In this document: one piece after another, positions 1 through 64,000 of the stretch | Numbering within the stretch: position 1 is the stretch's first letter | Layout of the letters: each line of letters starts with the position of its first letter | From: an uncultured delta proteobacterium | GTDB lineage: Bacteria > Myxococcota_A > Polyangia > Polyangiales > Polyangiaceae | Length of the DNA: 64,000 bases | Direction of reading: 5' to 3' | NCBI GenBank assembly: GCA_963716725.1 | Contig: CAVQUB010000021.1 | Coordinates: 128,001-192,000, forward strand | Program-made: the position numbers and the translations under genes | The notes under the pieces: model-generated | What the model saw: the letters and a program-made list of their open reading frames with translations, nothing else | The model's database searches: none | Told to the model about the DNA's origin: nothing

Positions 1-1108
1 GCGCCGCGAGCCGCGTGCGCAGGCGCGCGGCCTCGAACACGCTGAGCACGGCGCGCACGATGGTGGTCTTGCCCACGCCCGGGCCGCCGGTGATGACCAG
101 CACCTTCTCGCTGGCAGCGGCCTCGACCGCGGCGCGCTGCGCCGGCGCCAGGGAGAGGCCCCGGCGCTTCTCGAAGGCGTCAATGGCGGTCTCGAGCCCC
201 GGGAGCCGGGGCGCCGGCGCATCGATCAAGCGCCTCACGCTCTCGGCGAAGCTCTGCTCGGCGGCGTGCAGTCGCCACAGAAAGGCAAAATCGTCCTCCA
301 CGACGACCCGCTCGCTGGCACGCAGGGCGTCCACCGCAGACTCGACGTGAGCGGCGTCGATCTCGAGCATCGCGGCCGATCGCTCGACAAGCGCCGTCCG
401 CGGCACCGCGACGTGCCCCTGATCGGCCAAGACCCCGAGCTCGTGTAAGACCCCGGCTTGGGCGCGCTCTGGGTGATCTCCGGCGATGCCCAGCGAACGC
501 GCGATGCGATCCGCCGTCTTGAAGCCGACGCCGTGGACCTCGAGCGCCAGTCGATAGGGCGAAAGCTGCACGACGCTGGCGCTGCGCTCACCGTAGCGTT
601 GGAAGATGCGCGCCGCCAAGGCCGGAGATGCGCCGTGGGTCTGGAGCAGAACCATGACGTTGGCGATGGCGCGGTGCAGGACCCATGCCTTCTTGATCTC
701 TTCCACGCGCCGCGCGCCGATGCCCGGCACATTGCCCAGCCGCTCGGGATCGGTGTCGAGCACCTTCAGCGACTCGAGGCCGAAGGTCGCGACGATGCGC
801 TTGGCGAAGCCGGGGCCGATGCCCGGAATCAGCCCCGAGCCGAGGTACTTCTCCAGGCCGACCAAGGTCGCCGGCTCGATGGCCACCAGCGACTCGGCGC
901 GAAACTGCTCGCCGCGCTTCGGGTCACGGACGAAGTCGCCGGTGACACGCACCCGGGTGCCAGGTCCCACGGCCTGGAAGTTCCCGACCACGACGATGGA
1001 TCCAGTCTGTTTTGCGTCGTCGATGGATCCGACGCGCAACACCCGGAAGCCCGTCTCCTCGTTCTCGAAGGTGACGCGCTCGACTTGGCCCGTCAGCGTG
1101 GTCGGCAC
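1..1108 (-). CDS. recD2: ATP-dependent RecD2-like (RecD/TraA family) DNA helicase, 5' part; runs off the left edge
   Basis: Manual translation (not in ORF track): GTG at 1108, MPTTLTGQVERVTFENEETGFRVLRV...GLEKYLGSGLIPGIGPGFAKRIV (HhH)...SPYRLALEVHGVGFKTADRIARSLG...Walker A VITGGPGVGKTT. Confidence 0.93.
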   Translation of the reverse strand, partial: MPTTLTGQVERVTFENEETGFRVLRVGSIDDAKQTGSIVVVGNFQAVGPGTRVRVTGDFVRDPKRGEQFRAESLVAIEPATLVGLEKYLGSGLIPGIGPGFAKRIVATFGLESLKVLDTDPERLGNVPGIGARRVEEIKKAWVLHRAIANVMVLLQTHGASPALAARIFQRYGERSASVVQLSPYRLALEVHGVGFKTADRIARSLGIAGDHPERAQAGVLHELGVLADQGHVAVPRTALVERSAAMLEIDAAHVESAVDALRASERVVVEDDFAFLWRLHAAEQSFAESVRRLIDAPAPRLPGLETAIDAFEKRRGLSLAPAQRAAVEAAASEKVLVITGGPGVGKTTIVRAVLSVFEAARLRTRLAA

Positions 1109-1134
1109 GTCGTGAAGCTACACCGCGCCGACGA

Positions 1135-2640
1135 TCACTGCTGGCAGATCTTGAAGCGGCGCAAGCGCAAAGTGTTGGAATCTCGCCACGCCACCAGCAG
1201 CTTGTCGTCGGCGTAGGCGATGACTGGTTGGTCGACGGAGGAGGAGAGCTTCGACGTGGTTGGCCCGTCCATCTCGAAGCCTCCCACCGCCACGACCTCG
1301 AGCTGGCCCGGCGCGAGCTCGACGTAGCTGGCGTTGACCCACAGCTCGCCGGTCGCAGCGGTGACGCCGGCGACGGCGAAGTGGACGCGTTCGCTGCTGG
1401 AGCCTGGCGGCCGATTGTAGGCCACCAGGCCCGGCAGCGACACCCCGGGCAGGGTGGGATCGTCAGCGGACTTGCAGGTCTCGATCTCGCTCCAGCTCCC
1501 GCCGGTCAGGTAGAAGGAGTTGAACTCGGTCAGGACCGGACCGATGGGCTTGTGGGCGAAGGCTCCCACCCACATTCGTCCTCGACCTGCAGCAGCGAGG
1601 CCCTCGAAGATCCCGGTCTTGGCGTAGCAGGACGTGATCGTGTCGCCCACGCCGCCCGGAAATGTCAGCCTGAGCTGCGAGTCGTCTCGCCAGAGCGCGC
1701 CCACCGCCGAGTCGGACACCACCGGCGCCAGGCCGGTCACTGAGGCGGCCGGAATCCACTTCTCCTTCGGTTTCGCCCCCGCGCTGCCCATCCACACGCC
1801 GCCAGGCCCGATCCACATCGCGCTGGCTTGTCCGTTCGGAGCGACGTACGGAACCGGTCGTCGCGTGCCGTCGAGGGTAGCGCCGTAGCAGGCGCCCGTG
1901 CACACGTCCTTGGCAAGGGGTGGACTCAGAAGGTCGGCGGGGTACTCGAGCTGTTTTACGCGCCAGTCCAAAACTCCGACCTCCACCGCGCCGAACCCCA
2001 CCAGCTTGCCACCAGCGTAGAGCAACCCCACCGGACCGCGGGGAGCTGCTCCGAGATCGGAACCGAACAGGCGCTCGGCGCCCTTCTGCAGCGAGCCAGC
2101 CACGGGCACCTCGAAGACCGCGGTCTCGTAGTCGTAGGCCAACGGCCCGGCGTCGGGCTTCTTGGTTCCGAAGTACTTGGAGACGTAGAAGCGCCCGGCG
2201 CCGCCGGTCACGCTCAACCCGCCGAGGTGGTCATGCGCAGGTAGGTCGATCTGCCCATCATCGAACAGCTTGCCCGTGTGGAAACACACGTTGGGTCCGG
2301 CATCGTGCTGGACGCACACGTCGGTCGTGCACGGATCGCCGTCGTCGCACTCGGCGCTGACCCCCGGAGTCGTACAGGCCAGCGGTCCGGCATCGGCCGA
2401 GTCCCCGGCGTCCCCCGCATCACCCGCGCCGCCCGCGCCGCCCGCGCCGCCCGAGCCGCCGCCCGAGCCGCCGCCCGCCCCGGCGCCGCCAGTCCCGCCC
2501 GCGCCTGCGGCCCCGCCGAGGGAAGAGTCGGTGCCCGCATCGCCGGCCTCGGCCCCGAGCTCGTCAAAGTCCAGGAGGAATGCGCAAGAAACCGAGCCAA
2601 AGAGCGCGATCACTGGCAGCCAGCCGAGGGCGGTACGCAT
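1135..2640 (-). CDS. Hypothetical lipoprotein: Gly-rich linker, one myxobacterial Cys-rich repeat, probable beta-rich domain
   Basis: Lipobox-like GSVSC, GGAGG linker, motif ECDDGDPCTTDVC; GC-rich third codon positions. Confidence 0.8.
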   Translation of the reverse strand: MRTALGWLPVIALFGSVSCAFLLDFDELGAEAGDAGTDSSLGGAAGAGGTGGAGAGGGSGGGSGGAGGAGGAGDAGDAGDSADAGPLACTTPGVSAECDDGDPCTTDVCVQHDAGPNVCFHTGKLFDDGQIDLPAHDHLGGLSVTGGAGRFYVSKYFGTKKPDAGPLAYDYETAVFEVPVAGSLQKGAERLFGSDLGAAPRGPVGLLYAGGKLVGFGAVEVGVLDWRVKQLEYPADLLSPPLAKDVCTGACYGATLDGTRRPVPYVAPNGQASAMWIGPGGVWMGSAGAKPKEKWIPAASVTGLAPVVSDSAVGALWRDDSQLRLTFPGGVGDTITSCYAKTGIFEGLAAAGRGRMWVGAFAHKPIGPVLTEFNSFYLTGGSWSEIETCKSADDPTLPGVSLPGLVAYNRPPGSSSERVHFAVAGVTAATGELWVNASYVELAPGQLEVVAVGGFEMDGPTTSKLSSSVDQPVIAYADDKLLVAWRDSNTLRLRRFKICQQ

Positions 2641-2729
2641 CGCTCACAGCATAGCCGGGGCCCGCTGCGCAGGCCAACCCGCTCCGTCCTTGCAGCCCGG
2701 ATCCGCGCCGGGGTATTCGAACAAGCGTC

Positions 2730-5440
<2,711 letters not shown>

Positions 5441-5444
<4 letters not shown>

Positions 5445-6229
5445 GCGGCGAGTCCCCGGTCGCGATCGAACGACGCGGGAGCGTCGCGATCTTGCGCATC
5501 GACCGCACCGATCGCATGAACGCGCTGTCGCGGGCGACGCTCCAGGCCTTCGGGCGCATCGGACGAGAGCTCGGCGGCGATGCGTCGCTGCGCGCCATCG
5601 TGTTGACCGGCACGGGCGACAAGGCCTTCTGCGCCGGCGCGGATCTCAAAGAGCGCCAAGGCATGGACGAGAACGCCGTGCGCGATCAGGTGAAGCTGTA
5701 TCGCAGCGAGCTCGGCTGGCTCGATACCTCGCCGGTGCCCGTGGTCGCCGCGCTCAACGGCGTGGCCCTGGGCGGCGGACTCGAGCTGGCGCTGCTCGCG
5801 GATCTGCGCGTGGCCGCGGCCCACGCGACGCTGGGGCTGCCCGAGACCAGCATCGGCATCATCCCCGGTGCTGGCGGCACCCAACGCTTGCCCCGAGTCG
5901 TGGGCGAGGCTCGGGCCAAAGAGCTGATCTTGCTCGGTCGCCGCCTGAGCGCGGACGAAGCCCTGGCCATCGGTCTCGTGAACCGCGTCACTCCAGCCGG
6001 GGTGGATCTGATCGAGGACACCTTGTCGTTCATCACGCCCATCAGCCAAGGCGCCCCCATCGCGCAGGCCGCGGCGCTTCGGGCCATCGACCTGTCTTTC
6101 GAGACGGATCTCGATCACGGGCTCGAGCTGGAACGTCTGGCCTACGACGACTGCCTCCGCAGCGAGGACCGCCTCGAAGCGCTCAGGGCCTTCGCCGAGA
6201 AGCGCAAGCCCGAGTTCAAGGGGCGTTGA
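5441..6229 (+). CDS. Enoyl-CoA hydratase/isomerase (crotonase family, LiuC-like)
   Basis: AFCAGADLKE, ALGGGLELAL, LGLPETSIGIIPGAGGTQRL; ATG overlaps the pepN stop. Confidence 0.92.
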
Positions 6230-7368
6230 GCGACCGCCCGCTCACCTCGAGACTCGCGCCGACGGTTGCGATCGCGGCTCTGGTCGCGCTCGCCGTCGCG
6301 CTCGGGGTCTGGCGCCTGCGACGGGTCGCCCCGGAGACCGCGCCGCCCGAGGGCGCCCACGGTCAGAGCGCGCGTGACCCTGCACCAGTCGACGCGGCCG
6401 CTGACGCGGCGTCCGCGCTGCCCAAACCCAAGCGGCCGGACGACGACCAGCCGAAGACGCTCGGCGCCCAGCGCGAACGGACCTACGGGCGCATGCGCGA
6501 CGAGCTCGGCCTCGACGCGGCCACCATGCAAAAGGTGCGCGCCATCGTCGACAAGAACAAGGTGATCAGCGAGGGCAACCCGGAGGTCTCCACTCACCCA
6601 ATGAAGCGCGGCGAGTGTTGGGAGGCTCGTGACCGAGCGGGGCTCCACGAGGCGGAGGCGCTGGTGAAGCTCGAGGTGAACCAGAAGCTGTGCGGCGCCC
6701 GCCACATGGTTCCGGTCTTCGGCAAGGACCAGAGCCAACGCGCCGAGCTGTGCATCGATCAGTACGAGTTCCCCAACATGCCCTGCGAGTACCCGATGGT
6801 GTACCCCTCGGCTCAGGAGGCGGCGCAGCTCTGCGTCGCCGTGGGCAAGCGCCTGTGCGACGCCCACGAATGGGAAGGCGCCTGCGCAGGCGAGCTTCGC
6901 CGTGCCGAGGACGAGTACCTCTGGACCAGACCGCGCCGCGTCGAAATGGAGTTCTTCAAGAACGAGAAGCGCGACAAGATCTGGGCTTATGGTCCCGAGA
7001 AGAACCACCGAATGTGCGCGACGGGTTCGACGAAGAGCCCCAAGTGCAACGGCGGGGGCTGGGAGACCTGCGGGACCAACTCGTACCCGGCGGGCGCGTT
7101 CCCGGAATGCGTGAGCCCCTTCGGCGTGTTCGATCAGCACGGCAACGCCGCGGAGCACATGAACCTGCCGATGAAGGCCGAGGAGCTCGGGAAGCGCGGC
7201 GGGCTCGGCGAGACCGAGATGAAGGGCAGCTGGTTCATCTTCGCCCGCGGTGAAGCCCACGAAGACGACTGTCGCTGGCGCGCCCCGGCGTGGCACGCGA
7301 CACGGATCGACTACTGGAACAGTCACCGCAACTATCACCTGGGCTTCCGCTGCTGCCGCGACCTGTGA
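6226..7368 (+). CDS. Membrane-anchored SUMF1/FGE-sulfatase (EgtB/PvdO) domain protein
   Basis: Probable TTG start at 6226 overlapping the upstream TGA; N-terminal hydrophobic segment; CIDQYEFPN, GKRLCDAHEWEGAC, FGVFDQHGNAAE, LGFRCC. Confidence 0.85.
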   Translation: MSDRPLTSRLAPTVAIAALVALAVALGVWRLRRVAPETAPPEGAHGQSARDPAPVDAAADAASALPKPKRPDDDQPKTLGAQRERTYGRMRDELGLDAATMQKVRAIVDKNKVISEGNPEVSTHPMKRGECWEARDRAGLHEAEALVKLEVNQKLCGARHMVPVFGKDQSQRAELCIDQYEFPNMPCEYPMVYPSAQEAAQLCVAVGKRLCDAHEWEGACAGELRRAEDEYLWTRPRRVEMEFFKNEKRDKIWAYGPEKNHRMCATGSTKSPKCNGGGWETCGTNSYPAGAFPECVSPFGVFDQHGNAAEHMNLPMKAEELGKRGGLGETEMKGSWFIFARGEAHEDDCRWRAPAWHATRIDYWNSHRNYHLGFRCCRDL

Positions 7369-7425
7369 ACCACCAGTCGCGAGCGATCTTGACCTGATCC
7401 GCGTCCACCGCGTAGCCCTTGGCGC

Positions 7426-7578
7426 ATGCGTCGGTTCGTCGTCTTGGGCATCCTGATTTCCACCTTCGGCTGCTCGGGCGACCTCAGCATCAACGGCGCG
7501 ACCATCGAACAGCTCGTGAAAGATCCCAAGCTGCTCGCCGAGGTCGAATTGCTGCGCACGGCCTCGAACTGCCCCTGA
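7426..7578 (+). CDS. Small 50-aa putative lipoprotein
   Basis: Manual translation MRRFVVLGILISTFGCSGDLSINGATIEQLVKDPKLLAEVELLRTASNCP; signal peptide II pattern, GC-rich third positions; below the ORF-track size cutoff. Confidence 0.6.
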   Translation: MRRFVVLGILISTFGCSGDLSINGATIEQLVKDPKLLAEVELLRTASNCP

Positions 7579-7638
7579 CCAGGAGGCATCGCCTCGGATT
7601 CGTGCGCCGCTGCGACGCAGCTGGGCTAAGCTCGACCC

Positions 7639-9162
7639 ATGCGCGTTTCAGCTTTCTTGGCGGTGGTTGCGATCAGCGGCGCCGCGGCGGGGATCCTCGC
7701 CGGCGGTTGCGGCAGCTCGAACTCCGGCGGCGGTGGCGGTGGAATGGACTCGGGCCTCGGCGGCGAGGCCGGGTACGCCGGAGACGGGGGCAGCGGCTTC
7801 GGCGGCGAGGCCGGGTACGGCGGCTCGGACGGCGGCGGCCCGGTCGGAGGACCGCCGCTCCCGCCACAGCTCGAGTCCAAGCTCGAGGAGCTCGGGACGA
7901 CCTGCATTCAGCTGATGGTGAACTACGACGGTGATCCCATCGAATGGTCACTGATCGAAGCGGGGCGCGCGGCCTACGCGCAGGGCGCCACGGACATTGC
8001 CCTCTCGCAATCGGGCTGCACGCGCATGTACGTCGATCGCGACGGTGCGACCGTCAAGAGCGCCTGGATCGTCGCGCCGCCCTTCGTGGTGGTCGCGCTC
8101 GATCCTCGGCTGCCACCCTTCTTCCTCGGCTCCCTCTCGGCGTGGGTGCCGGCCTCGACTGGGGAGGGCTTCTTCGTCGATGCCGATGGCGATGGCTATT
8201 TCGAGCACCGCGAGAACGTCGAGTACGAGAAGAAGGCCGTGATCGAAGCCTTCGCGCAGCCAACGAACAGCGTCAGCTGGCGCCGCACCGTGACGGTGAC
8301 CGCAGACAGTCGCTTTTACGACATCAAAGATGAGCGCTTTGACACCGGAGGCGCGCCCGTGACCACGACGAGTTCGGCGCCGATCAGTCAGAAGGCATGC
8401 GATCCGGCCGGCAACAAGCCGCCCCCCAAGGATCCGACCTCGAAGCAGCCGGCAGACGTGCAAACGCGGCCCTGCACTCCGGACGAGCGCAGCAAGATCT
8501 GGAAGTCCATGGGTGAGGCCAACCTCAAAGGCAATCGCTGCCTGTGGGCCCTCGGGAAGCGCGACGCTTCGGACAAGGTGTTGCACACCTTCATACGCGG
8601 CGAGCCGACCTTCGAGTGTACCGACGAGGATCAGGGGTTCATCGCGGCAAACGACCGCGGCTTCGCCAACCTCTTCCCTGATCAATACCGGATGATCTTC
8701 CACTCGGACTTCTTCACCAAGGATCCGCTCTCGGCCCAGGCGGCGGGCACAGCGTTCCACGAGCTGCTCCACTTCGTCGGCACTCACGACGGCGATCTCG
8801 AGGCCGCGGCGTCGGAAGCCAACCTGCGCCTGACAGATCCGACCTACGCCTGCGAGTACGCGTGCTTCGGCGACAATGCGACGGAGTGCCACATGGCGGC
8901 GTGCCTCGGCAAGACGATGAGCACGAGCTGGAAAGGAAAGAAGTGCACCGGAACGCTGGATGACACGATGAGGGCCAAGCTCGAGAAGGCGCGTGGCAAG
9001 CCGCTGGCCGGATGCGCTACCGGTCACCAGGTCGGCGCGCTGTGCCGTAGCTTCGGGGGCGGCGCCAACGTGCTGTTCTGCGGCACGCTCCTCGAGTGCG
9101 AAGGCATGTGCCAGGACAAGTGCGAGAGCAAGAGCCTCTCCTGCCTCGACGACTGCCGCTGA
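7639..9162 (+). CDS. Lipoprotein with a putative HExxH zinc metallopeptidase domain and Cys-rich C-terminus
   Basis: LAGGC lipobox, Gly-rich linker, AFHELLHFVG. Confidence 0.75.
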   Translation: MRVSAFLAVVAISGAAAGILAGGCGSSNSGGGGGGMDSGLGGEAGYAGDGGSGFGGEAGYGGSDGGGPVGGPPLPPQLESKLEELGTTCIQLMVNYDGDPIEWSLIEAGRAAYAQGATDIALSQSGCTRMYVDRDGATVKSAWIVAPPFVVVALDPRLPPFFLGSLSAWVPASTGEGFFVDADGDGYFEHRENVEYEKKAVIEAFAQPTNSVSWRRTVTVTADSRFYDIKDERFDTGGAPVTTTSSAPISQKACDPAGNKPPPKDPTSKQPADVQTRPCTPDERSKIWKSMGEANLKGNRCLWALGKRDASDKVLHTFIRGEPTFECTDEDQGFIAANDRGFANLFPDQYRMIFHSDFFTKDPLSAQAAGTAFHELLHFVGTHDGDLEAAASEANLRLTDPTYACEYACFGDNATECHMAACLGKTMSTSWKGKKCTGTLDDTMRAKLEKARGKPLAGCATGHQVGALCRSFGGGANVLFCGTLLECEGMCQDKCESKSLSCLDDCR

Positions 9163-10676
9163 CTGCGCCGGCGCGCCTCGCGCTGCTCGGCGTCGTTCTT
9201 GCGCTGCTGACGGCGCTCGTGCGCGCACCCTTTCGGCACCCCGACGGCGGGCACTTCCACGTCGCGCTGGCCCAGGAGCTGATGCTGAGCGCGGGCGCGG
9301 CGCTGCTCTGCGCCTTGGCTTGGCGCGCACGCCTAGCCACCCGAGCCGATCGCATCACGCTCTGGATCGGGCTCTTGCTGCTGCTCGAACTCCTCAGCGC
9401 GGCGCTGGCTCCGAACGGCCACCTGGCGCTCCGGGCCTCGACGCTGGTATTCGCGGGCTGCGCCCTGCTGCTCATCGCGCGCCACGCGCCCCCGGGCTCA
9501 GCGCAGGCCTTGGCCGTGCCGGCGGGCGTCGTCGCGGCCAGCGTCGTACTCGAAGCGCTGGGCGTGCTGCCTGGGCTCTCGCCACCGGGTCACGCTCCGG
9601 GCGGCGTGCTCGGTCAGCGCAACCTCGCGGCCCAGTTCATCGTATGCGGAGCCCCCTTCGTCGCGCTCTTGGCCGTGCGCGCGCCGGTGCGCTGGCAGCG
9701 CGGAGCGGGCCACGCCCTTGCGGCGCTGTCGATAGCAGCCGTCGTGCTGACGCGTTCTCGCAGCGCTTGGCTCGCGGTGATCGTGCTGCTCGCGCTCGGC
9801 GTCACGCTCGTCAGTACGCGCGCCGACAACGAGGGACGAGGCCGCGCGGCCCTGCTCGCGGTCACCATCGCAATCGGCGCCGGCGTTGCACCTCGCTTGC
9901 CGACGACGCTGGCGTGGTCATCTGCTACGCCCTTCCGAGATACGGCCTCACACCTGGTCGATGCGTCGACCGGCAGCGGAGCAGGACGCATGGCGCAATA
10001 CGGCACCACGCTGCGGATGGCGCTCGCGCACCCAATGCTAGGCGTGGGGCCAGGCGGCTGGTCGGGTCAGTATCCGCGCTTTGCCGCGGCGAACGATCCC
10101 AGCTTGCGCGCAGGCCTCCGCCCCACCAATCGACTCCCGAGCTCCGATTTGTTGGGCGCCGTCGCCGAGCGCGGGTTCATCGCGCTGGTGCTCGGGCTGC
10201 TCCTGCTGGTCGAGCTGTGGCGCGCGCCGGGCGCCGAACGCTGGACGCGCCGCGCGCTGCTGGTCGCGCTGGCCGTGGTCGCCAGCCTCGACGCAGTACT
10301 GCAGACCGCAGCGCCCCTCGCCCTCGTCGCTCTGGGTCTGGGGTTCACCACGCCCGCGGCCGACGAGCCCCCGGCGGGCACGCTGCTGCCGCGCGCTACC
10401 TTCGCGACCGCCGCGCTGATCTTGCTGGTCTTCGCCGGATTTTCCGGGCTGCGCCTGGCCGCGCTGCACGCGCTCTCGGGTCGTCAGACCTTCGCTGCCT
10501 TCGAGCTCGCCGTACGCCGCGACCCGGGCGACGTCGCCAGCCGCATGACGCTGGCCGAGGCCTTGGTAAAAGCCGGGCGTTGTGCCGAGGCGCGCTCGCA
10601 CCTCGCGTCGCTGCAGAGGCACTCGCCCGCGCACCCGTGGCTCCGCGAGCTCATCGGCCGCTGCGCGTCACAGTAG
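9096..10676 (+). CDS. O-antigen ligase/Wzy_C-like polytopic membrane protein with C-terminal TPR-like region (true start probably near 9160)
   Basis: Many TM segments; GGVLGQRNLAAQF, VLTRSRSAWLA, HPMLGVGPGGW. Confidence 0.78.
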   Translation: MRRHVPGQVREQEPLLPRRLPLTAPARLALLGVVLALLTALVRAPFRHPDGGHFHVALAQELMLSAGAALLCALAWRARLATRADRITLWIGLLLLLELLSAALAPNGHLALRASTLVFAGCALLLIARHAPPGSAQALAVPAGVVAASVVLEALGVLPGLSPPGHAPGGVLGQRNLAAQFIVCGAPFVALLAVRAPVRWQRGAGHALAALSIAAVVLTRSRSAWLAVIVLLALGVTLVSTRADNEGRGRAALLAVTIAIGAGVAPRLPTTLAWSSATPFRDTASHLVDASTGSGAGRMAQYGTTLRMALAHPMLGVGPGGWSGQYPRFAAANDPSLRAGLRPTNRLPSSDLLGAVAERGFIALVLGLLLLVELWRAPGAERWTRRALLVALAVVASLDAVLQTAAPLALVALGLGFTTPAADEPPAGTLLPRATFATAALILLVFAGFSGLRLAALHALSGRQTFAAFELAVRRDPGDVASRMTLAEALVKAGRCAEARSHLASLQRHSPAHPWLRELIGRCASQ

Positions 10677-10777
10677 GCGCCGTTGGTTCGGAACGAAGCG
10701 GAACGCTCGACGCGGCTGCAGCGCGGCGCCGCCGCGCGAGGGCGCCCGCTCGGATGGCGTGTGATACGATCGCTGCC

Positions 10778-12256
10778 GTGATCGATCCGCCGGAGTCGCG
10801 GCGCACGTCGGAACCCGGGCTGTTCCCCCACCGGCTCGGACGCTATGAAGTGCTGTTGCCCATCGCCAGCGGTGCCATGGCGACCGTGTACCTGGCGCGA
10901 GGGTTGGGCCCCGACGGCTTCGAGCGCGACGTCGCGCTCAAGCTCACCCATCTTCACGTGCGCGAAGACCCCGGCTTTGTCGTGTCGGTGATGGACGAGG
11001 CACGACTGGCGGGACAGATCCGTCACCCCAATGTCGTATCGGTGCTGGACGTCGGCGAAGACGCCCTCGGCGTGTTCATCGTCATGGAGTACGTCGAGGG
11101 GGATTCTCTGTCCGTGCTCTGGCGCTCCCTGCGAAAGCGCGAAGAACGAATGCCGCTGGCGGTGGGGCTCCGCTTGATGGACGACCTGCTGCGGGGGCTG
11201 CACGCCGCCCACGAACTCGTCGACGACGACGGAAAGGCCCTGGGCCTGGTGCACCGCGACGTGACCCCGCACAACGTGCTCTTGGGCATCGACGGGGTGA
11301 CCAAGCTCACGGACTTCGGGATCGCAAAGGCCGCCTCGCGGCCTGGCAGCACCGCGACGGGACGGGTCAAAGGCAAGATCGGCTACATGGCGCCGGAGCA
11401 AGCCCAGGGGAGGAGCATCGATCGACGGGTCGATGTCTGGGCTGCCGGTGTCAATGCCTGGGAGCTGTTTGCGGGCACCCGCCTCTACGACGGCAGCAAC
11501 GACGCCGCGATCTTGCTCAAGATCGTGCGCGAACCGCCGATGCGCCTGCGCGCCATCAATCCCGAGATCCCGGCAGCGATCGAGTCCGTCGTCGCGAAGG
11601 CGCTCGCCCTCGACGCCAGCGATCGTCATGACAGCGCGGAAACCTTTGCGGAGGCCCTCGTGGCCGCCGCACGATCGGCGGGCATGCACCGCGCCGAGCG
11701 CAGTGAGGTCACCCGGTTCCTGCAGCCGCTCCTGGGGGAGCGCTTGGAAGAACGCCGGGCCAAGTCCCGCGAAGTACGTGCTCTCCGGCAACAGTCGACA
11801 CAACTCGGGCGGCTGGACGCAAGTTCGCGCCCGTCGCAGCCCGAGCCATTGCTCCGGCGGGTCGAGGCGACCCGCGTCACTGAGGTCGAGCGGTCGGCTT
11901 CGACCGGTCACACGCAGACCGGCACGGCTGGGCTCTCGCCCCTGGCGAGCTCCATCCTGCCGCCGCGCCGGCGCCGAATGCTCGCCATCTCCGCGATCGC
12001 TGGCGCGGGCCTCACCGCGGTGGTTCTCGGCGTCACCGCTCTCGACGATGGCAGCGAACCCGCCGGCCGCGCCGCAGCGGCAAGCGCTCAGCCCGCTGGG
12101 GCCGCGGCAGCGCTTCCAGCGCGCCCGGCCCCGTCACTGGCCGCCTCGACCGCCTCGACCGCGTCGGCCAGCTCGACGGCACCCGAGTCGGAGACGCCGG
12201 CGAGCTCGGCGGGCGGTCGGGGCGGCGCTTCGACGCCAGCTCGCGGAAATCGGTAG
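10778..12256 (+). CDS. Membrane Ser/Thr protein kinase (alternative start ATG 10754)
   Basis: ASGAMATVY, VALK, HRDVTPHN, DFG, GYMAPEQ; TM helix and Ala/Ser/Pro-rich tail. Confidence 0.92.
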   Translation: MIDPPESRRTSEPGLFPHRLGRYEVLLPIASGAMATVYLARGLGPDGFERDVALKLTHLHVREDPGFVVSVMDEARLAGQIRHPNVVSVLDVGEDALGVFIVMEYVEGDSLSVLWRSLRKREERMPLAVGLRLMDDLLRGLHAAHELVDDDGKALGLVHRDVTPHNVLLGIDGVTKLTDFGIAKAASRPGSTATGRVKGKIGYMAPEQAQGRSIDRRVDVWAAGVNAWELFAGTRLYDGSNDAAILLKIVREPPMRLRAINPEIPAAIESVVAKALALDASDRHDSAETFAEALVAAARSAGMHRAERSEVTRFLQPLLGERLEERRAKSREVRALRQQSTQLGRLDASSRPSQPEPLLRRVEATRVTEVERSASTGHTQTGTAGLSPLASSILPPRRRRMLAISAIAGAGLTAVVLGVTALDDGSEPAGRAAAASAQPAGAAAALPARPAPSLAASTASTASASSTAPESETPASSAGGRGGASTPARGNR

Positions 12257-12313
12257 CCCTTCCGGAGACACCGCCCTGGGGTCAACGGAGTGCATTCAGT
12301 CGGCCGGCTCTGA

Positions 12314-13624
<1,311 letters not shown>

Positions 13625-13806
13625 GAGCCGTCCATCTTACCGCGGATCGCCGACGGTGAAGGCTCCAGAGGCGGCACCAGCGGCTTCGTCGAGCGCAAAA
13701 AGGCAACGGAGAAAAACCCGAAGTACCCGGGGCTCAACCCGCGGTCCCTGCCTTGGGCGCGATGCTCGTGTGACGAGGAGCGCGGCCCTCGGCCCCGGGC
13801 GGAATC

Positions 13807-13838
13807 ATCCGGACACTTTGGGATCTGAATCCGGACGC
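13807..13838. promoter_or_regulatory. Candidate enhancer (UAS): two ATCCGGAC direct repeats 22 bp apart
   Basis: ATCCGGACAC at 13807 and ATCCGGACGC at 13829, about 50-80 bp upstream of a sigma54 motif. Confidence 0.45.
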
Positions 13839-13885
13839 ACCAGTATCCACGGGGAGGATCTCCCGAGATTTGTCCTCGCGCCTGG

Positions 13886-13901
13886 CGGCACGACGCGTGC
13901 A
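13886..13901 (+). promoter_or_regulatory. sigma54 -24/-12 promoter for the PilZ gene
   Basis: CGGCACGACGCGTGCA has exact GG-N10-GC spacing with GGCACG; followed by GGAGG RBS and ATG 13924. Confidence 0.7.
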
Positions 13902-13923
13902 ACGGCCCCCCTCGGAGGTCGAG

Positions 13924-14265
13924 ATGGAGAAGCGAACCAGCCCCCGCACCAAGACAAACGTCGTGCTGAACGCCCGGCAGGGCAAGGCTAGCTACACGCT
14001 GCGTTGTACCGAACTCTCGCAGACAGGACTCTTGCTCTGCGTGCCGCGGGCGCTGAAACAGACGCCGTGGCCGTACCTGCGCGCGTCCATCGCGCTCAGC
14101 GACGGACCGGTCAACCTGCTCGCCCGGCGGATCGGCGAGCGGGGCAATCGGGTCGCGTATGCGTTCATCGTGCTCGATGACGCGTCGGAGGCCCGGCTGA
14201 CGGACTTCCTGTTCGACTGCCTACACGAACAGCAAGTGGGTCACCGACGCCGGCGTGCGGCGTGA
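13924..14265 (+). CDS. Stand-alone PilZ domain protein
   Basis: EKRTSPR (RxxxR) and ELSQTG (D/NxSxxG-like); GGAGG RBS before ATG 13924. Confidence 0.8.
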   Translation: MEKRTSPRTKTNVVLNARQGKASYTLRCTELSQTGLLLCVPRALKQTPWPYLRASIALSDGPVNLLARRIGERGNRVAYAFIVLDDASEARLTDFLFDCLHEQQVGHRRRRAA

Positions 14266-14266
14266 T

Positions 14267-14977
14267 TCAGCCCTGCTCGAACTCCGTCCGACGGCCTTGC
14301 TGCACCATGATCTGGTCATACTCCTGGTACAGCGAGTGACCGGAGTGGGTCTTCGGCAAGTCGATGCCCAAGACCCGCGCTGACAGCAGGCCCGCCAGCG
14401 CCAAGACTCGATCACGCTCGGTGTAGCGCCCCACGCAACGCAGATCGGAGAGCTTTCGCTTGATGGTGGCCGTGAGACGGTCGGCGAGGCGATCTGGGAT
14501 GTGCGGCATCTCGAAGCTGGGGGTCAGCTCCTCGGCGAAACGCGAGATCGGCGGCGCGAAGTCCTCGTCCGCCTTCCGATGACGGCGAACGCTGCGCGCT
14601 TGCGCGTTGCTGATCGCGTCGTCGAGCACTGACTCGATCTGCCGGACCTCGAAGGGCTTGGCGATGAAGGTGATGGCCAGGTGCCGCGCCAGTCGCTCGA
14701 GACGCGGCTCGTCTTCCCCAGTGACCAGCGCGATGGTCATGTCGGGGTTGTTTTTGCGCAAGAACTCGCCGAGCACGAGCCCGTCCATGTCCGGCAGCCT
14801 CTGATCGAGGAAGGCCACCTGGAAAGTCCAGAGCGGCAGGAGCGCCATGCCCTCTTCCGCCGACGCAGCTGGCAGAGCTTGATGGCCACGGCTGGTCACC
14901 ACGCCGACCAGCACGCGACGCACGTCGTCGTCGTCGTCGATGACGAGCACGTTGAGTTGCTCGGCGTCGTGATCCAT
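14267..14977 (-). CDS. Response regulator (REC) with an unrecognised C-terminal domain
   Basis: Start MDHDAEQLNVLVIDDDDD; AFLDQRLPDMDG; VTG; AKPF. Confidence 0.85.
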   Translation of the reverse strand: MDHDAEQLNVLVIDDDDDVRRVLVGVVTSRGHQALPAASAEEGMALLPLWTFQVAFLDQRLPDMDGLVLGEFLRKNNPDMTIALVTGEDEPRLERLARHLAITFIAKPFEVRQIESVLDDAISNAQARSVRRHRKADEDFAPPISRFAEELTPSFEMPHIPDRLADRLTATIKRKLSDLRCVGRYTERDRVLALAGLLSARVLGIDLPKTHSGHSLYQEYDQIMVQQGRRTEFEQG

Positions 14978-15043
14978 CCGCTGCCCTCCGATTCGGGAGC
15001 GTACCACGCCCGCGCGGTGACTTCTGCTACACTGCGTGGCTGG

Positions 15044-16255
15044 ATGTCGTTCCACCTCCGGTCCGCCGGACTCGTGCTCATCGGGGCCTGGGCGATGCTC
15101 GTTCCCAGTTGCCTGGGCGTGGACGCTGCCAGCGTCAGCCCCGTCCCAAAATCCGACGCTGGGGTGGACGCTGACGCGGCCGGACTCGCCGACGGATCGT
15201 GGGCGTGCTCGCCGAAGACCTGCAAGGACCTGAACGCCAACTGCGGCGAGACCAGCAACGGTTGCGACAAGCTCGTTCAATGCGGCAGCTGTCCCACCGG
15301 TGAGAACTGCGGCGCGGGCGGACCCAATGTTTGTGGTGTGGGGACCTGCACCCCGTCGACCTGCGCGGCGGCGGGCGCCGAGTGTGGCCTGATCGGCGAC
15401 GGCTGCGGCAAGACCCTCGACTGCGGAACCTGCGCCTCACCCAAGGCCTGCGGTGTGAACAGCCAGCCCAACAAGTGCGGGTGTCTGCCCACCAGCTGCG
15501 CAGCCCAGGGCAAGGACTGTGGGAGCATCCCGGATGAGTGCGGCGGCACGCTGCCCTGCGGCAGTTGCCCTTCGGGAAAGAAGTGCGGCGCGGGCGGCGC
15601 GCCCAACGTCTGCGCGTGCGAGCCGACGACTTGCGCAGCGCAGGGCAAGAACTGCGGCAGCATCCCAGACGGGTGTGGCGGCAACCTCGACTGTGGGAGC
15701 TGCAAGGCGCCCAAGACCTGCGCGGGGCTCGGCACACCGAACATCTGCGAGTGCAGCCCGGCGGACTGTCCGCCCATCTACAAGAACAGCTTCGAATCGG
15801 CGAGCGACTACCCCACGGGCTGGGTCGCTTGGCAGAACTGCCCGACGGACGCGACTTGGAGCGCGGACCGCGAGCTGTACCCCGCGCCGGGTGGCGGCAG
15901 TTGGGGCCTACGGCTGCACACCACCGGGTTCGTCGGGGGCTGCCAGTACCCGGGAACGTACGCCGCGAGCCCGCACCTGAGCGCGCTCCCCAACCGGGTC
16001 TACCGTGTTCAAAGCTGGAGTCGTAACGCCGGCAGCACCGGGCAAACCACAATCCTGTTCTTCGACTCGAAGGACCAGCAGATCGGCGCCCAGTTCGGCA
16101 CCTGGACCACGGACAGCTGGCAGTACGGTGCGGACCCGCCATTGATGGCCACCTCGCCCGCAAACACCACTACGCTGGTCATTCGCTACTCCCTGCAGAC
16201 CCCTTCGGCGTACGCCGACCTCGACCTGCTCGAGGTCTACCTCGAGCCGCTCTGA
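15044..16255 (+). CDS. Secreted or lipo-protein with four Cys-rich repeats of about 45 aa and a C-terminal carbohydrate-binding-like beta-sandwich
   Basis: Signal ending LVPSC; repeats CxPxTCAAQGKNCGSIPDGCGGxLDCGSC; C-terminal NSFES...ADLDLLEV. Confidence 0.8.
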   Translation: MSFHLRSAGLVLIGAWAMLVPSCLGVDAASVSPVPKSDAGVDADAAGLADGSWACSPKTCKDLNANCGETSNGCDKLVQCGSCPTGENCGAGGPNVCGVGTCTPSTCAAAGAECGLIGDGCGKTLDCGTCASPKACGVNSQPNKCGCLPTSCAAQGKDCGSIPDECGGTLPCGSCPSGKKCGAGGAPNVCACEPTTCAAQGKNCGSIPDGCGGNLDCGSCKAPKTCAGLGTPNICECSPADCPPIYKNSFESASDYPTGWVAWQNCPTDATWSADRELYPAPGGGSWGLRLHTTGFVGGCQYPGTYAASPHLSALPNRVYRVQSWSRNAGSTGQTTILFFDSKDQQIGAQFGTWTTDSWQYGADPPLMATSPANTTTLVIRYSLQTPSAYADLDLLEVYLEPL

Positions 16256-16257
16256 GT

Positions 16258-17952
16258 TCAGCAGTCGTCGGGGACCAGCTTGATGTCGTCTTCCTGAACC
16301 ACGGTCCACGACTCGGCGGGCCCGTAGCTGACGGTGACTTCCTCGGTCGGAACACCGGACGCCTTCAGCACCTTCGCCACCGAACAGCGCGGCGCACGCA
16401 CCGCGCCGGCCATGGGCATGTCGACCGGAAAGGGCGCCACCACCGGAGCCTCGCCCGCGAGCGTGACAGAGACGAGCTTGCCGCGCGCAACGAAGGAATA
16501 GGAGATGGTCCCGCCGTCCTCGCTGGCGAAGTCCACGGATCCATCGGCGGTGGGGTTGTCGATGGTCATCGACGAGAGCTGCGCCCCCGGCAGCTGCTTC
16601 AGCGCGAGCTCGAGGGCTCTGGGATAGAACGCCACGGCGTCCACGCGTTTCAGACTGATCACCCCCCGCGCCCGGGCCGCCGGGGCCGCCGAGCCCGTCG
16701 ACAGCGGGCCCGCACCCGCCCGGGGTGCGCCCGTCTCCACGATGGTGATCGTGTCGCGATCACCAAACACGGCCAGCGCGATCAGCGCCGAAGCAGCCAT
16801 CGCGAGGCCGAGCACTGCCAGCCCGATGACCGCGAGGGTCGGACCTCCCATTCCTCGCTTGCCAGCCTCGGGCCCGGCTTCCCGCAGCGTTGCGGCATAG
16901 CCCGGCGCGGTCGGCGCGGTTTGGGCGACGCGCTCCGGGATCCCCGACGGCGTGAAGCCGCCGGCCAGGATCGGGCGCGGTGAGCCCGCGGGCACCCCGG
17001 TCAGCGTCACGAAGCTAGTCGCTGGAAGGAAGGGCGCCACCTGGCGCAGCGCATCGGCGAAATCTTGCGCGCTCTGAAACCGGTGCGCGGCGTCCTTCTC
17101 CAGCGCACGCAGCGCGACGCTCTCGAGGGCCGGCGGGATCTCCGGGCGCAGCTCGCGAAGAGCGCGGGGTCGAACCTCGATCTGCTGTCGCAGCAGATCG
17201 AACAGGTTCTCCGCGTCGAAGGGGCGCTGCCCCGTGAGCGCTTCGAAGGCGATGACCCCGACCGAATAGATGTCGGATCGATGGTCGACGGTCAGCCCCC
17301 GCGCCTGCTCCGGTGACATGTAGTACGGCGTGCCCAGCAGCGCCCCGGTCCGTGTAGCGCCGCTGAGGCCCGCGATGTCGGGGCGCAGCTTGGCGATGCC
17401 AAAGTCGAGCACTTTGACTCGACCAGTGCTGGTCACGAAGACGTTGTCCGGCTTGACGTCGCGATGGGTGATGCCCTGGGCGTGGGCCGCGCCGAGGGCG
17501 TCCAGTACATTCAGCAAGATCTGCACGACGGCACCCAGCGGCGCCGGACGATGCAACTCGAGCACGCGGGCCAGCGGCGCGCCCTCGAGGTACTCCATCA
17601 CGATGTACGGGCGGCCGTCGGGGAGTCGACTCAGGTCGATGACGCTGACGATTCCTTCGTGGCGCACGACATTGACCGCGCGCGCTTCGGCGAAGAAGCG
17701 CTCAGTGACACCGGGCGCGCGCGCCGCGTCCGTGGTCAGCACCTTGATGGCTACTCGGCTGCCGATCTCGGGGTGCACGCCTCGGTACACTTCGCCCATG
17801 CCGCCCTGCCCGATCAGCGTCGCGACCCGGTAGCTGCCCACGGTCGAACCCAAGAGTGGGCACGACGCACTGTCGTTCAGCGTGCCGCCGTCTTCGGTGC
17901 AGAACCCCGGTGTGGGGTACGATCGCGCGCACTCGACGCAAACAAAGGCCAC
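16258..17952 (-). CDS. Membrane Ser/Thr protein kinase with an N-terminal Zn-ribbon-like motif
   Basis: CVECARSY...FCTEDG; GQGGMGEVY; VAIK; HRDVKPDN; DFG; GTPYYMSPEQ; TM; likely GTG start at 17952 (ORF track gives 17967). Confidence 0.92.
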   Translation of the reverse strand: MAFVCVECARSYPTPGFCTEDGGTLNDSASCPLLGSTVGSYRVATLIGQGGMGEVYRGVHPEIGSRVAIKVLTTDAARAPGVTERFFAEARAVNVVRHEGIVSVIDLSRLPDGRPYIVMEYLEGAPLARVLELHRPAPLGAVVQILLNVLDALGAAHAQGITHRDVKPDNVFVTSTGRVKVLDFGIAKLRPDIAGLSGATRTGALLGTPYYMSPEQARGLTVDHRSDIYSVGVIAFEALTGQRPFDAENLFDLLRQQIEVRPRALRELRPEIPPALESVALRALEKDAAHRFQSAQDFADALRQVAPFLPATSFVTLTGVPAGSPRPILAGGFTPSGIPERVAQTAPTAPGYAATLREAGPEAGKRGMGGPTLAVIGLAVLGLAMAASALIALAVFGDRDTITIVETGAPRAGAGPLSTGSAAPAARARGVISLKRVDAVAFYPRALELALKQLPGAQLSSMTIDNPTADGSVDFASEDGGTISYSFVARGKLVSVTLAGEAPVVAPFPVDMPMAGAVRAPRCSVAKVLKASGVPTEEVTVSYGPAESWTVVQEDDIKLVPDDC

Positions 17953-17992
17953 GCGGCAAGGATACACCGGCGGCGATCGCCGTCAGGCCTGG

Positions 17993-20900
17993 TCAGAGCC
18001 CGACCCACGCAACGCCCGACCACCGCAGTTTCACTGGTTTGCCGGTGGCTGGCAGCTCGAGCTCGCTCGACGCCAAGGCCGGTGGCGCGCCGACGGCATC
18101 CGACGGGAGCAGCGTGCCCAGCCGTATCTTGTAGGGACGAGCCGGCACCAGCTCTTCGGGCCGAGTCAGCTCGATCTCGATCTCGGCGCCGCTCGGGTCG
18201 AAGGCGATGGAGTAGAGCCCCATGGCAGCCGCCGCGATGTCAGCGGGGATCTCTTCTTTCTCTTTGCCGAAGCGGCGAACCAGCTTCACCTCGATACCCG
18301 GCAGCGCTGACGGCGTTCGGAGCAGCAGCACGTGGCGCTTCTCGGTGCGCGGGACCTCGAGCGCGGCGAAGGTCAGCGCGTCCGTCTGCCCCGTGCCGGC
18401 CGCCGTACCCGATCGCGCCTCGGCGAGCAGCGCGGCGGCGACGTGTCCAGCCAAGGTGGAGGCCGCGGCCTGCCCCGACCGACCCCCGGTCTCGACGACC
18501 CGTGTCAGCAGGCGGCGCGCGAGATCGAGTCGGCCCGCGCCCGCGTGGGCCAGCGCGCTACGAAGCACTCCCGCGGGCTCGTCGGTCGCGAGCTCGGCGA
18601 GAGCGGCGTAGGCCTGGCTTGCGTCGTCGAAGAGCCCCTCATTGCGCAGGCGGTCACCCAAGAACGCACGCGCCCATGGATCAGCCGGCGCTCGCTCGCC
18701 CAGCTCGCCGAAGGTCCGGCGCGCTTCGTCCTGCTCTCCGAGGCGCAAGAGCGCGCTCGCCACGTCGGCGAGGACCTGGGCCGACGCGAAGGGGTCGAGG
18801 CGCACGCGGCGCGCCTCCTCCGCGAGTTGCTCCTTCTTGCCCTGCGCTTCGAGCAGCGCGATGAGCCGACCTTTCAGGAAGCTGTCGTGGGGCGCGATGC
18901 TGAGGAACTTGCGCACGACGGCCAGACGCGCGTCGTCACTGCCCGCGGCACGGTAGCGCTTCTGCAGCACCGACATTGGGTAGCTCTCGCTCCCGACCAA
19001 GGCCAGCTTCACGCGCGAGAGTTCGGTCGCGTCTCGCGCACGGCGCACGGCTTCACGGCGGACGAAGGCCGAGGCCTCGATTTCACCGGCGACATCGAGC
19101 GCGCGCGCGAGCTCGACACGGCGCGCGCCGTCCTTCTCCACGAGCAGTGCGAGTTCGAGCAGCGCGCGACGATCGGCCCAGCTCTTGAGTTCACAACCGC
19201 GCTTGGCCGAGACGTAGACGTCAAAAGGGCCTTCGGAGCCGAGCCGTACGCGCCACACGCCGCGCCGGAGCGGCATCGGGAGTTGCGAGAGCGACGAGCA
19301 CTTGGTGCCGCGGAGCGAGACCCGGGGCGGCGGCAGCATGATTTCCCTCTCCACCTTCACCTTGCCGCCGAGGCCGCTCTCTGGGTACGAGAGGCCCTGG
19401 AGCGCCACCTCCACGCAGCGGTTCAGCGCATCGTCGTTGGCGAGCGCCGAGTTGCCGCGCACCTTGACGTCGCTCGGCCGACCTTCCCCGTCGATCGCGA
19501 GCGAGATCAGCAGCGTGCCGGTGAGCTCAGGCCGGAGCGCCGCGCGCGAATCACGACACGCGCGGACCGACGGCATGGCCGTGTCGATGGAGAACGCGGC
19601 CGCGGCCGACACAGCAGTGGCCAGCTCCTTCTCACCTTCAGCGTCATCGACCCGACCGGGGTGCGGCACGCTGACCAGCGCGCCGGGCGCGAAATCCTCG
19701 CTGGATTTCGTCACCGGAACGTCGTCCCACGGCGAGATCACGTCCGAGAGAGCGACGTCGAGCTGCCGCGCTTCGAGGGCGGTACCCGCGTAGCTCGGCT
19801 GCGCAGCGAAGCCCGTCCACGGAGTCATCAGCCCGGCACGCAGCGCGACATCCGTCACCGACTCACGACCGCGCCGCGCGAGGAGCAGCTCGTCGATGCG
19901 AGCCTTGGCCCAGCGCCGACGCACGTCGTCGGGCCAGGGCGAGACACGCAGCGCGACCAGCATCGAGTCCTCGTGCGAGCCGTCCTTGTCGCGCCACTTG
20001 AGGGTGATCGCGCTCGGCGGCCGGCCCCGCACGCGCCCCACGACCTCGATGGTGCTCCCAGCGAAGGCGGCGCGCGCCGTGCGTGGGTACACCTGCTCGA
20101 CCTCGGGACCGAGCACCAGCTCGACGCCAGCGAAGGCGGGACGCAGCGCATCGGCCACCAGCTCGGTGGCCGCCGCGGTCGCATCAGACGAATCCGTGAC
20201 GAAGAGCAGGGGACCCGAGCCCTGGGTCAGCGCCCGGAGCGCCCGCACGTGAGCCGTGGCCCCGACGGCAACGGCTCCCACCCGCGGCTTGCCGCCCGCC
20301 CGGCGAGCGAGCCGAGCCTCGATGCTCTTGACGTCGGGATCGCCCAGCGTCGCCCAACCGTCACCGACGTAGACGACCACGCCGGCCGGCGCATCCGCCG
20401 GCAGCGCGTCGGCGCCCGCTTCGAGGGCTCGGCCCAAGTCGGTGGCGCCCCCCGGAGCGAGCTTGCCGAGCGCGTCGATGATGGCGGTCTTGCGCGGGCC
20501 GTCCAGCGGTCCGATGGCAGCGGGCCCGACCGGACGCACGCTCTGATCGGCGCTGAGCACCACCACGCGGTCGCGGTCCCCCATCGCGTCGAGCACCGAG
20601 CGCACGAAGGCACGAGACACGTCGAGCTCCGCCGGCTCGGCGCTTCCGGAGGTGTCGATGACGAGCGCCAAGGTCGCCCCGACGTCGGGCCCCGCCTGGG
20701 CAGATCCGCTCGCACCAGCACCGTGCTTGCGTCTTCATCGCCATCCTTCTTGGCGATGTACATGCGCGCGTTGGAGTCCCAGGGCGCGAGTTCGACGTCC
20801 ACCACCAAGTCCGCGCTCGGACGGAAGTCCGGGCGGCGCGTGCGCACGCTGGTGCCCTCGACGTTCGTGCCCGAGCTCGCCGCGAGCGACCGTGGTTTCG

Positions 20901-22012
20901 CCAGCGCCGCGTCGATCTGCGCCGAGAACTCTCCGATCAGCGGCGGCTCGCCAGCGCCGGCCATCGGGAAACGGTACTGCGCGAGCAGCTTGCCGGACTC
21001 GCGCCGCACCGGCAGCCACTCGATGTACTCGACAACCACCGTGATGGTCGCGCCGCTCGCAATGGTCGGCAGGTGCCCGCGCACCCAACCTTCGCCGGCC
21101 CATTCGAGCAACGCGGGGCCCTCGGGAGCGAGCTGCACCGATTCGCGGTGCGCGAGGGCGATCTTGCCCTCTTGCAGGTCTTCGTCACGACCCCAAGCAA
21201 AACGCGAGACGATGGCGTCCGGCGGCAGCGCCATGCGGAAGTCGCCGCGAACGCCGCTGCTCCCGCCGTTGAAATAGGTGGTGGTGACCCGGGTCTCGGC
21301 GATCTCGGGCTCGAGCTTCGCGCTCACGTCCAACGCACGAATGGTGAGCGGCGAACCCGGGTCGCCGGGCTTCGAACCGAGATTCTGCACCCCAGATTTC
21401 ACCGACCGCACGCCGCGGAGGTCCGGCCGCGCCCCAGGGAGCCGCGAGCCCGCCCGTCCAGTCGTCGAAGGCCTTCTCCGGGCGGACGCTGACGTTGGCG
21501 CCTTCGATCAAGGCGGACTCGCCCGCGCGCACCTTGTGCTCGCCGTTGCCGGCGCTCACGACAATCTCGTCGTTGGCAGCGTAAACCCGAGCAGGACCTT
21601 CGCGCCGGTCAAAGCCGACACGGGCAGCGCCGGGACGCACCTTCACGTCGCCGACGGAAATCTCGGCGCGAGCCCCGACCACCCCCTCGACGAACAGTCG
21701 GCCGCTCTCCAGGCTGATCTTCGCGTCGTCGACGCTGATCTTCGTCGAGCGGTCGATCAGCACCACCGTGCCGTCGTCGAGGCGGATGCGCGCTCGACCT
21801 TGTGCGTCGGTCTCGACGCGCTGCCCGGGTGCGATCCGTACGAGACCGCGCCGCTCCCCCTCGTTCACGTTCACGCCCGGATGAACCACCGACAGGTCGG
21901 CTACGGTCACGCCGCGTTGAATGGCTCTGGGCCGCGCGATGAATACGACGCCGGCAATGATGACGCCGAGCACGACGACGATCGCGAGCGTCCGCAGGAT
22001 CTTCTTAGCCAC
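17993..22012 (-). pseudogene. FecR-VIT-vWA-TonB_C(AgmX/PglI-like)-TPR protein of about 1339 aa, broken by two compensating frameshifts (about 21390 and about 20690); either a pseudogene or an assembly error
   Basis: ORFs 21185-22012, 20227-21411 and 17993-20671 align in sequence with the intact upstream paralog; MIDAS DTSGS; GGATDLG; first and last pieces share a reading frame. Confidence 0.8.
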
Positions 22013-25000
22013 GGGTCACCTCCCCGGTGCCGAGATTGAAACGGATGGTGGGTGGACCGCCGCGCTCGAAGCGAACCGGCAGCTTGATGATCTTCTCGCT
22101 CTTGCCGAGCTCGTCGAACACGACCGTGAGCGTCAGCTCGGCACCGAGCCGCGCGGCGGCCTCGACGTCGCCCTTCTCGATCCGGATTTCCACCCACCGA
22201 GCCCCCTTCGAGGGCATGCGCGCCTGTGCGATGCCCAAGGTCACGTCCCCTTCGGACGCCGGCATCGCTGCACCGAGCGCGTTGGTGTAGAGCACGGGGT
22301 GCAGCTCGGGATGGGACCAGGTGAGCGTCACCCGCGCGCCTCGGCCCGTCTTCGCGCCCTCGGAAGCCAGCACACGTTCCGCGCGCGCGGCGAGATCCTC
22401 GGCCTCTTGTTCCCGCTTGCCTTCGCGGGCAGCCAGGCGTCCCCACGCGAGGAAGGTCGCGGCGAATGCCCGCGAAGTTGCGGCGGGGCCCGAATCGACA
22501 TCGGGGGCCCCGGCGCCGTGGCCCTTCTCGGTCCAACGCACGGCTGCTTCGACCTGGCCCTCGCCCTCGGCGGCCGCGGCCAGCAGGAGCGCGACGCTCG
22601 AGTCGTCAGGCGTGATCGTCGCCAACGTCTCGTATTGTCGACGCGCGTCGGCGAACCAACCGTGAGCTCGAAGTAGATCGCCGAGGCGGCGACGCGCCAC
22701 TGGATCGTCCGGCGCGAACTCCACGATCTCGCCGAAAGCGCGACGTGCGAGGCCCTCGTTCTCGGCCTTGCCCTTCGGCTCCTTCATCGACGCGGCGATG
22801 CGCAGGTAGAGTTCGCCAATGGAGGTGCGGACGTGCGCATCCGCATCGGGCCGCGCGCGCAGGCGCTCCGCGAAGTCCGCAGCTCCCGAGAAGTCCCCGG
22901 CATCCTCCAGCGCGTCGAGAAGACGAAGCGCCAGCGGGAAGTCGTCGGGCCACTCCCTCACGAGCACTCGCAACTTTGCCGCGCGCAGGCTCGGATCCTT
23001 GGTCTCGGACAGCAACTTCTCGAGCATGCCCGGGTCCATGCTCTTCAGCCCGAGCGCAGCGTGCAGCTCGCGCATCTGCTGCGCCGTCTTGATGCGAGCC
23101 ACAATGCCTCGGTAGAGCGAGTCGGCGGCGGTGGCGTCGTTCTGCATCAGCTTCCAGAGCCCGACGCGCATCTGCACGCTGCCGAGGGCGTCGAGCATCA
23201 GCGAGAGCAGGCGTCGTCGCTCGGTCCAGCTCGGCGCTTCACAGCCCCGAAGCGCCGTCTGATAGACGCCGAGCACACCGCCCGGGCTGCCCGCCATCTT
23301 CGAGAGACGCTCGCGCCACAGGGTCACCCGATCCGAGAGCGGGAGATCCGCCGCGGCGCTGCAGCGGATCACGAAGCGAGGGATCACGTCGAGCCCGACC
23401 ACGACGAAGGGAGCGTCGATCTTCTCGGGCTTGGTTCCCCCACCGCCGCCGGGCGAAAACATGATCGGGTAGCTGACGGTGACGATACCGCCTTCGGGCT
23501 GCGGGAAGCTGAGACCGGTGAACGCCGCAACGACGCAGGCGACCACGCCGGAGTCCGGAACGTCCGAATCCCCATTCCTGGCGTTCGCCACCTCACCCTG
23601 AGCGTTGATCACGAAGCGAACGGCGACGCGGCCCTCGAGGTTCGGGTTGCGTTGGAGCCCTTGCTCGTAACACAGGCGAAAACGTCCGAAGTTCTGCCGC
23701 ACGATGCGCTGCACGACCTCCGGCGGCAGCTTTCCGGTGACCTGAGTCGCGCCCATGCGCACCGACGGCACCGACGTGGCGTGAGCGCCGCCCAGGCGCC
23801 CGTGCCCGGAGCCGAAGCCTTGACCGGATCCAGTCCCAGCGCCTTTGCCGATGGTGCCGATCGAACCGAGTCCGATCCCTTCGCCACGACCGCCGCCACC
23901 TTCACCGATGCCGCTCAGACCGAGACCGCCCGCACCGGAAGCATCCCCGATCTGGTCGCCCCAAGTGTTGCCTTTCGCCGACTTCGTCTCGGGAGCCTCG
24001 CTGGGTTTGTCCTCCCCGGCCGCCGGCGCGCGTTCTGCCTTGGCGACGGGCGCGGCCGCCGTCGCGGCGGCCTCGGGCGCCGGCGCGGCCGGCGGCGATG
24101 CGGCCAGCGAGTCGTCTCTCCCCCAAGGCGCCGTTGGAGCGCTCGGATCCCCCCCCGCACCGGTGTTCAAGAGGCCGATCATCCCAAACTCGGAGCTGTC
24201 CTTCAGGGCCTGCTGACGGGCGATGTGAGGGTCCGCGTTGTCCCGGGGTCCTTCCACGCCGTAGCGCTTGGCCGAGGCGCTCGCGGGGCGCCCCATCGAT
24301 CCCTCTTCACCCTTGGCGCGGGTGCCAGTACCGCCTTCTTTGTTGTCGGACTTTGCGGTCTCCTCGGCCACTTCTTCCCGCTCGCGCTCACGCTCGAGGT
24401 CTTCCTCCGTCATGCGCTTGCGCCGCTCTTCGGCCAGCTCCCGCGCGGTTGGTACGTAGTAGGACGTGACCGGAGTGATGATGCCAAAGCGTGAGCCGAC
24501 GTCGACCATGGCGGCCCTGCCCGCGCGCTCGCGGAGCAACTCGCCGAGCCGTGCCTCGGCCCAGCGACGCCGAAGGTCACCCTGATCGTCGAGGGCCCGC
24601 GGATCGAGCGGCAGCTCTTTCTTGCCCTCCCGGGTCGTCACCGTGATCTTCCGGGGGGTCGCGCCTGCGGTGCGACCGACCACGATCACGGTCTCGTCCG
24701 CTACGAGCGCGCCCGAACCCCGGGGATAGATGCGCTCCACGCTCTCGCCGAGACTGATCTCGGTTCCGAGCCAGGCCGGCCGCTCGGCACGCTCGAGCAC
24801 TGCGAGACCCGCACGAGCCGCCGACGCCGCGTCGTCGAGTCGGCTCGCGAAGCCGCCGCTGGCGAGCCCCGCGAGCAACGCCATGTCGACGTCGCGCCCG
24901 ACGCCGAGCGAGAAGACCCGCGGCGGTCGCGGCAGCTTGCTCATCTTCTGCTCGAGATCCTTGAGGGTGATTTCGCCGACGGTGGGCAGACCGTCGCCGA

Positions 25001-26759
25001 TGTAGACCACGACTCCGCGACGCGCCGGATCGAGCTGGCTTGCCGCCAGCGTGAGCATGCCGCCGAGATCGGTGGCTCCGCCGCGAGACAGGCTGGCGAG
25101 CGCCGCGGAGTAGCGCTGACGCACGGCCGTGTCGATCTTCGCGAGCCCGGTCAGGTCCGGAAGCAGCGGCCGAAGCGATTCGGCGCCGGCCCACACCACG
25201 GCCCGGTCCTCGTCGCCCAGGTGACTGAGCAATCCCATGGCCGCCGCCCGCGCGAGGGCCATGCTCGACGCATCGTTGGCCGCCGACGCATCGACGACAA
25301 TGGCGAGATCGAGTCCGCCGGCTTGCACCGGCAGATCCGTCGCGCGCAAGGGGACGAGCACGTAGCCCACCTCGCCGATCGCGGTCTTGTTGGCTTCGGT
25401 GCGTGCGTCCGGCGCGAGCACTTCGAGATCCGGAGAGTGCTTGGCGTGATATGCGCCCGCAGCGCTCACTCCGTCGTCGAACAGCTCAACGGAAAGATCC
25501 GCGCGCGGAACGTAGTCTTGCGCGCGCACTATCACTTCGGTGCCCTGGCGTGTGCCGGCCATGCCGACCCGAACGTCCTTCGCTCGCGCCTTCGCGAGCT
25601 CCACCTTGATGGTCAGTTCTTCGATCACGGGCAGCGAAGCGTCAGTGCCCTCCGCTGCCATCGGATACACGTAGTGGCGCCGCTCCCCTCGCTTCCCGTT
25701 GCGCGGCAACCACTCGGTGTAGCGCACGACCACGCGCCGCGACTCGCCGGGGCCAATCGGGTACAGCCGCGCGCGATAAGCCCCGGGACCTTCCCACTCG
25801 AGCAAGGCGGGATCTTCGGTCGATCCGGCGTAGACGTTGGACTGATACTGCGCGGCCGCCGCTGCGCTCTCCTTGACTCGGCCCCACACCACCTCGCCGT
25901 CGCGATCGACACCAAAGCGATGGATAGAAGCGCCCTCGGGCGATCGGAAGCGGTAGATGCCTTCCACCGTGGCCGAGGTCGGGTTGAAGAAGCGTTGGTC
26001 CACCTCCGTCACCGCAAAGTCGCCGTCCACGCTGACCCGCACGTCGAGGCGCTGGATGGCGAGCGGAAAGCGCGGCGAGCCGACGTTGCCCGGCGGACGT
26101 GCGCCCACGGTGCCCACTCCGAAGGGGGCAGGAGTCGCCACTGGATCGGTGGTCGCGAGCCCGCCGGTCCAGTCCTCCCAGACCTTCACGGCCTCGAGGG
26201 TGGGAGCGCCGTCTCGCTTCGCGAGCAGTCGTTCCCCGGCACGCGCGCGCACGGTGTCACCGAGACGCACCTCTCCGTCGAGCACATAGGCCTCGGTGGT
26301 GCCGTCCGCGGACACGTCGAGGCTGGCGCGGACCTTGGCGAGCTGCAGCTTGCCGCTCGGCACCTCGATCTCCGTCGCGCGGCTCACGGGCGAGTCGACG
26401 AAGATCCGTCCGGACTCGAGCTTCACGCCGTCTGCGTAGACCACCAGCTCGGCCGGCCCGCGCACCAGGAGGGTGGCCCCGGCGTCCCGTCGCAGCCAGG
26501 CCAATCCTCCCGGTTGCACCTTCACCCGGGATCCATCGACAAGGCGCTCCCGTGGATAGGGATCGCGCTCTTTCTCGTCGGGCAGCGTGACGAGCACCGC
26601 GCGCCGAACGGTGCGGAGCTCGGCCCAAGTTTGGCTGCGCGGCGCCAGCGGACGTTCGCGGCCGCCGCAGGCAAAGGTGGTGACCACCAGCAGGAAGAAA
26701 CCAAACCAGACGCCTAGACGCCTGGCGATGTGTGGACGCATGCTGCGTTGCCAGACCAT
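22005..26759 (-). CDS. Giant lipoprotein-like FecR-VIT-vWA-Gly-rich linker-TonB_C(AgmX/PglI/GltG-like)-TPR protein
   Basis: GGAGG RBS before ATG 26759; TFAC lipobox; VIT-like VTEVDQRFFNP...DPALLEW; vWA GGATDLG, YIGDG; GKLPPEVVQRIVRQNFGRFRLCYE...FPQPEGGIVTVSYP; TPR region. Confidence 0.88.
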   Translation of the reverse strand: MVWQRSMRPHIARRLGVWFGFFLLVVTTFACGGRERPLAPRSQTWAELRTVRRAVLVTLPDEKERDPYPRERLVDGSRVKVQPGGLAWLRRDAGATLLVRGPAELVVYADGVKLESGRIFVDSPVSRATEIEVPSGKLQLAKVRASLDVSADGTTEAYVLDGEVRLGDTVRARAGERLLAKRDGAPTLEAVKVWEDWTGGLATTDPVATPAPFGVGTVGARPPGNVGSPRFPLAIQRLDVRVSVDGDFAVTEVDQRFFNPTSATVEGIYRFRSPEGASIHRFGVDRDGEVVWGRVKESAAAAAQYQSNVYAGSTEDPALLEWEGPGAYRARLYPIGPGESRRVVVRYTEWLPRNGKRGERRHYVYPMAAEGTDASLPVIEELTIKVELAKARAKDVRVGMAGTRQGTEVIVRAQDYVPRADLSVELFDDGVSAAGAYHAKHSPDLEVLAPDARTEANKTAIGEVGYVLVPLRATDLPVQAGGLDLAIVVDASAANDASSMALARAAAMGLLSHLGDEDRAVVWAGAESLRPLLPDLTGLAKIDTAVRQRYSAALASLSRGGATDLGGMLTLAASQLDPARRGVVVYIGDGLPTVGEITLKDLEQKMSKLPRPPRVFSLGVGRDVDMALLAGLASGGFASRLDDAASAARAGLAVLERAERPAWLGTEISLGESVERIYPRGSGALVADETVIVVGRTAGATPRKITVTTREGKKELPLDPRALDDQGDLRRRWAEARLGELLRERAGRAAMVDVGSRFGIITPVTSYYVPTARELAEERRKRMTEEDLEREREREEVAEETAKSDNKEGGTGTRAKGEEGSMGRPASASAKRYGVEGPRDNADPHIARQQALKDSSEFGMIGLLNTGAGGDPSAPTAPWGRDDSLAASPPAAPAPEAAATAAAPVAKAERAPAAGEDKPSEAPETKSAKGNTWGDQIGDASGAGGLGLSGIGEGGGGRGEGIGLGSIGTIGKGAGTGSGQGFGSGHGRLGGAHATSVPSVRMGATQVTGKLPPEVVQRIVRQNFGRFRLCYEQGLQRNPNLEGRVAVRFVINAQGEVANARNGDSDVPDSGVVACVVAAFTGLSFPQPEGGIVTVSYPIMFSPGGGGGTKPEKIDAPFVVVGLDVIPRFVIRCSAAADLPLSDRVTLWRERLSKMAGSPGGVLGVYQTALRGCEAPSWTERRRLLSLMLDALGSVQMRVGLWKLMQNDATAADSLYRGIVARIKTAQQMRELHAALGLKSMDPGMLEKLLSETKDPSLRAAKLRVLVREWPDDFPLALRLLDALEDAGDFSGAADFAERLRARPDADAHVRTSIGELYLRIAASMKEPKGKAENEGLARRAFGEIVEFAPDDPVARRRLGDLLRAHGWFADARRQYETLATITPDDSSVALLLAAAAEGEGQVEAAVRWTEKGHGAGAPDVDSGPAATSRAFAATFLAWGRLAAREGKREQEAEDLAARAERVLASEGAKTGRGARVTLTWSHPELHPVLYTNALGAAMPASEGDVTLGIAQARMPSKGARWVEIRIEKGDVEAAARLGAELTLTVVFDELGKSEKIIKLPVRFERGGPPTIRFNLGTGEVTRG

Positions 26760-26934
26760 ATCGCGCCTCCGATGTTCCCCGGGGGGGCGACTATACGCCC
26801 GGGGATGGGGAAGCCGACGCCGCATTCGATCAATCTGCCGTGGCTTGCCCCATCCATTCTCAGGGCTCTGACCCGCTGGCCCGCGATTGATTGGCTCTTC
26901 GCTGGGTCCTGGGACAATTCGGCCCGGCTGCCGC

Positions 26935-28284
26935 CTACTCCTTCGGCGGCCGCACGCCGTACTTCGTCGTCATCGGCGGCTGATCGGGCGGCGCTTCGAC
27001 GGCGTACTCGGCCACCGACGGTGGTTCGTCCCCTTGGGGCGGCGGCTCGGGCGGCGGTTCGACAGCGTATTCCTCGACGGACGGAGGCTCGCCGGGGAAG
27101 GGATCCGCGGTCGGCGCCGCGGGGGGCGGGCCCTGAGGCTTGTCGCCCGCGCAACCGATGCCAAAGGCGGCTAGCAACGCCGCCGGCGCCAGCGCGAGGG
27201 GCGCGTACCGACGCTTGCTCTTCACGAGTGATCGCGCGTCGAGGGTCGCGACGCGGTGATAGCAGAAGGGGTTCTCACTGCCACCTTCGCAGGTGCGCAT
27301 ACTGAAGCAGCCGCCTCGGCAGATGTCTGCGTGCTCGCAGGTCCGACAGAAGCCCGTGAGGCTGTCCGTGGAGAAGCTCCGGTTGTACGAGAACGCACCT
27401 TCGCGGTGCCAGATGTCGGCGAGCGCGTGCTCCGCCAGGCTGCCTTCGGTCTCCTGGGTCGCTTGGAGTGAGAGGCAACCCTTGACGCTGCCGTCGGACT
27501 GGATGCCGAGGTGACGGCATCCCGCGAAGCAGCCGACCCAGCACTCGACCGGCGTCGACCGATGGCGGCGCAGCGTGGACTCGTATTTGCCGTAGTAGCC
27601 GATGTTGTTGGCGATACGAATGTTGATCGGCGAGCGTTCGACCAAGCTGGCGAGGGCCGGGATCAGCTGGAGCAAGTCCTTGGGGTCGAGCTGTTCGGAG
27701 CGGTGCTCGAGCAGGTTGCCCATGGCCGCGCCGAGCTGCAGCTGCCAGACGTACACCTTGCCGGCCAAGAGCTCTTCGATGGCGTCGAGCTCCCGCACGT
27801 TGCGCTTCTGCAGAGTCGTGACCACGCCGACGGGCGGACCGGCAGCGTGACAAGCTTCGATCAGCGCCATCACCCGCTTGAACGAGCCTGGCAGGCCGCG
27901 GTGTCGATCGTGGGTGGCTTCGAGACCGTCGAGGCTCGCCGCGATACTGACCAGCCCCGCCTCTTTGGCACGGCGCGGCAGCTCTTTGTCGGCACGGGCG
28001 GCGTTGGTGATCATGTTCACGGCGATGCCGCGTCCGGCAGCTTCAGCTCCCACGGCCTCCCAGTGCTTGGACAGCGTGGGCTCGCCGCCCGAGAGCGTGA
28101 GGGTGCGACAGCCGAGATCTGCGAGCTCGTTCGCGATCTCGAGCAATCGCGGCCGACCGAGCTCGTCCGGCCGCGGGTTGCCCGCCCGCGATCCGCAGTG
28201 ACCGCAGCGCAGGTTGCAGGCCAGCGTCAGCTCCCAAGTGCAGCTCTTCGGCACGTACCCCAGGCCGTCCACGATCTCGCGCAT
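26935..28284 (-). CDS. Radical SAM/SPASM peptide-modifying enzyme (PlpX/splicease-like) with a fused lipoprotein-like Pro-rich tail
   Basis: WELTLACNLRCGHCGSRAG (CxxxCxxC), SGGEP, WQLQL, NIGYYG, GCFAG...GIQSDGSVKGCLSL, FCRTCEHADICRGGC, NPFCYHR; GGAGG RBS. Confidence 0.9.
   Translation of the reverse strand: MREIVDGLGYVPKSCTWELTLACNLRCGHCGSRAGNPRPDELGRPRLLEIANELADLGCRTLTLSGGEPTLSKHWEAVGAEAAGRGIAVNMITNAARADKELPRRAKEAGLVSIAASLDGLEATHDRHRGLPGSFKRVMALIEACHAAGPPVGVVTTLQKRNVRELDAIEELLAGKVYVWQLQLGAAMGNLLEHRSEQLDPKDLLQLIPALASLVERSPINIRIANNIGYYGKYESTLRRHRSTPVECWVGCFAGCRHLGIQSDGSVKGCLSLQATQETEGSLAEHALADIWHREGAFSYNRSFSTDSLTGFCRTCEHADICRGGCFSMRTCEGGSENPFCYHRVATLDARSLVKSKRRYAPLALAPAALLAAFGIGCAGDKPQGPPPAAPTADPFPGEPPSVEEYAVEPPPEPPPQGDEPPSVAEYAVEAPPDQPPMTTKYGVRPPKE
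26944..27090 (-). repeat. Three degenerate peptide repeats in the radical SAM tail: EPPSVEEYAVEPP / EPPSVAEYAVEAP / QPPMTTKYGVRPP
   Basis: Visible in both the translation and the DNA. Confidence 0.85.
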
Positions 28285-28360
28285 CTCGTCGCCTCCTCGG
28301 CCTCGAGGCTAACGCCTTCCCGCGAGGCCCGAGCTGACCGAGGTCATGTCGACCGTCGGC

Positions 28361-29161
28361 TCAACGCCGCGGCTCGGCGCGCTTTCCGAGCACCTTCGCC
28401 ACGCCCATCGCCCGAAGCATTGGTCCCTCGAGACTCGGAATCAGCTGGCGCAGCGCCAAGAGTGGGCGCACGGGTCCCGCCGTCACGAGCACCTCACCCT
28501 TGCCCCGGATCACCTCGATCACCGCTTGGGCGACGGCATCCGGCGATACCTCTCGGAAGGCTGCCGGCGCCCGGAGCCCCGTGTCCGCCCACATGCCCGC
28601 ACCCGAGACGAAGCCGGGGCACACGACTCCGACATGAACCCCCGTCCCGTGCAACTCCACTTCGAGCGACGAGCTGAGACCCACGAGGCCGTGTTTGGTC
28701 GCGGCATAGACCGAGTTGTAAGGAGTCGCAGACTTGCCGGACATCGACGAGACGTTTACGATCACGCCGCTTCCACGGGCGATCATCGCCGGAAGCGACG
28801 CCCGCGTCAGCTCGATGGGCGCCACCAGGTTGATCTCGATCTGCGCGCGCACCTCGTCCTCGCTTTGATCGACCAACAGCTGGGTGACCTCGATCCCGGC
28901 GTTGTTGACCAGGATGTCGATGGCGGCCGCCTCCTTCGAGAGTCGTGCTCGATCCTCGGCCCGCGCGACGTCGGCCGAGACCACCTCGACCCGGACGCCC
29001 AGCGCGCGACACTTCTCGGCGACCTGATCGAGCTTCTCCCGGTCACGCGCCGCGAGCACGAGCGCGATGCCTTCGCGCGCCAGCCGCTCGGCAATGTGCA
29101 GGCCGAGCCCCCGTGACGCGCCTGTGACCAGCGCGCGCTGGCCTCTGAGATCCGCGGACAT
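28361..29161 (-). CDS. SDR family oxidoreductase
   Basis: TGASRGLG, NNAG, NVSS, YAATK. Confidence 0.93.
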   Translation of the reverse strand: MSADLRGQRALVTGASRGLGLHIAERLAREGIALVLAARDREKLDQVAEKCRALGVRVEVVSADVARAEDRARLSKEAAAIDILVNNAGIEVTQLLVDQSEDEVRAQIEINLVAPIELTRASLPAMIARGSGVIVNVSSMSGKSATPYNSVYAATKHGLVGLSSSLEVELHGTGVHVGVVCPGFVSGAGMWADTGLRAPAAFREVSPDAVAQAVIEVIRGKGEVLVTAGPVRPLLALRQLIPSLEGPMLRAMGVAKVLGKRAEPRR

Positions 29162-29248
29162 GCTCCGCCGCATGCCACGGGACCAAAGTGCGCGAAAGCC
29201 TCGTCGCCCGTATTTCGGTATAGTCCTCGATCGGGGGGCAAGCGCCTC

Positions 29249-31456
29249 ATGCAGGACACCACTCGCCTCGTTCTATCGGTTTCGGCGGCGCTGACCAGCG
29301 CCGAAGAGCGGGACGTCGACCGGTCCATCGAGCTGGCGCTGCGGCAGAGCGCCGAGCTCACCGGTGCCGACCGCACCTACGTCTTCCTGCTCTCGGACTC
29401 GGGCACGCAGATCAGCAATACCCACGAGTGGTGCACGCCGGGCATCGAGCCGGCGCGCGACCAACTGCAGCGCTTGCCGCTCGACGCATTTCCCCTTGCG
29501 TTCCGCGAGTTGCTCGCCGATCGCGATCTGGTCGTGCCCAAGGTGCTCGAAGCCCCGCCGGGACCCGATCGGGAGGAGTGGATCCGAGAGGGCATCCGAT
29601 CGCTCTATTGCACCCCCCTGCGCATCCACGACCAGACCGTCGGGTTTCTCGGCTGCGACTGGGTTCATCGCGAGCAAGCCCTCGACGACCCCACTCGAGA
29701 GCTGATCCGACTCACGACGCTGTTGGTCGCCACCGCTGTGACGCGGCGGCGAGCGATGCGCCGACTCGAATACAAGAACGACTTCGAGGCGCTCGTGCTG
29801 CGGATCGCCTCGGAGTTCATCAACCTGCGTGGTGAGCCGATCCGCGCGGCGGTCCACGAGGCTGTCGCCGACATCGCGAAGTTCGGCGAGTTCGAAGGCG
29901 CGTACCTGTTTCGCTTCCGGGACGATGGACGAGCGCTGCCGGAGTACCTGTGGCGGTCGCCGCCCATCTCGATGCCGGGTCCAGAGCTGGTGAACCAGCC
30001 CGATCCAGGGCGATTTCGCTGGTGGCGCGACCGCATGCGCGCTGGTCGGACCCTCACGCTCAGGAGCCTCGCCGACATCCCTCCCGAGCAGGTCGAGATC
30101 CGGAAGGTCCTCGCCGAACACGGCGTCGCGGCGGCCATCGACCTTCCGATCAGAATCGGTGGAGAAGTCTGGGGGTTCGTCGGATTCGTCTCCGCTCGCA
30201 GCCCGCGGCGATTCGACGCCGACGAGGTCCAGTTGCTCGAGCTGGCCGCCCAGACCCTGGCCGGAGGCATCGGCCGCGCTGAGGCCAATCGCGCCGAGAG
30301 CGAGCTCGCGGCGCAGCTGCTGCAGACGCAGAAGATGGACGCCGTCGGGCACCTGGCCGGAGGTGTCGCGCACGACTTCAACAACCTGCTCGTGGTCATC
30401 ACGCTTTCGCTGCACGCCGCCCGCCGTTCTCTCGGAATGAACCAGGGACAGACCGAGCAGGCGTTGGACGAGATCCAGAAGGCAGCGACCCGGGCGACCA
30501 AGCTCACCAAGCAGCTGCTCACGCTCGTTCGTCAGGCTCCGACCAGCGTGACCGTCCTTGATCTCAACGCCACGGTCGAGGAAGTGCTCTCGCTCGTCCG
30601 CCGGGTCCTGCCCAAGTCGGTCAGCGTGCGCTTCGCACCCGCAGCGCAATCGTTGCCCGTCAAGGCCGACGCGACCGAGATCGAACTCTGCCTCCTGAAC
30701 CTGTGCATGAACGCGCGCGATGCGATGCCGGAGGGCGGCGAGATCACGCTGAGCACCCGTCGGGTGGTCTTGACGCCGGAGGCCGGGCTTCCGCCTTGGT
30801 CCCGGCCTGGGCCTCACGTCTTGCTGGAGGTCAATGACACCGGCCACGGCATGGACGGCGAGACGGTTCGACGCTCCTTCGACCCATTCTTCACCACCAA
30901 GGAGCCGGACAAAGGCACCGGGTTGGGGCTGGCGGCGGTCTGGAACATCGTGAAAGGACATGGCGGCGTCGTGCGCGTCGAGAGCGAGCCGGGCGCCGGC
31001 AGCACCTTCTTGATCTACCTGCCCGAGGTCACCTCCGCCGCCGACGCCCTCCCTCCGAGCTCACCGGACGCTTCCCCGGGCGGGCACGAGACGGTGCTGC
31101 TCGCGGAGGACGACGAGATGGTGCGGCACAACGTCTCCGGCGTACTGCGCGGGGCGGGCTACCGGGTGCTCGAAGCGAAGGACGGTCAAGACGCCGTTGG
31201 TCTGCACTCCCGCAACGTGGGCAGCATCGATCTGATCGTGGTCGATGCGGTGATGCCGAGGAAGAGCGGCCTGCAAGTGTATCGCGAGATCTCCGCGCGC
31301 GACGCGAGAGTTCGAGTCTTGTTCACCAGCGGCTACAGCCGCGACGTATTCCCCGAAGAGTTCTTCGCCTCCGGCAAGCACGATCTGATCGCCAAGCCGT
31401 ACTCACCCGAGGCGTTGCTCGCCGCCGTTCGCGCTGCGCTGACACGCGCGGGTTGA
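29249..31456 (+). CDS. Cytoplasmic hybrid histidine kinase (GAF-GAF-HisKA-HATPase-REC)
   Basis: SNTHEW GAF; LAGGVAHDFNNLL; NARDAM; DTGHGM; PFFTTK; GTGLGLA; REC DAVMP and AKPY. Confidence 0.93.
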   Translation: MQDTTRLVLSVSAALTSAEERDVDRSIELALRQSAELTGADRTYVFLLSDSGTQISNTHEWCTPGIEPARDQLQRLPLDAFPLAFRELLADRDLVVPKVLEAPPGPDREEWIREGIRSLYCTPLRIHDQTVGFLGCDWVHREQALDDPTRELIRLTTLLVATAVTRRRAMRRLEYKNDFEALVLRIASEFINLRGEPIRAAVHEAVADIAKFGEFEGAYLFRFRDDGRALPEYLWRSPPISMPGPELVNQPDPGRFRWWRDRMRAGRTLTLRSLADIPPEQVEIRKVLAEHGVAAAIDLPIRIGGEVWGFVGFVSARSPRRFDADEVQLLELAAQTLAGGIGRAEANRAESELAAQLLQTQKMDAVGHLAGGVAHDFNNLLVVITLSLHAARRSLGMNQGQTEQALDEIQKAATRATKLTKQLLTLVRQAPTSVTVLDLNATVEEVLSLVRRVLPKSVSVRFAPAAQSLPVKADATEIELCLLNLCMNARDAMPEGGEITLSTRRVVLTPEAGLPPWSRPGPHVLLEVNDTGHGMDGETVRRSFDPFFTTKEPDKGTGLGLAAVWNIVKGHGGVVRVESEPGAGSTFLIYLPEVTSAADALPPSSPDASPGGHETVLLAEDDEMVRHNVSGVLRGAGYRVLEAKDGQDAVGLHSRNVGSIDLIVVDAVMPRKSGLQVYREISARDARVRVLFTSGYSRDVFPEEFFASGKHDLIAKPYSPEALLAAVRAALTRAG

Positions 31457-31680
31457 TGCGCGCGCCAGCAGACGCCAAGACCACGCTGCTTTACATGGCG
31501 AGTGGAGCTCCGTCCAACACCGCGACGGTGACGGACTCGACCGGCGAAGGCGGTTTCATCAACGTGAAGCCGGGCCCGGCGGCGCTCACCGGCTCCGTCG
31601 GTGGCAAGCCCTTCGGCACGGTGAAGGTCCTGGCGAGAGCCGGGTTTCTTTCACAATCGAACCTCGTGCCGACACCCTGA
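31453..31680 (+). pseudogene. Probable 3' remnant of a myxobacterial surface-protein gene (carboxypeptidase-regulatory-like C-terminal domain)
   Basis: 75 aa ...ATVTDSTGEGGFINVKPGP...VLARAGFLSQSNLVPTP resembles the C-terminus of larger lipoproteins; no signal peptide. Confidence 0.5.
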
Positions 31681-31748
31681 GCGCACCGGCCTGTTTTCAG
31701 TCGCCGTCGGCTTGATCTAGGCTGCGCCCGCCAACGACCGGAGGCCTC

Positions 31749-33110
31749 ATGCGCAGCTCGATCCTACTCATCCCGCTCCTGATTGCGTCCTGCTCGGGCC
31801 CCGCCGCGACCGGCGGCACGCCGCCGAGCACGAGCCCCGCGCCGACGGCGCGCGATCCGAAGCTGCCTGCCTGGAAGCTCGGTCACTTCTCGACGCCCGA
31901 CGGCATGGTCGGCGTGGTCATTGATCGAACCGGCGACGCCTTCAAGGTCCGGATGGACAAGTCGGAGGAGATCGTCGAGCTCTTCGAGGAGCCCCAGAAG
32001 AACTGGAAGGGACCCAAGGGAAAATTCCTCAACGGCCCCAAGGGTGAGCCTTGGTTCTTCCTCGGCGAGGATGGCGCGCTCTCGTACATCCAGCCCGAGA
32101 CTCTGTCGAACCTCGCCTACAACATCGAGAAGGGACGCGGCCTCTTGCCGCTAGCGCGGGACGCAGATGCCGACCCACTCGGCGCCGCGACGCACAAGGG
32201 TGTCGTGCAGCCACCTCCGGTGAAGAGCCCGGCGGAGAAATACAGCGATGACCTGCAAGCGCGATCGGTGATGGCGCGCTTCCCCGAGTTCAAGCCGCAA
32301 GATTCAGGCAACCTCGCCAAGGTCGAGGCGGCGTACAAGAAGGCGAAGTCGGACATGTTCGTGCACGTGCTCGCGCCCTACGCGGATCAATTCCGCTGGG
32401 TGCCCGCCTCGGGCAAGATCGACCAGACGGACCACGGTGGTGGTGACGTGCTGGTCCAGGGTCGCTCGGACAAAGCCTGGAAAGCCGGCGCGCCCGGCCT
32501 GGAGGGCCACGGGATTTCTCTGGTGACGGGCTGCGAGTTCAATCGACCCTGTCGCGTCGGCCAGGTCGCCCTGGAAGGCTGGCCCGCGCCGCCCAAGGCA
32601 CAAACCGTGGGGCTGGTCTGGGACGTGGACGGCACCTTCATCGTGTTGGTCACGCCGGACGGTGGTCGTTACCGCATTGGCCAGTGGTGGGGCGAATACG
32701 CGACCAAGGGTGGCCCGTTGAAGACCGGCGCGACCGCGGAGGCGAGCTGGCCGCCGCCGCTCCAGCACGAGACCTACGATCTGTCCGCGATCAAGCTGCT
32801 GGCCAAGGGAGGAGCAATCCCGCAGGCGGAGGCCGACGCCGTGGCTGCCCTCGAAGAGGCTCACTTCAAGTGCACGCAGGAGGTGTGGAAGAAGGGCCAC
32901 GCCCAGCAAGAGAAGATCGAGGCGAGCGCAGAGCCTGCGAACACGAAGTACGGCAAGCTCTCGGGGATCGCCAAGCAGCACGAGAAGCTCGCCGAGAAGC
33001 AGTGCGCTCCTACAGTGAAGAAGTACGAGCGCGGGGTGCTCGACTTCATCGCTGCGCGCAGCAAGCAGCGAAGGGCGCTCTACGAAGCGGTCAAGCCGTT
33101 GGTGAAGTAG
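31749..33110 (+). CDS. Hypothetical lipoprotein
   Basis: GGAGG RBS, LIASC lipobox, 453-aa ORF with coding-like codon bias. Confidence 0.8.
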   Translation: MRSSILLIPLLIASCSGPAATGGTPPSTSPAPTARDPKLPAWKLGHFSTPDGMVGVVIDRTGDAFKVRMDKSEEIVELFEEPQKNWKGPKGKFLNGPKGEPWFFLGEDGALSYIQPETLSNLAYNIEKGRGLLPLARDADADPLGAATHKGVVQPPPVKSPAEKYSDDLQARSVMARFPEFKPQDSGNLAKVEAAYKKAKSDMFVHVLAPYADQFRWVPASGKIDQTDHGGGDVLVQGRSDKAWKAGAPGLEGHGISLVTGCEFNRPCRVGQVALEGWPAPPKAQTVGLVWDVDGTFIVLVTPDGGRYRIGQWWGEYATKGGPLKTGATAEASWPPPLQHETYDLSAIKLLAKGGAIPQAEADAVAALEEAHFKCTQEVWKKGHAQQEKIEASAEPANTKYGKLSGIAKQHEKLAEKQCAPTVKKYERGVLDFIAARSKQRRALYEAVKPLVK

Positions 33111-33222
33111 CCGCCGCGGCGCCTGAAAAGGGTTTCGCCTCCGGCGAGCACGACTCGAGGACCAAGCCGTACCCACCCGAGGCGATGCCCGTGGCCCTTC
33201 GAGCGGCCGCGTCGCGAACCAG

Positions 33223-35397
33223 TCAGCGCGCGCGCCGGCGGCGCAGCCCGAGCCCGAGCACCAGGGCGCCGAGCGCCGCCAGCCCTCCGCCGGATCCGGT
33301 CTGACCCGGCAGCGCGCAGCCGCAACCAGGATCTTCGTCGCTGTCCGCGGCGCCCGTCGGAGCCGGCGGCGGAGGCGGGGGCGGAGGCACGTCGCCACAC
33401 ATCCCGGGTTCCGAGGTCTGGCTCGAGCACTGCTCGCCCGTCGGGCAACCGTTGCCGCCTTCGCCGCGGCAGCCCTCGATGCACTTGTCGCCCTCGCAGA
33501 TGCGCCCGCTCTGGGGTCCGCCACAGTCGTCGTCGGTGTCGCAGCCGCAGACCGGCTCGAGCTTGGCGAGGCAGACGGGCCCGTTCGCGTCGTTCACGCA
33601 CTCGGCGGCGTTGGGGCCCGGCGTGCAGGCTTGGCACTTGCCACCCACGCAGGCCTGCGCGTTCGAGGGACACGCGCTGGTGTTGGTGGTCGAGCACTCG
33701 CCGCAGGTGCCGTTGGGCTGGCAGGCGGGCAGCTTCGGATCCGTGCACTCGGCGTCGGTCGCGCAGGGCTGACAGGTGTGAGTGGTGACGTCGCAGAAGG
33801 GCTTCTGCGCAGGGCAGTGCGAGTTGTCGTCGCACTCGTCCACGGTCACGGTGGTCGGCTGCGCCCCGGGAGTGACCGGATCGCCGTCCGAGAGCCAGAT
33901 CTTCTTCGAGCCGCCGGATTGCCCCGAAGCGGCCACGCTGCCCTGATTCGGAACCGACTCGCCCATGCCCGCCTTCACCTTGGCGCGGAAGCGGATCTCG
34001 AAGCCCGCGCCCACCACCAGCTTGCCGCCCTGGCTCGTGTCGGCGCCGCTGCCCAGTCGAAGGCGCAGCGTGCGGGTCAGGGGATCCCACTCGCCACGGT
34101 CGTCACCGGCCGCGTCGGACATCGGAACGCTTACGCCGTTCTCGACGCTCACCAAGCTCGCAGCCACGAACTCGAGCCGCGGATCGAGCACGTCTTCCCA
34201 GACCGTGTTCACCGCGCTGTCATTGCCGGTGTTCTTCGACTTCAGCACGTACTCGACCACGTCGTTCTCGAGCAGCACGCCGCCGTTCAGATCCGTCGCG
34301 ACCTTGTCGTAGTCGGGGAAATCTGGCGACAGATTGGTGATCGACGTCACGAACCCGCCGAGCAAGAACTTGTCCTCGGCAGACTCGGCGGACAGCTTTG
34401 CGCTCTTGTCGCCGGCCTTGACCAAGCTGGTGACGTCCACGGTGTCGAGGTCGTATCCGCCCATGGTTCCGGCCAACCCGCTCAGCTTGGGCACGTCGCT
34501 GGCGCCGCTGACGGGAGCGCCCAAGAAGCTCCGCGATCCGTTGAAGAAGTTGTCCTTGGGGTTGCCCGTCGACGCCAGGTATTGACCGTTGAAGGAGAGC
34601 TTGTCGCCGGAGTACACGGTGTCACCCTCGTAGGTGAACGCGGTCATCTTCGCGGTGTAACCCGAGGGGACCAGGAAGCCCGACAGCGTGACCGCCGCGG
34701 CGTTGAGGCCGAACTCGGGCGCGACGTGGGTGAAGCCGTCGAAGAGCGCGAGGTTGCGCAGCTCGTCTCCGGTGCGCTGGTAGAACACCACCAGGGTCCA
34801 GGCCGAGAAGGCGAGGTGCGCGTCCACGTTGGCCATCGGGATGGCGTCCACGTCGGTCACGCGAAAGTCCGGCGCCGCCCACTGGGACACCAACTGCGTC
34901 ACGTCGGCCGTCGACTGGTAGTAGTACCAATCGGGGTGCTGAGCGAAGCCGTAGAACGTGGTCCACGAAGCATCCGCGGTGACGACGCTGGGAATGCCGG
35001 TCGCGCTGTCGACGGTGACGTTCTTGTCGGGAGTGTTGCCGACCTGCAGCGCTCCCCAGTAGAGGCGCGCGTATTGGACCTTCGCTCCGGGCGGCAGCGT
35101 GAGGGTCGCGCTGGTACGAGCCTTGGTCGGCGCAATGGCGTTCGAGGCCACGTTGTCGCGCCAGTAGAGATCGGGCGCGGTGTCCGAGACGTTGGAGACT
35201 CCGGAGCACGAGACCTTCGAGCCCGCGGGGGCCGCCGGCATGCCCGCGGCGCAGTCGAACGCGAGCGTCGAGCCGATCACCACCGCATCCCCTTGTAGAT
35301 CTGCCTGGTGGCGGAGCTTGGGCGGGTGGTCAGGAGCGGCGGCCGCCGGGAGCGCGGTCAGGGTGGCCAGAAGCGAGACGATGTGGGCTCGAGACAT
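33223..35397 (-). CDS. MYXO-CTERM surface protein with N-terminal DUF3344-like region, DUF11-like domain and Cys-rich repeats
   Basis: Signal peptide; YARLYW, WTLVVFY; KVATDLNGG...NTGND; C-terminal GCGCALPG...LAALGALVLGLGLRRRRAR; GGAGG 9 nt before ATG 35397. Confidence 0.88.
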   Translation of the reverse strand: MSRAHIVSLLATLTALPAAAAPDHPPKLRHQADLQGDAVVIGSTLAFDCAAGMPAAPAGSKVSCSGVSNVSDTAPDLYWRDNVASNAIAPTKARTSATLTLPPGAKVQYARLYWGALQVGNTPDKNVTVDSATGIPSVVTADASWTTFYGFAQHPDWYYYQSTADVTQLVSQWAAPDFRVTDVDAIPMANVDAHLAFSAWTLVVFYQRTGDELRNLALFDGFTHVAPEFGLNAAAVTLSGFLVPSGYTAKMTAFTYEGDTVYSGDKLSFNGQYLASTGNPKDNFFNGSRSFLGAPVSGASDVPKLSGLAGTMGGYDLDTVDVTSLVKAGDKSAKLSAESAEDKFLLGGFVTSITNLSPDFPDYDKVATDLNGGVLLENDVVEYVLKSKNTGNDSAVNTVWEDVLDPRLEFVAASLVSVENGVSVPMSDAAGDDRGEWDPLTRTLRLRLGSGADTSQGGKLVVGAGFEIRFRAKVKAGMGESVPNQGSVAASGQSGGSKKIWLSDGDPVTPGAQPTTVTVDECDDNSHCPAQKPFCDVTTHTCQPCATDAECTDPKLPACQPNGTCGECSTTNTSACPSNAQACVGGKCQACTPGPNAAECVNDANGPVCLAKLEPVCGCDTDDDCGGPQSGRICEGDKCIEGCRGEGGNGCPTGEQCSSQTSEPGMCGDVPPPPPPPPAPTGAADSDEDPGCGCALPGQTGSGGGLAALGALVLGLGLRRRRAR

Positions 35398-35423
35398 GGG
35401 AAGCATCCTCCGCTCGGCCATGT

Positions 35424-35439
35424 AGCAATCTGTGTGCCG
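35424..35439 (-). promoter_or_regulatory. sigma54 -24/-12 promoter for the MYXO-CTERM gene
   Basis: Minus strand CGGCACACAGATTGCT = GG-N10-GC with GGCAC and TTGC. Confidence 0.72.
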
Positions 35440-35606
35440 ATGTAGGTGCGAGGTCTACACGCGGACAAATCCCACATTTTCAGCGGCGGAGCGCGGCGAA
35501 TGGCCGGCGCAGCCTGGCGACCGCCAACCTGGAGTTGGCTGTAGGCGGGTGCACCAGCGGGGCCCGGAGCCAGGATTCGCAGCCCGCGCGCGACCCGACG
35601 GACTCA

Positions 35607-35864
35607 TCAGTTGAAGCCGCCGCAACCGCCGCCGCCGCAGGGGCCACCCGCAATCTCACACGAGTTGGTGGGGATGCCGCAACCGCCGCTGAACTCCGGC
35701 GTCGAGCTGCCGCCGCGCACGAAGGTGCTCGACAAGATGCGCCGCAACGGCGCGCCCGTGTCCGGGTGCGCGGTGAGCGCGGCGTCGCTCATCCTCTGCT
35801 CGGCCTCGTAGAGGCCTTGGACGCTTCCATCGGGACCGAGGACTTCGTATTCGTAGACAGGCAC
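35607..35864 (-). CDS. FmdB-family (zinc-ribbon-like) regulatory protein, variant lacking the ribbon cysteines
   Basis: MPVYEYE...EQRMSDAALTAHPDTGAPLRRILS; Gly/Cys-rich tail. Confidence 0.8.
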   Translation of the reverse strand: MPVYEYEVLGPDGSVQGLYEAEQRMSDAALTAHPDTGAPLRRILSSTFVRGGSSTPEFSGGCGIPTNSCEIAGGPCGGGGCGGFN

Positions 35865-35899
35865 GACGCTGATCTACCAAAAGCGCAGCGGCGCGCAAC

Positions 35900-36577
35900 T
35901 CATCGACGCTTGACGCCCCCGAGCATGAGGGCCGGTGTGCCGGGGACGCGGTGCACCTCGGTCTGCTCCAGGGGCAGGCCCGCGAGCAGCTCCCGCGCGT
36001 CGTCGAGATCGATGGCTTGCCCGGCGACCCAGGTTCGGAAGGCCGCGAGCGCCATGCCCCGGAGCGGGCTCGGCAGGCGCCAGCGCCGCACAAAGTCCCG
36101 CGCGTCCCCGAGTCGACAGCCCCGATCGGCTTCGAAGACCATCAACCGACCACCCGGCGCGAGCACCCGGACGCACTCCGCGAGGCCCTGCGCCTGATCC
36201 GGCCAGTGCTTGATGCTGGCCACGCTGGTCACCAAGTCGAAGCGCCCGCTCTCGAAGGGCAAGTCGAGGGCCGAACCCTGCACGAAGGTCGCGCGCGCTC
36301 CCAGGCCGCGGTCCCGCGCGCGCTGGCTGGCCCGCGACACTTGGTCGGGGGAGAGATCCAGGCCCGTCACCGCGGCGCGCGGCCGACGCTCCGCGAGTTC
36401 GAGAGCGAGCTGTCCGCCGCCGGCGCCGACGTCGAGCACCTTCGCGTCTTCGCCGACGAAGTCGACCAGCTCTGCGGCAATGCGCTCGCCCATGGCCAGG
36501 ACCGCCGGCGCGATCACCCGATCGTAGATCAACGACTCGACCGCCGAGTACGGCGCGGACATGTCAGCAAGCACCAT
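35900..36577 (-). CDS. Class I SAM-dependent methyltransferase
   Basis: VLDVGAGGG, GLDLS, GSALDLPF, FDLV, RVLAPGG. Confidence 0.9.
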   Translation of the reverse strand: MVLADMSAPYSAVESLIYDRVIAPAVLAMGERIAAELVDFVGEDAKVLDVGAGGGQLALELAERRPRAAVTGLDLSPDQVSRASQRARDRGLGARATFVQGSALDLPFESGRFDLVTSVASIKHWPDQAQGLAECVRVLAPGGRLMVFEADRGCRLGDARDFVRRWRLPSPLRGMALAAFRTWVAGQAIDLDDARELLAGLPLEQTEVHRVPGTPALMLGGVKRR

Positions 36578-36580
36578 CGC

Positions 36581-37243
36581 TCACTCCGGCGGCGCGACCA
36601 GGGGCCGCGGCTCGCCCTTTCCGACCACCATGGTCACGAGGAAGAACTTCTTGAGCGGGCGACGCGACTTCGCTTCTGCGCCGATCCCCCAGAGCCCGAC
36701 CTGGAGCTCGACCTTGTCGCCTGCGACGAGCGGCTTGTCCTTGGGCCCGGTCGGCCACTTGCGCTCGAGCTTGGCGATGGTCCCGGGCGTGACGAAGTCC
36801 TCGTCGTCACCCTCCCGCGTGTCCGTCTGGGACTCGACCTTGCCGCCCTTGCGGGTGATCCTGGCGGCGATGGCGAGCGCTCCCGACTTCGGCTTCAGGA
36901 GGGAGTGCATCGCGTCGTCCTCGGCTTCGCCCTCGACGTCGATCGCGATGCCCCAACCCGCGCCGACCCGGACGGCCTTGACGCTGGGCTTGAAGCGGAC
37001 GCCTTCGACCACCACCTCGAGCTTGCCCGAGGCCATCACGTAGTTGACCTCGCGTGGAGTGGTGTCCGCGGGCTCGGCGGCGGGTTCGGTCGCGGGCTCC
37101 GCGCTCGCCGTGGGCGGGGGCTCGGCGCTCGGGACAGGTAGCGGGCTGGGTTCGGCCTTCGACGGCGTCGGCGCGTGCGTCGCCAGCGGCGGTGAGCCGC
37201 ACCCCGCGAGCGCCAACGTCACCAAGGTCCATGCCTGCTTCAT
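36581..37243 (-). CDS. Hypothetical lipoprotein
   Basis: MKQAWTLVTLALAGC lipobox; Pro-rich linker; ATG overlaps the upstream stop. Confidence 0.8.
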   Translation of the reverse strand: MKQAWTLVTLALAGCGSPPLATHAPTPSKAEPSPLPVPSAEPPPTASAEPATEPAAEPADTTPREVNYVMASGKLEVVVEGVRFKPSVKAVRVGAGWGIAIDVEGEAEDDAMHSLLKPKSGALAIAARITRKGGKVESQTDTREGDDEDFVTPGTIAKLERKWPTGPKDKPLVAGDKVELQVGLWGIGAEAKSRRPLKKFFLVTMVVGKGEPRPLVAPPE

Positions 37244-38415
37244 GCTCTCGCCTCCGACCATTCTCGCTTCACGCTCTCGAGCAACGCGGCGTCTTCCAGC
37301 AGATCGAGCGTCGTTCGCGCCATGGCCTTGGCAGCGACCAACATCGTATCGAAACCGCGGGGGCTGGCCGCACACGCGAGGAAGCGATGCTCGTGGCAGA
37401 GCGACTCGCCCTGGTCGCAGATGGCCAGATAGGGATGAATTGACGGGACGATATGGCTCACATCGCCCATGTCCGTGGAGCCCGCCCCCACGCGATCGTC
37501 GGCCTCCCGGGCGGATCGACCCAGCGCTTGAAGCGCCGCCCCGAAGCGCCGCGCCATGGTCAGGTTGTTGATGATCTCGCGGTAGCCCGTGCGCACCGAA
37601 ATCGATACGTCGACACCTGCCGCCAGCGCTGCGCCTCGCGCGCAACGCTCGACGATGCCGCGGACACGCTCGAGTTCCGGCTGAGACCTCGCGCGCACCG
37701 AGAACTCGCAGGCGGCTCGCTCGGGGATGATGTTCACGGCCTGACCGCCGTTGGTCACGAAGCCGTGCACACGAACGCCGTCGCGGAAGTGCACGCGCTG
37801 CGAGTCGATCAATCGAAAGGTCTCCAAGCAGGCCGTGAGCGCGCTCGAGCCATCCCAGGGCGCGGCCGAGGCGTGGGAGGGTGTGCCCTCGAAGCGCATC
37901 TCGAGCCATTTGTTGGCAAGCGCCGGGTGCGTGAGCAGGTCGCGATCGAAAGGATGAAACATCATCGCAGCGTCCACGCCCTCGAACACCCCCTGCTCGA
38001 TCAACCGGATCTTGCCCGCGCCGCCTTCTTCGGCCGGCGTCCCGATGATCTCGACGGTGCCTGGAAGCTCGGGACCGAGCCGGGCGAGGGAGAGGAAGGC
38101 GCCGACGGCGCCGCCCGCGATCAGGTTGTGGCCGCAGGCGTGCCCGATCTCCGGGAGCGCGTCGTACTCCGCCAGAATCGCGACGCGCGGGCCTTGCCCG
38201 TTGCCGCTCTTGGCGCGGAACGCCGTGGGATACCCACCGAGCTCGCGCTCGACTTGGACTTTGCCGAGCTGTTCGAGCGCCTCGCTGATCCAGGCCGCAG
38301 CTCGGTGCTCCTCCCAGCGCAGCTCGGGGTTTTCGTGCACCCGACGCGAGAGGTCGACGAGCGGCTCCCGGAGATCGTCCACGGCGCGATCGGTCAGCGT
38401 GCGGTCGATGGCCAT
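37240..38415 (-). CDS. M20 family amidohydrolase (ACY1L2/PM20D2-like)
   Basis: HENPEL, EYDALP, GHACGHNLI, GTPAEEGG, GSTDMGDVS. Confidence 0.93.
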   Translation of the reverse strand: MAIDRTLTDRAVDDLREPLVDLSRRVHENPELRWEEHRAAAWISEALEQLGKVQVERELGGYPTAFRAKSGNGQGPRVAILAEYDALPEIGHACGHNLIAGGAVGAFLSLARLGPELPGTVEIIGTPAEEGGAGKIRLIEQGVFEGVDAAMMFHPFDRDLLTHPALANKWLEMRFEGTPSHASAAPWDGSSALTACLETFRLIDSQRVHFRDGVRVHGFVTNGGQAVNIIPERAACEFSVRARSQPELERVRGIVERCARGAALAAGVDVSISVRTGYREIINNLTMARRFGAALQALGRSAREADDRVGAGSTDMGDVSHIVPSIHPYLAICDQGESLCHEHRFLACAASPRGFDTMLVAAKAMARTTLDLLEDAALLESVKREWSEARA

Positions 38416-38466
38416 GGCCGGAAAGAATTAGCACGCGACGGCGGTCTTTTGTCGCAGGATGCGCCC

Positions 38467-39582
38467 GTGCAACGCGCAGCTGTCTTGATGCTCGTTTCTC
38501 TGGTGGTGGTGGCCTGCGAGCGACCCGACTCGCCTCGGGTCGTTGCCGCCAATGACTCCGAGAAACCCCTCGGTCCGGCCACTTCGGTGTCCGCCGCTCC
38601 TCCCCCTTCCGCGGCTCCGTTCAAGATCGACGTCACCGCCAAGGCCATGGGCACCGAGGTGCGCGTCATCGCGTTCTCGAACGCGAAAGCAGACGAAGCC
38701 CAGACTCGGGCCGCCATCGATGGGGCCATCGGCGAGATCCGCCGCCTCGAGGACGTCATGACCACCTGGCGGGCGAGCGAGCTCGAGAGCCTCAACCAGA
38801 AGTCGGGCGAATGGGTGGAGGTCGGCCCAGACTCCCTCGACGTGCTCGACAAGAGCATCTGGGCCGGCAAAATCTCCAAGGGGACCTTCGACATCAGCTT
38901 TGCGTCCATGAACGACGTATGGAAGTTCGGTGACGCAGCAGATCCGGAGCCGAAGCTCCCGAGCAAGTTGGAGATCGCCAAGCGCCGCAAGCTGGTCGAC
39001 TTCGAGAAGATCGAGCTCGATCGCGCCGGCAAGCGCGCGCGTATCGGCAAGGGACAGCGCATCGACGTGGGAGGCATCGCCAAGGGCTACGCCGTGGACG
39101 CCGCGACGCGCGTTCTGCGAAAGGCGAGCGTGACCGACTTCTTGGTGCAGGCGGGGGGCGACTTGTTCGGCTCCGGCAAGAAGCCCGACGGGTCGCGCTG
39201 GGTCAGCGGGATCCGGGATCCGCGCGGCAGCGCCACGACCTTCTTCGCGACCATCGAGCTCGAGAACCACGCCTTCTCGACGGCCGGCGACTACGCGCGC
39301 TCCTTCGTCAAAGACGGCAAGCGCTACCACCACATCATCGATCCGCGAACGGGCTGGCCCGCGACGGCCTGCCGCAGCGTGACCATCTGGGCGGGCGACG
39401 CCTTCACCGCCGATGCGGTCGACGACGCGGTCTTCATCCTCGGCCCGGACGAAGGCTTGGCTCTGGTCGAATCGCTGCCGGACGTGGGCGCGGTGATCGT
39501 CGATGCGAAGAACCAGGTCCACGTCAGCCGTCGCCTCGAAGGCAAGGTGAAGATCACTCAGCCGCCGACGGACGCGCCGTGA
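38467..39582 (+). CDS. apbE: FAD:protein FMN transferase
   Basis: VVAC lipobox, AMGT, GTFDIS, DVGGIAKGYAVD, GGD, STAGDY, YHHIIDPRTG. Confidence 0.92.
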   Translation: MQRAAVLMLVSLVVVACERPDSPRVVAANDSEKPLGPATSVSAAPPPSAAPFKIDVTAKAMGTEVRVIAFSNAKADEAQTRAAIDGAIGEIRRLEDVMTTWRASELESLNQKSGEWVEVGPDSLDVLDKSIWAGKISKGTFDISFASMNDVWKFGDAADPEPKLPSKLEIAKRRKLVDFEKIELDRAGKRARIGKGQRIDVGGIAKGYAVDAATRVLRKASVTDFLVQAGGDLFGSGKKPDGSRWVSGIRDPRGSATTFFATIELENHAFSTAGDYARSFVKDGKRYHHIIDPRTGWPATACRSVTIWAGDAFTADAVDDAVFILGPDEGLALVESLPDVGAVIVDAKNQVHVSRRLEGKVKITQPPTDAP

Positions 39583-39614
39583 AACTTCGTGCCATGGGCC
39601 GCGTAGTCAGCTCG

Positions 39615-40331
39615 ATGAGGTCCTCGCTCGTCGTGCTCTTCGCCCTCGCTTCCACCGCGTGCACCGGCTCGACCGATTCGGGCCCTGTCGGCTCTGGTTC
39701 GGGCGGCTCGGCCGGTGGGGGAGCGGTGGGCGGCAGCTCCGCGGGCGGCTCGGGTGGCTCGGCGGGCTCGGCGGGCTCGGCGGGCTCGGCGGGCTCGGGT
39801 GGCGGGGTCGGTTCCGGGGGATCCCTGGGGAGCGGGGGCAACGGCGGCTGGGGCCCGAGCGCCTGCCCCGCACCCACCACCAAGCTCGGGTACTCGGTCG
39901 GCGACACCCTCGGCGACGTCGTCGTGGTGGACTGCGATACCGGTGCGCCGCGGAGCCTCGAAGAGGTGTGCGGCGCGTCGGCCGCTTGGGTCTTCGTTGC
40001 GCACTCCCACTGCCCCACCTGCAAGGCAACGGCGGGCTTCACCGCCTCAGTGGCCCAGAAAGTCGCCGCTCAGAACATCGCCATCGCGCACATCATGTAC
40101 GACGACAACGGGACCAGCTGCGCCGATTGGAAGAAGGCGTACTCGCTCGAAGGCATCTCCAACCTGAAGGTCTACGAAGATCCCACGGGCGCTGCCTGGA
40201 CGAAGCTAAAGACCTCGAACTACACGGCCCCCAGCGTGATCTTGAGCTCGTCGCGGGTGATCACCCACCAAGAGCACGGCATGAACGAGACCGAGGTGCT
40301 CGCCGCGCTTCAGGTCGCCCTCGGAAAGTGA
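39615..40331 (+). CDS. Thioredoxin-fold (CPTC) lipoprotein with Gly/Ser linker
   Basis: STAC lipobox, GYSVGD, HSHCPTC, YTAP; 9-bp GGCTCGGCG repeats in the linker. Confidence 0.75.
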   Translation: MRSSLVVLFALASTACTGSTDSGPVGSGSGGSAGGGAVGGSSAGGSGGSAGSAGSAGSAGSGGGVGSGGSLGSGGNGGWGPSACPAPTTKLGYSVGDTLGDVVVVDCDTGAPRSLEEVCGASAAWVFVAHSHCPTCKATAGFTASVAQKVAAQNIAIAHIMYDDNGTSCADWKKAYSLEGISNLKVYEDPTGAAWTKLKTSNYTAPSVILSSSRVITHQEHGMNETEVLAALQVALGK

Positions 40332-40424
40332 AGCCCGCCCGAACGGCCAAGAATTCGCAGAGTAGCCACTAACTCGCCTCCGCGAAAACAGCTCCGATAC
40401 CATTTCGGAACTGGAGGACATCGG

Positions 40425-40784
40425 ATGCACGAGAGAAGAGTTCGTCGCTCGCTGGAGCGCGGAGAGGCGCTTTCGTACCAGCTCGACGCCTGCGTAGAGC
40501 GGACGGGAGCGAAATTCATGGTGCTCGCGGACGACGGCGGGCTGGTGCTGGCCAGCTCGAGCTGGGACGCGGACGAGTGCGAGGAGACCGCGGCGCGCAT
40601 GGCGACGCTGGGCCTCTGCGAGGACTCGGTCGGCGAGGTCTGGCGCGAAGATCGTGCGCTGGCCGTCCTCGGCTTTTCGGCCATCGGCCAGCGCCTGACC
40701 CTGGGGATCGGGGGGCCATCGGTGGACGGCCTGCTGCCCGAAGTCCAAAGCGCCATCGACGGCGCCAAGCGCATCTTGGCCTGA
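40425..40784 (+). CDS. Roadblock/LC7 (MglB-like) domain protein
   Basis: MVLADDGGLVLASS roadblock signature; GGAGG RBS. Confidence 0.65.
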   Translation: MHERRVRRSLERGEALSYQLDACVERTGAKFMVLADDGGLVLASSSWDADECEETAARMATLGLCEDSVGEVWREDRALAVLGFSAIGQRLTLGIGGPSVDGLLPEVQSAIDGAKRILA

Positions 40785-40820
40785 CGCCAGGACCCGACCA
40801 GGCCGCGCGCTCGCGCCGGC

Positions 40821-41357
40821 TCACTCCTCGTCGGCGAACTCGTCGCTCTCGGGGATCTCGTCCACGCCTTTGCCGCCGCGCACCGGGATGGCGCGGGCGT
40901 GGGCGACCTTCTCGAGCGCCAGCGCCAGCCCCGCTCGGTTGCCCACCTCCGGCAAGAGCGCGTGGGTCCCGTCCCACAGGTCGAGCACGACGGCGCGCGG
41001 TTGATCCAAGATGATGCGGTCGATCTGCGGCCAGCGATAGCGCCGGACGCGAGGCCAGCCGAGCGCGAGCACGTCCCGATATTCGACACCGTCCGCACGG
41101 ATGCGCACTCCCCGCATGCTGGCGCGGAGCAAGACCGAGAAGGCCGAAGCCGCGATCAGCGCGGCGAAGGTCCGCGAGCTGATCACGCGCCGTGGATCCT
41201 GCTCGACAATCCATGCGTGCAGACTGGACCCCCTCGGCCCGACGTGCGCAGCAACGACCACGCCGATGGCGGTCAACGCGAGCATCAGATAGATGATCGT
41301 CGGCAACAGGGCCACCACCGGCGGACCGAAGGAGGTCTCCGCCGGTCGGTAGGTCAT
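40821..41357 (-). CDS. Membrane protein with two TM helices and a bacterial PH-like domain
   Basis: GVRIRADGVEYR...RRYRWPQI after two TM helices. Confidence 0.72.
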   Translation of the reverse strand: MTYRPAETSFGPPVVALLPTIIYLMLALTAIGVVVAAHVGPRGSSLHAWIVEQDPRRVISSRTFAALIAASAFSVLLRASMRGVRIRADGVEYRDVLALGWPRVRRYRWPQIDRIILDQPRAVVLDLWDGTHALLPEVGNRAGLALALEKVAHARAIPVRGGKGVDEIPESDEFADEE

Positions 41358-41484
41358 GTCGAACCCGGGGGGACGCGACTGCCGAGGCACTGGGGATGGA
41401 ACCTAGCTCCCGACCCTTTCCTTGGAAAGACGCTCGTCCTTGCCGCCGCCCCGGGGTTTCGCTACGTGAAGCCCAGAGGTCAGC

Positions 41485-42132
41485 ATGAAGTTCTTCATCG
41501 ACAGCGGCGACATCGGCGAAATCAAAGAGGCCTGGGCCATGGGCGCCATCGACGGCGTGACCACCAACCCTTCCCTGCTTTCCAAGGCGGGTTTGTCCAC
41601 GCGGAAGGCCATCGAGCAGATCTGTGAGGTCGTGGACGGCCCGATCTCGGCCGAAGTGCTGGCCACCGACACCCAGGGCATCCTGTCCGAGGGCCGGGAG
41701 CTGGCCAAAATCCACAAGAACATCGTGGTCAAGGTGCCGCTCTTGGTGGACGGCCTGAAGGCTGTGCGGGTGTTCACCGGCGAGAGCATCAAGACCAACG
41801 TGACGCTGTGCTTCTCCGCCACCCAGGCGCTGCTCGCCGCGAAGGCCGGCGCTACCTACATCTCGCCCTTCGTCGGCCGCCTCGACGACTTGGCCGAAGA
41901 CGGCATGGATCTGATCCAGCAGATCGTCACCATCTACGACAACTACGACTTCGACACCGAGGTGCTGGTCGCGAGCGTACGGCACCCGATCCACATCGTG
42001 CAGGCTGCGCTCATGGGCGCCCACGTGGCGACGATCCCGTTCAAGGTCATCACGCAGCTCGTCAAGCACCCCATGACCGATCTCGGGCTGGCGAAGTTCC
42101 TCGAAGACGCGAAGAAGATCCCGCGGGACTGA
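41485..42132 (+). CDS. tal: Transaldolase / fructose-6-phosphate aldolase family
   Basis: [33 protein letters not shown]. Confidence 0.93.
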
Positions 42133-42136
42133 GCGC

Positions 42137-42682
42137 GTGCCCGCCTACGTTCGACGCAGCGGCAAGCGATCGCCACCGCTCGCTGCGGGCACCGTTCGCA
42201 CCCTCGCGACTCGCATGCTCTCAGGGCTCGGGCTCGAGCGGGCCGAGCTCAGCGTGCTGCTGACTGACGACGCGACCATCCGCGAGCTCAATCGGCAGTG
42301 GCGGCAGCAAGACAAGCCCACCGACGTGCTCGCTTTCCCCATCGACGAGCGCGCGGGTCGAGCCGCGCACGAGCGCTCGAGCGACGCGCTTCGCGATACC
42401 CGGAGGGGTGGCGGAAAAGATTTGATCCTGGGAGACGTCGTGATTTCGCTGGAGACCGCGGCACACCAGGCACGCTCGCGTCGGCGCGAGCTTTCCGAAG
42501 AAGTCCGCTTCTTGCTCGCGCACGGCCTGCTGCACCTGATCGGATTCGACCACGCAGACGCGGACGAGAAGCGGGAGATGGTCGCCGCCACGCGTCGGCT
42601 GGTGAAGGCAGCGGCCGCTCCGACCACGAGCAAACCGCCGCCAGCTACGCCGCGCCGACCCCGAAAGTCGCGCTCGGCGTAG
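42137..42682 (+). CDS. ybeY: rRNA maturation endoribonuclease YbeY
   Basis: LNRQWR..DKPTDVLAF, LGDVVIS, HGLLHLIGFDH. Confidence 0.95.
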   Translation: MPAYVRRSGKRSPPLAAGTVRTLATRMLSGLGLERAELSVLLTDDATIRELNRQWRQQDKPTDVLAFPIDERAGRAAHERSSDALRDTRRGGGKDLILGDVVISLETAAHQARSRRRELSEEVRFLLAHGLLHLIGFDHADADEKREMVAATRRLVKAAAAPTTSKPPPATPRRPRKSRSA

Positions 42683-42931
42683 ACGGTCCATCGCGCTGGA
42701 TCCGCATGGCGACAGGGGCAAATTGCTGCCGATCGGGGCCCCAACCAGCCGCGGAGCCAAAAAAAAGGCGTTTTTGTGTGTCTCGCCATCGAATTTCGCT
42801 TGAACGGCGGAAATTCCCTTGTTACCTGTCGCGTGCCTTGTACGGCTCTCGCGATGACCTCATGGGTTCACGGGGTGGCCTAGAGGGCGGGACACGGCGA
42901 AAAGCTCAAGTTTCTATTCAGGAGGCGAGAT

Positions 42932-43243
42932 ATGGCTGGCAAGAGGCTGACGAAGGCTCAGGTAGTTGGAGAGGTCGCGAGTGTGACCGAGTTGGACAAG
43001 AAGAGCGTGAACCGTGTGTTCGAGGCGCTGCAGGAGATCATCCGCAAGCAGCTCTCAGCGCGTGGCCCCGGCGAGTTCGTGGTGCCGGGTCTGGTGAAGC
43101 TCCGCGTGGTGAAGAAGCCCGCGACCAAGGAGCGCCAGGGCATCAACCCGTTCACCAAGGAACCGATCACGATCCCGGCGAAGCCGGCGAGCAAGAAGGT
43201 CCGCGCGACCGCCCTCAAGGCGCTCAAAGATCTGGTGCAGTGA
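42932..43243 (+). CDS. HU family DNA-binding protein
   Basis: LTKAQVV..., KPATKERQGINPFTKEPITIPAKPA; AGGAGG RBS. Confidence 0.92.
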   Translation: MAGKRLTKAQVVGEVASVTELDKKSVNRVFEALQEIIRKQLSARGPGEFVVPGLVKLRVVKKPATKERQGINPFTKEPITIPAKPASKKVRATALKALKDLVQ

Positions 43244-43784
43244 TCGACACGGCTCGGTGATCTCGCGCGAAGCGAGCCCGAATGCCCGCTGCGTCCCCGG
43301 CTCTCGAAAGGGAGTCGGGGATTCGTCGTTTGTGGGGACGTCCTCGCTGCGTCTCATGGCGCGCGTACAGGCGCTCGAGGCCGCGCCAGACGGCGGCGTA
43401 GCGTGACAGCTCGGCAGCCAGCGCTTGGCGGCCCACGTTCAGCGTGGGAGCGACGAGGCCGGCGGAGGCGAGGCCCGCGATCAAGCGATCCATCGCTGCC
43501 ACCGCTTGGGTTCGGTCGCTGCCCTCGGCGGTAGTGGCGACCACTGCGGCGAGCGCTTCGACGACGGCCGCGGGCACCGGACGCACCCCGTGCTCGAGCC
43601 CCACCGGCACGAGCACGTGCTCGCGGCGCAAGCGCCAGTCGATCCCGGAACAGGGTTCGCCCCAGGTACGCAGCCGGCGCCGATCGCCGGAGGCAGCCTC
43701 GTACTCACCATCTCCGAACAACACGAAGAGGGGCGCGCTCGACGAAGCTTCGCCGCTGAGCTGCATGTTCTTGTCGATTGCCAC
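43224..43784 (-). CDS. Hypothetical protein (3' end uncertain)
   Basis: Coding-like GC-rich third positions in the 5' two thirds and a GGAG RBS; 3' end runs through the HU terminator and overlaps HU. Confidence 0.45.
   Translation of the reverse strand: MAIDKNMQLSGEASSSAPLFVLFGDGEYEAASGDRRRLRTWGEPCSGIDWRLRREHVLVPVGLEHGVRPVPAAVVEALAAVVATTAEGSDRTQAVAAMDRLIAGLASAGLVAPTLNVGRQALAAELSRYAAVWRGLERLYARHETQRGRPHKRRIPDSLSRAGDAAGIRARFARDHRAVSITAPDL
43294..43321 (+). terminator. Probable intrinsic terminator after the HU gene
   Basis: TCCCCGGCTCTC-GAAA-GGGAGTCGGGGA hairpin followed by TTCGTCGTTT. Confidence 0.6.
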
Positions 43785-43950
43785 GGGGATCTCCGCGAGT
43801 GCTGATGCCGTCGCTCGAGTCGTGGGTCGAGCGCATCAGTAAGCGAGCGACGCAGGATGTGGTCTCAGGTGCGAGCGTTGGCTGCGATTATCGGCACCCC
43901 GCCGCGCCGACGGGGTAGACTCGAGCCTTCCCCCTTAGAGGTCACACGCC

Positions 43951-46359
43951 ATGATGCGCTCGCTTCGCTCGCTCGGGGCTGCTGCACTCTGTGCTGGAGT
44001 CTGGATCATGTCCTGCTCGCTCACGGCGGAGGACAACCTCGCGGGCGGCGGCAGCGGCGGGACAGCCGCCAGCGCCGGGGACGCCGGTGCAACGGGGGGC
44101 GCAGACTCCGGGAAGGATGCGAACGGCGACGGCAGCGGCAGCTGCCCGACTGGCTTCGACGACTGCGACGGAGACGGCAAGAACGGGTGCGAGACCAACG
44201 TGGCCCAGGACCCCAGCAACTGCGGCGCCTGCTCCAAGCAATGCGCCAGCGGCGGCGGAAGCGCCACCTGCACGGCGGGCGTCTGCGGCACTTCGAACTG
44301 CCCGGCGCCCACCGCGGATTGCAACGGCACCCCCGCGAGCTGCGAGACGAACCTCCAAACTTCCGTCCAGAATTGCGGATTCTGCGGCAACGCTTGCAGC
44401 CCATTGAACGCGACAGGCACCTGCGTCGCCGGGCAGTGCGGCATGGGCGCCTGCAGCTCTGGCTTCGGCGACTGCGACAGCAACCCGGCCACTGGCTGCG
44501 AAGCGTCACTCAGCACGCTGACCGATTGCGGCTCCTGCGGCAGCGTGTGCGCCATCGCCAACGCGACGGCTTCGTGCTCCACGGGCACCTGCCAGTTCGC
44601 CCAGTGCAGCGCGGGCTTCGACAACTGTGACTCCGTCGCGAACAACGGCTGCGAAACCAACGTGCAGCAGGACCCGAAGAACTGTGGCACGTGCGGCAAC
44701 GCCTGCCCCGCCTCCGGCGGCACTCCGATCTGCAACGCCGGCGTTTGCGGCGTCTCGTCGTGCACGGCGCCAAACGGCGACTGTGACGGCAATGCCTCGA
44801 CCTGCGAAACGAACCTGCACACCTCCCTGCAAAACTGCGGTTTCTGCGGCAATGCCTGCAACGCATCGAACGCCACTCCAACTTGCACCACCGGAACCTG
44901 CGGGATCGGGGCTTGCACCAGCGGCTTTGGCAACTGCGACTCCAACGCCAGCAACGGCTGCGAAACCGCGCTGAGCAGCCTGAGCAACTGCGGGACCTGC
45001 GGCAAGACTTGCTCGTTCCCCAACGCAAATGCCTCGTGCGCCACGGGCACGTGCGTGTTTTCGAGCTGCGTGACCGGCTTCGGCAACTGCGACAACAACA
45101 CCAGCAACGGCTGCGAGGCCGCGCTCAATCTGCCGACAAAGTGCGGGAGCTGCACCACCAGCTGTCCGACCCTTCTGAACTCCACGCCGACCTGCAACGG
45201 AACGACTTGCGGCTTCGCTTGTAGCCCGGGCTTCGGGGACTGCACCTCCTCTTCGGGCTGCGAGACCAACATCAACACCACGGTCTCGCGCTGTGGCTCC
45301 TGCTCCAACAACTGCTCTTCGACGGCGCCGCCCTACACCACCCCCACTTGCGTCGGCGGCGCCTGTCAATTTGAATGCCAGTATGGGCGCGCGGACTGCA
45401 CGGCTGCGCCGGGATGCGAGACGGACGTCCTCAGCAACTCGGCCAACTGCGGGGCCTGCGGGCACGACTGCCTGGGTGGCAGTTGCAGCAGCGGCATGTG
45501 TCCGACCACCATCCTCGCCAACAATCAGGATGAGGTTCAGTCGATTGCCCTCGACGGCAGCCACGTCTACTTCACCTGCCAGGGCAGTTGGGACGGGGTG
45601 AAGAAGGCGCCCAAGCTCTCGGGCGGCGTCACCACCATCGAGTCGACCTCGTCGGCGCGGGGCCTGGGCGTCGACGCATCCAATACTTTCTGGGCGCAAA
45701 GTGGCGGCATCATGCGGGACACTCTGACCAGCGGAGCAACCCCCACGTCTCTCACCAGCGTGTCGTCGCCCTACGGGGTCGCGCTCGACGCGACCCACGT
45801 CTACTTCACCGCGGGGTCGAGCAGCGGCAACGTCCAGCGCATCGGGAAAACCGGCGCGGGGCTGGAGACAATCTTGGCGATTCAGTCCACGCCCCGCGGC
45901 ATCGCGGTGGACGACACCTACGTCTTCTGGGCCAATCAGGGCGGATCCGTCTTGGCGGCCCACAAGATTTCGCTCGCTGCGACCACGCTGGCTACCGGAC
46001 AGTCGAGCCCGGAGGGAGTCGCGGCAGACGGCACCAACGTCTACTGGACGAACCGCTCTTCGAGCGGCTCAGTCTGGGCGCGCAAGCGCGACGCCAGCGC
46101 CGGCGCGTTCAGCATCGACTCGAGCGAGCAGTCGCCCCATGGCATCGCCGTCGATGCCAACTATGTCTACTGGACCAGCACGAACGCGAGTCAAGGCTAT
46201 GTGAAGAGGGCACCGAAGACCGGCGCTGGCCCGACACTGATCATCGCGCAAGTGCCCAACAGCTCCCAAGACCCGATACCCCTGGCCATCGACGCAAACT
46301 ACGCCTACTTCGCCGCAGGGGGCAGCGGCAACGTGAGCATCTACCAAGTCGCCAAATAA
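43951..46359 (+). CDS. Cys-rich lipoprotein with nine Stig1-like repeats and a C-terminal beta-propeller
   Basis: IMSC lipobox; repeats GFGDCDxNxxNGCE...NCGxCGxxC; propeller blades GIAVDxxxVYW. Confidence 0.87.
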   Translation: MMRSLRSLGAAALCAGVWIMSCSLTAEDNLAGGGSGGTAASAGDAGATGGADSGKDANGDGSGSCPTGFDDCDGDGKNGCETNVAQDPSNCGACSKQCASGGGSATCTAGVCGTSNCPAPTADCNGTPASCETNLQTSVQNCGFCGNACSPLNATGTCVAGQCGMGACSSGFGDCDSNPATGCEASLSTLTDCGSCGSVCAIANATASCSTGTCQFAQCSAGFDNCDSVANNGCETNVQQDPKNCGTCGNACPASGGTPICNAGVCGVSSCTAPNGDCDGNASTCETNLHTSLQNCGFCGNACNASNATPTCTTGTCGIGACTSGFGNCDSNASNGCETALSSLSNCGTCGKTCSFPNANASCATGTCVFSSCVTGFGNCDNNTSNGCEAALNLPTKCGSCTTSCPTLLNSTPTCNGTTCGFACSPGFGDCTSSSGCETNINTTVSRCGSCSNNCSSTAPPYTTPTCVGGACQFECQYGRADCTAAPGCETDVLSNSANCGACGHDCLGGSCSSGMCPTTILANNQDEVQSIALDGSHVYFTCQGSWDGVKKAPKLSGGVTTIESTSSARGLGVDASNTFWAQSGGIMRDTLTSGATPTSLTSVSSPYGVALDATHVYFTAGSSSGNVQRIGKTGAGLETILAIQSTPRGIAVDDTYVFWANQGGSVLAAHKISLAATTLATGQSSPEGVAADGTNVYWTNRSSSGSVWARKRDASAGAFSIDSSEQSPHGIAVDANYVYWTSTNASQGYVKRAPKTGAGPTLIIAQVPNSSQDPIPLAIDANYAYFAAGGSGNVSIYQVAK

Positions 46360-46374
46360 CACCCGACCAAGACC

Positions 46375-47928
46375 GTGATCTCCGACTCGCCCCCATCCGT
46401 CCGCATCATCGGCCGCTACGCGCTGCATCAAGAGATCGCGGCGGGTGGCATGGCCTCGGTGCACGTCGGGCGTCTCTTGGGACTGGCCGGGTTTTCGCGG
46501 ACGGTCGCCATCAAGCGGCTGCATCCGCACTTCGCCAAGGACCAAGAGTTCCTGGACATGTTCCTGGACGAGGCCCGCCTCGCGGCGCGCATCCGTCACC
46601 CCAACGTCGTCTCCACCCTCGATGTCGTTGCGCTCGAGGGCGAGCTCTTCATCGTGATGGACTACGTCCAGGGTGAATCGCTCTCGAAGCTGCTCCGCAC
46701 GAGCAGAAAGGCCGGCCAGCTCGTGCCGACGCCGATCGCGGTGAGCGTCTTCCTCGGCGTGCTCTACGGATTGCACGCGGCCCACGAAGCCAGGGACGAA
46801 CGCGGAGAACCGCTCGGCGTGGTGCACCGCGACGTCTCGCCGCAGAACATCCTGGTGGACACCGACGGCGCTGCGCGCGTCGTGGACTTTGGCGTGGCCA
46901 AAGCCGTCGGCCGCCTGCAGTCCACCCGGGAGGGTCAGCTCAAGGGCAAGCTGGCCTACATGTCTCCGGAGCAGGTCAAGGGCCAGCCGGTGGATCGCCG
47001 CACCGACGTGTTCGCGGCATCCGTCGTGCTCTGGGAAATGCTGACGGGCGCCCGTTTGTTTCAAGGCGACAGCGAAGCAGCGACCTACGCCAAGCTGATT
47101 GACGGCGTGATCGAGCCGCCGGGCAAGTACGCCAAGGATCTGCCCCAGGCTCTCGACGCCATCGTGCGGCGCGGTCTCGAACGCAACCCGGACGAGCGCT
47201 ACCCGACCGCCCTGGCAATGGCCGAGGATCTCGAGGGGATCGTCGCGCTGCCCTCGCCGCGCGAGGTCGGCAAGTGGGTGCGGGAGGTGGCCGGCGAAAC
47301 ACTGGCACAGCGGGCGAAACAGGTCGCCCAGGTCGAGGGCCACTCCGAGGTCAACGACATGTTACGCCAAGGGCTCGCGGATGCATCGGGGGCGCACGCA
47401 GCGCTCAGCGCCGAGTCCGAGGACGCGCCGACCCTGCTCCGACCGGAAGTCGCGTCGAGCCCGGTCCTGATCCACGAGGCTCAGAGCTCGTCGCAAGTGT
47501 CGAGCCTCAACATCGGCAGGACGCGGCCCCCGCCCGAGCGCATCGACACTCGCTCGCAGCTCAAGTTGATCTTGGGTCTGATCGCCGCGGGCCTGGCCCT
47601 CGCTCTGGTGCTGGCGCTGGTGATCGGCTTCGGCACGCGGTTCAAGGCGCGCCCGCCGGAGCCCGCCGCTGGCCCCGTGGTCGCCGCGACGCCTCCGCCG
47701 AAGGCCGAACTGGCCGAGCCGACGGCCGAGCCGGCCGCGGAGGTCACTCCGCCGCCCCCGGAGCCGACCGCCGAAGCCACACCCGCGGATGCGGAACCCA
47801 GCGCGATTCCCACCGCGTCGCCTCCGCCGAAGGCCCGGGTCACGAAGCAGGCGCCTCCCCCCAGCTGCAATCCGCCTTACACGCTGGACAAGGACGGAAC
47901 GCGCATCCCGAAGCTCGAGTGCTACTGA
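46375..47928 (+). CDS. Membrane Ser/Thr protein kinase with Pro-rich extracytoplasmic stalk and C-terminal CNPPY...KLECY motif
   Basis: AAGGMASV, VAIK, HRDVSPQN, DFG, AYMSPEQ, TM helix. Confidence 0.93.
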   Translation: MISDSPPSVRIIGRYALHQEIAAGGMASVHVGRLLGLAGFSRTVAIKRLHPHFAKDQEFLDMFLDEARLAARIRHPNVVSTLDVVALEGELFIVMDYVQGESLSKLLRTSRKAGQLVPTPIAVSVFLGVLYGLHAAHEARDERGEPLGVVHRDVSPQNILVDTDGAARVVDFGVAKAVGRLQSTREGQLKGKLAYMSPEQVKGQPVDRRTDVFAASVVLWEMLTGARLFQGDSEAATYAKLIDGVIEPPGKYAKDLPQALDAIVRRGLERNPDERYPTALAMAEDLEGIVALPSPREVGKWVREVAGETLAQRAKQVAQVEGHSEVNDMLRQGLADASGAHAALSAESEDAPTLLRPEVASSPVLIHEAQSSSQVSSLNIGRTRPPPERIDTRSQLKLILGLIAAGLALALVLALVIGFGTRFKARPPEPAAGPVVAATPPPKAELAEPTAEPAAEVTPPPPEPTAEATPADAEPSAIPTASPPPKARVTKQAPPPSCNPPYTLDKDGTRIPKLECY

Positions 47929-47941
47929 CGCCCCGGCGGCT

Positions 47942-48787
47942 TCAGAAGTTTCCCTGCGCCGAGAGCGTGCCACCGCCGCGGGTGGGCGAGAGCCCGATCG
48001 CCGGGCCGCTGGGGGCCTTGAGATACAAGTAGGTCCCGACGCCCAGCGCCGCGAGGCCGATCCCGAGCGAGATGTCCGCAATCAAGAGCTTGCGGTGCGC
48101 CGCGTCCACGTCGCCTTGGTCGCAGTTCGGAGCGCAACGGCTCTTCAGATCAGACTCGTCGCTCTTGCCGGTCAGACCGAAGTAAGCGAAACCGGTGATG
48201 CCCACCACGCCGACGCCGCCGAGCACGAGCATGACCGGGGTGACGCGCCGGGTGGGCTTGGGTGGCGGTGGCGCTTCCACGGGCGGGGGAGCCGCGACGC
48301 GCTCCACCTTCTTCGCAAAGGCGAGCTCGACCTGTTTCTTCTTCTCCCCGCGTGCAAGGGTCACAGCTTGCTCGACGGGCTCGAGACCCGGAGCTTCGAC
48401 CCGAAATTGGTGGGTGCCGGGTTCCAGCTCGATCGATCCATCGGCGGGCAGCGAGATCCGCTGGCCGTCGATCTGGACGTCCGCGTCGGAGAGCGCCGAC
48501 CCGTCGGGGCCTCTGACCACCAGCACCACACCCGCCATCGCAGCCTCCACCTCGCTCGACCACTGCCGGCAGTCTTTCACCATGCCCGCTGGACAAGCCG
48601 GGTTCAGGCACAGCTCCAGCTGAACCCGAGCGTCTCGAAGCTTGTCTTCGCGCGAGAGCTTCTGGGCCTGAACGTAGGCCGCCGCGCATTCCTTCTTTCC
48701 CAACTTGGCCTGCGCTCCTGCGGGCGCGGCGCCGAGTCCCACGCAAGCTAGGGCGAGAGCGGCAAGGAGGGCGCGGATCCGGTCCAT
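47942..48787 (-). CDS. Exported PEGA-like domain protein
   Basis: Signal peptide; CAAAYVQAQ...CLNPACP...DCRQW helical domain; VQIDG...LEPGTHQFRVEAPG PEGA-like region; hydrophobic C-terminus ending in F. Confidence 0.85.
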   Translation of the reverse strand: MDRIRALLAALALACVGLGAAPAGAQAKLGKKECAAAYVQAQKLSREDKLRDARVQLELCLNPACPAGMVKDCRQWSSEVEAAMAGVVLVVRGPDGSALSDADVQIDGQRISLPADGSIELEPGTHQFRVEAPGLEPVEQAVTLARGEKKKQVELAFAKKVERVAAPPPVEAPPPPKPTRRVTPVMLVLGGVGVVGITGFAYFGLTGKSDESDLKSRCAPNCDQGDVDAAHRKLLIADISLGIGLAALGVGTYLYLKAPSGPAIGLSPTRGGGTLSAQGNF

Positions 48788-48880
48788 CGCTGCGGATTGT
48801 CGCAGATCGTCGCGCGAATTGCAGCAGTAGGCCGGCAAAGGTTCTCGAGCAGGTGGACCAACCCGTCCGCTGGGGGGCTC

Positions 48881-49549
48881 TTAGGAGCCGTACTTGACCG
48901 AGCAGCCGTAGGCTTCGGTGCGGCTCACGGGAACCGCGCGCCCGCCCTCGAGCGCCTCGAGCGCTTGATCGACGTAGCTCACGAGCTTGCCGTCGGTCGG
49001 CGATTCACCCTCCCCGTCCGGCGAGTTGTCGATGGCGCCCGCGTAGACGAGCACGCCTTTGGCGTCGATGACGAACATGTGTGGCGTGTTCGTCGCACCG
49101 TACTTGCGCCCGACCGCGCCGCTCTCGTCGAGCAGCACGGGATACTTGATCCCGAAACGTTCGGCCGCCTCGCGGTTGGTCTCGACCCCGTGCCCTTGCT
49201 TGCCCGGCGCGCCGGAGTTGATCGCCAGCCACACCACCTGCGGATCCGCGCCCCAGCGGCTGCCCGTCCCGCGGAGCGAACCCTTCTGGTGCGCGCGCTG
49301 CACGTAGGGGCAGCCCGGGTTGAACCACTCGAGCACCACGATCTTTCCCGCAAAGCTCGACAGCTTCACCGACTTGCCCGCCACATCCCGGAGCTCGAAG
49401 TCGGGGGCCAGCGCGCCGAGCGTGGCGCTATCCTGATCTCGACCCGGCGCCGCGGACGGGGCGACCTCCGACGCGGGGAGCGTCGCCTTGGGCGAGTTGC
49501 ACGCGAGGGACCCGAGCGACACGAGGAACCAGGTGAGCCGAGAGCGCAT
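48881..49549 (-). CDS. Redoxin (AhpC/TSA-like) lipoprotein
   Basis: SLAC lipobox, APDFEL, LEWFNPGCPYV, YGATNTPH, GAIDN, YGCSVKY. Confidence 0.9.
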   Translation of the reverse strand: MRSRLTWFLVSLGSLACNSPKATLPASEVAPSAAPGRDQDSATLGALAPDFELRDVAGKSVKLSSFAGKIVVLEWFNPGCPYVQRAHQKGSLRGTGSRWGADPQVVWLAINSGAPGKQGHGVETNREAAERFGIKYPVLLDESGAVGRKYGATNTPHMFVIDAKGVLVYAGAIDNSPDGEGESPTDGKLVSYVDQALEALEGGRAVPVSRTEAYGCSVKYGS

Positions 49550-49677
49550 GGTTCCCAGCACTTAGGTGTGCGTCACGCTCAACGCAAGGGCGGCCATGCT
49601 GTTCGCGGGGCTCGCGATCCCGCTGCTGTTCTGCGCTTGGGGCCGGCGTCCACGCGTGGAACCCTCGGTCAACGCCC

Positions 49678-52296
<2,619 letters not shown>

Positions 52297-52381
52297 TCTT
52301 CCGTGTCCCTTTCGATCTCGGCGTGCCCTCGCTACCCTGCGGCGCCCGCTCCGGTCGGCGGAGCGAAACCAAAGGGAACCG

Positions 52382-53385
52382 ATGCAGCTCGGCATGGTGG
52401 GTCTGGGACGAATGGGCGCCAACATGGTGAGGCGCTTGATGCGCGGCGGTCACGAGTGCGTGGTCTCCGATCCGAGTGCCCCGGCGGTCGACGCCTTGGT
52501 GAAAGAGGGAGCCACCGGGGCTTCATCCCTCGAGGACCTGGTGATGAAGCTGGCGAAGCCACGGGCAATCTGCCTAATGCTGCCCGCGGCCATCACGGAC
52601 GCAGTCGCCGATCAAGTCGCCGCCCACCTGGAGCCCGGCGACACGCTGATCGACGGCGGCAACTCCCACTATCAGGACGACATTCTGCGAGCGAAGCGCC
52701 TCGCAACTCGGGGCATCCACTGCGTCGACATGGGCACCAGCGGCGGCGTGTTGGGCCTCGATCGCGGCTACTGCCTGATGATCGGGGGCGAGACGGAGGT
52801 CGTGCGGCGCCTCGACCCCATCTTCAAGACGCTCGCGCCGGGGCGGGGCGACATCCCGCGCACGCCTCACGCCGTGAGCGGCACGGCCGAGGAAGGCTAC
52901 CTACACTGCGGTCCGCCGGGCGGCGGTCACTTCGTCAAGATGATCCACAACGGGATCGAATACGGAATGATGGCGGCCTACGCCGAGGGCCTGAACATCC
53001 TGGCCAACGCCGACATCGGCAAGCGCTCCCACGAAAAGGATGCTGAGACGACGCCCCTCAGAAACCCCGAGCACTATCAGTTCGACTTCGACCTCGCGGC
53101 CATCACCGAGGTCTGGCGCCGCGGCAGCGTCGTCAGCTCATGGCTGCTCGACCTCACGGCGCAGGCCCTGGCGTCCGATCCGACCTTGGAAAATTTCGGG
53201 GAAAGGTCTCCGACTCCGGCGAAGGCCGCTGGACACTCGCCGCGGCGAACGATCTGGGCGTGCCGGCGCACGTGCTCGCGGCGTCGCTCTTCGAGCGCTT
53301 TGCGTCGCGCAATCTCGACCTTTTTCAGAATAAAGTGCTGTCCGCGATGCGCCGGGGCTTCGGCGGGCACTTGGAGAAGAAGTAG
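52382..53385 (+). CDS. gnd: 6-phosphogluconate dehydrogenase (decarboxylating, short type) with a single-base frameshift near 53200
   Basis: [34 protein letters not shown]-terminus [10 protein letters not shown]...[10 protein letters not shown] lies in another frame (ORF 53140-53385). Confidence 0.9.
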
Positions 53386-53387
53386 CC

Positions 53388-54794
53388 ATGCAGACGCCCG
53401 CCGCGCCCGCCGCCAAGCCACGCTCCGACGCGCTCGTCTTCTTCGGCGCGACGGGCGACCTCGCCTACAAGAAGATCTTCCCTGCGCTCCAGGCCATGGC
53501 CAAGCGTGGCAAGCTGGACTTCCCGGTGGTTGGGGTGGCGCGCTCGGGTCAGGATCTGCCACAGCTGATCGAGCGAGCCCGAGCCAGCTGCAGGGAGTAC
53601 GGCGGACTGGACGAGAGCGCGTTCGCGCAGCTCGCCCGCCAGCTCAGGTACGTCGACGGGGACTACGCCGATGAGAAGACCTTCGCGGCGCTCAAGGCCG
53701 AGCTCTCGGGTGCCCAGCGGCCCACGCACTACCTGGCGATCCCGCCGAGCATGTTCGCCACGGTGATCGAAAACCTAGGCAAGTCGGGCTGCGCCGCGGG
53801 CGGGTGCGTGGTCGTCGAGAAACCCTTCGGGCGCGACCTCCGGTCGGCGCGCGAGCTCAACGCGATCATCCACGCCGTGTTCGCTGAAGATTCGGTCTTC
53901 CGCATCGACCATTACCTGGGCAAGGAGGCGGTGCAGAACATCCTGTACTTCCGCTTCGCGAACGCCTTCCTGGAGCCGATCATGAATCGGCACTACGTCG
54001 AGAACGTGCAGATCACGATGGCGGAGAGCTTCGGCGTCAAAGGGCGCGGCAAGTTCTACGACGAGACGGGTGTGATCCGGGACGTGATCCAGAATCACTT
54101 GCTGCAAATCGTGAGCTATCTGGCCATGGAAGCCCCGTCGTCCATCATCCCGGAGGCCATCCGCGACGAGCAGGCAAAGGTGCTTCGCACGGTGCGGCCG
54201 CTGAGCCCAGACCAAATGGTCCGGGGTCAGTTCAGGGGCTATCGGGACGAGCCCGGTGTCGCCGTGGACTCCTACATGGCCACCTATGCGGCGCTTCGCT
54301 TGTACGTCGACTCGTGGCGCTGGGAGGGCGTGCCCTTCTACGTTCGCGCGGGCAAGTCCCTCGCGACGACCACCACCGAGGTCATGGTCGAGTTCAAGAA
54401 CCCACCTCAGGTGGTGTTCAACGAGCCGGCTCCTTCCATGGGCAACTACATCCGATTCCGGCTGAGCCCAGAGGTGCAGATCGCGATGGGAGCGCGTGCC
54501 AAACGCCCCGGAGAGGGCATGACCGGCAGGCCGATGGAACTCTCCGTGGTCGATCAAGCGCAGCCTGAGCAGCACGGGGTCCGCCTCGGTGACTACGAGC
54601 GCCTGCTCGGCGACGCGATGGGCGGAGACGCAACGCTCTTCGCCCGCACTGACGTGGTGGAGGCCGCCTGGGCCATCGTCGATCCGGTGATTCACGGTCC
54701 GAGCCGCATGTTCGAGTACGAGCCCGGCACCTGGGGACCCAAAGAGGCCGACGAGCTGACCGAAGAGGTCGGAGGATGGAACACGCCGTCATGA
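53388..54794 (+). CDS. zwf: Glucose-6-phosphate dehydrogenase
   Basis: [42 protein letters not shown]. Confidence 0.96.
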
Positions 54795-55486
54795 GCAAAG
54801 CCAAAGCATCAAAGCCCGCGGCGCCGGATCCGAAGGCCATCTTGGTCATCGACGTCGGAGGCAACAACGTCAAGGTTGCCCTAGGCCATCACGACCAACC
54901 GGTGAAGGTCCCGTCCGGGCGCGACATGACCGCCCAACAGATGATCGATGACGTGGTGCAGGCGACGCGAGACTGGAAGTACGAGGCCGTGAGCATCGGT
55001 TTTCCGGGTTCGGTGAAGGCGGGTCGACCCGCGCGCGAGCCCGCGAACCTGGCCGATGGCTGGGTCACGACGGACTTTGCCGCGGCGTTCGGCAGGCCCG
55101 TCCGCATCGTCAACGACGCCGCGCTTCAGGCGCTCGGCGCCCACGAAGGTGGCCGCATGCTCTTCCTCGGTCTGGGCACGGGGCTGGGCTCGACGCTGGT
55201 CAGCGATCTGGAGTTCGACCCGCTCGAGCTCGCACACCTGCCCTATCGAAAGGGCGGCAGCTTCGAGGACTACGTCGGCGAGCGTGGGCTCCTGCGCCTC
55301 GGCAAGAAGAAGTGGACCCGCCATGTCTTCCGGGTGGTGGCGCTGCTGCGCGACGCGCTTCAGGCGGACTACGTCGTGCTCGGCGGTGGTCAGACCAAGA
55401 AGCTGAAGACTGTCCCGCCGGGCGTGCGCCTGGGCGCGGGCAACGCCGCCATCGTCGGTGGCGTGCGCCTCTGGACGCGGCCCTAG
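54791..55486 (+). CDS. ROK family sugar kinase (polyphosphate glucokinase-like)
   Basis: [42 protein letters not shown]. Confidence 0.88.
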
Positions 55487-55584
55487 TCGCCGGCTAGCGC
55501 AAAGGAGCCGTTTCAACGCACGCGACCAACGCGGGCAGCACCGCGACCCACAGGGCTTTCATGCCAGCAACGCGGCCCCCGGGG

Positions 55585-55630
55585 TTGACACTTCGTCAGC
55601 TAATTGTTAATTGACACTCCGTCAACTAAT
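55585..55630 (+). promoter_or_regulatory. Tandem palindromic operator (TGAC-N5-GTCA, two copies) overlapping the promoter of the TetR gene
   Basis: TTGACACTTCGTCAGCTAAT (55585) and TTGACACTCCGTCAACTAAT (55611), 26-bp period, in an AT-rich patch. Confidence 0.75.
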
Positions 55631-56231
55631 GGCCCGCCCCGCCGAACCTGAAAAACGCCTGGAAATCGCCCGCGACGCCGTGGCGGTGCTGGCCCGCCTG
55701 GGGCTCGGCACACCGATGTCGCGTCTGGCGGACGAGCTCGGGGTCAAGCGCCCCACCCTGCACTATCACTTCCCGACCCGCGGCCACATCGTCGAGACGG
55801 CCCTCGAAGAGCTGCTCACGGAGCAGGCGCTGTTCGTGATGGAGCGAGTCAATCGCCAGACCCACCCCATCGATCGACTCTTCGCGCAGATCTGCGCGGT
55901 GCACGCATTCCACCATGGCCGGGAAGCGCGGATCGTGTTCCTGAGCCAGGCCATCGCCGCCAGCGGCGAACGCGTGAAGGAGATCATCGAGGTGGGCAAT
56001 CGCGTGTTCGAAGCGCAGCGACGCGCCACCGTCGAGCTGCTCGAAGCCGGCATGGCCAATGGCAGCGTGGTGCCCTGCGACGCGGAGGCGCTGGTCAACG
56101 TGATCCGCGCGCTGACGGACGGCTTGGTGGCCCAGCGGGTGATGACCGATCTCGACCTCGCCCCGGTACACGAGTTTCTGTGGACTCACCTCTTGAGTCC
56201 CCTCAAAAAGACACGAAAGAAGAAACGATGA
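55629..56231 (+). CDS. TetR/AcrR family transcriptional regulator
   Basis: MARPA...MSRLADELGVKRPTLHYHFPTR HTH. Confidence 0.9.
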   Translation: MARPAEPEKRLEIARDAVAVLARLGLGTPMSRLADELGVKRPTLHYHFPTRGHIVETALEELLTEQALFVMERVNRQTHPIDRLFAQICAVHAFHHGREARIVFLSQAIAASGERVKEIIEVGNRVFEAQRRATVELLEAGMANGSVVPCDAEALVNVIRALTDGLVAQRVMTDLDLAPVHEFLWTHLLSPLKKTRKKKR

Positions 56232-57655
56232 CGCCTTCATTTCCAGAAGCAGGCCTCGGTCGCGACGCAGTACTCGCCGCCCTCACCCAAACCCGCGCCC
56301 AGGATTTGAAGAGCGACGGTCGCGCGTTCGCCTTCATCTACGATCCGGGCGTGGAGGCGCGTGAGCTCGCGCGCGACGCCTTCGCGGCGTGCATGCCCAT
56401 CAACGGCCTTGATCCGACGGTGTACCCCTCGGCGCGCACGCTGGAGAACGCGGTGGTCAAGGCCTGCCTGGAGCTGATGCGCGCGCCAGTGGGCGCCGCC
56501 GGCACCGCCACCGCGGGCGGCACCGAGAGCGTGATGCTGGCGGTGAAGACCGCCCGGGATTTCGCCCGCAAGGCGCGCCCCGAGGTGAAGGCGCCGAAGA
56601 TGCTGTTGCCGGTGACGGCGCACGCCTGTTTCCACAAGGCGGCCCACTACCTGGGCGTGGAAGTGGTGAGCGTGGACGTGGATCCGCTGACCTTCCGCGC
56701 CGACGTCGCCGACGCCGCCCGCAAGATGACCGCGGACGTCGTGCTGGTGGTGGGCTCGGCGCCCAGCTACGCCCACGGCGTCATCGACGACATCCGCGCC
56801 CTGGCTGATCTCGCCTCGAAACACGGCGCGCTCATGCACGTGGACGCCTGCGTCGGCGGGTGCGTGCTGCCCTTTCTGCGCGAGAACGGCGTCGCGGGGC
56901 CGGACTTCGATTTTGGCATCGAGGGCGTGACCAGCATCTCGATGGATCTTCACAAATACGGCTTCGCTCCCAAGGGCATCAGCATCTTGTTGCAGCGACG
57001 CCGCGAGCTGCGTGACGCGCAGTACTACACCTGTGCCACCTGGACTGGCTACTCGATCATCAACTCGACCACGCTCGGCAGCAAGAGCGTGGCGGCCCTC
57101 GGCGCGGCCCACGCTTTGATCCAACACCTGGGCAAGCAGGGCTATCGCGAGCGCGCCGCCCGCATGTGGGAGGCCACCCAGAAGCTGGTTGCGCTGATCG
57201 AGCGAACCCCGGGCCTCGAAATGGTGGGGCGCCCGGACATGAACCTGTTCGCGTTCAAGACGACGGCAGGCGATCTCTTCACCCTGGCGGACCGCCTGAC
57301 GGCGAAGGGCTGGCACGTTCAGCCGACCTACGAGTTCGGCCCGTCGCCGGCTCACATCCACCTCACCTTGGATCCGGAGAACTCCCGGCGCGCCGACGAC
57401 CTCGGCAAGGATTTGGTCGAGTGCAGCCGGGACTTGCCGGCCAAGATCGATCCGCCCGAGGGAGTGGTCGCGTTCTTGAGCAACCTCGCGGAGGGCGCCG
57501 AAGGCGTCGACACCAAGGCCATCGTCGACGAGATGGGGCTCGGCTCGGGCACGCTGCCCACCGAATCGGCGCCGCTCCACCGGATCATGAACGCGATGAC
57601 GCCTTCCGCACGCGAGAAGCTCCTGGTCCTGTTCTTCGCGGAGTTGTTCTCGTGA
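56228..57655 (+). CDS. PLP-dependent group II decarboxylase-family enzyme, sphingosine-1-phosphate lyase-like
   Basis: TAGGTESVMLA, AHACFHKAAHY, SAPSYAHGVID, HVDACVGG, SISMDLHKYGFAPKG. Confidence 0.85.
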   Translation: MTPSFPEAGLGRDAVLAALTQTRAQDLKSDGRAFAFIYDPGVEARELARDAFAACMPINGLDPTVYPSARTLENAVVKACLELMRAPVGAAGTATAGGTESVMLAVKTARDFARKARPEVKAPKMLLPVTAHACFHKAAHYLGVEVVSVDVDPLTFRADVADAARKMTADVVLVVGSAPSYAHGVIDDIRALADLASKHGALMHVDACVGGCVLPFLRENGVAGPDFDFGIEGVTSISMDLHKYGFAPKGISILLQRRRELRDAQYYTCATWTGYSIINSTTLGSKSVAALGAAHALIQHLGKQGYRERAARMWEATQKLVALIERTPGLEMVGRPDMNLFAFKTTAGDLFTLADRLTAKGWHVQPTYEFGPSPAHIHLTLDPENSRRADDLGKDLVECSRDLPAKIDPPEGVVAFLSNLAEGAEGVDTKAIVDEMGLGSGTLPTESAPLHRIMNAMTPSAREKLLVLFFAELFS

Positions 57656-59340
57656 TCCGCCGAACGCTGGGCTTGGCGCGGCAGCTGGCAAAGCTGCGGC
57701 GCGGCCGACACGGATCGAGGCCGCTGCGCATCGCCTACGGTCGCATCTTTCACGAGGCCTGTGGCGCCTCGCCGGTGCTCACCACGCAGCAAGACTTCTT
57801 GCGCCTGCACGCCCTCGAAGATCGCGAGTTGGCGGAGGCCACGACGCTCGGCGGCTCGGAGCTCGTCGGCTACATGCCGCACGCCGAGCTCACGGGCTTC
57901 GTGCAGGCCGCGCGCGTCGCGGGCAACGTCGAGGCGGTTCCCCTCGCGTCGTTCATGGCGGTGCCGAACGGTCCGCTGACCGAAGAGTGCTTCGCCTGGC
58001 TACTCGATCGCCTGCTCGCTCGGCTCGAGGCGGCGGGTTCGGTAGACGGCGTCTACCTCGCGCTTCACGGGAGCATGGAAGTGCAGGGGCTGGATGAGGC
58101 CCCCGAGGCGGTGATCCTGCGGCGCGTGCGCGAGCGGGTAGGCCCGGACGTGGCCATCGCCGTCAGCTACGATCTGCACGCGAACCTGAGCCGCGGCTTG
58201 ATCGAACCCGCCGACATCATGGTCGCCTACCGCAGCAATCCCCACTGGGACCTCGGCCCCACCGGTTTTCGCGCTGGCATCCGCTTGATCCAGGCGCTGC
58301 GCGGTGAAATCGCCCCGAAGCACGCCTGGCGCAAGCTTCCGATGGTGCTCGGCGGCGGGACCACCATCGACTTCCTGGCCCCCATGCGCGGCGTGTTCCG
58401 CTTCATGAAGAAGCTGGAGCAGCGCCCCGGCGTGGTGTCCGCGAGCCTGTTCATGGTGCATCCCTTCACTTCGGCCGAGAACCTCGGGTGGGCCGTGCAC
58501 GTGTGCACGGATGGCGATGCGGCTCTGGCCGAGCGCCTGGCGGATGAGCTCGCGGATCGGGTCTGGGCCGAGAAAGACGTCGCGCTGCCTCGCATGTTCA
58601 GCGTCGACGAGGCGTTGGACGAAGTCAGGCGAACCCCCTCGCGTCATCTCGGGCCGGTGACCCTGGTGGACGTGGACGACATCGTCGGCGCAGGCGCTCC
58701 CGGCGGCAACACGCGCATCGCGCAGGCGCTGAGCAAATCAGGCCGCGATCTCACCGCGCTGGTGCCCGTGCACGACCCGGTTCTGGTGGAAGCGCTCTGG
58801 CAGACCCCGCTCGGCACGGTGGAGCGTGTGACCCTGCGCGGAACGCCGGGCTACCACCAACCCGCGGTCGAACTCGTCGCCACCGTGGCCGCGCGTCACG
58901 AAGGCGAGTTCGGCCGGCGTGTCCGCCTGGACGTGGGTTCGCTGCATCTGTCCGTCGGCGACCACCCGCCCTTGCCCATTCACCCGAAGTTCTGGCGGGA
59001 GCTGGGACTCAACCCGCGCAAGGCCCATCTGATGGTGACGAAGAACTTCTTCCACTACCGCATGTTCCATCTGACCACGTCGTTCGCGCACCTGCCCGTC
59101 GAGAGCGAGGGCGCGACCATGCTCCGTCGCCTTCACCAGATCGCCTCGCCGGTACCGGTCCACCCGTCGGCCAAGCTCTCGGACTGGCGCACCCACGAAC
59201 CCGCGCTGCGAAGCGCGCCGAGGCGAGCCGCCGAGGGTCGGAGCATCGACGCTCGAGCGAGCCAAGCGAGCCAAGCGAGCCAAGCGAGCCAAGCGAGCCA
59301 AGCGAGCCAAGCGAGCCAAGCGAGCCAAGCGAAACAGTAG
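57652..59340 (+). CDS. M81 family (MlrC-like) metallo-amidohydrolase
   Basis: RIAYGRIFHE, DGVYLALHGSM, SYDLHANL, YRSNPHWD, DVDDIVGAGAPG; GTG overlaps the upstream TGA. Confidence 0.87.
   Translation: MIRRTLGLARQLAKLRRGRHGSRPLRIAYGRIFHEACGASPVLTTQQDFLRLHALEDRELAEATTLGGSELVGYMPHAELTGFVQAARVAGNVEAVPLASFMAVPNGPLTEECFAWLLDRLLARLEAAGSVDGVYLALHGSMEVQGLDEAPEAVILRRVRERVGPDVAIAVSYDLHANLSRGLIEPADIMVAYRSNPHWDLGPTGFRAGIRLIQALRGEIAPKHAWRKLPMVLGGGTTIDFLAPMRGVFRFMKKLEQRPGVVSASLFMVHPFTSAENLGWAVHVCTDGDAALAERLADELADRVWAEKDVALPRMFSVDEALDEVRRTPSRHLGPVTLVDVDDIVGAGAPGGNTRIAQALSKSGRDLTALVPVHDPVLVEALWQTPLGTVERVTLRGTPGYHQPAVELVATVAARHEGEFGRRVRLDVGSLHLSVGDHPPLPIHPKFWRELGLNPRKAHLMVTKNFFHYRMFHLTTSFAHLPVESEGATMLRRLHQIASPVPVHPSAKLSDWRTHEPALRSAPRRAAEGRSIDARASQASQASQASQASQASQASQASQAKQ
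59257..59332 (+). repeat. Perfect 9-bp tandem repeat (GCGAGCCAA) x8, encoding (ASQ)8 at the end of the M81 gene
   Basis: Directly visible in the sequence. Confidence 0.95.
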
Positions 59341-59432
59341 CGGCCGTCGCCCTGTCGAGGGCGGGCTGCTTTTCGAGCCCGCCGGCGCGGTACCGCTAGC
59401 CACGCGAGCGGTCAGCGCGTACCTTGTATGCA

Positions 59433-61469
59433 ATGCGACTTGCCATCCCATTTGCTTTCGTAACGGCGGCGATGGTCGCGGCGGCCTGCAGCGGCTCGGA
59501 CACCTCGAGCGCGCCGGGCGCTACCGACGGCGGGAACACGGGCGGCACGTCGGCCTCCGGCGGCAGCGGCGGATCCGACGCGGGGGCCGGCGGCTCGGCG
59601 ACCACGGGCGGCACCGGAAATGCGAGCGGCACCGGCGGCGCCGCGGGTAGTGGCAGCGGGGGCGACGGCGGACCCACCGGGTGCCAGGGCAACGCGGACT
59701 GCGCGTCGGATCCGGGTGGCCCGACCTGCGACACGACGACGGGCAAGTGCGTGGGCTGCGTTGGCGCGACCGACTGCCCGTCGGGGCAGTACTGCGACAC
59801 GGCGACGCAGAAGTGCGGCGCCGGCTGCGACGAGGCCTCGGACTGCAGCGGCGCGACGCCGCTCTGCGAAATCTCGAGCAACGCCTGCGTCGCTTGCCTC
59901 AAGGACACCGACTGCCCGTCGGGACAGATTTGCGCGAGCAACGCCTGCGCCACGGGTTGCAGCCTGGCGCAGCCCTGTCCCAACACGAGCGACACTTGTT
60001 GCGCCGCGAGCTGCCACGACCTGAAGGCCGACGTGAACAACTGCGGCGCTTGTGGCACCGCGTGCAGCTCGTACCCGAACGCGGCTACCGAGTGCACGGC
60101 CACCGGCTGCGGCATGGGCAGCTGCGCCTCCGGGTTCGGGGACTGCAACCAGAGCCCGCTGGACGGCTGCGAATGGAACACCGGCTCGGGCGGGGCTTGC
60201 GCGTGCACGCCCGGCTCCACCCAGAGTTGCTACACCGGCACGCCGGGTACCGCCGGCGTCGGCGTGTGCAAGGCGGGGCAGCAGACCTGCGACGCCAGCG
60301 GCCTCTTGTGGGGCCCCTGCCTCAACCAGATCGTGCCCAGCGAAGAGCTGTGCGCCAATGGCATCGACGAGGACTGCAACGGCACGGCGGACGACGTGGG
60401 GGACACCGACGGCGACGGCTGGACCAAGTGCAACGGGGACTGCTGCGAGGACACCAGCCAGTGCTCGAAACCGAACAAGGTCAACCCGGGAGCCTTCGAG
60501 GTGGTGGGCAACTCGGTGGATGACGATTGCGATCCGGCAACCAGCGACACCACTCCGACGAACGCTTGCTCCACCGCCGCCAAGTTCACGGGAGTGTCCG
60601 CCGTCGACGTGGCCCACGCCATCGACCTCTGTCAGTTCACCACCGCGAACCCGCCGCTCCCCCAGAAGAAGTGGGGCGTCATCACCGCTCAGCACCTGCA
60701 GCCCAACGGCACGACGCCCAACGCGACCGCGCTGTCGGAGATGCAGAACTGGCAGACGGCGGTGCTCCAGAACTACGGCACCGGCGGCATCGTCCCGACC
60801 AAGGGCTCGACCATGGCGGGGATCTCCTCAGGGCGGATGCGCGATCAGAACGACCCGAGCTACATCAACCCGAACTCGGGCGCTTCGTTCAGTACCAGCA
60901 CGGCCCCTCCCCCGGCGTATCTGGCGGCTCACGGGAACGCACTGCCGGCATCGGCGGGCTGCAGCGGGAATTGCCCTGCCGGCAGCGGCGCAAATGACCC
61001 GGTCAACGTGCGGCTCACGATCCGCGTGCCGACCAACGCCCTGTCGTTCTCGTACAAGTTCCGCTTCTTCAGCTCGGAGTACTGGACCTACCAGTGCACG
61101 ATCTTCAACGACTTCTACCTGGCGCTCCTCACCACGGGGGCCCCGGGCATCCCCGCGGACAAGAACATCTCCTTCGACTCACTCCTGAACCCCGTCAGCG
61201 TGAACAACGGCTTCTTCGATCTGTGCGCGGCGAAGGGCTGCAACACCTGCCCGCTCGGACTGGCAGAGCTTGCCGGGACCGGCATGCAACTCAGCAACAC
61301 CGGCGGCGGCACCAAGTGGCTCACCACGACCGCCCCCGTGGTCCCAGGCGAAACAATGGTGATCGAGTTCATGGTCTTCGACGTCAGCGATCACATCCTC
61401 GACTCGCTCACCATCCTCGACAACTTCCAGTGGAGCTTGGACCCGTCGGGAGTCGGCACTACGGGCTGA
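59433..61469 (+). CDS. Cys-rich surface lipoprotein with putative metal-binding repeats and a C-terminal choice-of-anchor-L-like domain
   Basis: AAAC lipobox, Gly/Thr linker, ELCANGIDEDCNG, VNPGAFEVVGNSVDDDCD, FFSSEYW...FNDFY...GGGTKWL...DHILDS. Confidence 0.85.
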   Translation: MRLAIPFAFVTAAMVAAACSGSDTSSAPGATDGGNTGGTSASGGSGGSDAGAGGSATTGGTGNASGTGGAAGSGSGGDGGPTGCQGNADCASDPGGPTCDTTTGKCVGCVGATDCPSGQYCDTATQKCGAGCDEASDCSGATPLCEISSNACVACLKDTDCPSGQICASNACATGCSLAQPCPNTSDTCCAASCHDLKADVNNCGACGTACSSYPNAATECTATGCGMGSCASGFGDCNQSPLDGCEWNTGSGGACACTPGSTQSCYTGTPGTAGVGVCKAGQQTCDASGLLWGPCLNQIVPSEELCANGIDEDCNGTADDVGDTDGDGWTKCNGDCCEDTSQCSKPNKVNPGAFEVVGNSVDDDCDPATSDTTPTNACSTAAKFTGVSAVDVAHAIDLCQFTTANPPLPQKKWGVITAQHLQPNGTTPNATALSEMQNWQTAVLQNYGTGGIVPTKGSTMAGISSGRMRDQNDPSYINPNSGASFSTSTAPPPAYLAAHGNALPASAGCSGNCPAGSGANDPVNVRLTIRVPTNALSFSYKFRFFSSEYWTYQCTIFNDFYLALLTTGAPGIPADKNISFDSLLNPVSVNNGFFDLCAAKGCNTCPLGLAELAGTGMQLSNTGGGTKWLTTTAPVVPGETMVIEFMVFDVSDHILDSLTILDNFQWSLDPSGVGTTG

Positions 61470-61483
61470 GGCTCGGGCGGAGG

Positions 61484-61552
61484 TGCATCATGGGCTGGCA
61501 GCAGTCGCTGGTGCTGCTTCAGATGCTGGTCGAGCCCGAGATCCGCGAATAG
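61484..61552 (+). pseudogene. Short 3' remnant resembling the C-terminal helix of an SRPBCC/AHSA1 family gene (or a 20-aa sORF from ATG 61490)
   Basis: CIMGWQQSLVLLQMLVEPEIRE* resembles the SRPBCC C-terminal pattern C-x-x-GWQ-x-SL-x-x-L-x-x-LVE. Confidence 0.45.
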
Positions 61553-61646
61553 CAGCGCTACCCTGGTGAGGGCTCAGAACGCGAGACCGGCGGGAGTGAG
61601 TGGAACTGCGCGGTCGCCAGCACCGGCCACCGCGACGGCACAGGAT

Positions 61647-62180
61647 CTACTTCACCACGAGCTTCTGCTCGGTGGTCTTCTGCTGACCGGCGTGATCGAC
61701 CACCACGCGCAGCGTGTACTGTCCCGAGCCCAGGCGCACCGATGTCGAGATCGTCGAAGTGCACATGCAACGGCAGGGCGTCCCGAACAGCGATTCGGTG
61801 ATGGTGACGGTGCCGCCGCTCACCTTGGTTTCGATCTTCGATTCGAGGCAGCAGGCGTGAGCGACCTCATGCACCACCCGCACTCCACCGGCCGCCGGAG
61901 TGACGGTGAGCTCGGGTTTCGCCTCGGCGGGGTCCATCGCCGCGCGGGAGCGCTCGCCCTGCGCCATGCGCCCGGGGCTGGCCAGGCAGCCGGCAACGGT
62001 GCTCGTCCCGGAATTGAGCTCACCGGAGAGGTCCGTCGGCGCGCCGGTCGCCGCCGCACCCACCGGAGGAACTTCGGCGGTCGCGGTGGCGGGCTGGGTC
62101 GCCGAACCGTCGGGCGCGGTCGGACCCGGCTTGGTGCAGGCCGCGGCGACCAGGGCAGCGGCGAAGGCGAGGTGCTTCAT
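61647..62180 (-). CDS. Hypothetical lipoprotein with a small Cys-containing beta-sandwich domain
   Basis: AAAC lipobox; HACC...PCRCMC. Confidence 0.78.
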   Translation of the reverse strand: MKHLAFAAALVAAACTKPGPTAPDGSATQPATATAEVPPVGAAATGAPTDLSGELNSGTSTVAGCLASPGRMAQGERSRAAMDPAEAKPELTVTPAAGGVRVVHEVAHACCLESKIETKVSGGTVTITESLFGTPCRCMCTSTISTSVRLGSGQYTLRVVVDHAGQQKTTEQKLVVK

Positions 62181-62230
62181 GTGCACTGCCATATCACGCC
62201 GGCCGCCGGCGGAGATACGATGCGAACTTC

Positions 62231-62986
62231 ATGGCAGGCCGCACCTTCGCCATCGGCGACATCCACGGTGAGCTCGGGCACCTGCGAACCCTGATGGGAC
62301 GCCTGCCGAGGCTCGACGCAGGAGACACCGTGGTGTTCCTCGGCGACTACATCGATCGCGGCCCCCACTCGAAGCAGGTCGTCGAGTACGTACGCTACCT
62401 GCCCAAGATGATCGCGGCGAAGGTGGTGGCACTTCGCGGCAACCACGAAGACGCCTGGCTGCGCGTGCGCCGCTACCGTTGGCCCGAGTTCGTGCGCCCG
62501 CCGCACCACGGCTGTCTGCCGGCCTACCGATCGTTCATCAACGCACCCGTAGCGGTGACCGGACAAGAGCCCATCGCTGAAGAACGAGAAGCCTTCGAGA
62601 GCGGTCGCTTCATCCCGCGTCGCATCGTCGAGTGGATGGAGAAGCTGCCCTATTGGTACGAAGACGACCACGCCATCTACGTGCACGCGGGTCTTGTCCC
62701 CGCCCCAGACGGCGGCTTCTTTCACCCGAGCCAGCTCCCCCAACCCCCGGTGCAGGTGCTCTGGCTGCGTGACGAGCACTTCTTCCGGAACTACCGCGGA
62801 AAGCGCGTGGTCTTCGGGCACACCAGCACCGAGCTCTTGCCTCCCGAGCTGTCGTCGCACACCCCGGCGGACCCCGCGGATCTTTGGTCCTACGAAAATG
62901 TGATCGGCATCGACACGGGCTGCGGGCGCGGCGGCTTCCTCACCGCGGTCGAGCTGCCGGCGCTCACGGTTTACGAGTCGCGTTGA
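62231..62986 (+). CDS. PPP-family Ser/Thr protein phosphatase (metallophosphoesterase)
   Basis: GDIHG, GDYIDRG, RGNHE, VHAG, FGHT, IDTG. Confidence 0.94.
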   Translation: MAGRTFAIGDIHGELGHLRTLMGRLPRLDAGDTVVFLGDYIDRGPHSKQVVEYVRYLPKMIAAKVVALRGNHEDAWLRVRRYRWPEFVRPPHHGCLPAYRSFINAPVAVTGQEPIAEEREAFESGRFIPRRIVEWMEKLPYWYEDDHAIYVHAGLVPAPDGGFFHPSQLPQPPVQVLWLRDEHFFRNYRGKRVVFGHTSTELLPPELSSHTPADPADLWSYENVIGIDTGCGRGGFLTAVELPALTVYESR

Positions 62987-64000
62987 GCCGGCGGCGGCGC
63001 CAGGCCTCGACCATGGCCAATCCGAAGGCGATCCACAGCGGCGTGTCGCCGAAACGCACATAGACCGTGGGGCCACGGGTCGCGATGGCCGGCTCGACGA
63101 ACATCACGCCCTCGGTCTCGGCCGATCCCCGCGCGCGCACCGCACCGCTCGCGTCGATCCACGCCGGCACGCCCAGATTCACGGCGCGCACCAGGTCGAG
63201 TCGCGTCTCGACGGCTCGCAGGGCGGACAGGCGAAGGTGCAACTCGGGTTCGGCGGTCGGTCCGAACCAGGCGTCATTGGTGACGTTCACCAGCAGGTTG
63301 GGCTCGACCTTCGCGACCTTGCGCCCGATGGCGGGCAGCGTGTCCTCGTAACAATTGAGCACGCCCATGCGAGCGGGACCGCTGGTCAGGATCGACACGT
63401 CCTTGCCGGGGATGAGCCCGCCGGCGCGGGAGAACATCTTGCGTAAGAAGGGCAGGTGCTCGCCGAAGGGCACGGTCTCACCGAACCAGAGCAGCTCCAT
63501 CTTGGCCTGCGGCAGCTGGATCATGCCGTCGGGGCTGACGATGGTCGTGGCGTTGTGGCCGGCGTCGACCTGGGGCACGCTGGTGATGAGCCCGAAGAGC
63601 ACCGGGCCGCGGACGTCGCCCCCGACGATGGCGCGGCGGCCCCGTTGCATGCGACCGGGCGCGTGCGCGAGCACGAAGGGATGGGCGGCTTCGGGCCAAA
63701 GCGTGAGTTCGGCGCCACCCCGCTCGGAGTCCGCCGTGAGGCGGCGCAGGCGCGAGAGGATCTGCTCGCGAGCGCCAGATTGCCAGCGCAGCCTTGCCTC
63801 CACCGCAGCCTGCACCACCCCGAGCTTCAGGGTGGGTAGCGTGTCGTGGGCCGCTCGAACCTGCCGCATGCGAACCGCTCCGTGAACCGCCAACAGCGTG
63901 AGCAGCGCGGCCCCGAGCAGCGGCGCGATCCAGGGTCGGCTCGTGCTCGGCGCCGCGCGAGCCACGTAGCGGACGAAGGGGGACGCCAGCAGCGCCGCCG
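62964..64000 (-). CDS. lnt: Apolipoprotein N-acyltransferase, 3' part; runs off the right edge
   Basis: VVQA, LWPEAA, KMELLWFGETVP, NCYED, VNVTNDAWFG, LRAVET...VRAVNLG. Confidence 0.92.
   Translation of the reverse strand, partial: AALLASPFVRYVARAAPSTSRPWIAPLLGAALLTLLAVHGAVRMRQVRAAHDTLPTLKLGVVQAAVEARLRWQSGAREQILSRLRRLTADSERGGAELTLWPEAAHPFVLAHAPGRMQRGRRAIVGGDVRGPVLFGLITSVPQVDAGHNATTIVSPDGMIQLPQAKMELLWFGETVPFGEHLPFLRKMFSRAGGLIPGKDVSILTSGPARMGVLNCYEDTLPAIGRKVAKVEPNLLVNVTNDAWFGPTAEPELHLRLSALRAVETRLDLVRAVNLGVPAWIDASGAVRARGSAETEGVMFVEPAIATRGPTVYVRFGDTPLWIAFGLAMVEAWRRRRLNATRKP

Follow-up and report, generated by a model that had tools for sequence, protein, structure and literature searches.

A splicease-like radical SAM enzyme and its probable substrate tail in a single reading frame of a myxobacterial genome

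Spliceases, which install beta-amino/ketoamide residues in ribosomal peptides to give protease-inhibiting products, are under development as protein-engineering tools. A spliceotide system is defined functionally by the loss of C8H9NO at a Tyr, which leaves an alpha-keto-beta-amino residue. A preliminary description of the 64,000-nucleotide stretch of DNA analysed here (the window) drew attention to a gene that appeared to join an enzyme of this type to a tail with several Tyr motifs. Does this one gene encode both a splicease-like enzyme and the substrate on which it acts? If so, no smaller splicing system would be known than this natural enzyme-substrate unit, which would also offer a ready scaffold for engineering, and the logic of an enzyme that carries its own core, familiar from borosins, would reach radical SAM chemistry as well.

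The reading frame from enzyme to tail

The gene (26935..28284; this and all following features lie on the minus strand) is a single frame of 449 codons and a stop, and the enzyme runs into the tail without a stop between them, as had been claimed. Its product consists of a radical SAM/SPASM core (residues 1-344), a basic stretch, a hydrophobic segment of 18 residues with Cys378 as its last, and a Pro-rich tail of 71 residues. Core, signal-anchor and Tyr-motif tail thus share one frame, and this layout is conserved in homologues. The radical SAM domain (residues 18-171; 27772..28233) matches Pfam PF04055 with 77 bits (cut-off 29.5; E 2.4e-21), and the CxxxCxxC motif for the SAM-binding 4Fe-4S cluster (C23, C27 and C30; 28195..28218) is invariant in 62 of 62 aligned homologues. 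The protein also belongs to the SPASM subgroup: the SPASM region (residues 252-344; 27253..27531) matches PF13186 over residues 252-317 with 31.1 bits (cut-off 21.5), and all seven of its Cys (C252, C270, C313, C316, C322, C326 and C341) are invariant in the same 62 sequences.

Beyond the core, a linker helix and basic n-region (residues 345-360, VATLDARSLVKSKRRY; 27205..27252), through which an AF2 helix spanning 342-373 passes, leads to the hydrophobic segment with its lipobox-like Cys (residues 361-378, APLALAPAALLAAFGIG followed by C378; 27151..27204). The remaining Pro-rich, acidic tail (residues 379-449; 26938..27150), presumably the part that is exported and serves as substrate or core, has pLDDT values below 50 in the AF2 model over most of 389-449. 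It contains the three Pro-rich Tyr repeats reported earlier. Repeat 1 (EPPSVEEYAVEPP, residues 399-411; 27052..27090) has Y406-A407 in the context EYAV, with Y406 conserved in at least 90% of the 62 homologues. Repeat 2 (EPPSVAEYAVEAP, residues 420-432; 26989..27027), identified from the translation and homologue comparison, has Y427-A428, also as EYAV. Repeat 3 (QPPMTTKYGVRPP, residues 435-447; 26944..26982) has Y442-G443 as KYGV, both residues being conserved in at least 90% of the 62.

Contigs of four runs from four other studies span the junction of core and tail with no stop and no indel within the open reading frame; their sole indel, at 26910, lies past the stop codon. Natural substitutions in the frame, from the contigs of these four studies, number 22, of which 18 are synonymous, four missense and none a stop, and within residues 351-445 seven of eight are synonymous. 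The contigs of the four studies hold no stop or indel separating core from tail, a flaw that had been named in advance as fatal to the idea, and the join of enzyme and tail is genuine, not a product of assembly. A search for short stand-alone relatives of the tail returned only the database entry P0122 (121 aa). Because it starts at M329, within the SPASM domain, on a contig of 2.7 kb, it represents the same gene, called in truncated form.

Only 76 and 109 nt separate the gene from its two neighbours, too little for a precursor or RRE to be encoded separately, and among the fetched loci of other genera no neighbour gene, alternative substrate genes included, is conserved; the reported absence of a separate precursor or RRE gene therefore holds. 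No transporter or protease gene adjoins the window gene, and neither a sigma-70-like promoter nor an intrinsic terminator was found in 26700-29400. Two neighbours were considered as partners and rejected. An SDR gene lies just upstream both in the window and at a paralogue locus (L003), but the two SDRs share just 33% identity, and the pairing is absent at L013, where the radical SAM protein is 81% identical, and at more distant loci; it is not part of the system. The downstream gene, encoding a 1606-aa VIT/VWA protein, has a syntenic counterpart in L009 and L010 only, about 5.7 kb away in the case of L009.

Enzyme family and tail motif

Among NCBIfam models the enzyme scored best against TIGR04103 (nif11-class peptide radical SAM maturase 3, PlpX-type; 246.3 bits, cut-off 725) and TIGR03913 (GDL motif peptide-associated radical SAM/SPASM maturase; 244.1 bits, cut-off 591.75), followed by TIGR04133 (the radical SAM member of a radical SAM/lipoprotein pair; 127.8 bits, cut-off 425) and AhbD (121 bits). 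A search of its own genome with TIGR04103 gave 246.5 bits at the window gene, and the adjacent DUF1843/GDL precursors that go with TIGR03913 have no counterpart, as no small gene lies alongside. The enzyme had been likened to those of PlpX/TIGR03913 type, with TIGR04133 as a related group. Its nearest described relatives are the splicease families TIGR04103 and TIGR03913, but the scores place it outside these two and outside TIGR04133.

The phylogeny gave a similar picture. In an IQ-TREE analysis of 54 rows, which used four long-branched radical SAM proteins of the same genome as outgroups and contained no experimentally proven splicease and no TIGR04133 member, a Myxococcota clade with the window protein (SH-aLRT 95) was sister to the clade of the named splicease families; the expected kinship thus stands as that of a neighbour, not of a member. 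All fused rows fell to one side of a branch with a support of 84. Searched by sequence, the PDB returned only SkfB and PqqE, and no splicease structure.

Known spliceases (PlpX/PcpX with PlpY; the binary RhaX, RcsX and RasX; TIGR04103 and TIGR03913) are likewise radical SAM/SPASM enzymes, and their substrates, like the tail, carry x-Tyr-Gly ahead of a hydrophobic residue and Pro, with several sites per substrate. The Y protein is missing from the binary systems, according to PMC11414181, as it is from the window system. In contrast to the window protein, where the presumed substrate is fused to the enzyme's C-terminus, spliceases act on a separate Nif11, NHLP or DUF1843 precursor. The window system differs further in its sub-cut-off enzyme of a sister clade, its Y-A sites and its lack of an adjacent transporter or protease gene, and it has an internal signal-anchor and lipobox Cys at the place of the leader/core junction.

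At least 74 of the best 121 homologues share a tail of at least 60 aa together with the basic/hydrophobic/Cys segment. In these 74 tails Tyr-Gly was observed 311 times, against 52.0 expected from shuffles. Among the 377 tail Tyr of the 62 aligned homologues, the next residue is Gly in 72%, Ala in 10% and Tyr in 8%; Y-G or Y-A is followed by V, I, M or L in 72% and then by Pro in 47%, which gives the consensus x-Y-G-[VIML]-P-P. Comparison of the homologues shows a repeated x-Tyr-Gly/Ala-[VIML]-Pro motif as the sole conserved feature of tails that otherwise drift freely, and suggests that the fusion, retained across 41-98% identity in the 62-sequence alignment, is under selection. Two earlier expectations were confirmed here, namely that homologues keep the tail with its Y-G/Y-A motifs and that one gene combining an enzyme with a multi-site Tyr-motif tail is a conserved design.

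The window tail itself has one YG, so that the x-Tyr-Gly motif of spliceotides is present, and two YA. P0002, 96% identical, has KYGI at the counterpart of repeat 1. Within the window's subclade Y-A takes the place of Y-G, P0048 having no YG and five YA. DYG is a common type of site among homologue tails, and a second fused clade has tails with Cys-rich modules (CCxCxYG...CC), with Cys next to the motif (CCxCDYG). The tail consensus matches splicease cores: the splice tags of PlpA read ...PIRPLYGLPI in Table 1 of PMC10533398, and the Nif11 precursor beside a Nostoc TIGR04103 enzyme contains ...ALYGLPPELF, so that LYGLP and LYGLPP can be set beside the consensus.

The tail had no match to TIGR04134 at E <= 0.01, and no NCBIfam model exceeded its cut-off. 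NF058595, the "lipo-invert" C-terminal anchoring domain, was rejected as an identity for the tail, the match being compositional (16.3 bits against a cut-off of 37; E 0.0093). TIGR04134 is presumably the partner lipoprotein with which the radical SAM/SPASM protein TIGR04133 is paired. That pair embodies a similar idea, a radical SAM/SPASM enzyme acting on a lipoprotein, but from separate genes, and the window protein matches neither half (128 bits against 425 for the enzyme). TIGR04134 is also mentioned in PMC11611037, but there in connection with T9SS CTDs, which have no bearing here.

A lipoprotein-type signal inside the protein

Although the repeats were described correctly, the segment between them and the core had been overlooked. 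Residues 354-378, consisting of VKSKRRY, APLALAPAALLAAFGIG and C, have the basic/hydrophobic/Cys order of a lipoprotein signal. In 74 of 74 fused homologues the 12 residues ahead of the hydrophobic segment carry one to four K/R and no D/E; the uncharged run before the Cys has a median of 18 residues, and C378 is invariant in 62/62. A PROSITE-type lipobox pattern fits at the Cys in 51 of the 62, and the window protein, with KSKRRY, 17 apolar residues and C378, is not among the 11 in which it fails. The position is another matter: the Cys is residue 378 of 449, as against the usual first 35 residues or so. This placement is non-canonical, and we know of no shown case in which LspA cleaves at a signal about 350 residues from the N-terminus. 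The genome encodes both LspA and Lgt, above cut-offs. By its composition, then, the segment appears to be an internally placed signal of the lipoprotein layout. Its presence implies that the tail may be exported, which alters the likely biology.

The same module also occurs in separate genes. In the window's own genome a small gene encodes a Zn-ribbon, RRR, a TM segment, GIGC and AYGMPP, and its stop overlaps the start of a gene for a PlpX-like radical SAM protein (500 bits to TIGR04103). At L046, L049, L050 and L052 one to four Zn-ribbon-TM-Cys-YG genes stand in tandem beside radical SAM genes, and L016 and L017 have convergent leader-TM-Cys-YG genes. The split Zn-ribbon systems of the window's own genome and bacterial family, previously undescribed, pair MYG or VYG motifs with radical SAM proteins scoring 421-500 bits to TIGR04103, and their precursors have the same hydrophobic segment, placed after the Zn-ribbon. 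They share with the window gene the basic/hydrophobic/Cys/YG-P module and a related enzyme. They differ in being separate genes with one to four tandem precursors, in having a Zn-ribbon rather than the enzyme at the N-terminus, and in having a radical SAM protein nearer to TIGR04103. As judged from gene order, all these separate genes, those of L016 and L017 included, constitute independent genetic links between the signal-Cys-YG module and related enzymes.

Proposed reading and its alternatives

Our preferred reading, to which we assign a probability of about 0.6, is a spliceotide-type fusion in which enzyme and substrate make up a self-contained unit and the tail is spliced and then exported, and possibly lipidated. 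Its parts differ in strength. It is quite probable that the tail is the enzyme's substrate, the odds are slightly in favour of tyramine splicing as the chemistry, and export followed by lipoprotein-type processing is a tentative proposal. In the cytoplasm, the enzyme domain would act on Tyr-Gly/Tyr-Ala sites in its own tail or that of a neighbouring molecule, the likeliest reaction being excision of a tyramine equivalent to leave alpha-keto-beta-amino (ketoamide) residues. The hydrophobic segment would next carry the modified tail across the inner membrane, and Lgt and LspA, as the invariant Cys suggests, would lipidate it and cut it free. The outcome would be a lipid-anchored peptide at the envelope with several ketoamide sites which, by analogy with known spliceotides, may be a protease inhibitor. 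The topology is awkward, because an oxygen-sensitive cytoplasmic enzyme must modify the tail ahead of export. The internal signal raises the question of how the enzyme's action is timed relative to export of its own tail, and also whether housekeeping Lgt/LspA could both remove a RiPP leader and attach the lipid.

Borosins (OphMA-type) and plant burpitides likewise place enzyme and core in one polypeptide and modify it autocatalytically, as described in PMC7878506, but with unrelated enzymes (an N-methyltransferase and a BURP cyclase), unrelated chemistry and no membrane or signal segment. Among man-made proteins, PMC11414181 describes active spliceases whose C-terminus had been extended by a leader helix or by PlpY; in these PlpXY and RhaX-leader fusions a C-terminal extension likewise confers self-sufficiency, although the fused part is an activating helix and not a substrate. 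The literature searched, which did not include the possibly relevant Scott et al. 2022 (Chem 8:2659; splicease types), contained no natural splicease-substrate fusion and no lipobox-linked RiPP.

The alternative that survives best, although we think it unlikely, is that the tail is the substrate for a reaction other than tyramine excision, for instance a cross-link, a modification at C-beta or, in the Cys-rich clade, a Cys-Tyr link. A different reaction is possible because the enzyme falls far short of the thresholds set for both splicease families (246 against 725 and 244 against 591.75) and lies in a sister clade outside them; Cys stands beside the motif in the second fused clade, and Y-A supplants Y-G in the window's subclade. 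That two of the three sites in the window protein are Tyr-Ala was counted against splicing, and the literature searched held no evidence that a splicease accepts Y-A. The DYG of RcsA is not modified by its own splicease, according to PMC11626197. Against this alternative, the extended Y-G-hydrophobic-P-P motif is identical to that of proven or annotated splicease cores, and the MYG and VYG motifs of the split systems are paired with enzymes much closer to TIGR04103.

It is improbable that the C-terminal part is a mere membrane anchor followed by a disordered periplasmic spacer or binding motif, with the enzyme acting on another substrate. In the AF2 model of the whole protein the tail is disordered and no Tyr motif is docked, whereas PMC11414181 reports AF2 models of PlpA, PcpA and RhaA with XYG seated in the active site; Pro- and acid-rich low-complexity sequence is, moreover, a common trait of these bacteria's envelope proteins, as in the 1606-aa neighbour. 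A complex prediction of core (1-352) and tail (378-449), made without controls, scored 0.29 and 0.02 where the mark is 0.32, and counts neither way. An anchor would, however, leave unexplained both the conservation of Tyr-Gly in drifting tails and the tandem small genes with the same module beside PlpX-like enzymes, and no other candidate substrate gene nearby is conserved.

Still less credible is the notion that the hydrophobic helix, rather than being a membrane or signal segment, activates the enzyme from within, as PlpY or the RhaA leader does, and that the protein stays cytosolic and modifies its own tail. The engineered C-terminal fusions provide a precedent, and AF2 draws a single long helix (342-373) leaving the core, but the pLDDT of the segment is only about 62. 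The uniformly apolar run, preceded by K/R without D/E and followed by small residues and an invariant Cys, points to a signal layout and not to an amphipathic docking helix, and the split precursors carry the same segment behind a Zn-ribbon. Finally, the idea that a sequencing or assembly error merged a radical SAM gene with a small lipoprotein gene, or that only an internal start gives rise to the tail, can practically be discounted: a GTG codon (V354) does lie upstream of the basic stretch and P0122 does begin at an internal Met, but V354 has no Shine-Dalgarno-like sequence ahead of it and is not conserved, P0122 starts inside the SPASM domain, and the same open frame occurs in homologues of many assemblies, at identities as low as 41%, as well as, uninterrupted, in the contigs described above.

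On the preferred reading, it is conceivable, if doubtful, that the enzyme serves as a RiPP leader and Lgt/LspA as the leader peptidase, yielding a "lipo-spliceotide" cut at the invariant Cys, with ketoamide warheads tethered to the envelope. Were this so, then as far as our searches reach no natural fusion of a radical SAM enzyme with its precursor, and no RiPP class that matures via the lipoprotein pathway, would precede it, and myxobacteria might guard their surface against proteases with it. The one-gene design of splicease-like enzyme and probable substrate recurs widely in myxobacteria: 17 of the 27 loci L014-L040, which are among the best-scoring matches and come from other genera of the phylum, bear it. 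Since the design is common, a sizeable, unstudied myxobacterial class of envelope molecules seems likely. Matches in the protein atlas were all to unnamed or generic radical SAM clusters, mostly from Myxococcota.

An enzyme core and a conserved Tyr-motif tail in one frame

The gene at window 26935..28284 (minus strand) is a single open frame of 449 codons plus a stop, which bears out the preliminary description of a radical SAM/SPASM core running without interruption into a tail with three Tyr-motif repeats. The core (residues 1-344) contains the Pfam domains Radical_SAM (residues 18-171, 77 bits) and SPASM (residues 252-317, 31 bits), the cluster motif C23-x3-C27-x2-C30 (residues 23-30) and seven more cysteines between residues 252 and 341. 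The repeat units, each of 13 residues, lie at residues 399-411 (EPPSVEEYAVEPP), 420-432 (EPPSVAEYAVEAP) and 435-447 (QPPMTTKYGVRPP). Between core and repeats is a signal-like segment that the preliminary description did not include, i.e., VKSKRRY, 17 apolar residues (APLALAPAALLAAFGIG) and Cys378, an arrangement of n-region, h-region and lipobox as in bacterial lipoprotein signals but with 350 residues ahead of it. The signal-anchor part (window 26938-27237, minus strand) also weakly matched the NCBIfam model "lipo-invert putative C-terminal anchoring domain" (NF058595; 16.3 bits versus a cut-off of 37, E = 0.0093), which may cover further proteins whose lipoprotein-like segment lies close to the C-terminus.

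The source assembly (7.9 Mb, 35 contigs, 84% complete) has Polyangiaceae/Myxococcales MAGs as close relatives, and the stretch is also present in contigs of public runs; these belong to several studies, which sampled biofilter, sediment, wastewater and groundwater. A stop or indel splitting core from tail was sought in contigs of four runs from four studies, all covering the junction, and none was found; the sole indel was at 26910, past the stop codon. Because 18 of the 22 substitutions within the ORF were synonymous (4 were missense and none a stop), as were 7 of the 8 in residues 351-445, the tail is translated in the frame of the core and is under purifying selection. No Shine-Dalgarno-like sequence was found ahead of the GTG at V354, a codon not kept among homologues. 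The single short database protein matching the tail (P0122) was rejected as a stand-alone tail protein; it is a truncated gene call on a 2.7-kb contig, starting at M329 within the SPASM domain.

The presence of core and tail in one gene was further confirmed by homologues. When the tails of the best 121 were sorted by length and apolar 15-mer, 74 reached 60 residues or more and contained such a 15-mer, 41 were shorter than 60 residues, three were long but had a somewhat less apolar segment, and a further three were left unsorted. In all 74 tailed homologues, the 12 residues ahead of the apolar segment held one to four Lys/Arg and no Asp/Glu, and a Cys lay at -2 to +5 from its end. When 62 fused homologues sharing 41-98% identity with the window's protein were aligned, the invariant columns included all three cysteines of the cluster motif, the seven of the SPASM region and Cys378; Y406, Y442 and G443 were conserved in at least 90%, and a PROSITE-type lipobox pattern matched at the conserved Cys in 51 of the 62. 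Past this Cys, the tails vary freely in length (60-263 residues) and sequence, the Tyr motif excepted. Tyr-Gly occurred 311 times in the 74 tails, versus 52.0 expected from shuffling each tail. Of the 377 tail Tyr in the 62 aligned homologues, 72% precede G, 10% precede A and 8% precede a second Y, giving YYG; V/I/M/L stands at +2 in 72% and P at +3 in 47%. Some sites in the window's subclade are Y-A; the first repeat has EYAV in the window's protein versus KYGI in a 96% identical homologue, P0002.

Relatives at E ≤ 1e-40 were present in 146 of 401 genomes sampled from the phylum, paralogous clades counted. Among the best-scoring matches, 27 loci from other genera (L014-L040) comprised 17 fused genes, 9 unfused and 1 cut by a contig end. 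Tails of a second fused clade (L018-L040; P0065-P0120) carry, besides plain P[DE]YG[IV]PPD repeats, Cys-rich modules, C..VCCxC[DE]YG[IV][IL]P[DE]EV[WY]..CC, ending CC[DE]CDYGxPPPP[EQ]CC; candidate roles for these Cys are disulfides, metal binding and thioethers.

Relationship to spliceases

At 246 bits, the top NCBIfam match was TIGR04103 (nif11-class peptide radical SAM maturase 3), with TIGR03913 (GDL-motif maturase) next at 244 bits; TIGR04133 (128 bits) and AhbD (121 bits) followed at about half these scores. The curated cut-offs of 725 (TIGR04103), 591.75 (TIGR03913) and 425 (TIGR04133) are far higher. The cores of ten other fused homologues gave the same pattern, and no NCBIfam model matched their tails. 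In an IQ-TREE analysis of 54 cores (26 fused and 18 unfused from Myxococcota), rooted on four long-branched radical SAM proteins of the same genome, the named families were represented by annotated enzymes from plasmid records (Nostoc TIGR04103, two Azospirillum TIGR03913 and Aureibacter); the set held neither a TIGR04133 member nor a splicease proven by experiment. The Myxococcota proteins formed one clade (SH-aLRT 95), the sister clade (89) comprised the named families together with this genome's two paralogues, and the fused rows fell on one side of a branch with support 84. A FastTree phylogeny of 135 cores contained two large clades of fused proteins, with 50 and 31 rows, plus two of unfused ones, and did not resolve the deep branching order. 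Judged by sequence, spliceases are thus the nearest described relatives of the enzyme, which is itself outside their families. The proposed PlpX/TIGR03913/TIGR04133 type therefore holds as to the best matches, TIGR04103 and TIGR03913, but not as to membership, since all scores are below cut-off and the clade is sister to the named families rather than inside them.

The tail as candidate substrate

The tail is probably the substrate of the enzyme, a reading favored by a Tyr motif shared with splicease cores, by separate genes for the same module beside related enzymes, and by the lack of any other gene conserved around the fused genes. Spliceases cut out a tyramine equivalent at x-Tyr-Gly (PMC11414181; PMC10533398). 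The splice tags of PlpA read ...PIRPLYGLPI (PMC10533398, Table 1), the Nif11 precursor encoded beside the Nostoc TIGR04103 enzyme ends ...ALYGLPPELF, and Y-G-hydrophobic-P-P is common to both and to the tails.

A split system occurs in the same genome (L002/L045, contig C8:228635-229998), where the product of an 85-aa gene runs from a Zn-ribbon through RRR, an apolar segment and GIGC to AYGMPPEDP..., and the stop of this gene overlaps the start of a 385-aa PlpX-like radical SAM paralogue (500 bits to TIGR04103). A genome of the same genus (L046) has the pair at 80% identity, and the small protein as query found a match in 13 of 31 genomes of the family. At four of seven further loci (L046, L049, L050 and L052), one to four such genes stand in tandem beside the radical SAM gene, with repeats including MYGGPP, PVYGAP and PMYGMPAP. 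L047 has the small gene and no radical SAM gene within 3.2 kb, L048 has the latter and no precursor by pattern search, and at L051 neither was found. Convergent small genes also accompany two unfused enzymes of another family (L016, L017), and their products combine a helical N-terminus with an apolar segment, a Cys and YG sites. These genes (L016, 2606-3535, minus strand; L017, 973-1470, plus strand) begin with MDP..LKA.L..LC..LD and contain acidic DxDxDGxxDC repeats with EYGAP or AYGAP sites. The Azospirillum and Aureibacter TIGR03913-type enzymes (L042, L043, L044; plasmid records) carry a C-terminal CxxC...CPHC Zn-ribbon, its pattern that of the N-terminal Zn-ribbon in the split myxobacterial precursors.

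The only recurring frames among 31 loci were the radical SAM gene and its shadow frames; the SDR and VIT/VWA neighbors were kept only in the closest relatives examined (L009, L010, L012). Since the gaps to the flanking genes are only 76 and 109 nt, there is no space for a precursor or RRE gene, in line with the preliminary description, which saw none nearby.

Several points count against the tail being a splicease substrate or need explaining. Two of the three sites in the window's protein are Y-A, a pair that spliceases are not known to accept, and a DYG site in RcsA is left unmodified by RcsA's own enzyme (PMC11626197). An AF2 model built from the 62-row alignment had a well-folded core (mean pLDDT 81.5, most of it > 90), one long helix (342-373) across the basic and apolar stretch and nearly all of 389-449 at pLDDT < 50, with no Tyr motif docked on the enzyme, whereas Richter et al. 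report AF2 docking of XYG for PlpA, PcpA and RhaA (PMC11414181). The internal position of the lipoprotein signal is non-canonical, and the enzyme must act before the tail exits the cytoplasm, or in trans on newly made molecules.

With architecture, conservation, motif statistics and genetic links demonstrated, the reading of an enzyme with its own substrate is partly supported and can be sharpened. The cytoplasmic enzyme domain would modify the Tyr-Gly/Ala sites of the tail, most likely by tyramine excision to ketoamide residues, and the signal-anchor would then carry the tail across the inner membrane. Because the Cys is invariant, we propose that Lgt and LspA, both encoded in the genome, would lipidate and cleave there, freeing a lipid-anchored peptide and leaving the enzyme behind. 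The CCxCxYG...CC modules of the second clade would fit an oxidizing extracytoplasmic destination. The ketoamide of known spliceotides makes them inhibitors of serine and cysteine proteases (PMC11626197), and from this a tethered protease inhibitor is a reasonable guess at function.

By analogy, the way of working would resemble that of a binary spliceotide system, although the enzyme is not a member of TIGR04103, TIGR03913 or TIGR04133. Enzyme and core in one polypeptide are known from borosins (PMC7878506) and burpitides, and engineered splicease-helix fusions are likewise single polypeptides (PMC11414181). Our literature search, whose coverage excluded the splicease survey of Scott et al. 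2022, found neither a natural splicease-substrate fusion nor a RiPP tied to a lipobox, so prior description is possible; signal peptidases and lipoproteins are both absent from a 2023 review on how RiPP leaders are removed.

Flanking genes

The gene directly downstream (window 22005-26825, minus strand), whose synteny is confined to two close relatives, L009 and L010, encodes a 1606-aa protein with a lipobox-like N-terminus, VIT and VWA domains, a Gly/Ala-rich spacer, TPR and an AgmX/PglI C-terminal (TonB-like) domain (88.5 bits versus a cut-off of 40); it is GltG-like in part only (148 bits versus 650). An SDR gene lies just upstream of the radical SAM gene both in the window (28361-29173, minus strand) and at the paralogous locus L003 (2630-3445, minus strand). 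Identity between these SDRs is only 33%, and L013 does not have the pairing, which is probably chance, with a role as ketoamide reductase possible. Divergent from the SDR-radical SAM pair, and syntenic in L009 and L010, is a gene for a 735-aa hybrid sensor kinase (window 29249-31456, plus strand) with a GAF-like N-terminus, HisKA/HATPase and a receiver.
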